Assembly: GCA_003427395.1 (NCBI GenBank)
Contig: BFEA01000011.1
Coordinates: 4,641,543-4,705,542 of the forward strand
Length of the DNA: 64,000 bases
Reading direction: 5' to 3'
Source: Chara braunii
Lineage: Eukaryota; Plantae; Charophyceae
The position numbers were made by a program, and so were the translations under genes. Of the stretch, positions 1-64,000 are shown in pieces (position 1 is the first letter of the stretch; every line of letters begins with the position of its first letter). The notes beneath the pieces were generated by a model. That model was not told where the DNA came from. It did no database searches and was given only the letters and a program-made list of their open reading frames with translations.

Positions 1-464
1 CAACATGGACATATGACATGCACTACTGGAGTCCACCCTTTTTCTCACTAGTCCCCCCCAGTCCCATACATCCCTAGACAACTGCAAGACCTATTTCCTC
101 CCCAAACGCTTCAACTACAATCTGCAGCATAGTCTCTTCAGGGGACCCCAAGACTACGCAGGAACATTTCAGACCTGGACCTTCCAGAGCGATGTGGTCA
201 GGTGGTACTGTGGGCTGGGTGGTCTTATGTGGGCCGGATGATGCTATGTGGGCTGGGCTGTCCCTCTTCCCCCCATCCCCACAGAGAAAAAGGAACCCCT
301 CAAAGAGAACGCCCCCTAGAAGAGAACCTATGTGCAATGAACCTGCCTTGTGGAGAAACACGGACCACACACGCCATTAACTCTCACTTGACCAACATGC
401 ACAAGGCAAAACAAGGCAATTAACAGAAGTAACACAAGCCGCCTTTCGCGCCCCCAACAACCAA

Positions 465-791
465 TTATTAGCAGAATTGACAGAGAATCTGAGAGAAATG
501 ATCGATCACATGAGCACAAGAATGTACACTGTTGATGATGAAAACCCTCTTTAAGGCACCCAACAACCCATTACAACAATAGTAGTTCTCTGCCCTCTGT
601 GGTCTCTGTACCAGCAGAATTTGCACAAGCCCCTTTTCACACCAAGAACAACTAGTTATTAGCAGAATTGACAGAGAAGTGAGCACACGAGCACAAGAAT
701 GTACACTGTTGACGATGAAACCCGCCTTTAAGGCACCCAACAACCCATTCAACAATAGTAGTTCTCTGCCCTCTGTGGTCTCCGTACCAGC
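465..791. repeat. Local imperfect tandem duplication (~140-150 bp unit)
   Basis: TTATTAGCAGAATTGACAGAGAA...GTTCTCTGCCCTCTGTGGTCTC..TACCAGC occurs at ~465-615 and ~656-791. Confidence 0.8.
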
Positions 792-1381
792 CCGAGTGAC
801 CACCTGTTTATCATCTCCTCTATCCTTTACTACTCTGTGTCATGCCGCAGAGTCCGGTGCCGGTTTCGCTCCTGCTGATGGACTTGAAGAGCCTGACCCT
901 GGTGGGGCTCTCCCTTCCGATCACCAGGTATCTGCCGAGTCTTCCCTTCTCCACGGTTTCCTCTTTCCCAAAGACCTCTGCGTTCAGCACCACCTTTCTC
1001 CCAGCTGCCATGGCGGCAGCATTCTTCTCAGCTGCCATGGTGCCAGCCTTCTTCTCCGCGCCAAAACTGCCATGGCGCCAGCCTTGGTCTTCTCTGACAG
1101 CCCAGCCCTTGCTGGAGCTGCCTGTTGGCTGAAGCCACTCCCTCCACCTGCTAGCGCAGCTCAGCAGTGTGCTTGTCAAATTTCCGCTGTCTGTCCAAAA
1201 CGCCTTTGGCTTACCCCGGCCTTCCTTAAGTACTTTGCCCAGTGTCGTGTTCACCCGGTAAGCGCTGCCTACTGGAGACTTCCGGGTTTGGCCTTGCCCT
1301 ACCAGGTCCCAGACAGCTTGGCCAGGCCCAATCCCTGGTGTGAGTGGGTTTTACCCCTTTGCTTGTATGCAGGGCCTCTAG

Positions 1382-1761
1382 TGTAAATTTTGTCCGACAT
1401 CATACCCGGCCAGGCGGAGACCAGAGACACTTGAATACGTCTTTCTACAGTGCCCTGGGTCGGTCTGGTTGTGGAGATGGTGGGATCGGGTGTGGCGTTA
1501 GCTAGACACGACAATCCTCGTCCGTGGAACTGGAAACCAATTATGTGGGAAACCTGGCAGTCGGAACAAGCAAGCACCTTTGAGAAAAATATGTTCACAG
1601 TGGGACGTAGAGCAATCTTTTGGGCAATCTGGTGGAAAAGGTGCATCAGTGAGATGGAAGGAATTTCCCTTGAAGGTCCAGTTGTGGTAGAGGCAATTAA
1701 GCACCAGATTAAGGTTGTTTGCAGGAAGGGCCTACGGTCCCCGCATATGTATGCTCGATAA
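1382..1761 (+). mobile_element. Decayed LINE (L1-like) ORF2 C-terminus: zf-RVT zinc knuckle and downstream W-rich motif
   Basis: Translates across frames to CKFC...ETLEYVFLQCP and RRAIFWAIWWKRC, typical of plant L1 ORF2 3' ends. Confidence 0.65.
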
Positions 1762-1946
1762 AAGGAAGAAAAATGACCACACACACGACTCTCACAAAAG
1801 TGCAACAACTAAAATATCACCTCATCACCACTAGGTGGTAATACGTGGGCTGGGTGGTATTACGTGACCTGTGTAACACCATGTGGGCTGGGTTGTGTTA
1901 TGTGGCCTGAGTGATAATATGTGAGCTGGGATGTAGCATGTGGACT

Positions 1947-2341
1947 GGCTGTTCCAGGCTTCCAGCTGAAGGGTGCTATGTCAGGTGGGTAGTACCATGC
2001 AAGATGGGCCATCTTGCATGGCTGTTCCAGGCTTCCGGCTGAAGGGTACTGACTGTTCCAGGCTTCCAGCTGAAGGGTACTGGCTGTTCCAGGCTTCCAG
2101 CTGAAGGGTACTATTGTCAGGTGGGGCGTACCATGCAAGATGGGCCATCTTGCATGGCTGTTCCAGGCTTCCGGCTGAAGGGTACTGGCTGTTCCCGGCT
2201 TCCAGCTGAAGGGTACTATTGTCAGGTGGGTAGTACAATGCAAGATGGGCCATCTTGCATGGCTGTTCCAGGCTTCCGGCTGAAGGGTACTGGCTGTTCC
2301 AGGCTTCCAGCTGAAGGGTACTATGTCCGGTGGGTAGTACC
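1947..2341. repeat. Higher-order tandem repeat of a 31-bp A unit and a ~43-bp B unit containing a palindrome
   Basis: A = GGCTGTTCCAGGCTTCCRGCTGAAGGGTACT. B contains ATGCAAGATGG-G-CCATCTTGCAT. Order is A B AAA B AA B AA B'. Confidence 0.9.
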
Positions 2342-2837
2342 AAGCATACTTTGAAGTTTGAACAGGAATATATGGCAAGATAGACAATTCGAAGAAACTT
2401 TTTGAGTTCTTCTGTTCCGAACCAGAGTCGGTAATATATTTTACTGTAGTTTATTAATTCGGATAATTGATCATAATTCCCATATTTGCAATCTCTTTGA
2501 ATGGGTCCCACATGTGTGTAAACATTCCAAACAAACTTCTAAATAATGTGTGCACCGAATGGTACCATGTGCGCTGGATGCTATTACATGTGCCAGGTGG
2601 TACCGGGTGTGCTGTCTGGTACTCTTACAGTTTCCATGGTACTTACTACCTTGGCTAAGAAACAAAACAAAATTTGAAAAGATTGATTAAAAACATGAGT
2701 TCCTGTGGAACTACTGTGTTAAACACTCAACATACGCTCTGGTCACAACATAAGCTCTCAATAAGGAATGAGATTCATCACATATAATCTACAATAACTT
2801 TCATAATAATCTCGAATTGCCTTCCGCCCGTTCCCTG

Positions 2838-2884
2838 TGGATGATATCTCAAGGCTTCCACCCTTTCAAAAAAAAAAAGAAGAA

Positions 2885-2927
<43 letters not shown>

Positions 2928-2950
2928 AGAAATGAAAAAAAAAAAAAAAA
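2838..2950 (+). mobile_element. 3' end and poly(A) tail of the tRNA-derived SINE family
   Basis: GATGATATCTCAAGG...CCCTTTC(A)n matches the 3' motif of the SINEs at 32467, 50727 and 60960. Confidence 0.6.
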
Positions 2951-3773
2951 GAAGAGAGTTCCTGTATTCTTGTATTTGGGCGTCTCTGTCCGACACTCCC
3001 TGCATTCGAGCATGCATATGAGTGGGAGTCAAAACTTCAAAAGAGAAAACGAACATGTCGGCACTCCTCTGAAACGAAAGAACGGTTTCCTCTCGTGCTC
3101 TACCAGCAGCGTGTGTGAGCATTCCATAACAAACTTCTCAGTAAAAGACAAAAATGACTCCCAGAAAAACAAAAGGGCTTCCTATGACACATCCTGATGG
3201 CACGAATAGACCGCAAAACCTGAGTGGAGATGTGCAATCGACCTTGCAGTGAGGGCACACCGATGGATTGCTCAACTGATTGACGGTAAGCGAGGAGTTC
3301 AATGCCCTGAGCACCAAGCGGTTTCCGCTGGCGGCCCTGGAGGCGACCGCCTTCAACGCTCTGCCGGCGCTGCTGGCCCTGATTCTGCCAGCCCTGGGCC
3401 CAAGGCCCTTCTGTGCTCTGCCGACCCATCTTACTCCTTAAGAGTTTATACTACTTCATAGGTAGATAGATAGAAGAAATGACAATCTCACCTTTCTTTT
3501 ACCTTCGCTTTGTCTCATCCTGGTTCCTGTTAGCTTTAGATTAGCCCAGCTTAACTTTAGATTGGTGGTACATGTTCTGCAGGTGAGGTGGGGACTTTTT
3601 TCTAATGAACTTGGCTCAGCTTGCAAGGTTGGCCTAAAACGACAGCACGGTCAAATGAGAGTCCCAGTTTGCTTGAGGTGCAGTGCACTGTATTACACGC
3701 GCCCAACTCAATAAGAAAGACTGGACTCCTTTCTGAAAGCTTTTCGTAATGGCAAAGGGGAACTGAAGGCATC

Positions 3774-6700
3774 ATGGCGATGGCCGTCCATTCACACCTG
3801 GTGGGGACGAGCGGCGCTGCGATTGGCTCAAGGGAGGCTAGTAGTAGATTCCATGTTTTCTGTGATTTCCACCTGCTGAGTGAAGGGGAAGGGCACACAA
3901 GGGTACCTTCAGTTCATGGATGCAGAAAGCAGCAACAGATCACCTGCCAATCTCCACGCTTTGTGAGATACGCTGCCGATCGTCCTGCATGCTGGCCGCA
4001 CACATCCGGTCTCCTCTTATGTGTTGGTAAGGATACCGGGGTTGGCAATCACATCGTCCGTCGACCACTTCAGCAATCAATCCTTCAACCGTTCTCTCAT
4101 CAGGCTTCACAGCCACCTTCGTCATCGTTGCTCTCGACATTGCCGTGGAAGTCCCACAAAGCATTTGATCGAAAAAAGTTTCGGGTTGCTGAGCTCGCTC
4201 ACTGCCTGTCTAGCTGTTGTCCATCTCCCCGTCCTCCTAATCGCTGCCATTTTCTTATGAAGTTGCAATTTCAGCGTCATCGCACTCAAGTCTCTGCAAA
4301 GCAAGTGGGTCATGGCCTCAAGCATTTCTTTTCCAGGACACGCCAATTGCGAATTGTGGAAGATCACCGAAATCTTGCATTTTCGGTCCATGGTGGTGGC
4401 TGCCCGAGAAGAAAGCGCTGCAGTGATGAAATGCAACAGTTTGTGGGTTCCATTCTTTTCCAAGGGCTATGTCAGGGACAGGACCTGGCGTTGCCAATGC
4501 ATACCGCTTCTAGCCCACCTTCATGTGCTCCTGGTTTGATGGCGAAGAGGAATGCCGTCCAAACAATTTTGGCTGAAGAGGCAGATGAAGTGGGTGAAGA
4601 CAGCTTGGCAGAAGGAGTTCCCGATGACTCCGAGGAGAGCATCAGAGAGCGCCTAATTCAGCTGCGAAACGGATCCTGGCCTCATGGTGCCTCGCTCGTT
4701 TTTCCCTCCTCCTTGAGCTCTGCGAAGCGGGCCTATGCACATGACCTTGCAGAACGCCTGGGCCTGCAGCACACAAGCGCGGGTAGTGCACCCAATAGGA
4801 GGCTCACGGTGAGGAGGCAAACTATCTCGGAACGGTTGCTAAGGCTCCAAGAAATGGTAGATGAAGAAGAAGCAGCTTCTCGGGCTCTGCTGAGCACAAC
4901 AGCCAGCCCTGCACAATCAGGGCAGATGCTAGAGTCACAAGGCTTGCTGCTTCGAGGAGCTGCTGTTCTAGAAAAGGAGGCGGCAGCATTTGGGAGAGAG
5001 AGGTGGGTTGTTGGCAAAGAGGGACCAGGAAGGGACCATACTCAGATGGAAAGCTTTCTACAGCGGGCCCGACCAGGCAGCAGCATCCGATTGGCCGTGA
5101 AGAACTCTGTCGGCGAGTATGTTGTAGCGGAAGGTCAGCCCGCTGGACGAGTGGCTTGGTCGAGGACGAATCGAATTTGCGTCATCTTTGATTCTCCGCC
5201 TGCTGAGGGGGATGACGAAGACGGTGCTGACACAAGGGGTAATAAACCTTCTGTGGGCTCTACGAGGAATAGCATCAGCATTCCGGGGGACAGCGTCAAT
5301 CTTCTGCTAGTCCCAGATAGTCTGACATTTGATCGATTCCGATCCACCCTCGCAGAATGCCAGCGGTCGGAAACAGAAGCGCAGGTGCAGAAGATGCTCT
5401 CTGCATTGCTCGGTACTTCACTTGATCTGGGAACTGATGCCAACATTGCGACGACTATCGGCAGCAAGTCTCCAGGGTTATTAGCACCACTTAGCTCCTT
5501 TTTTGATGAAAGTCTGAACGAGGAGCAGAGAAGGGCCGTAACGATGTGCGTAGATGGACCTCATTACGACAGTCCTTGTCCATCTCCGGTAGTCCTTGTT
5601 CACGGTCCATTTGGAACAGGCAAAACACGTACCCTTGTGGAGGTCATCCGCCAAAGAGTAGCCAACCAAGAGCGAGTGCTGGTCTGTGCTGCATCAAATG
5701 CAGCTGTGGATAACATTGCGCTTGCTCTGCTAGAGGCAGATCGCGACATCGGTTTGGCACGTGCTGGATTGACGGAGCGTGTTAACCCTCTGCTAGCTGC
5801 TCACACATTGGATTCCTTGCGCGAGAGTCAACCGGAGAGCGAGCTTGCACGGGAACTGAGGAAACAAGCGCATGCAGCTGCCGCTTCCGCTAAAAAGTGG
5901 ATTAGAGCAGCTGATGGTGGTCAGCGAAGGCGCGCCGCTCGCATGGAGGCCAACGCTTTATTCAAAGATGCGCGGAGGTTGGAGCGAGCAGCTTCCATTA
6001 CTGTTCTTCGACGCACATCAGTTCTCTGTGGGACTTTGACAGGGTTTGTGACCTCTCTCCATGACGTGGGCAGGCTGGACGATGGTGACTTGTCTCGCTT
6101 TGATTGTGTGGTGATTGACGAAGCCAGTCAGGCTACCACTCCCGCAGTGCTGATGACATTGCCATATATATGTCGGCGCGATCAAAGACAAACAGGAGGC
6201 ACTGGTGGTGGAGGAGGAGGAAGTGTAGAGAATCTCTCTCTTAGTTCTACGACCAGTGGGTCACGTCGTCCTCCTGGGGAGTGGCCAAGGCCCGTCATGA
6301 TCTTGGCTGGCGACCACAGGCAACTGCCACCAACTGTGATATCAGCTGATGTGCCTGGGCATGGTGGCGGCCTGGCGGCGACCCTCTTTGAAGAGCTTAT
6401 GGAGAGAGACGGGGGAGGTCTAGGGACCTGGAGTCTTGTTTACGGGGCGTCAGAGGTCAGGGAGGCAAAGGCGGTTAACGTGATGGAAATGGCTAAACAG
6501 GCAGCATTGTATGGAAGAGTGCATGGCTTACATGAGGAGAAAGGAGGCGAAGCGAGAAGAAAACAAAGAAGTGGGCGCATATCTTCTGCGCTGACCGTGC
6601 AATACCGGATGCCTGCCAGTCTAATGGCATTCCCTTCCGCAGCCTTTTATGGAGGATCATTAGTTGCAGGCGCTTCAACACAATCTCTTTCGTGCGTGGA

Positions 6701-7382
6701 CTGTGAGACTCTACGGAACAGAAGTGGGGACGGGTTACTGAGAAATGGGTGCTGGCTGGAAGTGATTGATACAGCAGGTGCAGGATATGAGGAAGAAACA
6801 TCGGGTGCCATCAAAAATTCAAGTAGGGATGGTGGTGCAAGGCAATCGCGAGACGGTGAGTCATTATCGACTTGCAATAGAAAGCAGGGAGAGTTGACGG
6901 CGCGCGTTGTTCAAGAGGTGATCGAATTTGGGCTTCTAGGCACGAGCCGGCGCGTAAATTTTGCAGACGTAGCAGTGGTCACACCGTACTCAGCTCAGGT
7001 GATGATTTTGAGGGAGATGCTGTCGCGAGCGGTTGCTGATGGTTTGGAAATCGATTCCATCGATGGTTTCCAAGGGAGAGAGAAGGCAGTTGTGATTCTT
7101 GACTGTGTGCGGAGCAACAATGACTCGAATGTAGGATTCTTATCAGATCACAGACGACTGAACGTCGCTATCAGCCGCGCTCGAAACAAGCTTGTCGTGA
7201 TTGGTGACTCTGCAACATTAGCTGTGGATCCTGTATGGAAACTATTCTATGATTGGGCATCTTTGTTTTCCAACCACGCTTGCAGGGGCATCGAGTCTGT
7301 TGTCTCTGAGGCTGGGAGTCATGAGACACAGCATTTTGCATACCGTTCTGTCTTCGAGTTGCCCCCTCCGGATGGATGGTGA
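3774..7382 (+). CDS. R3H-domain SF1B (Upf1/IGHMBP2/SMUBP-2-like) helicase, intron-free CDS; the real start could be later (e.g. ATG 4539)
   Basis: 1202-aa ORF. R3H motif FPSSLSSAKRAYAHDLAERLGLQHTSAG (~4700-4800), Q motif LNEEQ, Walker A GPFGTGKT (5604-5627), motif Ia AASNAAVDN, II DEASQ, III GDHRQLPP, QYRM, V DGFQGREK, VI RRLNVAISRAR. Confidence 0.92.
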   Translation: MAMAVHSHLVGTSGAAIGSREASSRFHVFCDFHLLSEGEGHTRVPSVHGCRKQQQITCQSPRFVRYAADRPACWPHTSGLLLCVGKDTGVGNHIVRRPLQQSILQPFSHQASQPPSSSLLSTLPWKSHKAFDRKKFRVAELAHCLSSCCPSPRPPNRCHFLMKLQFQRHRTQVSAKQVGHGLKHFFSRTRQLRIVEDHRNLAFSVHGGGCPRRKRCSDEMQQFVGSILFQGLCQGQDLALPMHTASSPPSCAPGLMAKRNAVQTILAEEADEVGEDSLAEGVPDDSEESIRERLIQLRNGSWPHGASLVFPSSLSSAKRAYAHDLAERLGLQHTSAGSAPNRRLTVRRQTISERLLRLQEMVDEEEAASRALLSTTASPAQSGQMLESQGLLLRGAAVLEKEAAAFGRERWVVGKEGPGRDHTQMESFLQRARPGSSIRLAVKNSVGEYVVAEGQPAGRVAWSRTNRICVIFDSPPAEGDDEDGADTRGNKPSVGSTRNSISIPGDSVNLLLVPDSLTFDRFRSTLAECQRSETEAQVQKMLSALLGTSLDLGTDANIATTIGSKSPGLLAPLSSFFDESLNEEQRRAVTMCVDGPHYDSPCPSPVVLVHGPFGTGKTRTLVEVIRQRVANQERVLVCAASNAAVDNIALALLEADRDIGLARAGLTERVNPLLAAHTLDSLRESQPESELARELRKQAHAAAASAKKWIRAADGGQRRRAARMEANALFKDARRLERAASITVLRRTSVLCGTLTGFVTSLHDVGRLDDGDLSRFDCVVIDEASQATTPAVLMTLPYICRRDQRQTGGTGGGGGGSVENLSLSSTTSGSRRPPGEWPRPVMILAGDHRQLPPTVISADVPGHGGGLAATLFEELMERDGGGLGTWSLVYGASEVREAKAVNVMEMAKQAALYGRVHGLHEEKGGEARRKQRSGRISSALTVQYRMPASLMAFPSAAFYGGSLVAGASTQSLSCVDCETLRNRSGDGLLRNGCWLEVIDTAGAGYEEETSGAIKNSSRDGGARQSRDGESLSTCNRKQGELTARVVQEVIEFGLLGTSRRVNFADVAVVTPYSAQVMILREMLSRAVADGLEIDSIDGFQGREKAVVILDCVRSNNDSNVGFLSDHRRLNVAISRARNKLVVIGDSATLAVDPVWKLFYDWASLFSNHACRGIESVVSEAGSHETQHFAYRSVFELPPPDGW

Positions 7383-8267
7383 GTGCTCCCTGTTATTTCA
7401 GGGGCCACCCCTGCGGATTGCCAAATATTTTACCTGGTAGTGAGCTCATGTCTCAATAAAAAGTCAAAATACCTCTCTCAATGACCATGAAGATGCTGTT
7501 TTTTCCCCCCTTACCTTGATAAGGAGAGGCACCTCCTCTTTGTTTTTTATCATTGGGAGAAATGTCCTGCTTAATAATCTATTAATTGATCTTTCTCGTC
7601 TTCAAATTCCCCCATAGCATCACTGTGCTGTAGTATATACCGACTGCTACACCCCTCTCACTTGAGTAATGGTATGCCAGTTGTCAGTCTGGCTCACTCC
7701 TCAGCTTTCTGTATACATCATCCTATCCCAGCCTTATACTTACCTTTTCATATGCTTGAAAGAGAGATGAAAGGATTTCACGCTGCACAAGCCCAAGTCC
7801 CAGTCCCAGAGTCCCAATTGGGCCCGGTTCCAGATGGTCCCAGGCCCAGTAAGTCCAAGTAAGTCAAGCAGCGTCCCAAGAAAGTTTGGAGACTTCAGGA
7901 ACGACACAGCATGCAGCAGACAGGCCACAGGCGACCGGTACCGGTCCAAAGCAGGCAAAGCAAGTCGGCAGTTTCTATTTATAGCTGCCACAGTGCCAAG
8001 GGAAATCAGTTGTTCATTCGCAAGTTGTGGAAGCGCTACTGGTTGCTTGTGCGATAGTGCGACTTGGACGAAGGGTGGTGCTGAGGGAGAAGCAGGCGCC
8101 CCGCGAGGGAGAAGACATCCATAGATAGGATAGGGAGGAGGTAGAAGGCGGCCATAGCCGTGAAGCTTCGGGGAGATGCATCGCAGTTTTATTCAGGGTA
8201 GATCCAAGTAGAGAGAGAGGGAGAGAGAGAGGGAGCTCATCAGTGAGGATTGAGCGATACAAGAGTT

Positions 8268-8270
8268 GAG

Positions 8271-8345
<75 letters not shown>
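8268..8345. repeat. (GA)n microsatellite
   Basis: Direct reading. Other GA/CT tracts at ~15855-15932, 19288-19430, 20654-20716, 46929-47006, 63442-63492, 63931-64000. Confidence 0.98.
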
Positions 8346-8351
<6 letters not shown>

Positions 8352-8956
8352 CGAGAGTCACCCACATCACATCGTGGGAGAGGGAGTCGGGTACTTACCA
8401 GAGTTGGGGTTGCTGTTGTTGGTTCGCGGCTGAGGCCTTTGATTGCCAGAGCTCTTCCATTATATAATAGAATCTTTTTGAGCGGAAATTCTTCGTGTGC
8501 GGATTCATGTGTCATCTTTCGGCTTGGGTGTGAACTCTCATGTGAATGACCTCTCGTCCATGTACGTACGCCCACCCTCCTTGCCTTTCTACATCTGTAA
8601 TGACATTTGTGTGTCGGTCTTCCAGTCTACCGAGTCAGATCATGATTTGAGTCGTCCGCTGTGCTACATTGTCCCATATTGTCTTGATTTTCGTTTGCAT
8701 TGCTTCATTTCTGATCGCATTGCTATTCTTGAGTCCTTTCTTTCACATTGGTGGTCTTTGCTGTCTGCGCACTGCCTATCTGATGATAGGCATTCATCAA
8801 CGGCCTCTGAACTAGCTTCCTACGGCAAGCACTATCCAGCGTCAGGCTGCAACGGCCATTTGACAACTGCACGCATTCCTGACTACGTACGGATTGAGGG
8901 GGACCGTAATTTTTTTTTTGTGTTTGTTTTGTTTTTCTACAACTGCCGATTAAAGC

Positions 8957-9065
8957 CTAAAGCTAGCCTTTAGGGTTTAGGGTAGATGAGTCTTTTTCCT
9001 TGTTTGCTATGTTTTTCTACAACTGCCCATTCTAAAGCTAGCCTTTAGGGTTTAGGGTAGATGAG
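8957..9065. repeat. Short duplication, each copy carrying two telomere-like units
   Basis: CTAAAGCTAGCCTTTAGGGTTTAGGGTAGATGAG occurs twice (~8957 and ~9032). Confidence 0.8.
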
Positions 9066-10849
9066 AAGTCCAAACAAACTCTCGGGACGATGCCGAAATG
9101 TGAACGGAAGGCAGGTCTGATTAGCAGATTTTTTTTGAGAGGCACACAGTAGAGTCAGAGTAGACAAATAAATAGTGAGTGCCTTATCATTGTTATGAAT
9201 CTTATGATGTTATCACAACTCAGAAGTCAGAACTCCGTTGCGACTTCTAATTTCTAGAGCAAGCAATCGTCGCTCATCACTTTTTTCAAGTTTTTGTGTA
9301 CTTTTGAGAATGCCGCAAGCAAGTTTTACCTGTGCCTGGAGCTTGGTCAACTTGTCATTCAAGCTATGAACCTCCTCGCGCAATGTGTCTCTCTCGATAA
9401 TCACGTGTGGATCTGTCCCGCTGCCTGCGATCTTCCTTAATTTTTGTGACTGCACAGCGCAAACAGAGGCAGGTAAGGTTCTGTTCCTTGAAATGCAATC
9501 AATCTTCATGAAATGGACTATAGGGGCAACCCCAATTGGAACACTACTGTAGACCCAGTGCTGGATAGGAGGATCACACAAGCGAGGAAGGGGAATCGGT
9601 GAAACAGAGGGACAACCCAATTGTGGAGCTAGTGAGTGAAAAGGAGCTGGACGACCCATGGTGACTGAAGGACTCCAAGAAGGAGCACGTGTATCGAGAA
9701 GAGGAGACAGGAAAGGACGTCTTTACATCTTTCTCTTCCAGATAAACTACTTCCTTATTTTCACCTCCCTGAAAGGGGAGGTAGGCTGCACAAGCATACA
9801 AAAAGCAGCGTCTTTGATCACAAGCAAATTGGATAACAGCTATCTTCCCATCGGGGTAATGAGCCAGGGAGAAGTTTCTTTAAGATTAATAATTCACTAC
9901 TACTAAAGGAGAGAGAAATTAGAGAGACACCAGCACCCCTCTTCGTCACGCCGCACGCACCAACTCCAGAGCAGGCCGGTATCATTCCCGTTGGATGGCG
10001 CACAGCGCAAGCGCCGATGTCGCGGCGCTCCCAGCCGCGCTGTGCCAACCCGGCTCCTCGAGGTTCCCACTCGACCCTCTTCTCTGTCGTTCTTCAGTTA
10101 CTCTGAATGTTCCTCCTTCCGCTGCCAGGTGGGCAAGGGGGGACCCGCCCAGGAAAAGCGGGTGGGTAAAAAAACTTGAAAAAAGAGGCAAGCACCCAAA
10201 GAAAACAAAAATCTGGACTTCGCTTGATAGAGCTGTGCTGATAGAAATCTCGGAGGTGGACAAGGACAACACACCCTGCAGCGCTATGAGAAAAGGAAGA
10301 GGGGATCAACAGACAAGGAAGCAGAAACAGACATCATTGATTACACATTGCACAAGATATTGACAGAACCCCCCATCTTGCCTCCAACAAATCCAAAAAA
10401 TGACAAAATAATAATAACATCTCGCAATGCCAGTCGGTCCTCAAGCCGACCAACCAATATGATCACACTCTTTCCGCTAGCCATCTCTGGATCGATTCTT
10501 CAGTTACTCTGAATGCTGGCAACCACCCTCACCAACTCTCTTCCCCCCACGGCTCTCCTCTTTCTCCAAGGACTCTCCCTCCCTCCCTCCCTCCCTCCCT
10601 CCCTCCCTCCCTCCCCCCCCCCCCCTATCAATCCATTTGAAAGGACTGCGACTTCCTGTCAGCTAGCGCCCCCCCCACCAGGGTATAATGTTCAACCAGC
10701 ACATCGCTGGGGCGTACCATGCGTATTAACCCCACCCGGCCTGATTCATCCTTTCGCGCTACCCAGTCCCCTTCCTTTAATGACAGGCCTCTTTGCAAGA
10801 TGGGGAGCCAGGTAAGGGGGAGGGCATCTATCATCTCTTCCAAAGTCGT

Positions 10850-12600
10850 TCCAATCTAGTGGCAGTATTGCAGTCTCCCTCTAAGCTGTCCTGGCGTTAT
10901 CCATTCCCCCGGTATCTTTATCCCACAGATCCCCCACCCGTATTACCCCAGTTTCACCCATAACTTTCAAGAAATTCAAGGTGGATCTAAGCTGTGCATA
11001 TTATCTGACTGTGTGGCAGCTTCCCCCAGGTCTTGACAACAGTTACCAAACAGGGCTTGTCTAGCGATTTCCCCCCACCATTCTGGCGTCGATCGATCTG
11101 GAGGTGGCAGCTTCCCCTAGGTCTTGACAAGCCAGGGCCAAAAGTTGTCATATGCAGGGTCTTGTCTGAGGTCCGGTGTGGTTTTTGGCATCCCTCTTGC
11201 CCTGCGGGGGACTCTCCAATACCGGTCCTCCGACCAGGTTAGCAGGTCGGTGGGGGGGAGGGGGGGTTCTGGCAAGGCAAGAGATCTGTGCAAAAGCCAA
11301 AGGTTGCCATGGGTGACGAGTGTCAAAGATAAGGCATTTTATCCATTGCAAACTTAGAGGATTTGATTTGAGTTGGGGGTCCAAGATACACAGTCCTCGT
11401 TGGGCTTTGGGCTGAATTATCGAGTCCAATGCAACTTGGCTTGTTGGCATGCGCATTTTCATTGTCCCCTTTCCACAGAAAGGCCGGCACTGGCTTCTTG
11501 AGTGGCTTTAAGGCTGGCTCGCTCTATGGCCATAGAACCGACTTGTACCGCAAGGTGGCCAGCACCACATTGTTGATCAGCAAGGCACACCCAAATAGTG
11601 AGGTGTGTTCATTGTTGCAATTGGATAGCTTTGTCAGGGTTGGGGTCTTAATCGAGTCCTCATTTGAAACTGGTTTGCCCTAAGTTGTCATTGACACACC
11701 GAGAACTCGGCCCGGGGCCTCCAAAGGGAGCCATGTGATGTTTGGGGTTCTGGGGGCCGGCCCCCTTGGTGGTGCAACCACCACCCCAGTGTTTTGTGCC
11801 CCCAATTGACAGCCATGTCCGACAGTCTGCAAAATCGATCAATTAGCCTTCGTATATCCCTCATGCTATGACTGTCGGCTTCGTATATCCCCCATGCTAT
11901 TATTGTGAGATCGTCAGCAAACAGGGAACACATCGGGATGGCTTCCTCTAAGGTCTGTGAGATTTTGCTCTATTTAGATCCTTGCTGTGTTGTAGGTTAA
12001 ACCACCAGTACTTGGCCCAGCTATCGGCCGCGGCGCTGTCCCGTTAACGCGCCGCACCTTTAGGGCTTCGGGGTACCGGACCACAATGGCTGGAAGCGCC
12101 AGCCAAAAAAATTTTGAAGCGGTACCCCGGCGCTTCGGCGAAAACTGGCGCGCAGGTGCATTCCAGGCTCGGCATCGATAGCTGGGCCAAGTACTGGTGG
12201 TTTAACTGGTAAGGCTTCCATTACTGTTAGGAAAAAAAAGAGGGTGATAGGGTCACCCTGTCTGACCGAGCATTGTAATGTGATTTCTGGTGCTAAGGAG
12301 CCATTGATCGGAACTCGGGTGGTGGCGTTTTAGTGCAAGATTTGCACACATCATTGAAACTGAGGGCCGAAGTTTATTATTTCTAAATTTCTAAGCATCT
12401 ATCCAGAAATATCCAGTCCACATGATCATATGCTTTTTCAAAATCCATAAAAATGAGAGCCGCATTTTGTTTTCACTGGCGTGAATGCTTGATCATTTCG
12501 TTGACAAGGGGAATGTTCTCCTAGATATTCCTGTTACGTATGAAGACGGTTTGGGCCTGATGGATGGTATCCTCCATTACCTCGATCATTTGGTAGGATA
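10850..12600 (-). mobile_element. Decayed LINE reverse transcriptase, interrupted by a TTAA MITE
   Basis: Minus-strand motifs ALIFMDFEKAYDHVDW (~12410-12460), VRQGDPI (~12250), LFADDL (~11910) and IQPKAQRGLCILD...QWIK (~11340-11420), with frameshifts and stops. Confidence 0.88.
12001..12201. mobile_element. TTAA-flanked MITE with 26-bp TIRs
   Basis: TIR ACCACCAGTACTTGGCCCAGCTATCG with an exact reverse complement. TTAA at 11997-12000 and 12202-12205. Removing it rejoins the host RT frame (MEALPVNLQ). Confidence 0.92.
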
Positions 12601-12687
12601 CCGTCTTCACCCGAACATAACACCCGGTCATTATAGTCGTATTTGGGGCAATTTTCTGTCCAGATGCAGCGATAATGGCTGGGCGTC
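12601..12687. mobile_element. Truncated TA-flanked MITE (C-GTCTTCCCCCGAATA family)
   Basis: TA|CCGTCTTCACCCGAAC...GGTCATTAT; right end is replaced by a TAGGCTACC element. Confidence 0.6.
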
Positions 12688-12732
12688 TAGGCTACCAGAG
12701 TGGCCCGGGGTCACTTGCCCGGCCAGGCCAGG

Positions 12733-12772
<40 letters not shown>

Positions 12773-13260
12773 ATTTGAAATTTATTTTTTATTCTAAATT
12801 TGGTGAAGAATTTCGATGTGACCCTGAGGCAAAAGTTGTTCAGTTTATTTTTCTGCATAACATAGTTGTTTTTCCGGATTTTTTGGATTTCTTTTTTTTT
12901 TTTGGCTGGGACAACACCCCTCGACCAATCATTTCTCTAGTTTTGTCCAGTGTCCCAAACTGCCTCATAGGCTACCAGCCGGGCCGCCCGGGTCACCCTA
13001 CTTTCCCAGGCGGCCCGGCCGTGCAAGGACCAGGGAAGGCCCCAGCCAAAACAAATACAAAATAAAAAAAATCCAAAAAATCCGAAAAAAAAAATGTTAT
13101 GCAGAAAAATTAACTGAACATTTTTTGCGTCAGGGTCACATCAAAATTCTTTACCAAATTTAAAATAAGATTTTAATTTTTAAACTAAAAAATAATTTTT
13201 TATTTTTTATTTTTTTTTGGCCCGGTCGGGCAAGTGGACCCGGGCCACTCTGGTAGCCTA
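12688..13260. mobile_element. Two TAGGCTACCAG-terminated non-autonomous elements in opposite orientation (12688-~12910 truncated; 12968-13260 complete)
   Basis: TAGGCTACCAG...CTGGTAGCCTA termini. Internal GTTATGCAGAAAAAT..CTGAACA..CAGGGTCACATC is shared with 44303-44589. Confidence 0.8.
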
Positions 13261-14700
13261 GTCAAGTACTTGTTTTTTTTTTTTTTTCAAGTGACTTCTT
13301 TCTTTTCTTTTGAAACGTATTCGGGGTTGATACGAGCATCGCCCAAAATTGTGTTTTGCCTTTGTCAGTTGATGACTCATATCTATTGGTAGGGAGCAAC
13401 ACCTGCTGGAAACCAGGTCAGGTCCGCCATCCCATTGTATAACAAAACTCCATCGCATCTTGTGCAGTACTAAGTCTACTATATATGGTTGTGTGATCAT
13501 GTGTATGTGTGTATACTATTATATGATATGATCTCTATGGATGGCAGGCCGTTGGTCCCCTCGAGTGGCATTGGGCAGAGACTGCTGATGTTCGTAGGGG
13601 GAGGGGAGGCACACCGACTGGCCCGTCGAACAAGATCGGCCCTGATGCTACCGGCTGACCCCTGGCCGGTATCGCCCACCTGCTGTAGCAGGTATCGCAC
13701 CTGCTGGTGGGTGCACCTCCCACATGTTCCCTCGTTGGTGGCTTGAGCATGGATGTGGCTGCTACGGGGTTCCCCGTAATACGATAATGACAATAAAATA
13801 AAAAAAAGGCCTGAAAGGCCGTCCTGTCCAGATTCGCGACAGGTAATTGAATTGGTTGGGCTTACAAGAATTAGCCTTGTATTAATGGGACGCTGGACCC
13901 GGTTTCCAGCAGGTGCCGCTCCCCACCAATAGACGGAGCTGCCCCAAAGATAAGCCCTGAATTCTGACGGTTCTCCTACCACCGCCAGGATAGAGAGATA
14001 TCACAAGGGCTATTCTCAAAAAAAAAANAAAAAAAAAAAAAAAAAAAAAGCCTTTATAACAACAACAAAAAAATAAAAATAAAAAAATAAGCTGATTCAT
14101 TGCAGGTTATCTCAGCTTGTAAGTGCCTCCCTTTGTTAACCATGTGTGAAACTTTGGTTCGGAACTTTTTTAACTCTCGCAAAGATATATTGCACCTGCC
14201 GCACTTCTCTCTCTAAGACTCTAACCATGAAGTCCATCTTTGATTTCTTCTTTCCTGAAGTCCACCAGCTTCCCCCCTGATCACATCATTAGTTGTTTGA
14301 CAGCACCAGCTTGCATCTGGTCTATCAATGGACAGATGGAACGTCGTAGAGTTTGAAATAATGCAGGCATTCTGGATGTGACATCATAGAGGTATTCAGG
14401 GAAGCAGATGACACGTATTACGGCTGCGGAAGTAAGAAAACACCTTACAAAAAAAAAAGAAAAAAAGAAAAAAGAGAGAGAGAGAGAACACCTGACTTAC
14501 TTTTACAGTGAAGGCAGTGGCTGGTTTGTTCAATACTGCCTGCTCGGAGGATTTCATCTCGGCAAGGAGGTTCATGTTCTCCAGTTGGTTAAAATCAGCA
14601 TACATCAGAAAACCTGCTTCCTCCGCCTACAACATCATTGGCACTCCAGCACAAAAAAAAGGACAAGACATGAGACCTTAGGTCAAGTGGTCCATGGAAG

Positions 14701-14748
14701 TTGTTGTCGTGGTTGTTGTTGTCGTCGTCATCGTCGTCGTCGTCGTTG

Positions 14749-14799
<51 letters not shown>

Positions 14800-14865
14800 G
14801 TTGTTGTCGTTGTTGTTGTTTGTTGTTGTTTGTTGTTGTCGTCCTCGTTCTTGTCCTTGTTGTTG
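14701..14865. repeat. Degenerate (GTT)n/(GTC)n microsatellite
   Basis: Direct reading. Confidence 0.95.
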
Positions 14866-15593
14866 TGGCGGTGGTGGCTATCACTATCATCACCATCGTC
14901 ACCATTCAACACCATTGTCGCCATCATCGTTGTCATTGCCATTGTTGTTTCGTTGGTTTCGTCCTCATGAGTGTTGTTGTGGTGGTGGTTTTTTGTTGTT
15001 GGTCATTCAGGGGCAGGCCCTGGATTGCCTTCGAAGAGATTCTTTAGAAAATTTAATCAGATTCTACAAGGTGGCTCATGTAAAAAGACAAGATGCTTTT
15101 CAACAAGCACATCTGTTTTGGGTAAAGACGGGTCATAGGTTCAAATCCTCTCCAGAATACCAATCAAACTTCAAATTGATCAAACCCAACTCCTAGAGTT
15201 AACAAAGACGACACAGAATGTGAGGGCGGTGGCAACTCCTTAATGTTCGGAGGTCTTATGATCCTTGCTCAAGTCAATGATGAAAGCAACCAGCATTGAT
15301 AATCCATGGAGCTTGGGGCAGCACGGCAATTGCAAGGATTTTAAAGCCATCAGAGTCCGGTCCCCATGTCCAAGTTCCAGTCTTAAGGTCGCAAGGTCCC
15401 ACCTACCATTTTCCCACACCGAAGATTAGGCAGGTCTAGAAGGGTCCGGCAGGCTAGGGTCTAGTAGGTTAGTATCCTGTTATCAGTCCAGTCCAGTCCA
15501 GTCAAGGGGGGGCTCGGCCCAGGGTCCCAGGAAGTCAATGAACATTCCGGATGCATCCAAAGCCCGAAGTCATGGCCAGCAGGCTGTGTTCCA

Positions 15594-15748
15594 CCGAGAT
15601 GAAATCCTCCGAGGATTTCATCTCGGCAGCACCAACACTTAATTCCACAGCAGCAATCTTGGCACAACTATCGGCACAGACAAAAGCACAACTAGCATGG
15701 ATGGAATTAAGTGTTGGCGTCAACACTTAATTCCATCCGTGCTAGTTG
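15594..15748. repeat. Two near-perfect palindromes (15594-15626 and 15689-15748)
   Basis: CCGAGATGAAATCCTC-C-GAGGATTTCATCTCGG, and CAACTAGCATGGATGGAATTAAGTGTTG-GCGT-CAACACTTAATTCCATCCGTGCTAGTTG. Confidence 0.9.
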
Positions 15749-15852
15749 CGGAAGCACTGCTGCAATCTTGTGCGACAAAGTGATGAGTGAGCTGAAGTGA
15801 GGCTGAGTGGATCGTAGTGGACCGCGGGTGCTCGGCGCCATAGCTTAGCTTG

Positions 15853-15936
<84 letters not shown>

Positions 15937-16892
15937 CAGCCCGTGTGAGGTTGCTTGGCGGCCATAGCCTCCCAAGTGTTTATACATGAGACTTTGTTGT
16001 AGAAGGCTTTGAATTTCCGAAAGAAAAACTCCGAATTGTCCTCATCTCATGTTTGGAGCTTGGTCTATGAAGCGTGGACTTGTGGTGGTGTGAGACTGTG
16101 AGTAGCGGTGTGAAAGCATGGGATAGTTGCAGCTGGCTCGCTTACGAAAGGTTGATCTCTCCGTTCCTGCTTCAAGTTGGGGCTCAGGTTCTTAGACCTA
16201 GATGGCCAGCGGATGACAAGGGCTATTATTTTACATTGGGCACTGCTATGCTATGTTTTGCTGGGTAATAAATACTAGGGGTAACTTCAGTAGAGTCACA
16301 AAAAAGGGGTTTATAATTGCACTATGGGGCAAGGTACAGTTTGCAATCGCACTTCAGGCACCCTATCTGGCCAGAAAGCTCGGTTGTATACATTGCCCAA
16401 ACTGCGCTTCGAAACTGTATCTTGGCCCATACTGCAATTATAACTAATTTTTGTGACTCCCGCGTAGTTTCCGCTAAATACTAATAATCAATGTTGAGCA
16501 TCAAGGCACTGGGGAGGTGACTATGGTGATCCCTTGTTTGCCATAGACTCTGGGTTCAAGACCTTCGGATGATGCGAACACATTGAAGTTTTTTTGTCGT
16601 AACATTGATAAGGAGTTTTATTATGCCAGGGGAATTTGGAGACCATTGTTCTGCAGTTAGAACTTACAACAATTCTCCTCATAAAATAAGAGTAGAGAGT
16701 GTGTGATTGGTCTATGGAGTTTGCACCTATTTGTGTGTATTCGCCGTACTATTCGGTCATTCGGAGATATTCAGCGGAAGACGTCGCGAGGTTGGATTTG
16801 ATCCTTGATTTCTTCAATTTGTTTGTACTGGTTACACGGCGTCGTGAATGAGTGGACGTCCTGTATCATGCTGTATGGGCATGAATTTATGA

Positions 16893-16913
16893 CTAAACCC
16901 TAAACCCTAAACC
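16893..16913 (-). repeat. Interstitial telomeric repeat, ~3 units of CCCTAAA
   Basis: CTAAACCCTAAACCCTAAACC. Confidence 0.8.
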
Positions 16914-17386
16914 ACAAAGAAGCCGTGCCTCATGCTCGGCTACCTGGTGGTGCATGGCGGAAGGGGCTGCCACTGCTACAAGCTGGGGTCAGTCATCTTA
17001 AACTTTAAGCCTCCCAAATTTAGACCCAAACAAAACTAATGGTGGTTTAAAGCTGATATAATGTGAGATTGATGAATGGGAACAAGTCCGAACAACTAAA
17101 TTAAATTTTACAAACCATACCTATTTGACAGTCAAAGCAGGTGCATGAAAGACTTTCCCTTAAGTGGATATGTGGAAGTACGATACGCCGACTCAAAGAA
17201 ACGTGTGATTTCTGAGCCTATTGAAATGACTCCCAGGCATTCAAACTCTTTGCCAGTTCAATGACAGTCCCAATGATTGAAAGCAGGAGAGGTGGAACCT
17301 GTACCAGATTCCAAGAAGCCAGTGTGGTAAAAAAGAAGAAACCAGTTTTTCGAGACTCCATAGGTCTCAATCCAAGAGTCGAACTA

Positions 17387-17491
17387 CAGTCTTCCCCCGA
17401 ATACAACGTACGGTCATTACAGCTGAATTTAGACCGAAAGATGCACCAAATTCGGCAATAATGACCGTGCGTTGTATTCGGGGGAAGACTG
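17387..17491. mobile_element. TA-flanked MITE (Tc1/mariner-type) with 33-bp TIRs
   Basis: TA|CAGTCTTCCCCCGAATACAACGTACGGTCATTA ... TAATGACCGTGCGTTGTATTCGGGGGAAGACTG|TA (one mismatch). Confidence 0.92.
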
Positions 17492-17579
17492 TAGGATGAA
17501 TTCCTCATATATAAGAGTGAAAACTACTACTATGTCAAGTTGCATTGCAGTGAGGGTTTACGATGGTTAAACGGAACTC

Positions 17580-17763
17580 AAACCCACCAGTGCGTTTCCC
17601 AGCCATTTTTCTCCGACGCGGCTGTGCTTGCAGTGCAAGTCTTGGGGGTCAGCCTAACTACCAGAGCAAGATGGTCGACGCCAGCAGCCAAAAAAGGCCG
17701 ACGCGGGGCGTTTCCAGGCTTGGCAAGGGAAGGATCAAAAGACTGAAAAGTACTGGCAGTTTA
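17580..17763. mobile_element. Degenerate member of the TTAA/ACCACCAGTAC MITE group
   Basis: AAACCCACCAGTGC ... GTACTGGCAGT|TTAA; internal CGCCAGC..CAAAAAA and TTCCAGGCTTGGCA resemble 12001-12201. Confidence 0.5.
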
Positions 17764-18035
17764 AGCTCTCGGTGCATCAAGGGAGTGCAACTTATTTTTA
17801 ATTGGTCTTTTTTTTATTGATTCAATAGAATGAAACTTTGTACTCTGGGTACATACCTGCTGGAAGATGAGTTTAAGTAGAAGAGCATTGGCGTGGGCGT
17901 TGTTTTCTAGCTCATTCTCCAGTGCATGTGTGACCTCCGTCGCCAATGCGCTTAGCATCTCCAGCACATTGTTTTTTGTGTAGATCGCATCCTCCAACTT
18001 CCACTTCTCATAGTCCCGGAACAGAGAGCTTATCT

Positions 18036-18058
18036 GGTTTAGGGTTTAGGGTTTAGGG
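18036..18058 (+). repeat. Interstitial telomeric repeat, (TTTAGGG)3
   Basis: GGTTTAGGGTTTAGGGTTTAGGG. Confidence 0.85.
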
Positions 18059-18270
18059 AATTGTCACCAAGAGCAAAGAAGAGCAAAGAAGAGCAAAGAA
18101 CGGCAGCAAGTCAGGTTAAAACAACCCATCAAGGAGGGAGTGCAGCTTATCACAAAATCATTCATTACCATGGATTACACCCTAAAGGGCCTAAACCCTG
18201 AGTACCACCGGGACGACAGGCCTGGAGTCAAGAAACAATTGTACCGCCGGGACGACAGGCCGGGAGTCAA

Positions 18271-18939
18271 GAAACAATTGTTAGCAGAAAAGAGCTTTCA
18301 ACCAGCCGACTGACGTTGCCTTGTTGACTGATAGAAGAGAGAGTGAGAGAGTTACAGTTAGGAGGGGGGGAAGGAGGGAGGGACGACGAGAAGCCGGGCG
18401 CTTGATGGAGAGTAAGGCGAGAGTACGGGACCCATCCTTCGAGACATCCGTTAAAATTGGAACGATACAGAGAAAGAAGATTAGCATCATCCCTGCGCAA
18501 GGATGACACGCATGAATCAAGAGAGTACTAGACCCCAAGAACGAACTACTCGTAGAGCTGAGTTTGGTTTTCGCTTCTGAAAAAGAGAGGATCATCGGTT
18601 CACCAGCCAAGTTGAGCGCATTTCTATTCGCCGAAAACGGTCTGTGAAAACAAATGAAAGGAAGAAAGAAGAAAACACATCGATGCAAGAAACTCGGTGG
18701 TAGAAATTTCTTATGTTTGTGCGTTTACGATACTACAGATGGTCTCCCACCAACGTCCACCATTGAGACATACATCGTGGATTTCTCGAAGTAGCTGGTG
18801 ATCCGTCCGCCATAAGTGGATGAAGCAAGAATGCTATGGCGGAACGAGGAGAAGAGGAGCGAGATATGGAGAGACTGGCCAAACAAGGAATCAAGGAAGG
18901 ACGGGGAAGGCGACTAGCCCGCTCGAGCGTTTTCTTGCT
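18271..18939 (+). repeat. ~0.7-kb repeat, copy A, carrying a U6 retrocopy
   Basis: Colinear with 20780-21504 from GAAACAATTGTTAGCAG to GCTCGAGCGTTT.TTGCT. Confidence 0.9.
18434..18524 (+). pseudogene. U6: 3'-truncated U6 snRNA retrocopy A
   Basis: GACATCCG.TAAAATTGGAACGATACAGAGA..AGATTAGCAT..CCCTGCGCAAGGATGACACGCA. No oligo-T terminator. Flanked by GAGAGTAC(GG/TA)GACCC direct repeats at 18419-18433 and 18521-18535. Confidence 0.9.
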
Positions 18940-19283
18940 GCTTCGTTCCATTTTTTTAGTTAGAACGAAGATCCAGGCGCAGGTATTCTTCAACTTCATT
19001 GTTATCAACTGAGCCCCGTGAACGTTGTTGGGGGAGGGCAGGGGATGGAGCAAAAAGCGCCTGGCAATAGAGCTCTTCCCAATGCACAATGTAAGGCCTA
19101 GGAGTAATCGCAGCAAAGCCATCAGTATTTTTATCGGCCTCAGATCCATCTGTGGCTACGCATCCTATTGAACCGGCACCCTTGGCCTCACTAGCCAAGC
19201 ATCATAACTACTGCTATCATCGGGACATGTACAAAAGTGGAACAGGGAATGATACCAGCCCACCTCTGTCGGCTGCAGCCTCA

Positions 19284-19349
<66 letters not shown>

Positions 19350-19384
19350 NNNNNNNNNNNNNNNNNNNNNNNNNNNNNNNNNNN

Positions 19385-19479
<95 letters not shown>

Positions 19480-19604
19480 GCGCACGCACGCACGCACGCA
19501 TGCATGCAAGGTTGGTGCACGTAAAGTCGACCACTTTATCAGGGGTATGGCTAACTCTGGGCGATGTGGTAAGTCCTTAATACATCAGTCAAATGAATCC
19601 TGGG

Positions 19605-19662
19605 CAGACTGTCGGGGTTCCAACCTCCTGATGAGCCGGTGAATTTCCGACGAAACAGTCTG
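19605..19662 (+). ncRNA. Type III hammerhead ribozyme with GUC cleavage site
   Basis: Stem III CAGACUG/CAGUCUG, GUC at 19611-19613, stem I GGGG/CCUC, CUGAUGA at 19628-19634, stem II GCCGG/CCGAC (one mismatch), GAAA at 19652-19655. Lies in a ~200-bp segment between two (CA)n tracts. Confidence 0.88.
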
Positions 19663-19701
19663 GCACAGTCATGCTTTTTTGAGTGTATAACGAATATGAC
19701 A

Positions 19702-19778
<77 letters not shown>

Positions 19779-20277
19779 CATGCGCACACAGGCACGCACA
19801 CACGCACACACTGTGGCACACACGCACAACACCAGTCTAAACATGACATTTCTTGCACAGTACCTCCCAACCCAGCACATGACCCTCGTCCACCAATGGG
19901 GTCTACCCCCAACGGGCATAACATTCCTGGGGCGAAGTTCCACTAGCAGGGGTTTAGACTCGGTGTCCAGTACGAACCGGTTCCTGGCACAGATCTGAAC
20001 ATCTCACGGCCCCACTGTGGCCACGTTGGAAGTTCCCTTCGGCTACCGGTAGTGGGACTTAGCCCCCGGTATGATTTCCAGGCTGGTTACCGGGCTGAGT
20101 ACTGGTCAGTGGTTTTCTCGTCCTCGTACCCATGGGTGACTGGGCACGGAATCGGACCCGCACCCTTCGCGTCAAGAGCCAAGCATGACGCTGTGTAACA
20201 AAGTGGAACCATATCGGTCATGGTATCCACCCCACCCCACCCCATACCCCCACCCCAGAAGTGAGTTGGCTTCTCTA

Positions 20278-20385
20278 CCATCTCCACCCGAATAAGAACG
20301 CCCGGTCATTGTAGCCGTATGGGGAGCAATATCGGTCTAGATACAGATGTAATGACCGGGCGTTCTATTTGGGTCCTGAAGACGG
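20278..20385. mobile_element. TA-flanked MITE (same family as 17387)
   Basis: TA|CCATCTCCACCCGAATAAGAACGCCCGGTCATT ... AATGACCGGGCGTTCTATT...GAAGACGG|TA. Confidence 0.8.
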
Positions 20386-20649
20386 TAGACAGAGGTCTAC
20401 TGTGACTCTCAAGGTACCCTGCCGTGGCACGTCAACGCCTGTGTCTGAGCGACGGCTTAGAAAGATGGGAGAAGAGCGGGGCGCAACAAAACCTGCCGCT
20501 GTGATGCGGAAGTGGGAGGGAGAGGGAGAGAGGGAGAGAGGGAGAGAGGGACATGGACAAAGGGCGCGCGGGAACGAGATAAGCGGAACAGTGGTACTCA
20601 ATTGATAAGACTGATCAGATGAGCCAACGAGGGTGCTTCTATGCGAAGG

Positions 20650-20766
<117 letters not shown>

Positions 20767-20779
20767 ACGTCCGTGGTCT

Positions 20780-21504
20780 GAAACAATTGTTAGCAGAAAA
20801 GAGCTTTCAACCAGCCGACTGACGTTGCCTTGCTGACTGATAGAAGAGAGAGTGAGAGAGTTACAGTTAGGAGCGAGGGAAGGAGGGAGGGACGACGAGA
20901 AGCCGCGCGCTTGATGGAGAGTAAGGAGAGAGTACGGGACCCGTCCTTCGAGACATCCGTTAAAATTGGAACGATACAGAGACCCTAGACAAGATTAGCA
21001 TCGTCCCTGCGCAAGGATGACACGCATGAATCGAGAGAGTACTAGAGAGTACTAGACCCCAAGAACGATCTACTCGTAGAGATGACTTCGGTTTTCGTCG
21101 GTTGTGGAAAAGAGAGGATCATCGGTTCACCAGCCAAGTTGAGCGCACTTCTATTCTCCGAAAACGGTCTGTGACAACAAACGAAAGGAAGAAAGAAGAA
21201 CACAAATCGATGCAAGAAAAAATCGATGCAAGAAACTCCGGAGTAGAAATTTCTTATGTTTGTGCGTTTATTTAAAAAAAAAAAAAAAAAAGGGCACTGC
21301 AGGTGGTCTCCCACCAGCGTCCACCGTTGAGACATACATCGTGGCTTTCTCGAAGCAGCTGGTGATCCGTCCGCCATAGCTGGATGAAGAAAGAAAGCTA
21401 TGGCTGAACGAGGAGAAGAGAGGAGCGAGACAAGGAGAGACTGGCCAAATGAGGAAGGAAGGACGGGGGAGGCGACTACGTAGCCCGCTCGAGCGTTTGT
21501 TGCT
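20780..21504 (+). repeat. ~0.7-kb repeat, copy B, carrying a U6 retrocopy
   Basis: Colinear with 18271-18939. Confidence 0.9.
20943..21036 (+). pseudogene. U6: 3'-truncated U6 snRNA retrocopy B with a 9-nt insertion at the ACAGAGA box
   Basis: GTCCTTCGAGACATCCGTTAAAATTGGAACGATACAGAG[ACCCTAGAC]AAGATTAGCATCGTCCCTGCGCAAGGATGACACGCA. Confidence 0.9.
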
Positions 21505-22113
21505 CAGTACAGATACACTAGTAGCACTCTCTGTGTGTCTACATAGCACGGACTCTACCTTGGGGGGGACCACCACAGAGGAGCCAGCAAAAGGGGTCAG
21601 GGAAATGCGTAAGGAGTGAAGGTGAGAAGAGGGAAAAGGGGAGAAGTTGATGGGAGAGTAGGGTGGTTTTCTGAAGGGGGAAAAGGTGCAGGAGAGAGTG
21701 GATTTGAGAAGACAAAAGAAGAAGAAGAATAGTCTGAAGGAGCGGCCTGCTAACCTCTCTCACGTGCTGCATCCTCTTCATCCTTAAGAAACGAAGGAAG
21801 CCTAACACCTGCAGCTCGTGGTCGCTTATCTCTTGTTCATTTTGGCTTATTGATGTCGCCGATCTAGCTGTAGAGGCTGCTGCCATCATGTTCATAGATC
21901 CTACTTCATCTGTTCCGCCCGAAAAAGATGAGAGAGAATTCGCCATGGAGGCCGCCATAGCTGCCAACTGACTGAAGCTTGCTTCCGAGACTGGTGCAGC
22001 GCGACGCCGCAGGCACAACACTTAAGCAGATACTGATCCTCCCCGCTCCAGTTCTCAGTCTATCAGGAGTCTGGAGAGCCACCCACCTCACACCTGTCAA
22101 TTGCGGCCACCTA

Positions 22114-22218
22114 CCCTCTTCCCCCGACTAGAACGTACGGTCATTATATCCGTATTTGGCCCAACTTTCAGTCCAGATGCGGCGACAATGACCGCACCTT
22201 CTATTCGGGGTACGACGG
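22114..22218. mobile_element. TA-flanked MITE (same family as 17387)
   Basis: TA|CCCTCTTCCCCCGACTAGAACGTACGGTCATT ... AATGACCGCACCTTCTATTCGGGGTACGACGG|TA. Confidence 0.8.
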
Positions 22219-22503
22219 TACAGCTATACCCACCGTACGTTCTATCGGGGGAAAGATTGTAGTAGAACTGTTACGTCATGGCCAAATGAAAATGACCACA
22301 CGATTCTCTGTCCTTCTTGTGCAATCCAATGGTAGTGGGAATCGGTAACTTAAAGGCCTTAGGGGGGTCCTTAGGGTGGTCATTAGGGGGGTCATTAGGG
22401 GAGTCATTAGGGGGTTCCTTTCCCCGGATAGAGGGGGGTTGTTGGAACTTGAGGAGGGAAGGACTGTGTGTGCGCTAATTGTCTATGCAGCGGGAGGTTG
22501 ACG

Positions 22504-22541
<38 letters not shown>

Positions 22542-22635
22542 GCCACCACAGTTGTGTGATTTGCCAGGTGCTAGACCTTTTATGTCCGGCTCAGCCCAGT
22601 ATTCCAACGCAGCCCATCATATATATAACAGAGAC

Positions 22636-23045
22636 ACAAACAAGAAGCGACAGACAGGGAAACAAGCAGATGCACAGACACTTTCTGCATGACGAGTTGG
22701 TGACAATCCGACGACATAGTCGTTCGTAGGGTCATTTTTGTTGTTGTGTCGTTTATGAGATAAGCAACGAACGACGACGTGACGTAGCTCAACCGCATGC
22801 ATGCGATGGTGATCGAATACTCACAGAGCTCAAACAAATGTATGTAAGTAGTGTTAACCACTGATAGAGCGAAGCACGTAACACACACTGGGATGAACCG
22901 GACATAAAAGGTCTCACATCTCATAAATGACACAACAACAAAAATGACCCTACGAACGACTATGTCGTCGGATTGTCACCAACTCATCATGCAGAAAGTG
23001 TGTGTACATCTGCTTGTTTCCCTGTCTGTTGCTTCTTGTTTGTGT
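22636..23045. repeat. Inverted repeat with ~125-bp arms around a ~155-bp spacer
   Basis: 22636-22760 is the near-exact reverse complement of 22918-23045. The spacer is a reverse-complement homolog of ~26801-26960. Confidence 0.88.
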
Positions 23046-23328
23046 GTCTGTGTGTGCTCGCGTGCGTCTGTGCGCTGGTGCTCTTAGAACCTAACCTTCG
23101 TGCATACATGTGAGAACACTGCGTGTGTGTGCGTACCCGCGTGCGTAGGTGCGTACGTACGACCGATTTTCACAACCCCACGTACACCCACCCATAGTAA
23201 GCTTGATAATGCCTAAGGGACCCACGCTCGGATCTACCAGCTTGATAATGTCTAAGGGGCCCACGCTCGGATCTACCAGCTTGGAGGTGGCTGCCCGCAT
23301 CAGAAAAGGCTGAGAAGGAAAAGTTCAA

Positions 23329-23833
23329 TTGGCCCAGCTATCCGCCTTGGCCCAGCTATCCGCCGCGGGTCTTTGCACGCCGCCACCTGCGCTCTTGGGG
23401 GCACCTTTGCACGCTGCCACCTGCGCACTTCGGGGTACCGGACCACAAAGGCTGGAGGCGCCACCAGCCAAAACAGAAAGAAAAACAGTGCGCTGGCGGT
23501 TCGGCGAAACTTGGCGCGCAGGAAGTTACCTGCGCGCTTTGGGGTACCTTTGCACGCTGCCACCTGCGCGCTTCGGGGTACCGGACCACAAAGGCTAGAG
23601 GCGCCAGCCAAAACAAAAAGAAAAACGGTGCGCTGGCGGTTCGGCGAAACTTGGAGCACAGGAAGTTTCGAGGCTCGGCATTGATAGTGATGGACCAAGT
23701 ACTGGTTGGTTTAACCGGGCCATGGAAGCCAAGAGGGAAAGGGGCGCCCTTGATAAATTTCGTAGGCAGCCCGTTTTTCGTTTTGGGCCCTCTTTCTTGC
23801 CAGCGGCCGATATATGGGAAAGGTACTGGTAGT
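23329..23833. mobile_element. Internally duplicated TTAA-MITE copy (ends 23710) followed by the right end of a second member (ends 23833)
   Basis: Shares TTGGCCCAGCTATC, CTTCGGGGTACCGGACCACA and TTCGGCGAAA with 12001-12201. Ends are AGTACTGGTTGGT|TTAA and GGGAAAGGTACTGGTAGT|TTAA. Confidence 0.75.
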
Positions 23834-24345
23834 TTAAAGGCACGAGATTGAAACAGCCTGGAGGTTGGGGGAAGGGTAAAAGCCCCTCCCTCCCCTCAGC
23901 TCCCCAATTTTGGTTTTGCTCATGTTTGTCAACGTTACATGAGACTGAAGGAAGGGGCAGCAGCTTGAATTTGCATACACGTGAGCTAGCTTCTCGCCGC
24001 GAGCTAGCTTCTCGCCACGAGCTAGCTTCTCGCCTGCCTGCTTTGCGCTAACTTCTTTCTTCACTCCTTTTCCTCCTCCATGCAAACTCTTTCTTCCCTC
24101 TACTGGTGTGAGTCCGTCGTAATTTTCATCCTTTTGAAGCCTCGCCCATCCGGCGCCCGAGAGGTCCAGGGCATACATGGCTAGTGTAGCGCTATCCGCT
24201 AAGATGTGTTGCACTCTGAAGTAGGTAAAAAAAGAAGAAGAAAATGAAATATTCACTTTACTAAGAAATAGATTATATTGTATAAGAAATATATATATCG
24301 TCAAATAGATATATATGTATATATGTCTTTACTCATTTATAACTA

Positions 24346-24925
24346 CCTTTTTAACCCCAAAAAAACGTATGTACCTTGTATACGAAATTACGAATACAAC
24401 GTATGTACGTTATAGAACGAGTTTTAGGGTACAACTTTTCAGAAGGTTGTAGTACCGCCATTGTTTTTATTTTTATCTCAAATTTGGTTGGGAATTTCGT
24501 CAAGACCCTCAGACAAAAGTTGGTTGCATTGCAATGTTGTACAACATATGTTTTTTTCGGACTTTTTACTGAAGTTTTTTCTTTTAATCGAAACTTTGAA
24601 AAAAACAGTAAAAAACATTTTCATCCTCGTTTTTATTTTTTTCTCGAATTTTCTCGTGAATTTCGATAAGACCTTCTGGCAAACGTTGTTTGTATTGCAT
24701 TTTTGTATAACATTTTTTTTTTTTTTGGATTTTTTTAATTAGTTTTGAAAAATCGAAGTTCCAAAATTTTTGAATACAACATATGTACGTTGTATTCGAA
24801 TACAACGTACGTACGTTATATTCGAACGTACGTTCTATTCGGGGAAAAACAAGCGATTTCTGAAAACCCGGTTTCCAAAGGTAATTCGAATAGAACGTAC
24901 GTAAGTTTTTTTTTTGTTAAGAAGG
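24346..24925. mobile_element. AT-rich non-autonomous TIR element, TA-flanked, with CGAATACAACGTAC subterminal repeats
   Basis: TA|CCTTTTTAAC ... GTTAAGAAGG|TA. The subterminal motif equals the TIR core of the 17387 MITE family. Confidence 0.65.
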
Positions 24926-25164
24926 TAGTATAAGTTTTTTCAAGCTTGTGATATCAAAAATTGTTTTTCGTGCACGCATCTTAAGTTTTATCGATAGTCA
25001 CTTTTGTTCTCCTAAATTGATTTTGTATATGACTTTATTTTCTCTAGAGAGTTACAATGATCTATAATTAAAGGTACTTCTTGTTTGTTCTCTGTAAAAT
25101 ATTTGTTTGGACGAGGAGTACCAAATACATCATATGCTAAACCAGTAAGCTCTCGATCAAAAAC

Positions 25165-25202
25165 CTGTCTCTTATACACATCTAGATGTGTATAAGAGAC
25201 AG
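25165..25202. other. Nextera mate-pair junction adapter (assembly artefact)
   Basis: Exact CTGTCTCTTATACACATCT+AGATGTGTATAAGAGACAG, between two copies of a ~133-bp segment (25032-25164 and 25203-25335). Confidence 0.98.
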
Positions 25203-25484
25203 ACTTTATTTTCTCTAGAGAGTTACAATGATCTATAATTAAAGGTACTTCTTGTTTGTTCTCTGTAAAATATTTGTTTGGACGAGGAGTACCAAATACA
25301 TCATATGATAAACCAGTAAGCTCTCGATCAAAAACACACTTGAACAAATGACTGCGAAAATAGCGATCGTTATGAAATCTTTTGAAATTCAAAGAGACTC
25401 AAACGACGCCTTCGGCGCCTTCGGTCGGGGACCCGGCTCTTGCGAGCCCTTTGGCACGCGTCCCCGGGTTTTGGGGTAGTAAAT

Positions 25485-25703
25485 GGTTAGATCACCCGCG
25501 TTCGTTCAGGTCCATAGACAATGACAATAGCCTTAAAAAGACTTGCTTTCGCTATGGCTCCGGTGGATAATTTCCCTTAACCAAGCCACTGCCTATGAGT
25601 CGCCGGCTCATTCTTCAACAAGCACGCGGTCAAAGATACAATTCTCCTCCCACTGCTTGAAGGCCTACGGGCTACGGTTTCATGTTTTCTTTCACTCCCC
25701 TAT

Positions 25704-25736
<33 letters not shown>

Positions 25737-25813
25737 TTTCGCTATCGGTTACCCAGGAGTATTTAGCCTTACGAGGTGGTCCTTGCAAATTCACTTAGGA
25801 TTTCCCGTGTCCC
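25485..25813 (-). pseudogene. rrn23: Plastid-type 23S rRNA fragment (nuclear insert)
   Basis: CCCTTAACCAAGCCACTGCCTATGAGTCGCCGGCTCATTCTTCAACA and TTCCCTCACGGTACT...GCTATCGGT.ACCCAGGAGTATTTAGCCTT match the antisense strand of chloroplast 23S. Confidence 0.88.
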
Positions 25814-26090
25814 ATGCATGATCATATTTGTATTAATTTGAGAATATCCTCGAAGATAGAGCTTGACGATAAAGTGAAATTCTTGTCTACACTTATCAAT
25901 CTTGGAAAAAACAATATTACAATGGAAGCACCTATCTCTGATATAATAAAAGACCTGAGTAGATCTGGATTTTGTGATCAAGCGGGTAAAAGTTCAGTTC
26001 CGCAATCTATACTTTCTCAAATTGTTTTTTCTTAAGCACTAAAAAGACATGAGCTAAAATCACAGAAATAAAGAAAAGAATCAATCCTTC
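25814..26090 (+). pseudogene. Organellar group II intron maturase (domain X) fragment
   Basis: AT-rich. ITMEAPISDIIKDLSRSGFCDQAG resembles the APIxxIxxxLxxxGFC start of maturase domain X. Confidence 0.6.
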
Positions 26091-27290
26091 ACTGTTATGA
26101 GCGGTGCGTTTGAACCAATTCGGGCCCAACTGTATTGTCACCACCCAATCTATTTGGCGGATGTGGAACCTCACCACTACTGTGGCGCTATTCTTAGAGA
26201 CGTGTTGCACTTTATTGCCCCTCACTGGAATCAGGCCCAATTGTATTGTCACCACTCAATGGTCTCAGTCTACTTGGCGGATGTGCGAACCTTTCCTCAG
26301 GTGTCTCCCAACGAAGAAGGATTGTATCCTTCATTCATTAAATTTAGTTCAATTTCCTTCAGATTTGTCGATTGTGTTTTGAGTTGTTGCACTTTTCAAT
26401 TCCCCACCCGGACATTCCACAGGTCGCCCACTGAAAAGATTCATTGTGTTACCCCCATGGGTACATTAATTTTGCCTTATGTATTATATATCATGGGAGC
26501 AATAAAATGCGCTTTTGGCAGGATTAAGAGTTTCAGTGTTTCTATTATTATCAATTACAATGTGTGTGATCGGTCTTGAAGACCGGAAAATTGGCCAAGC
26601 GGCCAAATTCCACAAAATACGCTCTGTGCAAAGAGCAAAATAATTCAAACGCAGTTTACCCTCCTCACTCAGGATTCGATGATTGTCAGACAAGTGCTAC
26701 CTGCACACCTCATGCCATTAGGCGGGGACCTGGCATTTGTTTGGCCCGATTTCCATCGTCCTTCCCTCCTGCCCCCACTCCCGACTGTTTGTTTATGAGT
26801 TGTGCGACCTTTTTATGTCCGGTTCAGCCCAGTGTCCGTGTCATACTTAGCTCTATGAGTGGTTAACACTACTTGCATACATTTGGCTGAGTGTTGCGAG
26901 TATTCTATCTCCGTTGCATGCATGTGGTTGAGCTCCATTACGTCGTCATTTGTTGCTTACCCTTGCTGTTATATACACGAGGGGTTGCATCGTAATTTGG
27001 ATGTATGCCAATGGAATCCAACGGATGTCACTGGCTAGCAATAATCTGATGATGATTTTGAAGATGAACTCTTTGATTGCATCCCACGGGTCAATTATTC
27101 CCAACCCCAACAACTTTGTTCAGTTGGGCTGCCCGATCCCATTACATCTCTTGTGATACATCTATCATCTTCTTAATCGACCACATCATTGCTAGAATTG
27201 CGTTATTGGTGCTGCGGACTCTTCTTACCAACGGCATGTGGAAAACTTTTTATTTTGACCTGTTGTGCATTGTTGTTTATACCAGGACTT

Positions 27291-27410
27291 CCCTATGGTC
27301 CTTTGGCGACCCCAAGGATGCCCTACGGTCCTTTGATGACCCCAAGGCTGCCCTATGGTCCTTTGGCGACCCCAAGTCTGCCCTATGGTCCTTCAGCAAG
27401 CCCAAGGCTG
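27291..27410. repeat. 30-bp minisatellite, 4 copies
   Basis: CCCTATGGTCCTTTGGCGACCCCAAGGMTG. Confidence 0.9.
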
Positions 27411-27963
27411 TTATTGTCTCAGCCAAAGCACTTTGATTGTTTTTTTTAATGTTGGCTTCAAATTTCCTGCCGGCTCCCGAGGGAAAGAGAAGTAAGAGAG
27501 AAGAGTGGAAGCCCTGAGTCAGAGTGAACGACTTCATCCTTCCGTTCTTAGTGTTTGCATTCATAGTCGCCCAGCCAGATTTACACAAACTCGTTTGCAT
27601 GGGACAGTTATTTCTGTATAACTGCTCTCATATCAGAACACCAGACTTGTTGCTACCTTTTATTTGGGAGGAGAAGATAGGTTACTTGTCATAGGTGAAA
27701 AAGGCCCTATGCTTGCAGGGGTCCCCTCTATATAGTCTTAGGAGTAGTGGTAGGAAGGAAGTCCCCTCTATATAGTCTTAGGAGTAGTGGTAGGAAGGAA
27801 GTGAAAGGCGAAAAAGAATTTGAGAGAAGAACATAGTGTAGTTAAAAAAAAAATAAAAAAAATCATGGAACGCATAGTGATTGTCACGGAGACTGATTAG
27901 AAGCATGAGCGAAGAATGTTGCGTTGAACACCTTCTAAGATCGATTGAACGACCGCTTCTTAA

Positions 27964-28106
27964 ACCACCAGTACCTTTCCCATATATCGACCGCGGGCAG
28001 TTTCGAAGGCCCGCCGATGAAATTTATCGACTGCGGCCCTTTCCCACTTGGAGTCTAAATATACCGGCGCGACTTTTATTTTCAAGCAGGGAAAGGTACT
28101 GGTGGT
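27964..28106. mobile_element. TTAA-group MITE with 18-bp TIRs
   Basis: TTAA|ACCACCAGTACCTTTCCC ... GGGAAAGGTACTGGTGGT|CTAA. Confidence 0.88.
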
Positions 28107-28139
28107 CTAAAAATAAGAGTATGGTGGGCAAGGTCCTTC

Positions 28140-28322
28140 AGGCCTCTTACTTGCAAGTGCCTCACTATGACTGATTGGCAAGCCGTGTACCACCATGTAA
28201 AAGGTCATTCTCAGACTTATTAAGACTAGCCTCCCCGAGCATGCTAGTGGTGTCTGCTCTTATCAGCACCTCTAGCATTCACTCGGGTTGTTTCTTAAAA
28301 AAAAAAAAAAAAAAAAAAAAAA
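28140..28322 (+). mobile_element. Probable non-LTR retroelement 3' end: stem-loop plus poly(A)
   Basis: Stem-loop at 28234-28287, ~10 nt before an A26 tail. Confidence 0.5.
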
Positions 28323-29967
28323 CTTGATAGGTAGGAGGAGGTAACGGAACCCCATACATACCTTCCTATGCTCGGCTCAAAAGGCTCCGGAGATAGAAAC
28401 AGTAATAGGGATGTTGATCTTTTTTCCCTTGCGCAGAGATGTGAAGCTTAAGAATCTCAGAGGAAGAAGAAGAGCACACTCAACCACAAGGCATAGCCAG
28501 TCAGTGAGTGCACAGTGATCACCAGTAAATTGCTCTAAGATGCCCTACTTGGGCAAAGCCCTATCCAGTGATTCCGCTGAAAAACAAAAACCGTAAGCAA
28601 TAAGATGATGAACCTTTGCAGTTCCTTGGCTGCAAAAAAAAAAGAAACGAAACGAGAAATGCTTATAGAAGAGGTATATAGATGAATAAGAGGAGAATCA
28701 CCGCGTTAACATATAGCACTTTACAAAGCGAGACATCTCACGGACGGTCACTCCTACGCTACATTTAAGTACGAAGGTAAGAGATCTGTCTTTGACCATA
28801 AATTTTATTTTAGAAATAAATTTATTTTATTTCAGAAAATAAAATTATTTTATTGCTAGGTTGTTTTATCAGACGTCCGGGACCCCACTGACCGTCCGGG
28901 ATGTCCGACCGGACGTCTGGTCGGACGTCGGACCGGACAGGGGATGTCCGACCTAGCGCAAAAAAAAAAAAAAAAAAAAAAAAAGTTTTTCTTTTTCTTA
29001 AATCATCTGGCTTCTACCTTGCATAAGGTGTATGCCACCAAACTTTTGGCTCATTTGAGCCAGTAGAAAAACAGATAAGAATCTTTGAAGTTTCTAATCC
29101 TCATCTATACCCCTGCTATCCCCACCAAAACCCCTTGTACGCCCCCCTCCCACCCCAAATAGCACCCTATCACCAAATGCTCAGAAAATTCTGAATTTTT
29201 TTACGGGGGGTCTCTATGGCATGCGCAACAGTGTCTTTTTTCTTTTTTTTTTTAATGCCAAAAAGTGGTGGTCCGGGATCCCGGACAACCCACCTACGGG
29301 ACGGTTGGGATAATTTGCATACCCCCATAAGTTGAGATATATGTCAAACTGCCCCTAGAAGATGTGGGTAGTGCAGAATGCCCCACTGACAATAAAAATA
29401 TTTTGTGAAACACCCCTGGCGTCGGTTGGAACCCCATCTTTGCAATATACCCCTACCAGGCACCGTCCAACTTTGCAATATGCCCCCAGTACTTGCCAAT
29501 TTCTCCTAGGCGCTATTGCCAAAGGCCAAGGGCCAAACGGGGAGGTCCAGATTGCAAAGTTGCACACCCGCCTGACAGGGGCACAACACAAAGATTTCGG
29601 CCCAAAAGGTCATTCCGCTGTACCCACACCTCTCTCGGGCTCTCTCTCGCTCGCGCGCGCGCACGCACTTAGGCCTATTGCTTTCACTCATCGGGCCAGG
29701 CTCACAATTCGCAAACCTAAGGCTGCGGTATGGTGGGTTCGAGCATCTGTGTTTGCAGCACAAAGGCTGCACCGAAAGGCAACACGTCAGCACCCCCCCG
29801 CCCCCGCCTTTGAAAGACAACACATCAAGCAAGGTACGCCTATTAACATGCCGGCCTGTCGTGAATGTACAACTCTCTGTCTGCGACCAGTCAAATTCAT
29901 TTATGATCAAACGCATTCGCAATTTCAGAGGCCTGAAGAGTACCAGAGAAGTGCTCGTAGTTATTAA

Positions 29968-30193
29968 GCCACCAGTACATCTGGAGAATTTGAGTGAACC
30001 TCTCTGAAAACTTGGGGGACTCGGGACAAGGCCCGCGTGGGGGTCGGGGGAGGGCCGGGTCTAGTGCCACCCCATGGCATGGGACACGTTTTTTTCTTTC
30101 TACTGGCCCTTCGTACACCCTGTCCCAAGCTTTCCCAACTTTAGGAGAGGCTCGATCTGATTTTCAACTTGGCTGGATCCATGCCCTGGTGGT
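29968..30193. mobile_element. TTAA-group MITE
   Basis: TTAA|GCCACCAGTACAT ... ATGCCCTGGTGGT|TTAA. Confidence 0.75.
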
Positions 30194-32466
30194 TTAAGGC
30201 CAATCCGAGGAGTGTACCAAGGCGCTGCACCTAGGTAATGTGGTGGACGGAGACAGCTGTGATTAAGACCTGGCCCAAAACCAAGGCCCTCCTCACAGAG
30301 TTTCGATCCTCTGTTTTTTTTTCGTTTTTTTTTTTCTCGGAGGTCATAGGACCCACCCCCGACCTTACATCATCTCATCGTTCGGCTTCCATAGCATAAC
30401 CCCTGCTTCCTCCCCATCCACGGGGGCAATTGTTGGCCCTACCTGAGATGTACCGGACAGCAGTTGCAGCCACCAGCACTACGCCAGGACCACCTCTCCC
30501 ATCCCTAGTTGAAGCACTATCAACCAAGTTGAAGCACAACTCATAAACAAACAGTTGGGAGTGGGGGGCCAAAGTACCCGTGGGCTTTGGCCCGATTTCC
30601 ATCGTGCAGGAGGGAGGGACGATGGAAATCGGACCGAAGCACGGTACTTTGGTCACCAAACATGATACTCTTAGTGTACACTCCTATTTTTTCCTATCAG
30701 CACCAGCCCAGTTTGGTTAGACAGCCCCTGACCCCACCCAGGCGACATGTTCCTAGCGTAGCCTAACATTGAGGGGCCAAGTTTATCTATCCCATAACCC
30801 ACACCGCTTACTTTGGGTTCTCGTGCTATTGTAGTTGTCTGGTTCACATCACATTGAGGTGCCAAGGTTATCTATCCCATAACCAACACCGGTTCTCCGC
30901 AGGGCCGCTTCCTGCCACGGAAAACCTCCGGCCCAACCCCCCTTGCTCCCTCACTGATGTCATATATTTCTCGCTCCAGGCTTACTCCAGAACCGAATGT
31001 TTCCATGGAGCCACCCTGGGCAGTGTCATTACCTAAGCCAACTCTAGACCACCCTGAGTGGCACTCCAGGGTACTCTGAAACCGAACGTCTCCACGGAGG
31101 CACCCCAGGCAGCGTCTTACCTATAAGCCAACTCTAGATCTAGATCAGTCTGGATGCCTATTGTTTTTTTTTTTTTTTTGGTTATGGGTTGTGTTATAGT
31201 TGGTATGGATACCATTCCAGGCAAGTCGTGAACCGAATGTTGGTCTTTCTCAGGACCTGCTAACTACTATAGAAAAGACTGCCAGGGGCTTCTCCATAGA
31301 GTACTGTGGAAGCCACTACCGTCTTCACTCGAATAAGATGCTGCCAAGGTGTTATATCTCTTATTTGGGCCAACTTTACAGTCTGGATAGACAAGTAATG
31401 AGCCGGCCGCCGATTTGTTCAGGGGAAGAGGACAAGGAGGCCATCTTCAAACAGGAAAGCGACAGCAATATCTCTGTAGTAGCAGCTACTACCATCTTTC
31501 CCCGAATACAGCACCTAGACTCTATGACATAATAGCTGTGTACCTGAGCCAACGTTCAGTCTATAATACAACCATAACGACTCTGTGCACATTCTACTCA
31601 GCTGAAGATGAAGAAGACAACAGCAAGGAGGTAATCTGGAAATGCAATAGAGACTGTAATCCAGCCTTCGAAGGCACTAACGGAGTATATCCTCTGAGAG
31701 AGGCCTGAGGGTCGAAGAAGTGTTATGAAAGAGTTCATCCTTTTGTTATTGATGCTGGTGGCCATGGCCGCCCAGCCGATCATACACAAAAAACCCGCTT
31801 GTAGTCTCATACCAATTTCTCGAAGTGTCTGTCGTCTTTTGTGTGGCGCATCCTTGAATCTTTTTTTTTTTTTTTTTTCCGTGTGAAGTGTGAGAATCTG
31901 TGAACGTGCGGTCTTGTCTTTTGATGCTCGATGCTTGGTCAGCGAATCAAACGCCTGATGCTCGATGCTTGGTCAGCGAATCAAACGCCAAGCAGAATGG
32001 AGAAGAGCTCCGTCAAACAAGCGTATATGAGCTGAAATCAGCACAATAGGCTAAATACCCGTTCTAGACATCAAAAGCCATTCAGGCAGGTGGTTCAGAG
32101 ACACAGAACCGGTACTTCGCACTCAAATTCGATCGGGACGAACATTGTACGAGTTCTGTTCAAACGTCAATCATCGAATTTGGATCGATTACCACTGTGA
32201 AGCCGATCGAGGGAGAAGGCTCTCCGCCCGTACACAGGAAAAAGGCACAATGCGGAAGATGTACTGTTCTCGTCGATGAGATGGCAAACAAGTGATATAA
32301 AGGGACATGGGTGAGAGATCTGAACTGGGCGAGATGACGATGGGCACCCTACGACTCCACTGTCCCAACCCCCTGCGAAGATCCTTGTCTCATTCAGATC
32401 GGAATTGCGCAGGTTGACCTTCTCTTCTCTCTGCAGCAGTCCGCTTCTGAGTCCTGCACTTCGATC

Positions 32467-32648
32467 TTTTTTTTTTTTTTTTTTTTTTTTGCAAGGGTTA
32501 CGGTCTTGAGATATCATCATTGAGCTGACCGGCACCAGTCAATTCAGAAATAACTGGTTGTACTCGATCAAATTCCATCATCTGGGTTCGAACACGGGTC
32601 TGTAATTTGACAGTTCAATGGTGTACACACTGGGCTCGGCTCTTGGGT
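32467..32648 (-). mobile_element. tRNA-derived SINE with poly(A) tail
   Basis: Minus strand: A-box-like GAGCCCAGTGTGTA, B box GTTCGAAC, 3' TGATGATATCTCAAGACCGTAACCCTTGC(A)24. Near-TSD CTTCRATC. Confidence 0.78.
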
Positions 32649-32954
32649 CTTCAATCGTATTCGGTTCATCTATATCCACAGAAACGGACCTCACAGCTGA
32701 TTGTTTTTATTTTCCAAAGGAGAAACTGGCTGGTACGATCAAGCCCCAAAAAAAAACAAAAAACGACGTGCATGCATAATACACAAGCGATCTGCGATGC
32801 TTGCCACGTGGCGTTCAGTACGGATTTGATTAATCTGCACATTCTCGTCTTCACAAGGTTGAGCGGAGAGGAACGTGATGAGCCCGAAAGGTCATCCCCT
32901 GACCTAAAATGATCAGGGCACGTATAACTGGTAAAGCTTCTTATCGATAAAGGG

Positions 32955-32987
<33 letters not shown>

Positions 32988-33469
32988 CGACCATTCGTTC
33001 AAGAGGGAATCTTCAAGTGTACTCCCGAGTAGAAATTGAAATCGAAGTTCGTCATACATCCCCCCCCAAAACTTTGCCAGCTTGCATCCCCCGAGAAACT
33101 TTTCCAGCTTACATTCCCCCCACAGAACTTTGCCCGCTCCTGTTGACAAGTTGAGCTTCTGGAATCCAAAGATTCGGTGCTTCGTCGACTGTCCAAGATC
33201 CCGTTCCGAGAAGGGTAGACAGACAGCATGCCTGCTCAAGCAAATCGCCAAGTGGCTTTGTTAAGCACCACAACTCCTTGCTCTTACTTGCCCTCTGCGC
33301 ACCACTACTCAACCCACAACTCTTCGGCCTCGTGAGGGATTTTTCACATCCATCCTCCTTCAATATTATTTTATTTTTTCATTAAATACGGCCAGGGCGG
33401 GCCCACTGGGGACCACATCCATCCTTCCATGCCCTAATATGCCCTTACCAGCCCCCACACCAACACAAA

Positions 33470-33566
33470 GGGCCAGATCCTACTAGACCCTACTGTTCAT
33501 TTCTGACCGTTGATCTTCGTAATCGAAGGTGAAAAATGAATAATCCAGGGTAGTGGGATCTGACCC
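33470..33566. mobile_element. Possible Tourist-like MITE
   Basis: GGGCCAGATCCTACTA ... TAGTGGGATCTGACCC|TAA. Confidence 0.45.
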
Positions 33567-33765
33567 TAAGTGTGCATACACACATAGGGAGTTTTTCCCA
33601 CACGGAGTTTTTCCCACGAAGCTCTCTCTGGACGTGACTACAGTCATACTCATCCTGCACTTGCCATAATTGCAGTCAGATGCATTCCGAGAAGTGCACG
33701 TGCGAGTATGCCCTTATTATCGTTCATGATAGCGTTTTGGGGTTTTTTGGAACACGTTCCATTTC

Positions 33766-33813
<48 letters not shown>

Positions 33814-34225
33814 AAATAAAGTCCAGGGACCTCACAGCTCAGCCCGTCTCTATGACAGCGTTGAACAGTACACGAGATCTGATTTGACGCGCGTTTGCGA
33901 CAGTTTGACACCATCCGTGATCAGATACGCTCAGGCGAGAGACCACATATGAGAGTATGCACGTAGTTTTTCGCTTTTTTTCGCTCCCAGATAATTTGCG
34001 TTTTTTTTGGGTCCCAAGAATTTTGCATTTCTCCTGGCCACAATTTTTTCTTTTGTTTTGCCCCACGTTTTTTTGAAGCCGATTGAGAAACGACGGGACG
34101 CCTTTCGAGGGAAGTCCGCGCTACGTTGCAAGCAAACTGATATGTTGTGCTCAACAACAATGGGGAAAGCACACCCTCATCCGAGTGGGAAACAATCTTC
34201 ACGATCTTAACACAAAACGAAGTGT

Positions 34226-34330
34226 ATTTACCCGAATACAACGCCCAGTCATCCTAAAAAGCTGTATATGGAGCACTTTTCCGTCCAGATATGGCGACAA
34301 TTACCGGGCGTTCTATTCGGGTGAAGACGC
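34226..34330. mobile_element. TA-family MITE, degenerate (another at ~31319-31430)
   Basis: ACCCGAATACAACGCCCAGT ... ACCGGGCGTTCTATTCGGGTGAAGACG. Confidence 0.7.
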
Positions 34331-35229
34331 TGGTCACCTGTTACGAGATTCAAAGAGTTATGGATTGGGAAGAACACAATGAGTATTGTCGTATTTGACA
34401 AATTCCACGCTAACCACCCCCCCCCCCTCCNCCCCCCCTCTTCTTCCCCACCCATCAAGGAAACCCCATAGTCCCTGTTCAACCTTAATGACCCAATACA
34501 GACCCCCCGATTTCAAGATACTCCAGAGGAACCCCCCCGCAGTCCCTGTACATCGGGACTACCAATGCTTATAGCAATTTCCGATGACGGCTTTCATCGT
34601 TGTGCTCTTTTCGATTCGAGCGGAGAGAGAAAGGAGGTGGTTATTTCAATTGCCACGACAGAAAGAAGTTGAGGAGAGCGAAAAGGGGTCACACACACAC
34701 GTCACAGACGCAGAGATCTCTCCGATTGCCCAAAAGGAAGGGAAGGGACATCTGTATAAAAGAGGACAAAAGACGTTCCAAAAAGTGACACAACGAATGC
34801 CATCAACTCAGCACATCAGGACAGAAGAACTCGCCCTTCAAAACAAAATACCACCGTCTGTTCTCGGTGCTCCGACCGTTCCATTACCCGTCCGCCCATG
34901 TGAAGACCCCGTGAACCGCAGACCTTCCCCCGACGACAAGAAAAGATGAAGAGTGGACGGAGGGGTCTCGTCGCCGCCAGGACAGCACGAAAGATCGGGG
35001 GAAGAGAAGGGATCTGATTACGTTTAACTGACAAAAACATTGTCAGCAAATCACTAATCTACCCGCAAATCCTGGTCTCTCTCTCGGCGTTAAAGCCTCC
35101 ACAGGTAACACGTAAGAAAAGCGGCGGTCATCCCACTCTGCCGCGCTGCCTCTGACGACACCTGATGATGGCATCAAACCACTCATCTGCGGGGGGATTA
35201 GAGCATAGTACTTAGTCAAATTACTCAAT

Positions 35230-35922
35230 CTACTCGATCTCCTTCCCGATGTACGGCTTGCCGAAATGCTCATCCTCCTTCGGCGGGTGGACGGTCACCA
35301 CATCAGGAAGAGGATTCGATGGTCCCTGCTTGCCCTTAGGATCCCACTCAAGCATGATTTTGACCTTGATTCCCAACACTCCCTGCCTAAGCATGACGTG
35401 GCGGACGGCAGCGTCGATGTAATCGTTGACAGGGCTACCAGAGGAGATCATATAGCCATCCTTGAACTTCATGCTCTTGGCACGCTGAGCCCTCAGCTTG
35501 CCGCTGACGATGACCTCGCAACCCTTCGCTCCACTCTCCATGATGAACCGCAGGACACCATAACATGCCCGTCTCACAGCCAGCCCGCCGAGCAGCTTGT
35601 ACCTCAACGACTCCGCCTGCGCAATGGCGCACAGACCTCTGTTCGTCACCCTCTCCGCGTAAAGCTCGACGGTGTTCTCAGGGAAATTGAACCTCTTTTG
35701 CACAACCGATGTCAGCTCCCTGATACGTCGGCCCTTCTCTCCCAAAACCATCTGCGTGCGCGTCGCACGGATGATGATCTCCGTTCTCATGGGCGTCACA
35801 CGTACCTCCACGCCGGAGTATCCATCTTCTGCCAATTCCCGAGTCAGAAACTCGTTCAGCTCCGCAAAAAACACTCCATCTGCGACGAACTTCCTCTTCT
35901 TGCTCACCTGATTGGACGCCAT
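35230..35922 (-). CDS. RPS3: 40S ribosomal protein S3 (uS3), intron-free CDS
   Basis: 230-aa [60 protein letters not shown]...[18 protein letters not shown], unmistakable eukaryotic uS3. Confidence 0.99.
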
Positions 35923-37475
35923 TTCTGCTGTTCACCGGCCGGTCCTCTTCCACGCAATTGAGCGGAAAAGTCAGCCTGCAGTCACGACACCACACAATAC
36001 ACACACACACAAACGAGCACGTAGCGGCAGACATTTTCATCATTAAGAGCGCAATCGGAAAGATGTACACCATCATTTTACAAACGCGAAAAAACACCAA
36101 CGAGTTAATTAACGACTTCTCATCGTCCACCAACCAAAAACATCTTCAGAAACAAAAAATATATAGCCAAACAGCACACGAAAGCCGCGAAAGATAGTAC
36201 TTCATTTCGTATCTTTCGATTCACGTCTTTTGTCCTGAACAGTATATCAGCATGCTGGTTAAACAGCGCCGACTCTTATACTGTTCCACATTTCCCTAAT
36301 CTGTACCGCAAGCAACCCGACCTTGAATTGTTACATATTTCCCTCGCCTGCGGCCACACCCTCACCATACAATCGATCAACGTCCAACAAATACGATACA
36401 CGACTGTCTGGGCACTGCTGATGATCATTTCACTCCACCACCGCCGGCACCATAACCTTACCCTCGACTGATCGCGGACAAGCTCAACTCGTCGGTGTTG
36501 CACTTCTCGCTCAGATACCATCCAAGCAGCCAGCTCTCTACCATCGTCGAAGATCGGTTGTAGATTTTGGACGCTCGGTAGTCTTAACTAGAACATCTTC
36601 TCACCCCAACTCCTCTTTGAACGACAAAAACATTCATCACGGTCCAACCAATCGGGGTAGCCAACGCGTGCGGTTGTGAAATAGCACCTACTGCTTGCCG
36701 ACCGCGAGAGCTCGATCGTTAGACGGCCACCGAGGACTGCGACACCGACAAGAGCACGGCGCACACAAAGCAATCGGCGCGACACACAGAACAAGCAGCG
36801 TCCAAGTTGTACTACTTACTACGCCCACCGATAAAAATTAGACAGACAGGACAGTGAGGGAAGAAGACCGACTACCTGCCATTGAGTGCGTCCTTGCGCT
36901 ACCGATAAAAATTAGACAGGACAGCGGGGAAAGAAGACCGGCTATCTGCCAACGAGTGCGTCATCTCACCGTCCTTTCCCCACTAATAAGCGGGAATACC
37001 TAAATAACGTTACGATAAGGAACCCCCGCCGACTCCTTGGATATTGCGACACATGTGAAAGCGAATTCAACAGAAAGCCGCCCTCGACGGTCACGTAAGC
37101 GAGGACCCTTCTGTCTGTCTGTTCTCCTGATCTGGATCGCTGATGGCTCGGCAACCAATCAATCGCTCGGCGCGCAGTTCCCCGCCAGAAGTCCATACCT
37201 AAATCGGCAAGTTAGGAAGGAGGGTGAGGAGGAGAAGTGCCACATCCAAGTCCCGTCAAAGAAACAACCTAATGTTTTCATCACCGCGTCATTACTACCC
37301 TTCTTCAGTTAAAACCCTAAAATCACTACACACCGTCAACCCCTTCACCATCCCAAGAAAGTGGTATATAGAATCACCATTTCATTTCCGCACTCTCGTG
37401 TTAGCTCCCTTCCGCCATCTCCTTTTCAGGTTACTATCGAACGCCTACCTCCGTTCCTCAGGCTTTCGCGACAAT

Positions 37476-37945
37476 ACCATTCCTCCACCCTTCGGGACCA
37501 CCATTACTCCATCCCTTCGGGACCACCATTCCTCCACCCCTTCGGGACCACCATTCCTCCATCCCTCGGGACCACCAATCCTCCATCCCTCGGGACCACC
37601 AATCCTCCACCTCTCGGGGCCACCATTCCTTCCCTCGGGACCACCATTCCTCCACCCCTCGGGACCACCAATCCTCCACCCCTCGGGACCACCATTGCTC
37701 CACCCCTCGGGACCACCATTCCTCCACCCCTCGGGACCACCATTCCTCCACCCCTCGGGACCACCATTCCTCCACCCCTCGGGACCACCATTNNNNNNNN
37801 NNNNNNNNNNNNNNNNNNNNNNNNNNNNNNNNNNNNNNNNNNNNNNNNNNNNNNNNNNNNNNNNNNNNNNNNNNNNNCATTCCTCCACCCCTCGGGACTA
37901 TAGCATTCCTCCACCCCTCGGGACCACCATTCCTCCACCCTTCGA
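37476..37945. repeat. 24-bp minisatellite (spans an N gap)
   Basis: (CCACCATTCCTCCACCCCTCGGGA)n. Confidence 0.95.
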
Positions 37946-37995
37946 AACCACAACTCGTTGCTTCGCACCTTTCTTTTCACATCAATCAAATCGAA

Positions 37996-38066
37996 GGCTA
38001 AGAAATATAAAGGTAATGTATTGGACTGCAAATCCACGAACGATGGTTCGAATCCGTCCTTAGCCT
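37996..38066 (+). tRNA. trnC: Mitochondrial-type tRNA-Cys(GCA), probable nuclear insert (NUMT)
   Basis: Acceptor stem GGCTAAG/CTTAGCC, anticodon loop CTGCAAA, T-loop GGTTCGAATCC. Resembles plant mitochondrial trnC. Followed by CCA at 38067-38069. Confidence 0.82.
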
Positions 38067-39681
38067 CCAGTCCTCCACCCTTCGCGACAACTGTTCCTGA
38101 GTCCTTCGCGACAACCAGCCCTTCGCACCAATCATTCCACCTCAGCACTTAACACAAGGCGTGCTATAGTTTCTGCAACCCCGATGAATTGTTAACACAA
38201 ACTATGCTCTTTCCTCAGGAACACTCGTTTCTTTCCAGTCCTCCGTGCATAAGAGTCAACCTGCGCAGTGATTGCAATGCGCCTTCGCGGCGTACGCTTC
38301 CCACTCTCACTGCATGAAGAGAACACTCCCTAGCTCCATTCTCCTCCCATATTTTTTTCCCGTCCTCGCCCGCACTATGTTCCAAACCGCCTGCAAAAGC
38401 TGCCACCAAATTCCGATACTGGGCATGACCATACTCAACGTGCTTAGCCGACATCAGGGAAGTTTGTACGAGGAAGGAGAACACGTCACATTATCCAATT
38501 CATCAGGTAAGGACAGACGAGAACTTTCAGACGACATATTAGGTTAAAGTGTTTACTAGCGACGATTCGCTACAAGAACGGCGGTTATCGATAGAAAAAG
38601 CAGGAGGAGCCAATTGTAGACAGAGTTCACATTACTCCGCTTGCGACCTACCTAAGCATCTTGTTCTCCTCTTTGCTAACCCTTATTATACCCGTTCTAC
38701 TACGTTCCAACCTAATCCCTCCATTCGCCGCCGTCATATATTTCCCTCCTCGAGTCTCTTCCCTCAAGATCGTCTCAATCCCATAGCACTGCAAATCTAC
38801 TCCAACGCTTCCTTTATTACCCCTTCCTCTACGCGTCCATTGCACCCCTATCTCGCCTCTGTTCCGACACTATGCCTTTACACCTTTCTTCATTCTCCTC
38901 CTCCATATCTCCGTGACTCTTCTCCCATGTCTCTCTCCTCTCACCCTTCAACCTTTTTACCTTCGGCGTCCCGCCTCTCTTCCTTGCCCTCTCTTCTCCT
39001 ACAACCGCTATCCTTTCATCCACGTGTTAGGCGCATCTTCCCGCTCTCCTCTCCTACTCTCTCTCTCTTTCCCCCACCCGCCCCTATTGACGACTCTTCG
39101 GTCTCTCTTCTTCTCTAGACTTTTCCATCCTCCCTCTCCCTTCGCTTCCCTGAGCTTTACGTACTGCTTCCGTCATCATCCTCGTCCGCCAAACAATCTT
39201 CTCGTCCCTCTATTCTCCCCTTCGCTCCCATTCAACTTGGCCGCTATTTCACCTCTCCAGTCTCCCCAGTCTGCGCTTCTCTCTTCTGCCTCTTAGACAA
39301 GGACAACCGAAAACACGCCAGTAGCTACTCAGGAAGAAGGAACGAGTGAACACACGCAACATGAGAGAAAAGAGAAGACAAGAAGGATCATGGAGAAGAG
39401 CACTCACACCGCAGGTATGTCCGCGCGGGAAATGGAAGCCTCTCTTTCGGACAAGTTAGTTAACAGGGAGAGAAAGAGAGAGACCCGAAGACGAAGACAA
39501 TTGGCCGGAGCTCACCTCTGCTGGGCGTGAGTACACCGGCGACTTCGCGGCGTATTCCTCCCCAACGCTACGCCGGCAGCCAAAGAGACCAACTTAGAGA
39601 CAATGGAGAGGAAGTAGTCGTGGAGAAGGAACTCTCTTGAAGCCAGTCGCCGCAAAATGGAAGGGCAAAAGGGCTGAAGTC

Positions 39682-39698
39682 GGGCCCAATCGAGCCCA
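39682..39698 (-). promoter_or_regulatory. Paired site II (TGGGCY) motifs, candidate RPS3 promoter
   Basis: GGGCCCAA and AGCCCA just upstream of the inferred first exon. Site II pairs are typical of plant ribosomal protein promoters. Confidence 0.4.
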
Positions 39699-40399
39699 CC
39701 CAGCGCAGGGGTCAGTTGTCGGATTGAGACTGAGGGGTCCTGCTCTGAAGGTCAGGCTACCCATGGTGGAAATTGATGCGGTACCGTCCCATTCGTTGGG
39801 GCGCCCCGACCCTACGCGCAGGGAAGGAGCCGTAGCCCCCATGCCCTGGTACCCGTAGAAATTCGCCTCCCGCAACAGACGTCGGATTTCCAGGTCCGGG
39901 CAAAAGACAGAACCTACCAATTCCTATTGTCCCTCAAAGATGCAGTATTGCCCGATATGCCCCTCAAAGACGCAATATTGTCCCATATGGCCCTCACAGA
40001 CGCGGTATTGCCCGATATGCCCTTCAGAGATGTGGGTGCCAGGGTATGCTCTCGAAACTCGTTACCTTCGGGCCACGCCCCTGTCACAGGGCTGTCGTGA
40101 CTGTCGTGACTGCAATTTGTTGTCACTGCAAATTCCATTTGCAAAGTTCCCCAATCCCAGCCAGAGGGGCAACCTTATCGCTTGCCACAACCATTCGGGC
40201 AGCAAATTTGACGCAATTTCCCTTCAGTGTTCTTCATACTCCACGTACTCTTCCTCCTTTGACTGTGAGGTTTGCTTGCCCCTATTCCCTTGCTCCCCCT
40301 CCTTCATTGTTGTTTGTTCTTTTACAGTGATGAAAAGGAAGGGCACAGTGGAGGAAAAGCCTAGGAGGAGGAAGAGGAAGCATATCATTCGGACTATTA

Positions 40400-40598
40400 C
40401 CTTCTTCCCCTTAATACAACGTCCATTCATTCTAGTTGTACTTAGGGTATATTTCAGTCTAAATATAACTATGATGCGATCATTATAGTTGTATTTAGGG
40501 TATCTTTCAGTCTAAATACAGCTATGATGCGGTCGTTATAGTTGTATTCAGGGCATCTTTCAGTCTACATACATGATCTTGTATTCGGGGGAAGAAGG
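40400..40598. mobile_element. TA-family MITE with a triplicated internal unit
   Basis: TA|CCTTCTTCCCCTTAATACAA ... TTGTATTCGGGGGAAGAAGG|TA; TAGTTGTA.T.AGGG.AT.TTTCAGTCTA x3. Confidence 0.8.
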
Positions 40599-40629
40599 TA
40601 GGAGGAGGGGGTTGTTTGCTCCATGAAAA

Positions 40630-40953
40630 AAAGTACTTCCGGAAATGGCGGCTTCAAGCAGCCAGCCAGTGTTGCAGTGCAGTGATGTTTCACCTTGAAT
40701 GGATTTACTACGGCGCCCCATGCCCGTTTATCCCAACAGCAGGCATGAGGTCGCGATTTTCGGAAGTACTGGTGGTTTAAACCACCAGACACACGAGTCT
40801 AAGTTTACGAAGCTACCTTCCAAGGCTCGCAAGCCTACAACTGCACCTTTCCAAAGTGACATGTTACTTTCAATACCGACCCAAACATAAATTAAAATAC
40901 TCTTACCGTTTATGACAGTAAGATCACTACTTAGGTTCATGTGAGCTGATGGT
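40630..40953. mobile_element. Two adjacent TTAA-group MITEs sharing one TTAA (40777-40780)
   Basis: ...GGAAGTACTGGTGGT|TTAA|ACCACCAGACAC... The left copy has AGTACTTCCGGAAAT/ATTTTCGGAAGTACT inverted ends; the right copy ends GCTGATGGT|TTAT. Confidence 0.7.
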
Positions 40954-43248
40954 TTATGACTTTTTACCCCATCAGGGCGACGATTTCACTTATGCCCCTA
41001 TATGATTTTTGTCACGTTGGTTGGTTGGTTGGTATCATCACATCCCTTCACCTTTCTAGCTTGGTAATGATGAACGACAATAATTATCTTTGTTTCCCAA
41101 AAGGAAGTTGAAGAAATAACTATTACAACCAAATGAAAGACTTTTATCATATTCCAATGAATGAGGGTTTCGGTACTGTATTTGGCACAGGGTTCAATCA
41201 TTTCATTTTTTTGTTGTTTCTATCACATGAGTTTTAACTTCGATAGTTTGCACCAATATTAGGTTAGTTGTAGCTAGCAAGTCTAGTCAGAGACCGATTA
41301 TACTTGACCCCATTTGTTTATTTTGTTGGTTGGATGGGTATCTTATTAGTTTGTCGACAGTTAGTTTTCTACCCATATGTTGGGTGGATACGTTTTTAGA
41401 TATATGACCCTTCGTATATCGATTATATGCATTTATTTTATTAAATATATTGTTTCCAACATCATATCCAATATCAAACAATAAATTTTCATTGGTTTTG
41501 TTCAGTTTATCAAGGTAGATCAACGAATATTTATTATATGCATACTTCAATGTTAGTTATAACTTTATTTTACACCTGCACTCACATTTTATTGTACTAT
41601 AGGTTCAATGCATACATGTTCATGACTTTCATAGCTTCCGCTTAATTGCATGTTTTCTTACTACATTAGTATTGGAACGGTTCGGTCATTGCCATCAGTT
41701 TTTGTCGTTGCACTAAGTAATTTTGAATGGGTTATGATTTATTGTTCGTTCGTAACGTTTGAATATCTTAACGTCATTATCTAGGTTTGTATTGATCAAT
41801 CGATAGTCATCTTAGTGTTTTTTGTTTTCCATTTTACACTATTTAAAGTTATGTTTTTGATGGTTTGGTATTTATGGTGTATTATGTTTCTATTCACTGC
41901 CAAGTTTGTAGCCTAACTGGTTTCGTAGCCCACAACGTAGCTTGGAGGTCAACTTACAGTCAAGTTTGCAGTCAACTTCAAACTGCAGTCAAAATAATAA
42001 CCACACTAATAACTAAGTTCGTAGCTAAGTTCATATTTTAGCTTTAGCTAAACATATATCAACCTTTACCAACCCTCAACCTGCCTTAAAAGATCTCCCC
42101 AGACCCTCTATATAAATACTAACTCCACTCCTCTTATTTTATTATGCCCTCCTCCTCTCATTTTTTATCTCCCTCTACTCTAGTTATGATATCCTTACCA
42201 CATCATACAAGTAATTTCACTCGATATTCTATGTATTTCGATCCAATATCACAAAGCTTGTTCGTTTTCTTTCCTCATTCTTTTATTTAAATCCTCATCT
42301 CTCATATTATACCAGGTAACATAAGAAAACTCTTTAATATTTTATCATTTTTTTTCCTTCATTATTTATTTTTCTTCTCCCTTTATGATAACCATTAACT
42401 ATTTACTTGATTTTTTTCATTTTTGTTTCTCTTTTATCCAACACTTTTAAAATTACAGTCATTAAGAAGAGGTAGTTAAGTATGGATGTGGTCAACTTTT
42501 TACATTTTGATGTGCATCGCTCACGATTAGGTAGTATAGACCCCATGAGTTGGGGATTCCGGTAATCCGTATAAAAAACGTTTCTGACTTATCATGACCC
42601 CTTAATAAGAAACCAAGTAAGAGAAAACATTGCATAGACTTGGAGGGTTGAGAAACAATGAGAACAACAGAGGTAGGAAGGGGGGAGCGGAGGGGTGGGG
42701 GGAAAAATAGCTTTATGGGGGAAAGGGGCAATGGATCTGGGGAGGGCGGTGGGGTGAGGGAGAGAGTCAGAGAAAGGGGGAGTTGCAGAATAATCGGGTG
42801 AAGTGTTCGCAAGGGAGTTATCGAGCCGAGGAGACAAAGGAAAAGTTGCGAGGACAAAGGATATAGAGTTAGGGGGAAGGAGTTTTTCTTCTTTGGGAGG
42901 TGGTGAACTTGCAGGGAGGTGATGTAACGGTCACCTAGTCCTGCCAAAGTGGAGGGGGTGACAAGATGTGGATACGGCTCCTGACACCCTCCCCACCGCC
43001 AACTCCGTTCTCTGAGTTCGTCACCTTCCGATGCTTGTTGGACTCGATACCTACCTATGCCTCTTTGTTGCTCGAGCTTGTTGTGTTTTATGGAATACAT
43101 ACAATGTTTCCAACCCGTACATAGGGAGGTACCCGAGCCGACCTCCGTACGAACAGGCATTCAGGGTCCCGTTCGGGGTCCGAACCTGAAGGGGTTCGGG
43201 CCCCGCTATAAATTATCTCAACGTCCATATATATATATATATATATAT

Positions 43249-43448
43249 GTAGAGTTTTCCATCTGGTGTGGGTGAGTGATAGTCTACCTTGATTTTGGTT
43301 AAGGGAGATTATCATTTACAGTGTAATCAGTGAGGGGATTCTGCAGACTGTTGAGGGTTCAGCCTCCTGATGAGTCGGTGAAACTCCGACGAAACAGTTT
43401 GTCACAGCCCCTCGTTTGTTGTCCTCTTCTCTCTCTCTGCCTACGGTT
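43249..43448 (+). mobile_element. Hammerhead-bearing element, longest (TA)n-type copy, ending at an N
   Basis: Starts right after (TA)n. The 5' part is homologous to 52738-52800 (-); the 3' part to 47454-47562 (-) and 53758-53862 (+). Confidence 0.82.
43344..43401 (+). ncRNA. Type III hammerhead ribozyme (GUU site in this copy)
   Basis: Stem III CAGACUG/CAGUUUG, GUU at 43350-43352, stem I GAGG/CCUC with loop GUUCAG, CUGAUGA at 43367-43373, stem II GUCGG/CCGAC with loop UGAAACU, GAAA at 43391-43394. Confidence 0.88.
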
Positions 43449-43709
43449 NCCCCCCCCTTTCGTCGCCCTCAGTTATAGTAGTACGTGCCATATGCATCGA
43501 TGACCTCTTTTGTTCAAACTCATGCCCTCTTCTTTTATCTCTACTTCCTATAAATAAATGAGAGTGAGGAAAAGACAATTCGCAATAAATTTCCATAAGG
43601 TTTCTATGCCGAATCAATGTGTAACCTGCTCAACTAGTACCTTTTTTGCTTCTATGAGATGAACAATGTTTCACTACAACATTTATCAAGAGCGAGGACC
43701 CTCCGTTAA

Positions 43710-43800
43710 TGTTGTTGAAAACCTCTCAAACATTGAGGTCAACAATGGGATAAGCATGTATACTGCTAATAACCTAGCATGTCTGATTGCCCATAGTATG
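43710..43800 (-). pseudogene. Possible hAT transposase dimerisation-domain remnant
   Basis: ARLLAVYMLIPLLTSMFERFS resembles the LA...IP.....ER.FS motif. Confidence 0.4.
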
Positions 43801-44302
43801 AAACATTTAGGTTTCACAAAATTGGTCACTCTTGTAAATCCATAAATAATAGTACAAATGGGTAATAAAATCCTACCTAAAAAACACCTAAAATGAAATA
43901 TTTTAATCCAGCCTCTATAGAAAATTCAGAATTTCATTTTGATGTTGCATTAATATAAAATCTTAAACTTAGATGTTCGATGGCTAAATACATGACAATC
44001 AAATCGTAAGATTAGATAATTAAAACTTTATTACAAGTAGAGAGTAAAATGAACATCATAGCTTCAAAAAATTCAAAGTTTTTTGTTTGAAATAATCGTA
44101 ATACATCAAAATGGTTCGTCAGTCAGGACGTGTCGTAAGTTGGTTGTTCCTCTAATAAATTGATTTCAAATGCGGTGTATTGATCTACCAACCGCATCGG
44201 TCATATTATCTTTTTTCGCCTGGGTGGCTCGACTGTGTAAAGAACTAGAAAGGTCACAGTAAAAAAAATAAAATAAAAAATATGATAAAAACTATGTTAT
44301 GC

Positions 44303-44589
44303 TAGGCTACCAGAGTGGTCCCGGATCACATAGCTGACTAGGCTAAAAATATACAAATTAAATAAAAATTAAAAAATAGTTTTAAATTTTATTTTTTATT
44401 ATAAATTTGATGAAGAATTTCGATATGACCCTGAGACAAAAGTTGTTCAGTTGATTTTTCTGCATAACATAGTGTTTTTCGAATTTGTTGGATGTTTTTT
44501 TTTTATAATCTTTTTTTTTTTCGGGATCTTCCACCTGGTCTTTTCACGGTCTGGCCACCTGGGACCCGGGCGGCCTGCCTAGCAGCCTA
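44303..44589. mobile_element. Complete TAGGCTACCAG element with a 10-bp TSD
   Basis: TATGTTATGC|TAGGCTACCAG ... CTAGCAGCCTA|TATGTTATGC. Confidence 0.85.
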
Positions 44590-45781
44590 TATGTTATGCA
44601 AAAAAATAAGTTGAACAAAATCTACCTCAGAGTTACATTAAAATTCTTTGATATAATTTATTTTATTTTATTTTATTTATTTATTTTTTTGACCCCAATT
44701 GAGGGTTAGGTGAAAAACTCTTTAAATGGACAATCCCAAACCTTGATTATTGTACCATCTGCTCTCATGTTTGAATTCATATGTCATGCATGTGAGATAA
44801 TTGTGTAACATTCTTAGTAATCCTACCTAAGAATCTGTTGTTAAAAGATTCTATGTTGACCCAATTGATTTAGCGTTGAGATTTTCTACTAGCAATTGCA
44901 TATATATACCTTCATAATGGCTCAAATGCATAATGTCCACATGTGTAACATAAAAATTGAGTTCATAATACAAGTAAAATAATTGTTATAAAGGGTAAAA
45001 ATAAGAGGTGGAGATAGACATGTAAACTTATATTATAATTCCTTAGGCCCATAAAATCTAAGACAAAAATAGAGCATATGACAAACATCACTAGAATAAA
45101 AGTTGTTACAAAAGGCAACCTGCGCCCCTAGTAAGAGCTAGTTACCTTTAGGAAAATCAAAAGTCAAATGCAAATCGAGAAAAAAAGTAAAAGATTAAAT
45201 ATTTTTCAAGAGTCAATCACAACCACAAACATGATGCACATCAAACATTGTATTCATTGTTCTAAGACTTTTGAAGAACCAATGGATTTATGCACACAAT
45301 GATCGATCACAAATCGGGGTAATCCAATTTGAGAAATCCGAGCCGCATGAGACAAACAAAGGCAAACCAAGACCAGTTAATGTTGCAAGAGAGCTGATTG
45401 CTCTAGTCGTTCATTTATTCCGTCTTGTGCTGAGGAAGGTTGGACTGCTCCACTTAGTATTTGAGGAGGCATAAAAGGTTGGGGTCAGAGAGGAAGAAGC
45501 GATTGCTATATATATAAGGTTGACGGGGTTCGGGATTAATCGAACGTCCAAACCCGAACGCCCAAATGTTCGGCATTAAAAAAAAAAAAAAATCCAAAAA
45601 ATTTGAAAAACACATACGTTATGCAGAAAAATAAATTGAACAATATTTGCCTTAACGTAAAATCATTTTTTTTTACCAAATTTAAAATAAAAATCAAATA
45701 CAAAAATTAAGTAATAAAATTGAAAGTAAAAAAAAAAAAACGAGAATGAAATTATTGAGTGGACGAACACGTTTTTGACAA

Positions 45782-46549
45782 GGGAAAATTTTCGAAATGC
45801 CCCTGATGTTTGCGTTTATTTGCGGCGTGCCCCTCTGACGGCTGACTTACCTTGTCGTGCCCCTCTGACGACGAATGATGTTTCCAGAAAACCCCTGGCA
45901 TCGTTTGGGCCTGAAAAATGTTTCATATACCCCTACCAGTACAGTACCAAATTTTCAGTATGCCCCTACCGCATGGCCGTTGAGAACCAACACAAAAGTT
46001 TTCCATATGCCTTTATTGGTGCGGTCTATCTTTCCAGCGAACCCCTGTTGCCATTGTTGACACTCACAGTCTTTCCCCTGGCCCCGGGAGAGATGCTACC
46101 GGGGCATATCAGAAATTTAGCGATGAGCATGGACACACACACACACACGCAAACGTGCGTGTGCGCACACACAACACACATATACACACACACGCGCACA
46201 CACACGCACACACACACACACACACACACAACACACACACACAACACATATATACAGACCGTTTATCCGTGGGGGCACGTGGAATGCCTACCACTTTGAA
46301 TTCGAAATCCTGTTACCACTGTTACAAGGGCATCACAGAAAGATGTGTGCCCCTCGTGAGGGCATTTCAAGGACCCACCGACGAAACGCCACCAGCGGTC
46401 CAGTAAGGGCGTATTGGAAAGTTACGCCTCATGCTGACAAGGGCCTGTGGAAAATTTCAGAGGCCCGAGGGACATGACAGGGTAAGTCGGCCTTTACAAG
46501 GGCACGCCACAATAAACGCAAACTTTGGGGGCATTTCGAAAAATTTTCC
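45782..46549. mobile_element. Mutator-like non-autonomous element nested in a hAT remnant
   Basis: ~80-bp TIRs starting GGGAAAATTTTCGAAATGCCCC; 9-bp TSD TTTTGACAA at 45773-45781 and 46550-46558. Confidence 0.9.
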
Positions 46550-46924
46550 TTTTGACAATCTCATCTTTGGCCATTTTACTTTTTTTTTGGCTTTGACAAA
46601 TGCCATAAAAATTTTATACATGTGTATCGTATATAATCGATAACCTACAAATAAGATTTAAAAAAACAATATATTTTTTTATGCCATGAAATAAAAGAAA
46701 AACAAAAAGTGAAACGAGAAAAAAAAACAAATTAGTGAGTGGGTAAGCAAGTTTTGACAGCACAATCTTTGCCGATTTTTCATGATTTTTTGGCTTAAGA
46801 GAATGACTTTAACATTAAACGAAAGATACCTTACATTACAAAGAACTCACAAAACAAAAATCAGAAGAAAAAAAAAAACTATTTAGGTGCTAAAATATTT
46901 TTTTGCGGGGTATAGTAAGTGAGT

Positions 46925-47011
<87 letters not shown>

Positions 47012-47453
47012 GCAAAAAAAAAAAATAGAGAAAAAAATTATTTTTATTTTTAAATTGGATTGCAGAAGTACAAACTTGCTATTCAATTACATCATGTTAT
47101 GTTAAGAGTCAACGAACATTTACCACCTCGTGTTTTGTTTAACATGCAAAGTCATGAATATTGAATAAAGTAAATATCTTTGCATATGAGGAGGGTGTTA
47201 GAGAATAGGTAAAAAAATAGAACGTGATGAATTTCCTCAAGAAAATAAATATCTTTTTCAATAAATTAAAATATCACTTTTTTTATAAAACCAATATGTA
47301 TAAAGCTTTAAAACAACTTATAATTATAAACAACCATTTCGTTCAAATAAACATTTTACAATTTTTTTAATAAAAATCAAACTGACTTCTTTGCTAAGCT
47401 ACCAAAGTGGCCCGGGGTCACTTGCCAGACCGGGCCAAAATATATATATATAT

Positions 47454-47562
47454 CGTAAAATAGAACTGCCCGGTAAACCGTAGGCAGAGAGGGAGAAGAG
47501 GACAACAAATGAGGGGCTGTGACAAACTGTTTCGTCGGAGTTTCACCGACTCATCAGGAGGC
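47454..47562 (-). mobile_element. 5'-truncated hammerhead element with intact 3' end, inside (TA)n
   Basis: Reverse complement: GCCTCCTGATGAGTCGGTGAAACTCCGACGAAACAGTTTG...GGGCAGTTCTATTTTACG(AT)n. TA tracts on both sides. Confidence 0.85.
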
Positions 47563-48077
47563 TATATATATATATATATTGTGAGCTCTCTATGATGTAA
47601 GGTACATGTCTATAAATTTTGAAATCATTTGCAAATCAAAATAAAACAAAAGTCGACAAAGATAGAGGTTTCAAAATAAGCTCGCCTAATCACTATTTTT
47701 ATTTTTTCACTTTTTACTTTTTTTCACATTATTTCAGGGCCTAAACAATTTTATTATTTTTTGTATTTTTTTTCATGAGTTTTGTATTGTGTGAAGTACA
47801 CATTTGTAAATTTTCAGGGCATTTGGCTATGCAAAAAAAAATAAAATTGTGAAAGATTGCGGTCTCGAAAAACTAGTTATTGAAGATCATGAAAATTTAA
47901 TGTGTAAAGTTGTCAACCATATACTTCATATGAATTAGTTGAGCAAGATAGGACATGAGGCGAAAGACGAAAAAAAATATGGGTCTACTTATGGCAATAT
48001 TGTTTTTTAGCTTTATGATTGCTGGGCGTAAAGTCTTTGAGGATCCTATTCATTGATACAAAGTATTCAACTACAGT

Positions 48078-48941
48078 CAGGGTTACCTGACCGAACGTTC
48101 GGGGGCCCCCGGGCTGGCCCCCGAACGTTTGGGCGTTCGGGGTCCCGTTCGGGGGCCGAACACCTCCAGGTTCGGCCCCCGCCAAAAACTATTTCGGGGC
48201 CTAAAACTAAGTTTTGTTTTTTGAATTTTTTTTTGTGAGTTCTCTATGATGTAACCTACACGCCTTTAAATTTTGAAGCTATTCTGCTGAGTCAAAATAA
48301 CATTAAAAATCTTCAAAGATGGGGGTGTCAAAACGTGCTCGCCCACTCACTATTTTGTTTTTTTTCACTTTTAACTTTTTGTTTTCACTTTATTTCGGGG
48401 CCTAAAAAAATTTATTATTTTTTGAAAAAAAATTACCCACTCACTATTTTGTTTTTTTTCACTTTTAACTTTTTGTTTTCACTTTATTTCGGGGCCTAAA
48501 AAAATCTATTATTTTTTGAAAATTTTTTAATGAGTTAATGATTATGCAAGCTACATATCTGTAAATTTTCAGGGCATTTGTCAATGTCAAAAACTAATTA
48601 AAAATCGGCAAAGATGGCAGTGTCGAAAAGGTGTTGGCACACTCACTCATTTTAATTCTCTTTTTATTTTTTCTTATTTTTATCATAGTGTTTATTTTCT
48701 GTAATGGATTTTTAATTCAAATTTGGTAAAGAATTTGTACGTAATTCCCAAGCAAATGTTGTTTAGTTTATGTTTCTCCATAACAGAGTTTTGTTTCGGA
48801 ATTGTTTTTTAACTTTTTTGTTTTTCTTTTTTTTTTTCTTTTTTGGTCCGCGTTCGGCTCGAACGACCGAACGCCTCCTGAAGGGGTCCCGTACGTTCGG
48901 GCGTTCGGGCGTTCGGTCCGTCCCGAACGCTGGTAACCCTG
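48078..48941. mobile_element. Complete non-autonomous hAT element
   Basis: TIR CAGGGTTACC/GGTAACCCTG, 8-bp TSD ACTACAGT at 48070-48077 and 48942-48949, many CCGAAC/GTTCGG subterminal repeats. Confidence 0.93.
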
Positions 48942-50342
48942 ACTACAGTCATATTTGAGGTTCAATTTCGTTACAACTTTAGCTAAGATGTCAGTCATAT
49001 TACTCTTGACCCATCCCTCTCCTGCCCTCCTCTTCTTGTCTCCGTTTTTTTTTTTTTTTTTTTTCAAAGCATAGTTAGACTTTGTTCACATCTTTCTCAT
49101 TGCTAAATAGGATGAATATAGAGGGTGAATAAACGTGTAAGAGGTGAGAGTAGAAGAGTATAAGAATGAATGACAAGAGATAAAAAAAAAAAAAAGAAAA
49201 AAAAAAAAGGTAGGATGAGTAGAACCAAAAAAAAGTAAGTAATTGGTTTACAATAAAAATGCGTTGTCGATTACACCAATCCCATATACAGATCTCGGGC
49301 TATGTTATGCAGAATTTTGGCAGTCGAGATACAAAGTGTACAGGAGCAATATTGCTCCGACTGAGAGCGTCAACTATACCCTCCTCGAGTTCCTACAACA
49401 AGATAGGACCTCACGAGGTACAACTTATCTGCATTTGTGGGAGTTGTTATCATCTTTGGGCGGACGTATCCCCATCGAGGTACTGGTGCACTTGCAAAAG
49501 CTTTAACATAGAGCCGCAGAGGTGAATCAACTGAGGACGTTTTTCGTTCACTGTAGCATAAGGGGTATGTGCGGTCACTCCCTAATCGAGCCCGCGCGCA
49601 TCTTCTTACTCTAGGGGGCGTTAATCTCCTCAACATGAATCTAAGCTGGTTAACTAGGACGTTCAGTTAACCATGTGACTCACTTCCGAAATAAAACGAA
49701 GAGCAAGCGTTATGCCTAGTCGGTTTTTAACTTCCAAAACCCATAATTTACACCTCGTACGAGCGATAAGCTACTGCTTACGAGAAATCATATAAACGAA
49801 GTGGCCATGAATATTAACCATATATGGCTATGCGATCCACCGTTATGGCCAAGTTTTATGCGTTACCATAATTGTGTGCCCCCTTGTGGATGTCAGGGTT
49901 GCACACGACACTCAGATATCGACTAATAAGCGCTTTGGGGGTTAACTCCTGGGCGCTGAACGGCTGAGCTAGTGGTTGTAGACTCTTTTATCTCTCACTC
50001 TTGGCGAGGAAAATTTATGAGAGTTGCAAGGCGGTAGGAGGTCTTTGATAGTCAACAGATAACAGTCTTGACTTCCTATCACAGCCACTCTCGTTTAACT
50101 ATAAAACCAATGAGTATGGAAATATGTCTCCTATCGCTACAACCTCAATGATCTCAGTGTGTAGTGAAGGGCACAACTAGCTACTCAGGCTGGATGGACT
50201 CGACTCCTTTTTAGCGCTCTATTAATCGATTTTGCAAGTTTGAAAGAAAGAAATAAAAAATTCAGATGGAAAAATAAAATCAAGTTAAATAAGAAAATGA
50301 AATAAGATAAAATTTGAACGTGATATATGAAAATGTGCCTAC

Positions 50343-50724
50343 ACTACCACTCTCCCCGAATATATCTTTCGTCAATCAGGCGCAAAGATTGATTCTGGAT
50401 ACTTACCGACTTCCACCACCCGAGTTGAACACCTAACCGCTGCCCTGCAATCCCATGGGCAGGGGCCATGCTAATCTTCGCTGTACCGTTGCAATTTTCG
50501 TGAATGTCGTGAAGGACCAGGTTGAGGGTCACGCTACACTACCACTCTCCCTGAATATATCTTTCTACAATCAGACGCAAAACTTGATTCTGGATACTTA
50601 CCGACTTCAACCACCTGACTTGAACACCTAACCGCTGCCCTGCAATCCCTTGGGCAGGCGTCATACCAATCTTCTCTGTATCGTTGGAATTTTCGTGAAT
50701 GTCGTGAAGGACAAGGTTGAGGGC
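50343..50724. repeat. ~190-bp tandem duplication
   Basis: ACTACCACTCTCCC.GAATATATCTTTC...GTCGTGAAGGAC.AGGTTGAGGG twice. Confidence 0.88.
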
Positions 50725-50726
50725 TC

Positions 50727-50841
50727 GGGCTATGACCTTGAGATATCATCATCGGACTGACCAACCTAAGGTTCCAGTAGAGTTCAAACTCAACTTTGTA
50801 TCTTAATAGTTCAGGGGTGTACCAACTTAGCTATACTAGCC
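50727..50841 (-). mobile_element. tRNA-derived SINE
   Basis: Minus strand: TAGCTAAGTTGGTACAC (A box), GAGTTTGAAC (B box), TGATGATATCTCAAGGTC. Confidence 0.75.
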
Positions 50842-52399
50842 GATTTATCGTCGGTTCCGGAACAGACATTCGATCGAACTCCCAAAAATGAAAAAAAAAT
50901 AAAATCAAACAAAAAGCAAAAGTAAAAATTAAAAAAAAGGAAAGAGGGACCGTCGACACCCCTTTGGTCCTGGACATCAAATCAGCGAAGAGACCCAATA
51001 CAAAACTACGCGGGATAGGCCCACGGGACCCTCAACCCCTCAGTTTCTCCCTCTACCCTCCAATGCTTCATTACAACTTACTAACCTTGATCCTTGCACT
51101 TGTTGCCCAAAAGTCCAATGTCGTAACCAATGAACCTAGGCTCAAGTTCGGGTCTAGCAAGTGCAAAAATCCTTATAACTGGTATCTACACTGAACCCGA
51201 GCCCGCCGAAATGCACCAAGGCTACAACTTGGCCTAGCGGCTGAACCCACGATTGTCAGATTCCCCTACTGGTTGCACAAAGGTCGGGGCTTTATCTACG
51301 ACTGTCGGGCACCCCACCTACTGCACCAAATTCGTGCCGCCATTACTCCTGTCATATGAAAGCGGTCATTTTTTTAATTGTACCTCTACCACTTTGACCA
51401 GGGTCAGTCTCACTATTCCAGTCAGGCAAACTTCTGCTTGCGTCAGACTCCATACATAAAGGTTTTATCGAGGTCACCAAAAACTTATCTCGGAAAACAG
51501 CAAGGTACAAGAATAAAGGTCTAGTGAGCCCAACGCTATGCAGACTCAAATATCATCTCAAGCAAGTCAATTGAAATCATACCATACGACGACATCATTA
51601 ATTAACCTAACTTTGACGGCCATGGCGGTCTCGAGCATTGGTGCACGAAGGCAATGAGCGAGGACATACTAATAAAAGAAAGTGATTTTATTCTAGCTCA
51701 CATCGCTCCTCGAGATCACTGGCTACGCTAATGGTTCGTGAAACTGCCAACCAGCTGGGTGACTAAGGCACGCATCAAAATTCACGTCACACATTTTCTA
51801 ACCTAACCATATGTACGCTCACTATTCCAGCTACAAAGAGTTGGTTGTGAGCGGCAAAAATATAAATGCGTCACTGTTTCACCTGATATTAGAGATGCGG
51901 ATCCTGCGAGATGCACAAACACAAAAAAATATCCTTGTAAGGGTATTTTTGTTGATAATGTGATACTTATATACGTAAATTAAAAACTTGCAGTCATGAG
52001 ATTAACTGCAAAAAGTAATGAATCGACGAAAAAATATATATGTAATCCTTTTTCACCTTAAATGAAGCCACAAATATATAACAAACTTTAACTTTTATTG
52101 AAATGTTATAAGGTAAATTTGACATATTTTCATATTTAAAAAAAGATTTAATTTTTGAATTATATAAAAAAAAAATGGTACGAATATAACTCATAATAAG
52201 TTGGTCATAAGTGTCAACTGTAATATAATTAATACGATAAAATAATTGATACATAGTTGGATTCTTGTTGAAATTTATGTTTTAATTAGTTAAACGATTG
52301 TTTTTTTTAACACTTTGAAGATATGTATTTAGTCGTGAAGAAATATATTGATATATATAAGTATAGTATAATATTATATATACATATATACACATGTAC

Positions 52400-52913
52400 A
52401 CAGGGTCACTAACCCGTACGTATGGAGGTCCCCGGACAGACCTCCGTATGTACGGGCGTTCGGGGTCCCGTACGGGGTCCGAACCCGACGGCGTTCGGCC
52501 CCCGCCAAAAATTATTTCGGGGCCTCAAGATAATTATTTTTTTCTGAATGATTTTTTGTGAGTTCTCTATGACGTGAGGTACAAGCCTGAAAATTTTCAA
52601 GTCATTTGGCTAATCCAAATAAGAATTAAAAATCGCGAAAGATGACGGTGTCAAAACGTGCTCGCCCACGTATTTTTTCACTTCTTACTTTTTGTTTTCA
52701 CTTTAGTTCGGGGTCTAAACAATTTTATTAATTTTTNAATCCACCTTAACCAAAATCAAAGTAGACTATCACTCACCCACACCAGATGGAAAACTCTATA
52801 GACTGTCGGTTCACACCCCATCACAAGCCAGCAAAACACCCACGAAACAAAGAAAGGTCTGTCACAGCCAAAAGATACACATATTTATATATATATATAT
52901 ATATATATATCGT

Positions 52914-52954
<41 letters not shown>

Positions 52955-52955
52955 T

Positions 52956-52992
<37 letters not shown>

Positions 52993-53738
52993 TTATACAC
53001 AAGGTGACCGGTGTTCGGGACGGGCCGAACGCCGAAACGTACGGGACCCCTTGGGTATGCGTTCGGTCATTCGTCCCAACGTTGACCAAAAAAAAAAAAA
53101 AACTTGAAAAATCTAAAAACAACATATGTTATGCAAAACGATAAAATAAACAACATTTGCCTGAGCATTACATCCAAATTCGTTACCAAATTTGAAATAA
53201 AAATAAAATAGGGAAATTAAATACTAATAAGAAAAATAAAAAAAAATAAAAGAAGAAATTAGAGAATTGAAATTAGTGAGTGTACAAGCCCGTTTTCGAC
53301 ACCACCATCCTTGGCGATTTTTCATTTTTTTTTGGCATATCCAAATGCCCTGCAAATTTATTTGTGTGTAGTTCAGATGATTAACAACGCATGAAAAAAA
53401 GTTCAAAAAATAATAAAATTGTTTAGACTCTGAAAAAGAGTGAAAACAAAAAGTAAGAAATGGAGAAAAAAAAAATTTGAGTGGGCAAGCACGTTTTGAC
53501 GCCTCCATCTTTGGAGATTTTTCATGTTTTTGTGAATAAGCAAAATGAATTCAAAATTTTTAGGCAAGTACCTCACTTCCTAAAGAACTTACAAAAAACA
53601 AATCAGAAAAAAAAAAAATTTTTAAGTGCCGAAATAATTTTTGGCGGGGGCCGAACCCCTTAAGGTCCGGCCCCCGAACGGGACCCCGAACGCCCGAACG
53701 TACGGAGGTCCGCCCGGGGGCCTCCATACGTACGGGCC
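52400..53738. mobile_element. Two partial hAT copies of the 48078 family (52400-52736; 53000-53738 inverted)
   Basis: CAGGGTCACT and CAAGGTGACC termini, CCGAAC repeats, shared internal sequence. Confidence 0.8.
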
Positions 53739-53757
53739 TATATATATATATATACAT

Positions 53758-53955
53758 AGGGTTCAACCTCCTGATGGGTCGGTGAAACTCCGACGAAACA
53801 GTTTGTCACAGCCCCTCGTTTGTTGTCCTCTTCTCCCTCCCTGCCTACGGTTTACCGGGCAGTTCTGCCCGGTAAACCGTAGGCATAGAGAGAGAAGAGG
53901 ACTACAAACGAGGGGCTGTGACAAACTGTTTCGTAGGAGTTTCACCGACTCATCA
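53758..53955. mobile_element. Fold-back pair of hammerhead-element copies inside (TA)n
   Basis: + copy AGGGTTCAACCTCCTGATGGGTCGG... joined at GGGCAG-TT-CTGCCC (centre 53863-53864) to its reverse complement ending ...CCGACTCATCA. Confidence 0.88.
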
Positions 53956-56049
53956 CGATATATATATAAATTTAATGACGAATTTCAATGTGACCCTACG
54001 ACAAAAGATGTTCAGTTTATTTTTCTGCATAACATAGTTTTTTTTCGGATTTTTTGAATTTAGTTTTTTTTTGGGGGGGGGACCTTCTTCCTTGGGCCTT
54101 GCACGGGCTGACCACCCAGGACCCAGGTGGCCCGACAATCAGCCTAAATTCTTTGGCAAAAAAAAAGTTATAATTTTTTAGCTTATTAAGGTTGAAAACA
54201 TTACCCTGAGTAGCTAAAATTGCTACATTGTTTTGACAAAATAATTCAAGTTGAATTTAAGTAAAAAAATATAAATGTCAATATTAATAAAATATATATA
54301 TAGGTAAAAAACATTGAACTTTTGTTAATGCCCTGTTCAAAGAGATTGGTAAAATCATGTAACCACCGACATTGAATGTCAAAGATGATTGAGGATTTTA
54401 TGTCAACTTTAGGTTCCTAGCAGAACCCATTAGATTATAACTAGTAAAGGAAACAAAGTTTTGTGAGTACGACTGCAGGTAGTGTGGAGATTGAACTCTG
54501 CGAAAAAAAAAAAAACGATTGTATAAATTTGATAAATATATGCATAGGCAACAAAGAGGAACAAATATAAAAGTTATATTCAGATACAAAAAACAAGACC
54601 ATCTCGTAGTTATATGTGATAATGTAACCATAGAGAGATGATATATCAAGGAAAACAAGAGAGGCATAAAGGTTAGTAGCATCTCAGTGAAAAGATATGC
54701 CATTGTTATAGCGGTCGATCAGAGAGGCTATGGTAAAAAAAAAAAAAAAAAACAGATGCTAAGAAAGTTTAAAATTCATCCTAGCATAGCCTTAGGTGAG
54801 CTATGGAGAAATTAAAATAGTTGAGGAAGTATAATAAGATTGCATGGATAAGGGTAAATGACTTAAGTATGGTATTCAGGAACACATTATTGCATGTTGT
54901 CCCTTGATCCGAAACCGAAAAGGGAACAACTAGTAGGAATAGCATCTGCTCTTATTGAGCTTGATGGTGCAAATGAGGTGGTACCATAACTTCTCTTCGA
55001 CCCTCGAACTCTTATGGAAGATCATGTTCTTTTTTTTCCACCTCACCTTGCCTTGAGTATGTTATATGTTTTATCTCAATTGATGATCGCTTGGCAAACT
55101 TGGATAACTAATAAGATAACTAAGTTCATAGGTTAAACAAGTAAGAAAGACTGTTTGATAGTAATAGATATTAAAAACAATCGGGACAAGAGTAAACGTT
55201 TAAGCAAATAGAGGATTTGCAATATAATGTATCTTTGAAAAAACATAAAAGAGATTGCACTTATCAAGGAATTGTCGACCTCTATCAAATTTGTCATTGC
55301 GATAAGTATGTCATTATAGTTTTTCACTATTTGGACTGAGACAAATATTATTTCCATATAGAAGTAGGATTTTTTTTTCACTTTTTCTTTGTGGAAAGAA
55401 ATACTTGACTTTATTGAGGATATGCGAAGGGTACGAGGAACCCTACCCCGACATCGAGTACAAAGACCTCACAGACCCCTTATTCTATGCAAAAAGTACT
55501 CGGTCAATGTAAGGACTGACAGAAAGAACGTACCGGTATGACATAAATGTATAATATACTACTGAAATAATACCATGCAACGAGAGTCCTAATGGACTGA
55601 TCTATAGAATGTCCCCTTTATACTTTGATGATTTAGAAAGCCGTAACTTTAGTAGAGTCACAAAAACGAGTTCTAATTGCACTATGAGGCAAAATAGAAT
55701 TTGCAATTGTACTTCAAACACCATTAAGGACAAAAAAATTAGGTTATATACGTTGCTCGAACTGCAATTCGAAGTTGTAGCTTGGCCCATAGTGCAATTA
55801 CTATAACTCATTTATGTGACTCTCGCATAGTTTCTCATTTAGAAAATAACCCAAAATCTTACAAACAAAGGTTAAATGAATCATAGTTCTTCGCTTTATG
55901 GTGCACCATGCCTAAGAAAAGAAGTGAACTCAAAGTATGCATATATCACTGGCGACTCTCTAGGTTGCATTCAAATCAAATACCCAATAGATAGGATTAA
56001 CTGTGTATGTAATCTGACTAAGTTTCCCTCCAAACTGTGTGTGGACGCT

Positions 56050-56460
56050 TTTCAAACACACCACTCTCCATTCGTTTGACAAAATTATTGAAAAAGCGTC
56101 GAATCGTTGATTCGAACAAGCGACTTATTAAATCGTTTGCAAGATTGCAAGTACTTTAGTAAGACTGATCCGAAGTATGGTTACCATTGATTGAGGCAGC
56201 CATAAAAGATCATCATAAGACAACGTTGAGAACAAGGTATGCACACTATGAGTTTGCGGTTCTCCCTTTTAGACTCGCTAACGCCCAATAACCTTCCAAA
56301 GATCAATGATCGAGTTGTTCAAGGATTGGTGAAATAAATTCGTGGTAGTTTACCTCGATGATATTATGATATTCAGCACGACACTGAAAACGCATAAAAA
56401 ACACTTTGAAAAATAAAACGTAAGATTCTCTCCAAAAAGTGAAGTTTGCAAAATGTGACA
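56050..56460 (+). mobile_element. Decayed Ty3/Gypsy reverse transcriptase fragment
   Basis: DHHKTTLRTRYAHYEFAVLPF.LANA, TFQRSM, FVVVYLDDIMIFS (YLDD at 56351-56362). Confidence 0.85.
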
Positions 56461-56789
56461 AAAATGTGACCATCCCACCCGCAACCCAACAACTCAGAAT
56501 ATTGAATGAAAACTTGGAGATCGATTGCAGATTCTCCACGACTAAACTCAATTGGGCAAAGTCGTCGGTCATCTTGCCGCCTGCTATAGAGCCATCTGAC
56601 GGATGGGACATTCCCACAGTTGCAAAAGGAGAGCGTATTCGGTTTCTCAAGGCCAGCATGATTCCCAGTTGGGGAGGTGTGGAACAAATGGCCACGCTAG
56701 CGGTGGCGGCGATAACCAATCTTACCGCTTCGAGCAAAAGAGTGCACTTGTTTTTTTTTAAGGAAAGCATTGGTGGTTAAGGACTCTGT

Positions 56790-58670
56790 GTTTGGCCACC
56801 CTATGTTATGCTGGTGCAATTCATATGTTGGGCAGACACACCTTCGCATATCTTCGACTGGCCATCCAAGCCTATCTCTGGTCCGATGACAAGCAAACTG
56901 AAGATCCGATCTGCAGAGTGGCATCGAGGAAGCTCGTCCAACTAAGGAGTGAGGGGGTCTTGGGACTGCTAGACTTGCGATTACAGGTAATAACGTTGCA
57001 GATGAAACACATGTTGTGGTTTCTGTTGGGGACAGTAGGGGAGCAGTGGTACCTGCGGAGAAGGCAACACCTGACCCACACATTTGGACAATCGTCGCCG
57101 ATAGTCGAGTTGAGCCTTGTCACCAGCAGCCTCATCGATCACATTAGACAAGACACAAATATGGCCTGCCCCGCTAGCAATCTGGAAGAAAATCTGCATG
57201 CCAATAACCACATTCAACAGACGCGGTTTTCAACTAGTTGCTCTTTGACAATCGCTTCATTTCTGATCGCCAAGGAGACCCCTTCCCATGGCAAGGACAA
57301 AGGGAAGCGTTTGGACGACAATGGGTGGAGCGAGGTGTTTAAAATTTGGCACCTGTTGAATGAACAGACTGGGGAGTGAAAAGGTGATGACAAGGTGGCA
57401 AGGACCCTCCTGCACCAAACGAGGAGATGCCAAAGGTTCCAGGAGATCAGGGAAGCCATAGGTGGATATGCTGGGGCGAATGGGTTAAGAGGAAGGAGGA
57501 CACCTGCCCGGGGTTGGTCTACAACGTCGAAGAAGAGCACAAGGGACCGGTTAGTGGTCTCAGAGTGGGAAGTGGCAACAGGGCTAGAGGGCCTGGGGGC
57601 ACCACTGGAGGGGAATGTGGAGAACGGACCCCTGAAAAGAAAAATCTCAAGGGAAATTTACTGAAACGGTGGCGGTCTGTTAAGGTGGCAAGCATGTGAC
57701 ATACCACTTCCTCCCCTTGTGGATCTCGAGGCGGAGGCGAGACCTGATTTGTGACCCGCAGGAAAGGACATGGCCCAACCAGAACCACCAGAAAAAGAAG
57801 ATTGGGATCCTTTGGGGAACCACGAAAGACATATACAAATTCCTCCTACCCCAGGTGGACATATGGGAGGAACTAAGAGAGCGATAGGCCAAGCGGGACG
57901 GTCCTGTCAACGCACCTGGAACAACGGACGAGATGTAAATGAAAGGAGCCATGCGCACTCTGGGCGGCCATCCCGGAGAAAAAGCACGCGGGATAGCTCT
58001 CGCAAATCGCTCACCTGGCAGTTCTGACCAGTGAATGGCAGGCCCCCAAAAGCCAATTCAACGACCCCAGGTGCACGACAAGATGTGGAGCTGTGGACTC
58101 GATTCCGCATTTGTTTGTACATTGCCCGGTGGTTCATGCTCTCTAGAAACGGTGGACTCACGAACTGGCAGACGAGGCCCTGCTGCAAATCAACGAGGAT
58201 GACGTAGCGGGAATCCTGCTTGGACCAGTTATGAAGGCGACAAAACCTGCTCAGGACTAGCTACTGACCGGCGAAGATTCTGCATGTGGCGGCCCTTTGG
58301 ACCATCTGGACGGCGCACAACGGGAGAGTGAGGCAGGGAGCAGACATGGCATTTGTCACGCTCCAGTGGTGAGCCATGGAAAACATCAGCATTGCTGTCG
58401 CGAGTGGCTTTAATCGCTGCCTTAAAGGGTAGAGCAGTAGCGAGACCCGGGTCTGGGCTTGATGGGGATCGTACACTGCCTTGGTGGTGCGGGACGACCA
58501 GCCTGGCCAGTTTCGTTATGGGCCAGCCTCTACTCCCTGACCACCGACGACCAGGGCAGGGGAGGGCGGGAGGCAATATACACCCCCTTGATTGTGAGAG
58601 GTAGGTATGCTTGCAGGGTTCCCCTGCACGAGCTTAGGAGTAGTGGTAGGTAAGTAGTAAAGGTGAATCT
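56790..58670 (+). mobile_element. Decayed LINE ORF2 3' half and 3' UTR
   Basis: AIQAYLWS...RVASRKLVQLRSEGVLGLLDL, zf-RVT CTTRCGAVDSIPHLFVHC, VAALWTIWTAHN. The 3' UTR is similar to 27710-27810. Confidence 0.8.
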
Positions 58671-59147
58671 GAGAGAACGAAAAAAGAAAAGGAATGAATC
58701 ATCAAGCTAAGGCGTGCACCCTATATGCCTGCTTCTACTCAACAAATAAGACTGCTACGTTGTCATAACTTGCAAAACTTGGGGAATGAGAAAATTGACG
58801 GAAGAAAAAGTTTTTAAGGCTGTGTGGAGGCTTGGGGTATGGACAGGGTCCTGAACAGGCAACTGAGGCTATCAGCTCATGCACCACCCAGGCACTCAAA
58901 GGAGGGCATCGACCCGAACCGGCAGGCCTTTACGGTATCCAGATGCCCAGTGACCCGCCCCCGGGTGCACTGTGTGCACCATTATAGCGAGCCATCACGT
59001 CACCCCATAGAACATACCCCACCCCCGATGCAGACAGACGGACTACCAGTATGACCAGGACAACAGACAACCAGACAACCAGGAATTCCATGTGATGAGT
59101 ACAGGACAATCTAGAACCCCCATTCAAAAACCTACACAACCTGACGG

Positions 59148-59213
<66 letters not shown>

Positions 59214-59456
59214 GGTACCCAACCCTACAATGCGAATGTGCCAGGGTCCAATCGAAGGGGACCTTCCAAGAGCGGGCACAATTCGAGCCATTAAGCCTGC
59301 TTGCAGCATGCGCCACAAGCGCTCCATCTGAGCGCGGCCAGTCTCGAACCCGCAACCTGCATCTTACAATGCAGGCGCCCAAACAACTGGGCTTCGAACA
59401 TTCGCTGTGTGCAAATGGCCATGCACTGGTGAACGCCCACCGGTGTCCATGCCCGA

Positions 59457-59535
59457 GGACGTGGGGGTTTGAACCCACACCCTCAGACCACAATGCGCAT
59501 TTCCAAGCGGTGCTCTACCTACTGAGCTATCGGCC
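59457..59535 (-). pseudogene. tRNA-like Pol III unit (pseudogene or SINE head)
   Basis: Minus strand: TAGCTCAGTAGGTAGAGC (A box) and GGTTCAAACC (B box); acceptor stem and anticodon arm are not clean. Confidence 0.55.
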
Positions 59536-60274
59536 AGCAGAAAAAGGAAAATTTGATGAAAACTGCCGACTGGTCTTCACTTCAGACGGACTGTCTCCTT
59601 CGCAGGCCATCTCTCTCTACCAAAAATCCAGATTTGCCAGTCTGAAAGGGCTTGAACTACACTTCGCCAACAGAGGTCCTACCTACAGGTCCTACGTTCT
59701 TATCTCGCACGCAAAATGCAACAACAACAGAAAATACGTAGGGGAGGTTGCAGGTTCAAATCCTGCGGTCTTTCTTATCTCAGTGGCAAAAAGCAACAAC
59801 AGTGGAAAACACTTGCGGGAGGTTGCAGGTTCAAATCCTGTGGGCCCAGCAGCCTTCCTCCTCAGTAGTGGCAAATGGGTCCCTCCTGCCCCCTCCTCCC
59901 CCTTTTCTTGAAGGGAGCGAAGTCTTCTCTAACCAGGAAACACCCCTGTGACCAAGACAGTGCATGCTAATTGATACACAGTGATTATACACATTCATTT
60001 TTCCATGCACTACACGGGTGGCGTTGTTCCCACAAAAAGGAGAGGGTGCAGAGTCTGCAGACATTGCCTGTGCAATGCCAATGGCAATGGTTTTCCTGAT
60101 TTGCTTTCCTTTTTCAGAAGGAGGGGGGTTCTCTCCTTGAGTTGCTCATGGCCCTTTGCTGTTTGCAGCGAACCGCCCCCTGCCATGTGGCCAAAACAAC
60201 TCCATCATTTCAGGTACTCTGTCCTGCCATTACCATAACAATTGTCCTTATACAGGCACTTAAAGACGCCTTGA

Positions 60275-60350
60275 GCCAACGGGCCCAGCTCAGTTGGTAC
60301 ACCCATGTCTAGTCCAGATCTAATCAGAAGCGAAAAAAGAAGAAAAAAAA
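60275..60350 (+). mobile_element. Mini-SINE (tRNA 5' half + A-tail) with a 13-bp TSD
   Basis: AAAGACGCCTTGA at 60262-60274 and 60351-60363, flanking ...CCAGCTCAGTTGGTACAC...(A)n. Confidence 0.8.
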
Positions 60351-60720
60351 AAAGACGCCTTGAACTATAACCCACACCAACTCATCTGTCTTCTGCACTA
60401 CCATATGCCCTCCTATGGCAATTCCCCCCCCTCTGCACTTCTCTTGCTTCTGCAGGGGTCGCATTGTCGTGAGTCAGGATCCTTAGGTACCAGTTTACAT
60501 ACCTGAACGCCTCCGAAGTCCGCTCCCCCTTCACTCCCATGGTCTGCCCTCGCCGCCTGTAGAAAAAATCCGCTTGAGCGTCTTCTGAAGAACCTGTGAA
60601 GCGGATGCGTGTACCCAACCCATCATAGTGGGATTAGAGCATGCAGTCCGCATCTTCATGACACTGGGTTTCTTTCTACTTCTTCTTTTTTGAACTCTGT
60701 GCTGCAGAGTTTCAATTTAA

Positions 60721-60864
60721 ACCACCAGTACATCCAGCTATTGGCTGCGGGCCCTTTTCAGAGGCCGCCCGCCGCCGATTCAATTTATCTACGGCGCTGG
60801 GCCTCCAAAATTGTCGTAGGCGACGAGTTTTCTTTTCACCAAGGCTGGGGCCATGTACCGCGGT
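60721..60864. mobile_element. TTAA-group MITE
   Basis: TTAA|ACCACCAGTACAT ... ATGTACCGCGGT|TTAA. Confidence 0.78.
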
Positions 60865-60959
60865 TTAAGAAGGTGATAAGAGCCCCACTCCTGAAGTGGT
60901 GCCCTGTGTTGAAGGCTCCATCTATTGGTGGGGGGAGCTGACCTCCGCCCTGGGATTAA

Positions 60960-61140
60960 CTGGCCTAGCTCAGTTGGTACACTACAGAACTGTTGAAATA
61001 CAGACCTGAGTTCGAACTTCGAACTCCACTCGAAGCAGACGAAGCAGACGTGTAAAATACTGTGAATTCGGATAACCTACCTAGGGCCAGTCGGTCCAAA
61101 TGATGATATCTCAAGGTCGTTGCCCTTTTGAAAAAGGGAA
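60960..61140 (+). mobile_element. tRNA-derived SINE
   Basis: TAGCTCAGTTGGTACAC (A box), GAGTTCGAAC (B box), 3' TGATGATATCTCAAGGTCGTTGCCCTTTTG. Confidence 0.78.
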
Positions 61141-61477
61141 GAACGCACTCAGAGTATCGTTTCAGTCACAACCACTCCATCATGCGCAGCTTGACCTGTG
61201 CCTCTCTTCTGAGCGGCCGTCAGTCCGGTTGCTTTTCACCGGCAAGCAGAAACTGCATCATGAAAAGAAGCCAGAAGAAAGGTCCTCAGACCAGGTGCCG
61301 CGGGCCGCAGACAGCCTGCCAGTATTCCACTTGATCTCCATGCCCTGCCAAGTGGCATCGTAAGCTGACTGTTTGTAGCCGGAGGACGCCTCGACAATAC
61401 AAGTGGCAGTGACAAAAGATAGCGGTGGGTGCGCACCTGAACATAGTCCTCATGTGATATGATAATACAGGTGTCAG

Positions 61478-61820
61478 TGACCACAGCGGCAGGCTCAGAC
61501 CATACCCTCCTCAAGTGAGCGAGTCAGCATTACAAAGCAACTGCAGGTGAGTTCGCACCCTCCTCAAGTGAGTTAGTTAAGCAGTACAAAGCAACCTCGG
61601 GCGATTCATACCATACGCTTCTCAAGTGAGTCAGTCAGCAGTGCAAAGCGACCACAGCGGCCGGTTCATACCATACCCTGCTCAAGTGAGTCAGTTGAGC
61701 AGTAGAAAGCAACCTCAGGCGGGTTCATACCCTCCTCAAGTGAGTCAGTTAGCAGTAGAAAGTGACCACAGCGGCGAGTTCATACCATACCCTCCTCAAG
61801 TGAGTCAGTTAAGCAGTACA
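61478..61820. repeat. ~55-60-bp minisatellite, ~6 copies
   Basis: CATACCCTCCTCAAGTGAGTCAGTT.AGCAGTA.AAAGC repeated. Confidence 0.88.
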
Positions 61821-63434
61821 TGCAGCTTATGGACTGCTGCTCACCCAACTTGCAGGGCCATCTCCCCCCCCACCGCTATCAATTGCCCATCCATTGAGCG
61901 CCCAGCTCAGCGGCAGCCGTACTGATCTGTGTTTCTCAGTATACACCACCCCCTCTCTCATTCCAATGGTATGTTCACATTGCCGACCAGGACACCAACC
62001 ATCTGCTGCACGAACGGCATCCGTACCTGCTGATGCGCGTGGTAGGCACCACTGAAAAGTCTATGGAAGAGCTGAATGGTCGTCGTATTATTTGTTGTCC
62101 CTGCCTGGCTAAGAGCATATCCTCACACTGAGACTTTTCGAGATGCATATGGCCGCATTTACAGTCAGATTCGGCTAAAAAGTTCTTCTTTGAATAATAC
62201 CGCAGATGCCCTAAGAGAAAGATTTTCACCACCACTTTGTGGAAGAGAGGGATATTTGCAAAAAAGCCCTCATCAATACTTCAGAGCTTGCTTGGCCTTA
62301 CTGGCCTGGCATACCCAGCTGCAGCATAATGCTGTGAATGAGCCCCCCTCATACATCTCCACACTGCGCAACAACATTCTAAATGTATCTGGGGCTGAGC
62401 AGTGGTCCCAGTACATTGAAGACGTTCGAACGGTCCAAATGCACATGCTCCATAAAACAGTCCAGATACGTATCGAACATTTGAGAACTGGAGCCAGACG
62501 CAATACCGCTGCCCCCAGAAAGAGCAACATGCACATCACATCTGCGACTGTAATAATAAGAAGGAACAAGCGTAATAGGGCCTCTTTCTACTATGCAACA
62601 CTACATGCATTTGGACGCTTTCTCCACCAGGTGCATTGAGACGAATCTAACATTCTTAACGTACCTGGTTCAGATTTTTGTCCACATGCATGTAGAGTGT
62701 TGTGTAGTGGATCCAGGCCCCTAAGAAAAGGACCAAAACTGCAGAGCCCTCCATTCATCAACAGTGGTGGTCTGCAGGTGGGTTCTTCCTTCTCCCCAGT
62801 GAAGATAACGTGACGCGACGCGACATGCGTCACGACACGCCACGACATGAGATGACACGTGACTGATTTGTCGGCCTCTGTCCACCCTAGTATCTATCAT
62901 CCAACACCTCTTCCCCTTGACATGGCCCCCAAGATGGACACCTCTGGCACAAGTGGTTAACCGGGACCGCCACTTTCAGCTAGTAACCCCCATTTTCAGC
63001 TCGCGAGTAACCCCCACTTTCAGGTCGTGAGTAACGGGTCCAAAACTGAAATTAGGGTTTGGGGGTAAAATTTTATGTTTTTTTGGGTTTCTTTTTTCTT
63101 TTTTGCGTGTTCTTGTTTTGGTTTAAGGTTGCTGTGTGGCAAATTTGGTATCATTTGGGCCATTGGAATTTCCTCTGATGAGATTGCTGAAATTTCTCAA
63201 GATTTCTGAAATTGGAATGTTGGCAAAATTTCATGAAAGTGCACTTTTGCCTTTTTTTTTTCTTTCTTCTTTTTTTCTTTTTTTTGGTAAGTAGTTAATA
63301 TGATCTCCACTCTATGAATTGGTGCCAAGTTTGGTTAAATAATAAAATGACCCTTGGGTTCTCTTCTAAATGGCATCAGAATTTGTCTGAAAATTGAGGC
63401 CTCCCTTAACCGCCTCTCATCTCTGGACCACAGC

Positions 63435-63496
<62 letters not shown>

Positions 63497-63928
63497 CCAT
63501 AGAAGTCAACCAACCTCATCAATGACTTGCACAGCAGACGCGAGGCATTGCCTCCAGCCAAAACGTTCACGACATAACAGAAGAAAGAGATCGCCAGAGG
63601 CACCCAGCTCATGTGACTCATTGGGACAAATATACCTGAGTTTGAACCCTGATGGAATAAAATAACTCCGAATTGCCTGGGGCCGGTCAGGAAAGAAAAA
63701 AAGAGAGCGACTGAGGTAGATTCTGAAGCAATGGGGTATAGCTGGCAAGGTTGGCCTCGGCGCTCTGCGTACACAGTGACAGAGACACATGTGATCAAGT
63801 TCTCAAGACTACCATGGGGAACAGTTAGAAACCATCTCGTCCTTTTCGCACAGCCATCTTCAGACAAGCGCATGTCTTCTCTCCATGAACAAGCTGGTGG
63901 TCCTGGAAAGGATACCTTGCATGTATGC

Positions 63929-64000
<72 letters not shown>

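Follow-up and report, generated by a model that had tools for sequence, protein, structure and literature searches.

Three types of Chlamys Penelope-like elements have been described in Chara braunii, each in very many copies (Craig et al. 2021, PMC8557442). One of them, Chlamys-2_cBra, carries a 'canonical 3'-HHR' together with a gag-like ORF, and another, PLE-X-like, type is also HHR-bearing (PMC8557442). Chlamys elements are frequently truncated at the 5' end, form tandem and inverted insertions, are biased towards microsatellites and have no discernible target-site duplication, while their non-autonomous derivatives have 3' ends in common with autonomous families (PMC8557442). Chlamys elements are reported to target (CA)n and (C)n, and Naiads to target (TA)n (PMC8557442). 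The hammerheads of animal Penelope-like elements and Terminons are of a minimal type I, without helix III or loop-loop contacts, and many of them are dimeric; the ribozyme of Athena/Terminons is adjacent to a short repeat matching the insertion target (Cervera and de la Pena 2014, Lunse et al. 2017 and Arkhipova et al. 2017, reviewed in PMC7761336). What the hammerhead does in Penelope-like elements is described as not yet clear (PMC8557442, PMC7761336).

Hammerheads are also carried by two kinds of retrozymes. Metazoan non-LTR retrozymes, which have type I hammerheads and form regular tandem arrays of 150-400-nt units as well as circular RNAs (PMC7229834), are considered to descend, as non-autonomous forms, from Penelope-like pseudo-LTRs (PMC7229834; Li et al. 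2026 preprint). Plant LTR retrozymes possess LTRs of ~350 bp, each with a type III hammerhead, the two being 600-1000 nt apart, as well as a tRNA-Met PBS, a PPT and a 4-bp TSD (PMC4918200). Type III hammerheads are typical of land-plant LTR retrozymes and of viroid-like RNAs. The origin of those in plant LTR retrozymes is open, and horizontal transfer has been proposed (PMC7761336).

The window, a stretch of 64,000 nt of Chara braunii DNA, contains a dispersed repeat with a type III hammerhead. Copies were found by blastn of the region against the window and were then aligned. The following features were identified:

19509-19702, + strand: copy of a second subfamily (approximate boundaries; blastn and alignment)
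19606-19661, + strand: type III hammerhead of the second subfamily (RF00008, 42.7 bits, E 5.7e-6)
24301-24310, - strand: 10-nt 3'-end stub (CTATTTGACG) in an imperfect TA tract (24291-24310)
43226-43249: (TA)n tract bordering copy A on its 5' side
43250-43448, + strand: copy A, the only first-family copy with an intact ribozyme, with 103 nt upstream of the cleavage site
43345-43400, + strand: type III hammerhead of copy A (Hammerhead_3, RF00008; cmscan, 45.8 bits, E 7.8e-7, full model 1-54)
between 43352 and 43353, + strand: predicted self-cleavage site GUU↓G (43350-43353), from reading of the sequence
47447-47563, - strand: copy B, 98% identity, 5' start in loop I, complete 3' end ...GGGCAGTTCTATTTTACG
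52738-52880, - strand: copy D, element 5' region only (52738-52798 by blastn, to 52880 through a metagenome contig, L001)
52886-52986: long (TA)n tract with two 7-nt 3'-end stubs on the - strand, TTTGACG and TTTAACG, ending at 52903-52913 and 52945-52955
53758-53866, + strand: copy C1, 96% identity, start 1-2 nt past the cleavage site, ending GGGCAGTTCT
53867-53958, - strand: copy C2, 5' truncation inside CUGAUGA, followed by CG(AT)n

The segment 43345-43400 is a complete type III hammerhead by motif, score and fold. By direct reading, helix III is open, its 5' strand AGACUGU pairing with the 3' strand ACAGUUU; helix I (GAGG/CCUC) is capped by the loop GUUCAG and helix II (GUCGG/CCGAC) by the loop UGAAACU, and the core consists of CUGAUGA (43367-43373) and GAAA (43390-43393). 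For 43343-43402, the minimum-energy structure given by RNAfold has the three-way junction of a hammerhead, at -22.2 kcal/mol (z -2.9), and the window has three matches to the pattern CTGATGA-N(10-30)-GAAAC where 0.24 would be expected. The RF00008 match, the core letters and the fold all bear out the initial annotation, which had recognised a type III hammerhead here from the letters. It had also pointed to complementarity between loops I and II, and the letters do agree (UUCA/UGAA in copy A), so that the two loops are potentially complementary; the second subfamily keeps only UUC/GAA. The hammerhead is located ~117 nt from the element 3' end.

In the proposed check with Infernal, RF00008 matches at both 43345-43400 and 19606-19661, but both ribozymes score slightly below the Rfam gathering score of Hammerhead_3 (48.5 bits); a default Rfam scan of the window, which applies this score, finds no hammerhead, and both were found only via an E-value threshold. 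Although 45.8 and 42.7 bits miss the gathering score, the corresponding E-values are still far beyond chance. Among three ribozyme sequences, 90.7% of the cells are paired, compared with 37-51% when the partners are slid, and the comparison of three full ribozymes gives no compensatory pair changes and four one-sided changes.

The second ribozyme, at 19.6 kb, has the site GUC↓G and an intact core, with one C.A mismatch in stem II. The copy to which it belongs resembles copy A only over the ribozyme itself (19604-19668, 85% identity over 65 nt); its flanks differ, with (GCAC)n/(GCAT)n upstream and (CA)n downstream at 19703-19776. All 13 core positions are unchanged between the two subfamilies, the differences being mostly in the loops, and the cleavage nucleotide is U in the first subfamily and C in the second. 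The second subfamily is also abundant, because 56 DNA contigs of public reads have a loose end formed by the sequence downstream of the 19.6-kb copy. The ribozyme is the only module common to both subfamilies and its core is unchanged, which argues that it has been kept for function.

The recurrence of the unit at 47454-47562, 53758-53955 and 52738-52800, and of a diverged version at 19605-19662, was confirmed by blastn and alignment. Copy B lies between two (TA)n tracts (47440-47453 and 47563-47579), and its ribozyme is dead because the 5' truncation lies in loop I. Copy C1 is directly preceded by (TA)n (53739-53757) and has CUGAUGA mutated to CUGAUGG; it forms an inverted pair with copy C2, the tail-to-tail joint being GGGCAG-TT-CTGCCC. 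Copy D extends ~85 nt farther upstream than copy A and has (TA)n at its 5' junction. Copies A and D both stop at a single N (43449 and 52737, respectively), so their 3' stops are assembly joins and not natural ends. Among the ~12 copies examined, one starts at the cleavage site. As to the ends, those on the 5' side vary while the 3' end is fixed, both in the window and in L001; the earlier description has to be amended in that the family 3' end is ...GGGCAGTTCTGTTTGACG(AT)n, that of copy B being a variant.

All first-subfamily copies adjoin (TA)n, and the 19.6-kb copy adjoins (CA)n. Every perfect (TA)≥6 tract of the window (five of five, 169 nt of 64,000 in total) touches a copy. The junction of element end and tract (ACGATATATAT) occurs five times in the window, with 0 expected from 100 shuffles, and these matches include the 7-10-nt stubs inside TA tracts (24301-24310, ~52913 and ~52955). 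The tie of the repeat to (TA)n/(CA)n is thus strong in the window and across the family, whose 3' end runs into (AT)n in public reads; the microsatellite association claimed for the copies is upheld in both respects.

A 24-nt word from the 5' part of the unit matched one metagenome contig, L001. In the 5' to 3' direction this contig starts with a hAT-like MITE end, a (TA)n/(GATA)n stretch and a 30-nt tail-only reverse copy; next comes a copy truncated at its 5' end, whose ribozyme has decayed and whose 3' end is complete, then a short spacer of AT and, at the end, a second copy that reaches ~195 nt farther upstream than copy A and is interrupted by another MITE. L001 is a partial tandem. It lengthens the unit to at least ~420 nt, every frame of which contains stops, and the additional 5' region has no match in the window.

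Neither RT nor GIY-YIG was found by Pfam among the 144 window ORFs of 97 aa or more, and L001 has no RT/GIY-YIG ORF, the unit and the contig both being non-coding. The 5' extension towards an autonomous partner, which had been suggested earlier, therefore led into non-coding sequence of ~420 nt or more and did not reach such a partner. Gene calls on other copies of the element, sought by translating an open frame in protein databases, were not found, and an exact-match scan of prokaryotic genomes and viral contigs for the ribozyme gave no matches. The only near-match to a tRNA-Met PBS in the window (36509) is unrelated and at chance level. No direct repeats flank the element, no TIR, target-site duplication or hairpin/CTRR end was detected at the hammerhead copies, and cmscan of the window found only the two ribozymes, which are 24 kb apart. 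The repeat, PBS and ORF searches of the window thus agree with the initial annotation, according to which the unit has no TIR, LTR, PBS or ORF. Assignment to the plant LTR retrozymes was rejected, as there is no LTR, PBS or second ribozyme within 24 kb.

The distribution of the family was followed in public reads, four runs being mapped to 43250-43600. The unit is present in public runs of one organism, as well as in rice-paddy and some soil (meta)transcriptomes. The mapping gave 14,670 matching DNA contigs, and the family is very abundant in the genome. DNA depth climbs steadily from 5' to 3', from 0.37M to 3.7M, as is expected for 5' truncation; the depth of the unique flank past the N is 10. 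The loose ends past 43448 converge on a single consensus, TACCGGGCAGTTCTGTTTGACG with ATATAT after it, which was found in 194 DNA contigs, in 49 and 10 contigs of two RNA-type runs and in 1847 raw RNA reads. The family 3' end in these reads is uniform, ...GGGCAGTTCTGTTTGACG(AT)n.

The best-supported 5' junction among those listed is 43354, 1 nt past the cleavage site, with 49 DNA contigs and (TA)n upstream; the next of those listed is 43363 (37 DNA contigs), and the junctions 43358, 43361, 43363 and 43381 are about as frequent as 43354. Across the cleavage site DNA depth rises smoothly, with no sharp step and only a ~25% step beside the site. Among the tandem joints listed, roughly one in two has its restart within 43353-43358, and a (TA)n spacer is present in most of them. 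The ribozyme shows almost no variation in the family reads: apart from 43352, no variant reaches the level of 10 reads in 100. Position 43352 is U, C or A (H), the variants C and A being tolerated by the hammerhead, and no G is listed there among the family reads at the reporting threshold of 10 reads in 100.

The element family is transcribed. A raw oligo-dT run covers the element on both strands, the first-mate - strand being ~4x more numerous, and the RNA is mostly sense if the library is of the usual stranded kind. In the RNA-type runs the depth past the cleavage site is 9-25x the depth before it, as against ~2x in DNA. This rise is spread over 43346-43393 and coincides with the loose ends at 43358, 43361, 43363 and 43381 into TA-rich flanks, so most of the element RNA is read-through of truncated genomic copies. 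No read-start pile-up at 43353 is reported in the oligo-dT, size-selected library, which would capture a 117-nt product poorly. The jump in RNA depth was rejected as evidence for cleavage, since it is explained by flank reads entering truncated copies and there is no pile-up of starts. The head-to-tail joints in RNA-type contigs begin past the cleavage site, and they were rejected as circular RNA because the units are without the stem III 5' strand and mostly have TA spacers; these joints are serial insertions, not self-excising units.

Among the described systems, the repeat resembles Chlamys of Chara braunii in its host, its very high copy number, a hammerhead close to the 3' end, frequent loss of 5' sequence, insertions that form partial tandems or inverted pairs, and microsatellite insertion without clear target-site duplication. 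Compared by description only, it differs from Chlamys in that no copy carries an RT, GIY-YIG or gag-like ORF, and in that the first subfamily lies in (TA)n, unlike the (CA)n/(C)n stated for Chlamys, the second subfamily lying in (CA)n. The ribozyme is of type III, the type not being stated in the main text of Craig et al. (PMC8557442), and the C1/C2 pair is joined tail-to-tail, whereas Penelope-like elements have the inverted copy at the 5' end. Like the hammerheads of Penelope-like elements and Terminons, the ribozyme would be located in the terminal repeats of a retroelement lineage with GIY-YIG and RT, but those are of type I and the present one looks like a monomeric type III with full helices and loops.

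Metazoan non-LTR retrozymes (PMC7229834; Li et al. 2026 preprint) are similar in being short non-coding hammerhead repeats without LTR, PBS or PPT. In contrast to them, the present family has a type III ribozyme with a 7-9-bp helix III, mostly dispersed truncated copies, and tandem units without a complete ribozyme. Plant LTR retrozymes (PMC4918200) share with it a type III hammerhead near the Hammerhead_3 gathering score, the non-coding character and the green lineage, but the ~350-bp LTRs, second ribozyme, tRNA-Met PBS, PPT and 4-bp TSD were not found here. Besides, 5'-truncated copies in microsatellites argue for target-primed rather than LTR-type (Gypsy-mobilised) reverse transcription.

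The copies are best explained as the retroposed, mostly 5'-truncated, non-coding 3' module of a Penelope-like (Chlamys-type) family or of its non-autonomous derivative, a reading to which we assign a probability of about 0.6. The fixed 3' end and the nested 5' truncations are the signature of target-primed reverse transcription, which the initial annotation had also proposed. The Penelope-like reading is suggested because this fixed end, the nested truncations, the tandem and inverted copies, and insertion in microsatellites without TSD match the described anatomy; such arrangements are represented in the data by the partial tandem of L001, the inverted C1/C2 pair and the tandem joints in reads. 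As no RT/GIY-YIG ORF is attached, the copies are at most non-coding parts or derivatives, and the link to a Penelope-like enzyme rests on anatomy and literature. The unit would belong to a Chlamys family. The motif, the anatomy of the copies, the microsatellite association, the abundance and the transcription are observed; that the RNA is cleaved in vivo, that the copies are made by target-primed reverse transcription and which enzyme makes them is what we infer. The copies in the window are decayed fragments, and their family has very probably been catalogued before.

Such a module might come from an autonomous element, as its 3' UTR/pseudo-LTR, or it might be a derivative that is non-autonomous and has the same end. 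A sense transcript would be produced first, and the element-encoded endonuclease would nick (TA)n, or (CA)n in the case of the second subfamily. The nick would then prime reverse transcription from the fixed RNA 3' end ...GGGCAGTTCTGTTTGACG, possibly aided by AU/TA pairing. Frequent abortion of reverse transcription could produce the nested series, from 7-10-nt stubs to copies of >400 nt, and insertion of new copies in the TA tracts of older ones could stack copies on one another and create partial tandems as well as inverted pairs. A cut of the RNA between 43352 and 43353 is predicted for the type III hammerhead, and cDNAs made on cut RNA would start at the cleavage site, as do copy C1 and the 5' junction that is commonest among those listed for DNA contigs. 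Where copies form a partial tandem, the hammerhead cut would set the 5' end of the element RNA. Copy C1, the 43354 junction and the tandem restarts at 43353-43358 fit reverse transcription of cut RNA; this contribution of cleavage is suggestive only, because there is no sharp step in depth and neighbouring junctions are nearly as common.

Another explanation could be that the repeat is an independent non-autonomous non-LTR retrozyme of the green lineage. This would be a short non-coding unit that has a promoter of its own, is cleaved by the hammerhead it carries, may become circular and is copied in trans by some reverse transcriptase, and it would have no sequence in common with an autonomous element. 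The non-coding sequence extending at least ~420 nt up from the 3' end with no ORF, the very high copy number and the roughly fourfold preference for one strand in RNA reads would all suit such a unit, as would the head-to-tail joints of RNA-type contigs, several of which restart at 43353-43358; animal non-LTR retrozymes have, moreover, been argued to be Penelope-derived (bioRxiv 10.64898/2026.07.22.740005). We consider it rather unlikely, since the head-to-tail units start past the cleavage site, without the stem III 5' strand, and could not excise themselves or form hammerhead circles, most of them have the (TA)n spacer expected for serial insertion, and copy A has no second ribozyme within 24 kb. 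The hammerhead might also be a mere passenger in an ordinary retroposed repeat, the copies that start at the site being random truncations or stops of reverse transcriptase at a stable structure. Craig et al. suggest that HHRs may simply parasitise Penelope-like elements (PMC8557442), and the smooth DNA depth, the similar frequency of the junctions at 43354, 43358, 43361, 43363 and 43381, and the lack of an RNA 5' end pile-up at 43353 are what a passenger would give. This is decidedly improbable, however, given that the ribozyme is the only segment common to two subfamilies with differing flanks and targets, that its catalytic core is untouched, and that no G variant is listed at position 17 among thousands of copies.

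The repeat may also be thought of as arising at the DNA level, either as a satellite or segmental duplication through microsatellite recombination or as a DNA transposon/Helitron with a chance hammerhead. The copies do lie in repeat-rich, AT-rich DNA beside hAT-like MITEs, and short-read assembly joins interrupt two of them. Recombination does not predict one fixed end with nested truncations down to 7-nt stubs, however, the flanks of the copies are unrelated, and TIRs, a target-site duplication or a hairpin/CTRR end are lacking, which makes an origin of this kind very improbable. The identity of the hammerhead unit as a DNA transposon or Helitron was rejected, the adjoining GC-rich hairpin being a separate hAT-like MITE.

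Returning to the Penelope-like module, the combination had been presented in the initial annotation as not recognised among described families. Craig et al. 2021 (PMC8557442) report HHR-bearing, microsatellite-biased Chlamys in Chara braunii; hammerhead-bearing Chlamys of this alga are thus already published, the claim of novelty is only partly supported, and an undescribed combination is not supported. The hammerhead repeat is genuine and makes a neat example, but as a system it is not of a new kind. It is quite unlikely that it represents a distinct non-autonomous retroelement of streptophyte algae, in which the type III hammerhead would set the template 5' end and a telomerase-related Penelope-type enzyme would recopy the last nucleotides into (TA)n. 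If true, such an element would build and extend its own TA tracts (the TA tracts of the window all have a copy or a 7-10-nt stub), and it would be a source, vertical and older than land plants, from which plant retrozymes had their type III ribozymes. A streptophyte alga is a close relative of land plants, and an element of such an alga that is target-primed, inserts in (TA)n and carries a classical type III hammerhead would be a useful bridge between Penelope-like elements and plant retrozymes. It offers a system for asking whether cleavage sets the 5' end of the retrotransposition template, and whether the ribozymes of plant retrozymes were inherited from such algal elements.

Apart from the hammerhead repeat, the only Pfam matches among the window ORFs are a helicase and plastid-derived psbE/rps3 pieces. 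At 43112-43219, beside copy A, there is a GC-rich hairpin repeat from a different family of hAT-like MITEs, which has the TIR CAGGGTTACC and, at 48072-48950, an 8-bp TSD (ACTACAGT).

The hammerhead element copies C1 and C2, which form an inverted pair (window 53758-53958), are oriented tail-to-tail, and each arm stops ~10 nt short of the element's 3' end, which suggests that, at GGGCAG, the growing cDNA folded back or its synthesis switched template. This arrangement differs from that of Penelope-like elements, for which the inverted copy is drawn as 5'-adjacent. The match of C1/C2 to a microRNA precursor hairpin in Rfam was rejected as false (MIR6426, 55 bits vs a gathering score of 96). The final 16 nt of the hammerhead element (GCAGTTCTGTTTGACG in the family consensus; window 47447-47462, - strand) are similar to the 14 nt across the predicted cleavage site (GCAGACTGTTGAGG; window 43343-43356, + strand), and CUGUUU in the tail may pair with AAACAG of helix III. 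The likeness between the tail and the cleavage site could be a relic of a partial downstream ribozyme or of a pseudo-LTR boundary, or could be due to chance.

Every (TA)n-subfamily copy of the hammerhead element, both in the window and in L001, an outside metagenome contig, is adjoined by a member of a hAT-like MITE family (~870 bp), found in the following places:

48072-48950, copy bearing a terminal inverted repeat (TIR) and target-site duplication (TSD)
43112-43219, 47579-47871, 52401-52739 and 53000-53736, partial copies
L001:222-365 and 977-1100, copies in the outside contig

The TIR begins with CAGGGTTACC, the TSD is of 8 bp (ACTACAGT), and GC-rich subterminal repeats of the CGAACG type enclose an AT-rich interior. 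The TA tracts seem either to be landing sites common to the MITE and the hammerhead element or to originate at the MITE ends.

Four U6 snRNA-like copies were also identified:

18429-18537 (+), U6-like, 60.9 bits
20943-21051 (+), U6-like, 57.2 bits
50418-50517 (-), U6-like, 43.6 bits
50613-50712 (-), U6-like, 38.3 bits

All of them contain small insertions and lack a U-tail; the first two are located inside direct repeats of 85% identity (18271-18932 and 20780-21498), and the other two inside a 190-nt tandem. It is possible that these copies are not genes but repeats that carry a U6 sequence. The direct repeats flank the (CA)n-subfamily hammerhead copy on either side.

Further features of the window are as follows:

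25015-25398 and 25513-25806 (-), plastid-derived fragments other than the rps3/KH ORF
3774-7382 (+), intronless ORF of 1202 aa with R3H and superfamily-1 helicase (AAA_11/AAA_12) domains
37466-37965 and 37996-38066, tandem array with units of ~70-100 nt

The plastid-derived fragments, which lie in an AT-rich stretch, comprise a duplicated psbE lumenal domain, pieces of 23S rRNA and rps3 (rps3/KH ORF). This looks like plastid DNA inserted in the nuclear genome, which fits a nuclear genome of the green lineage. The helicase is of the SMUBP-2/IGHMBP2 type, and no exactly identical product was found among recorded genes. The tandem array is broken up by an 85-N gap and is immediately followed downstream by a tRNA-like sequence (anticodon GCA, 55.5 bits).
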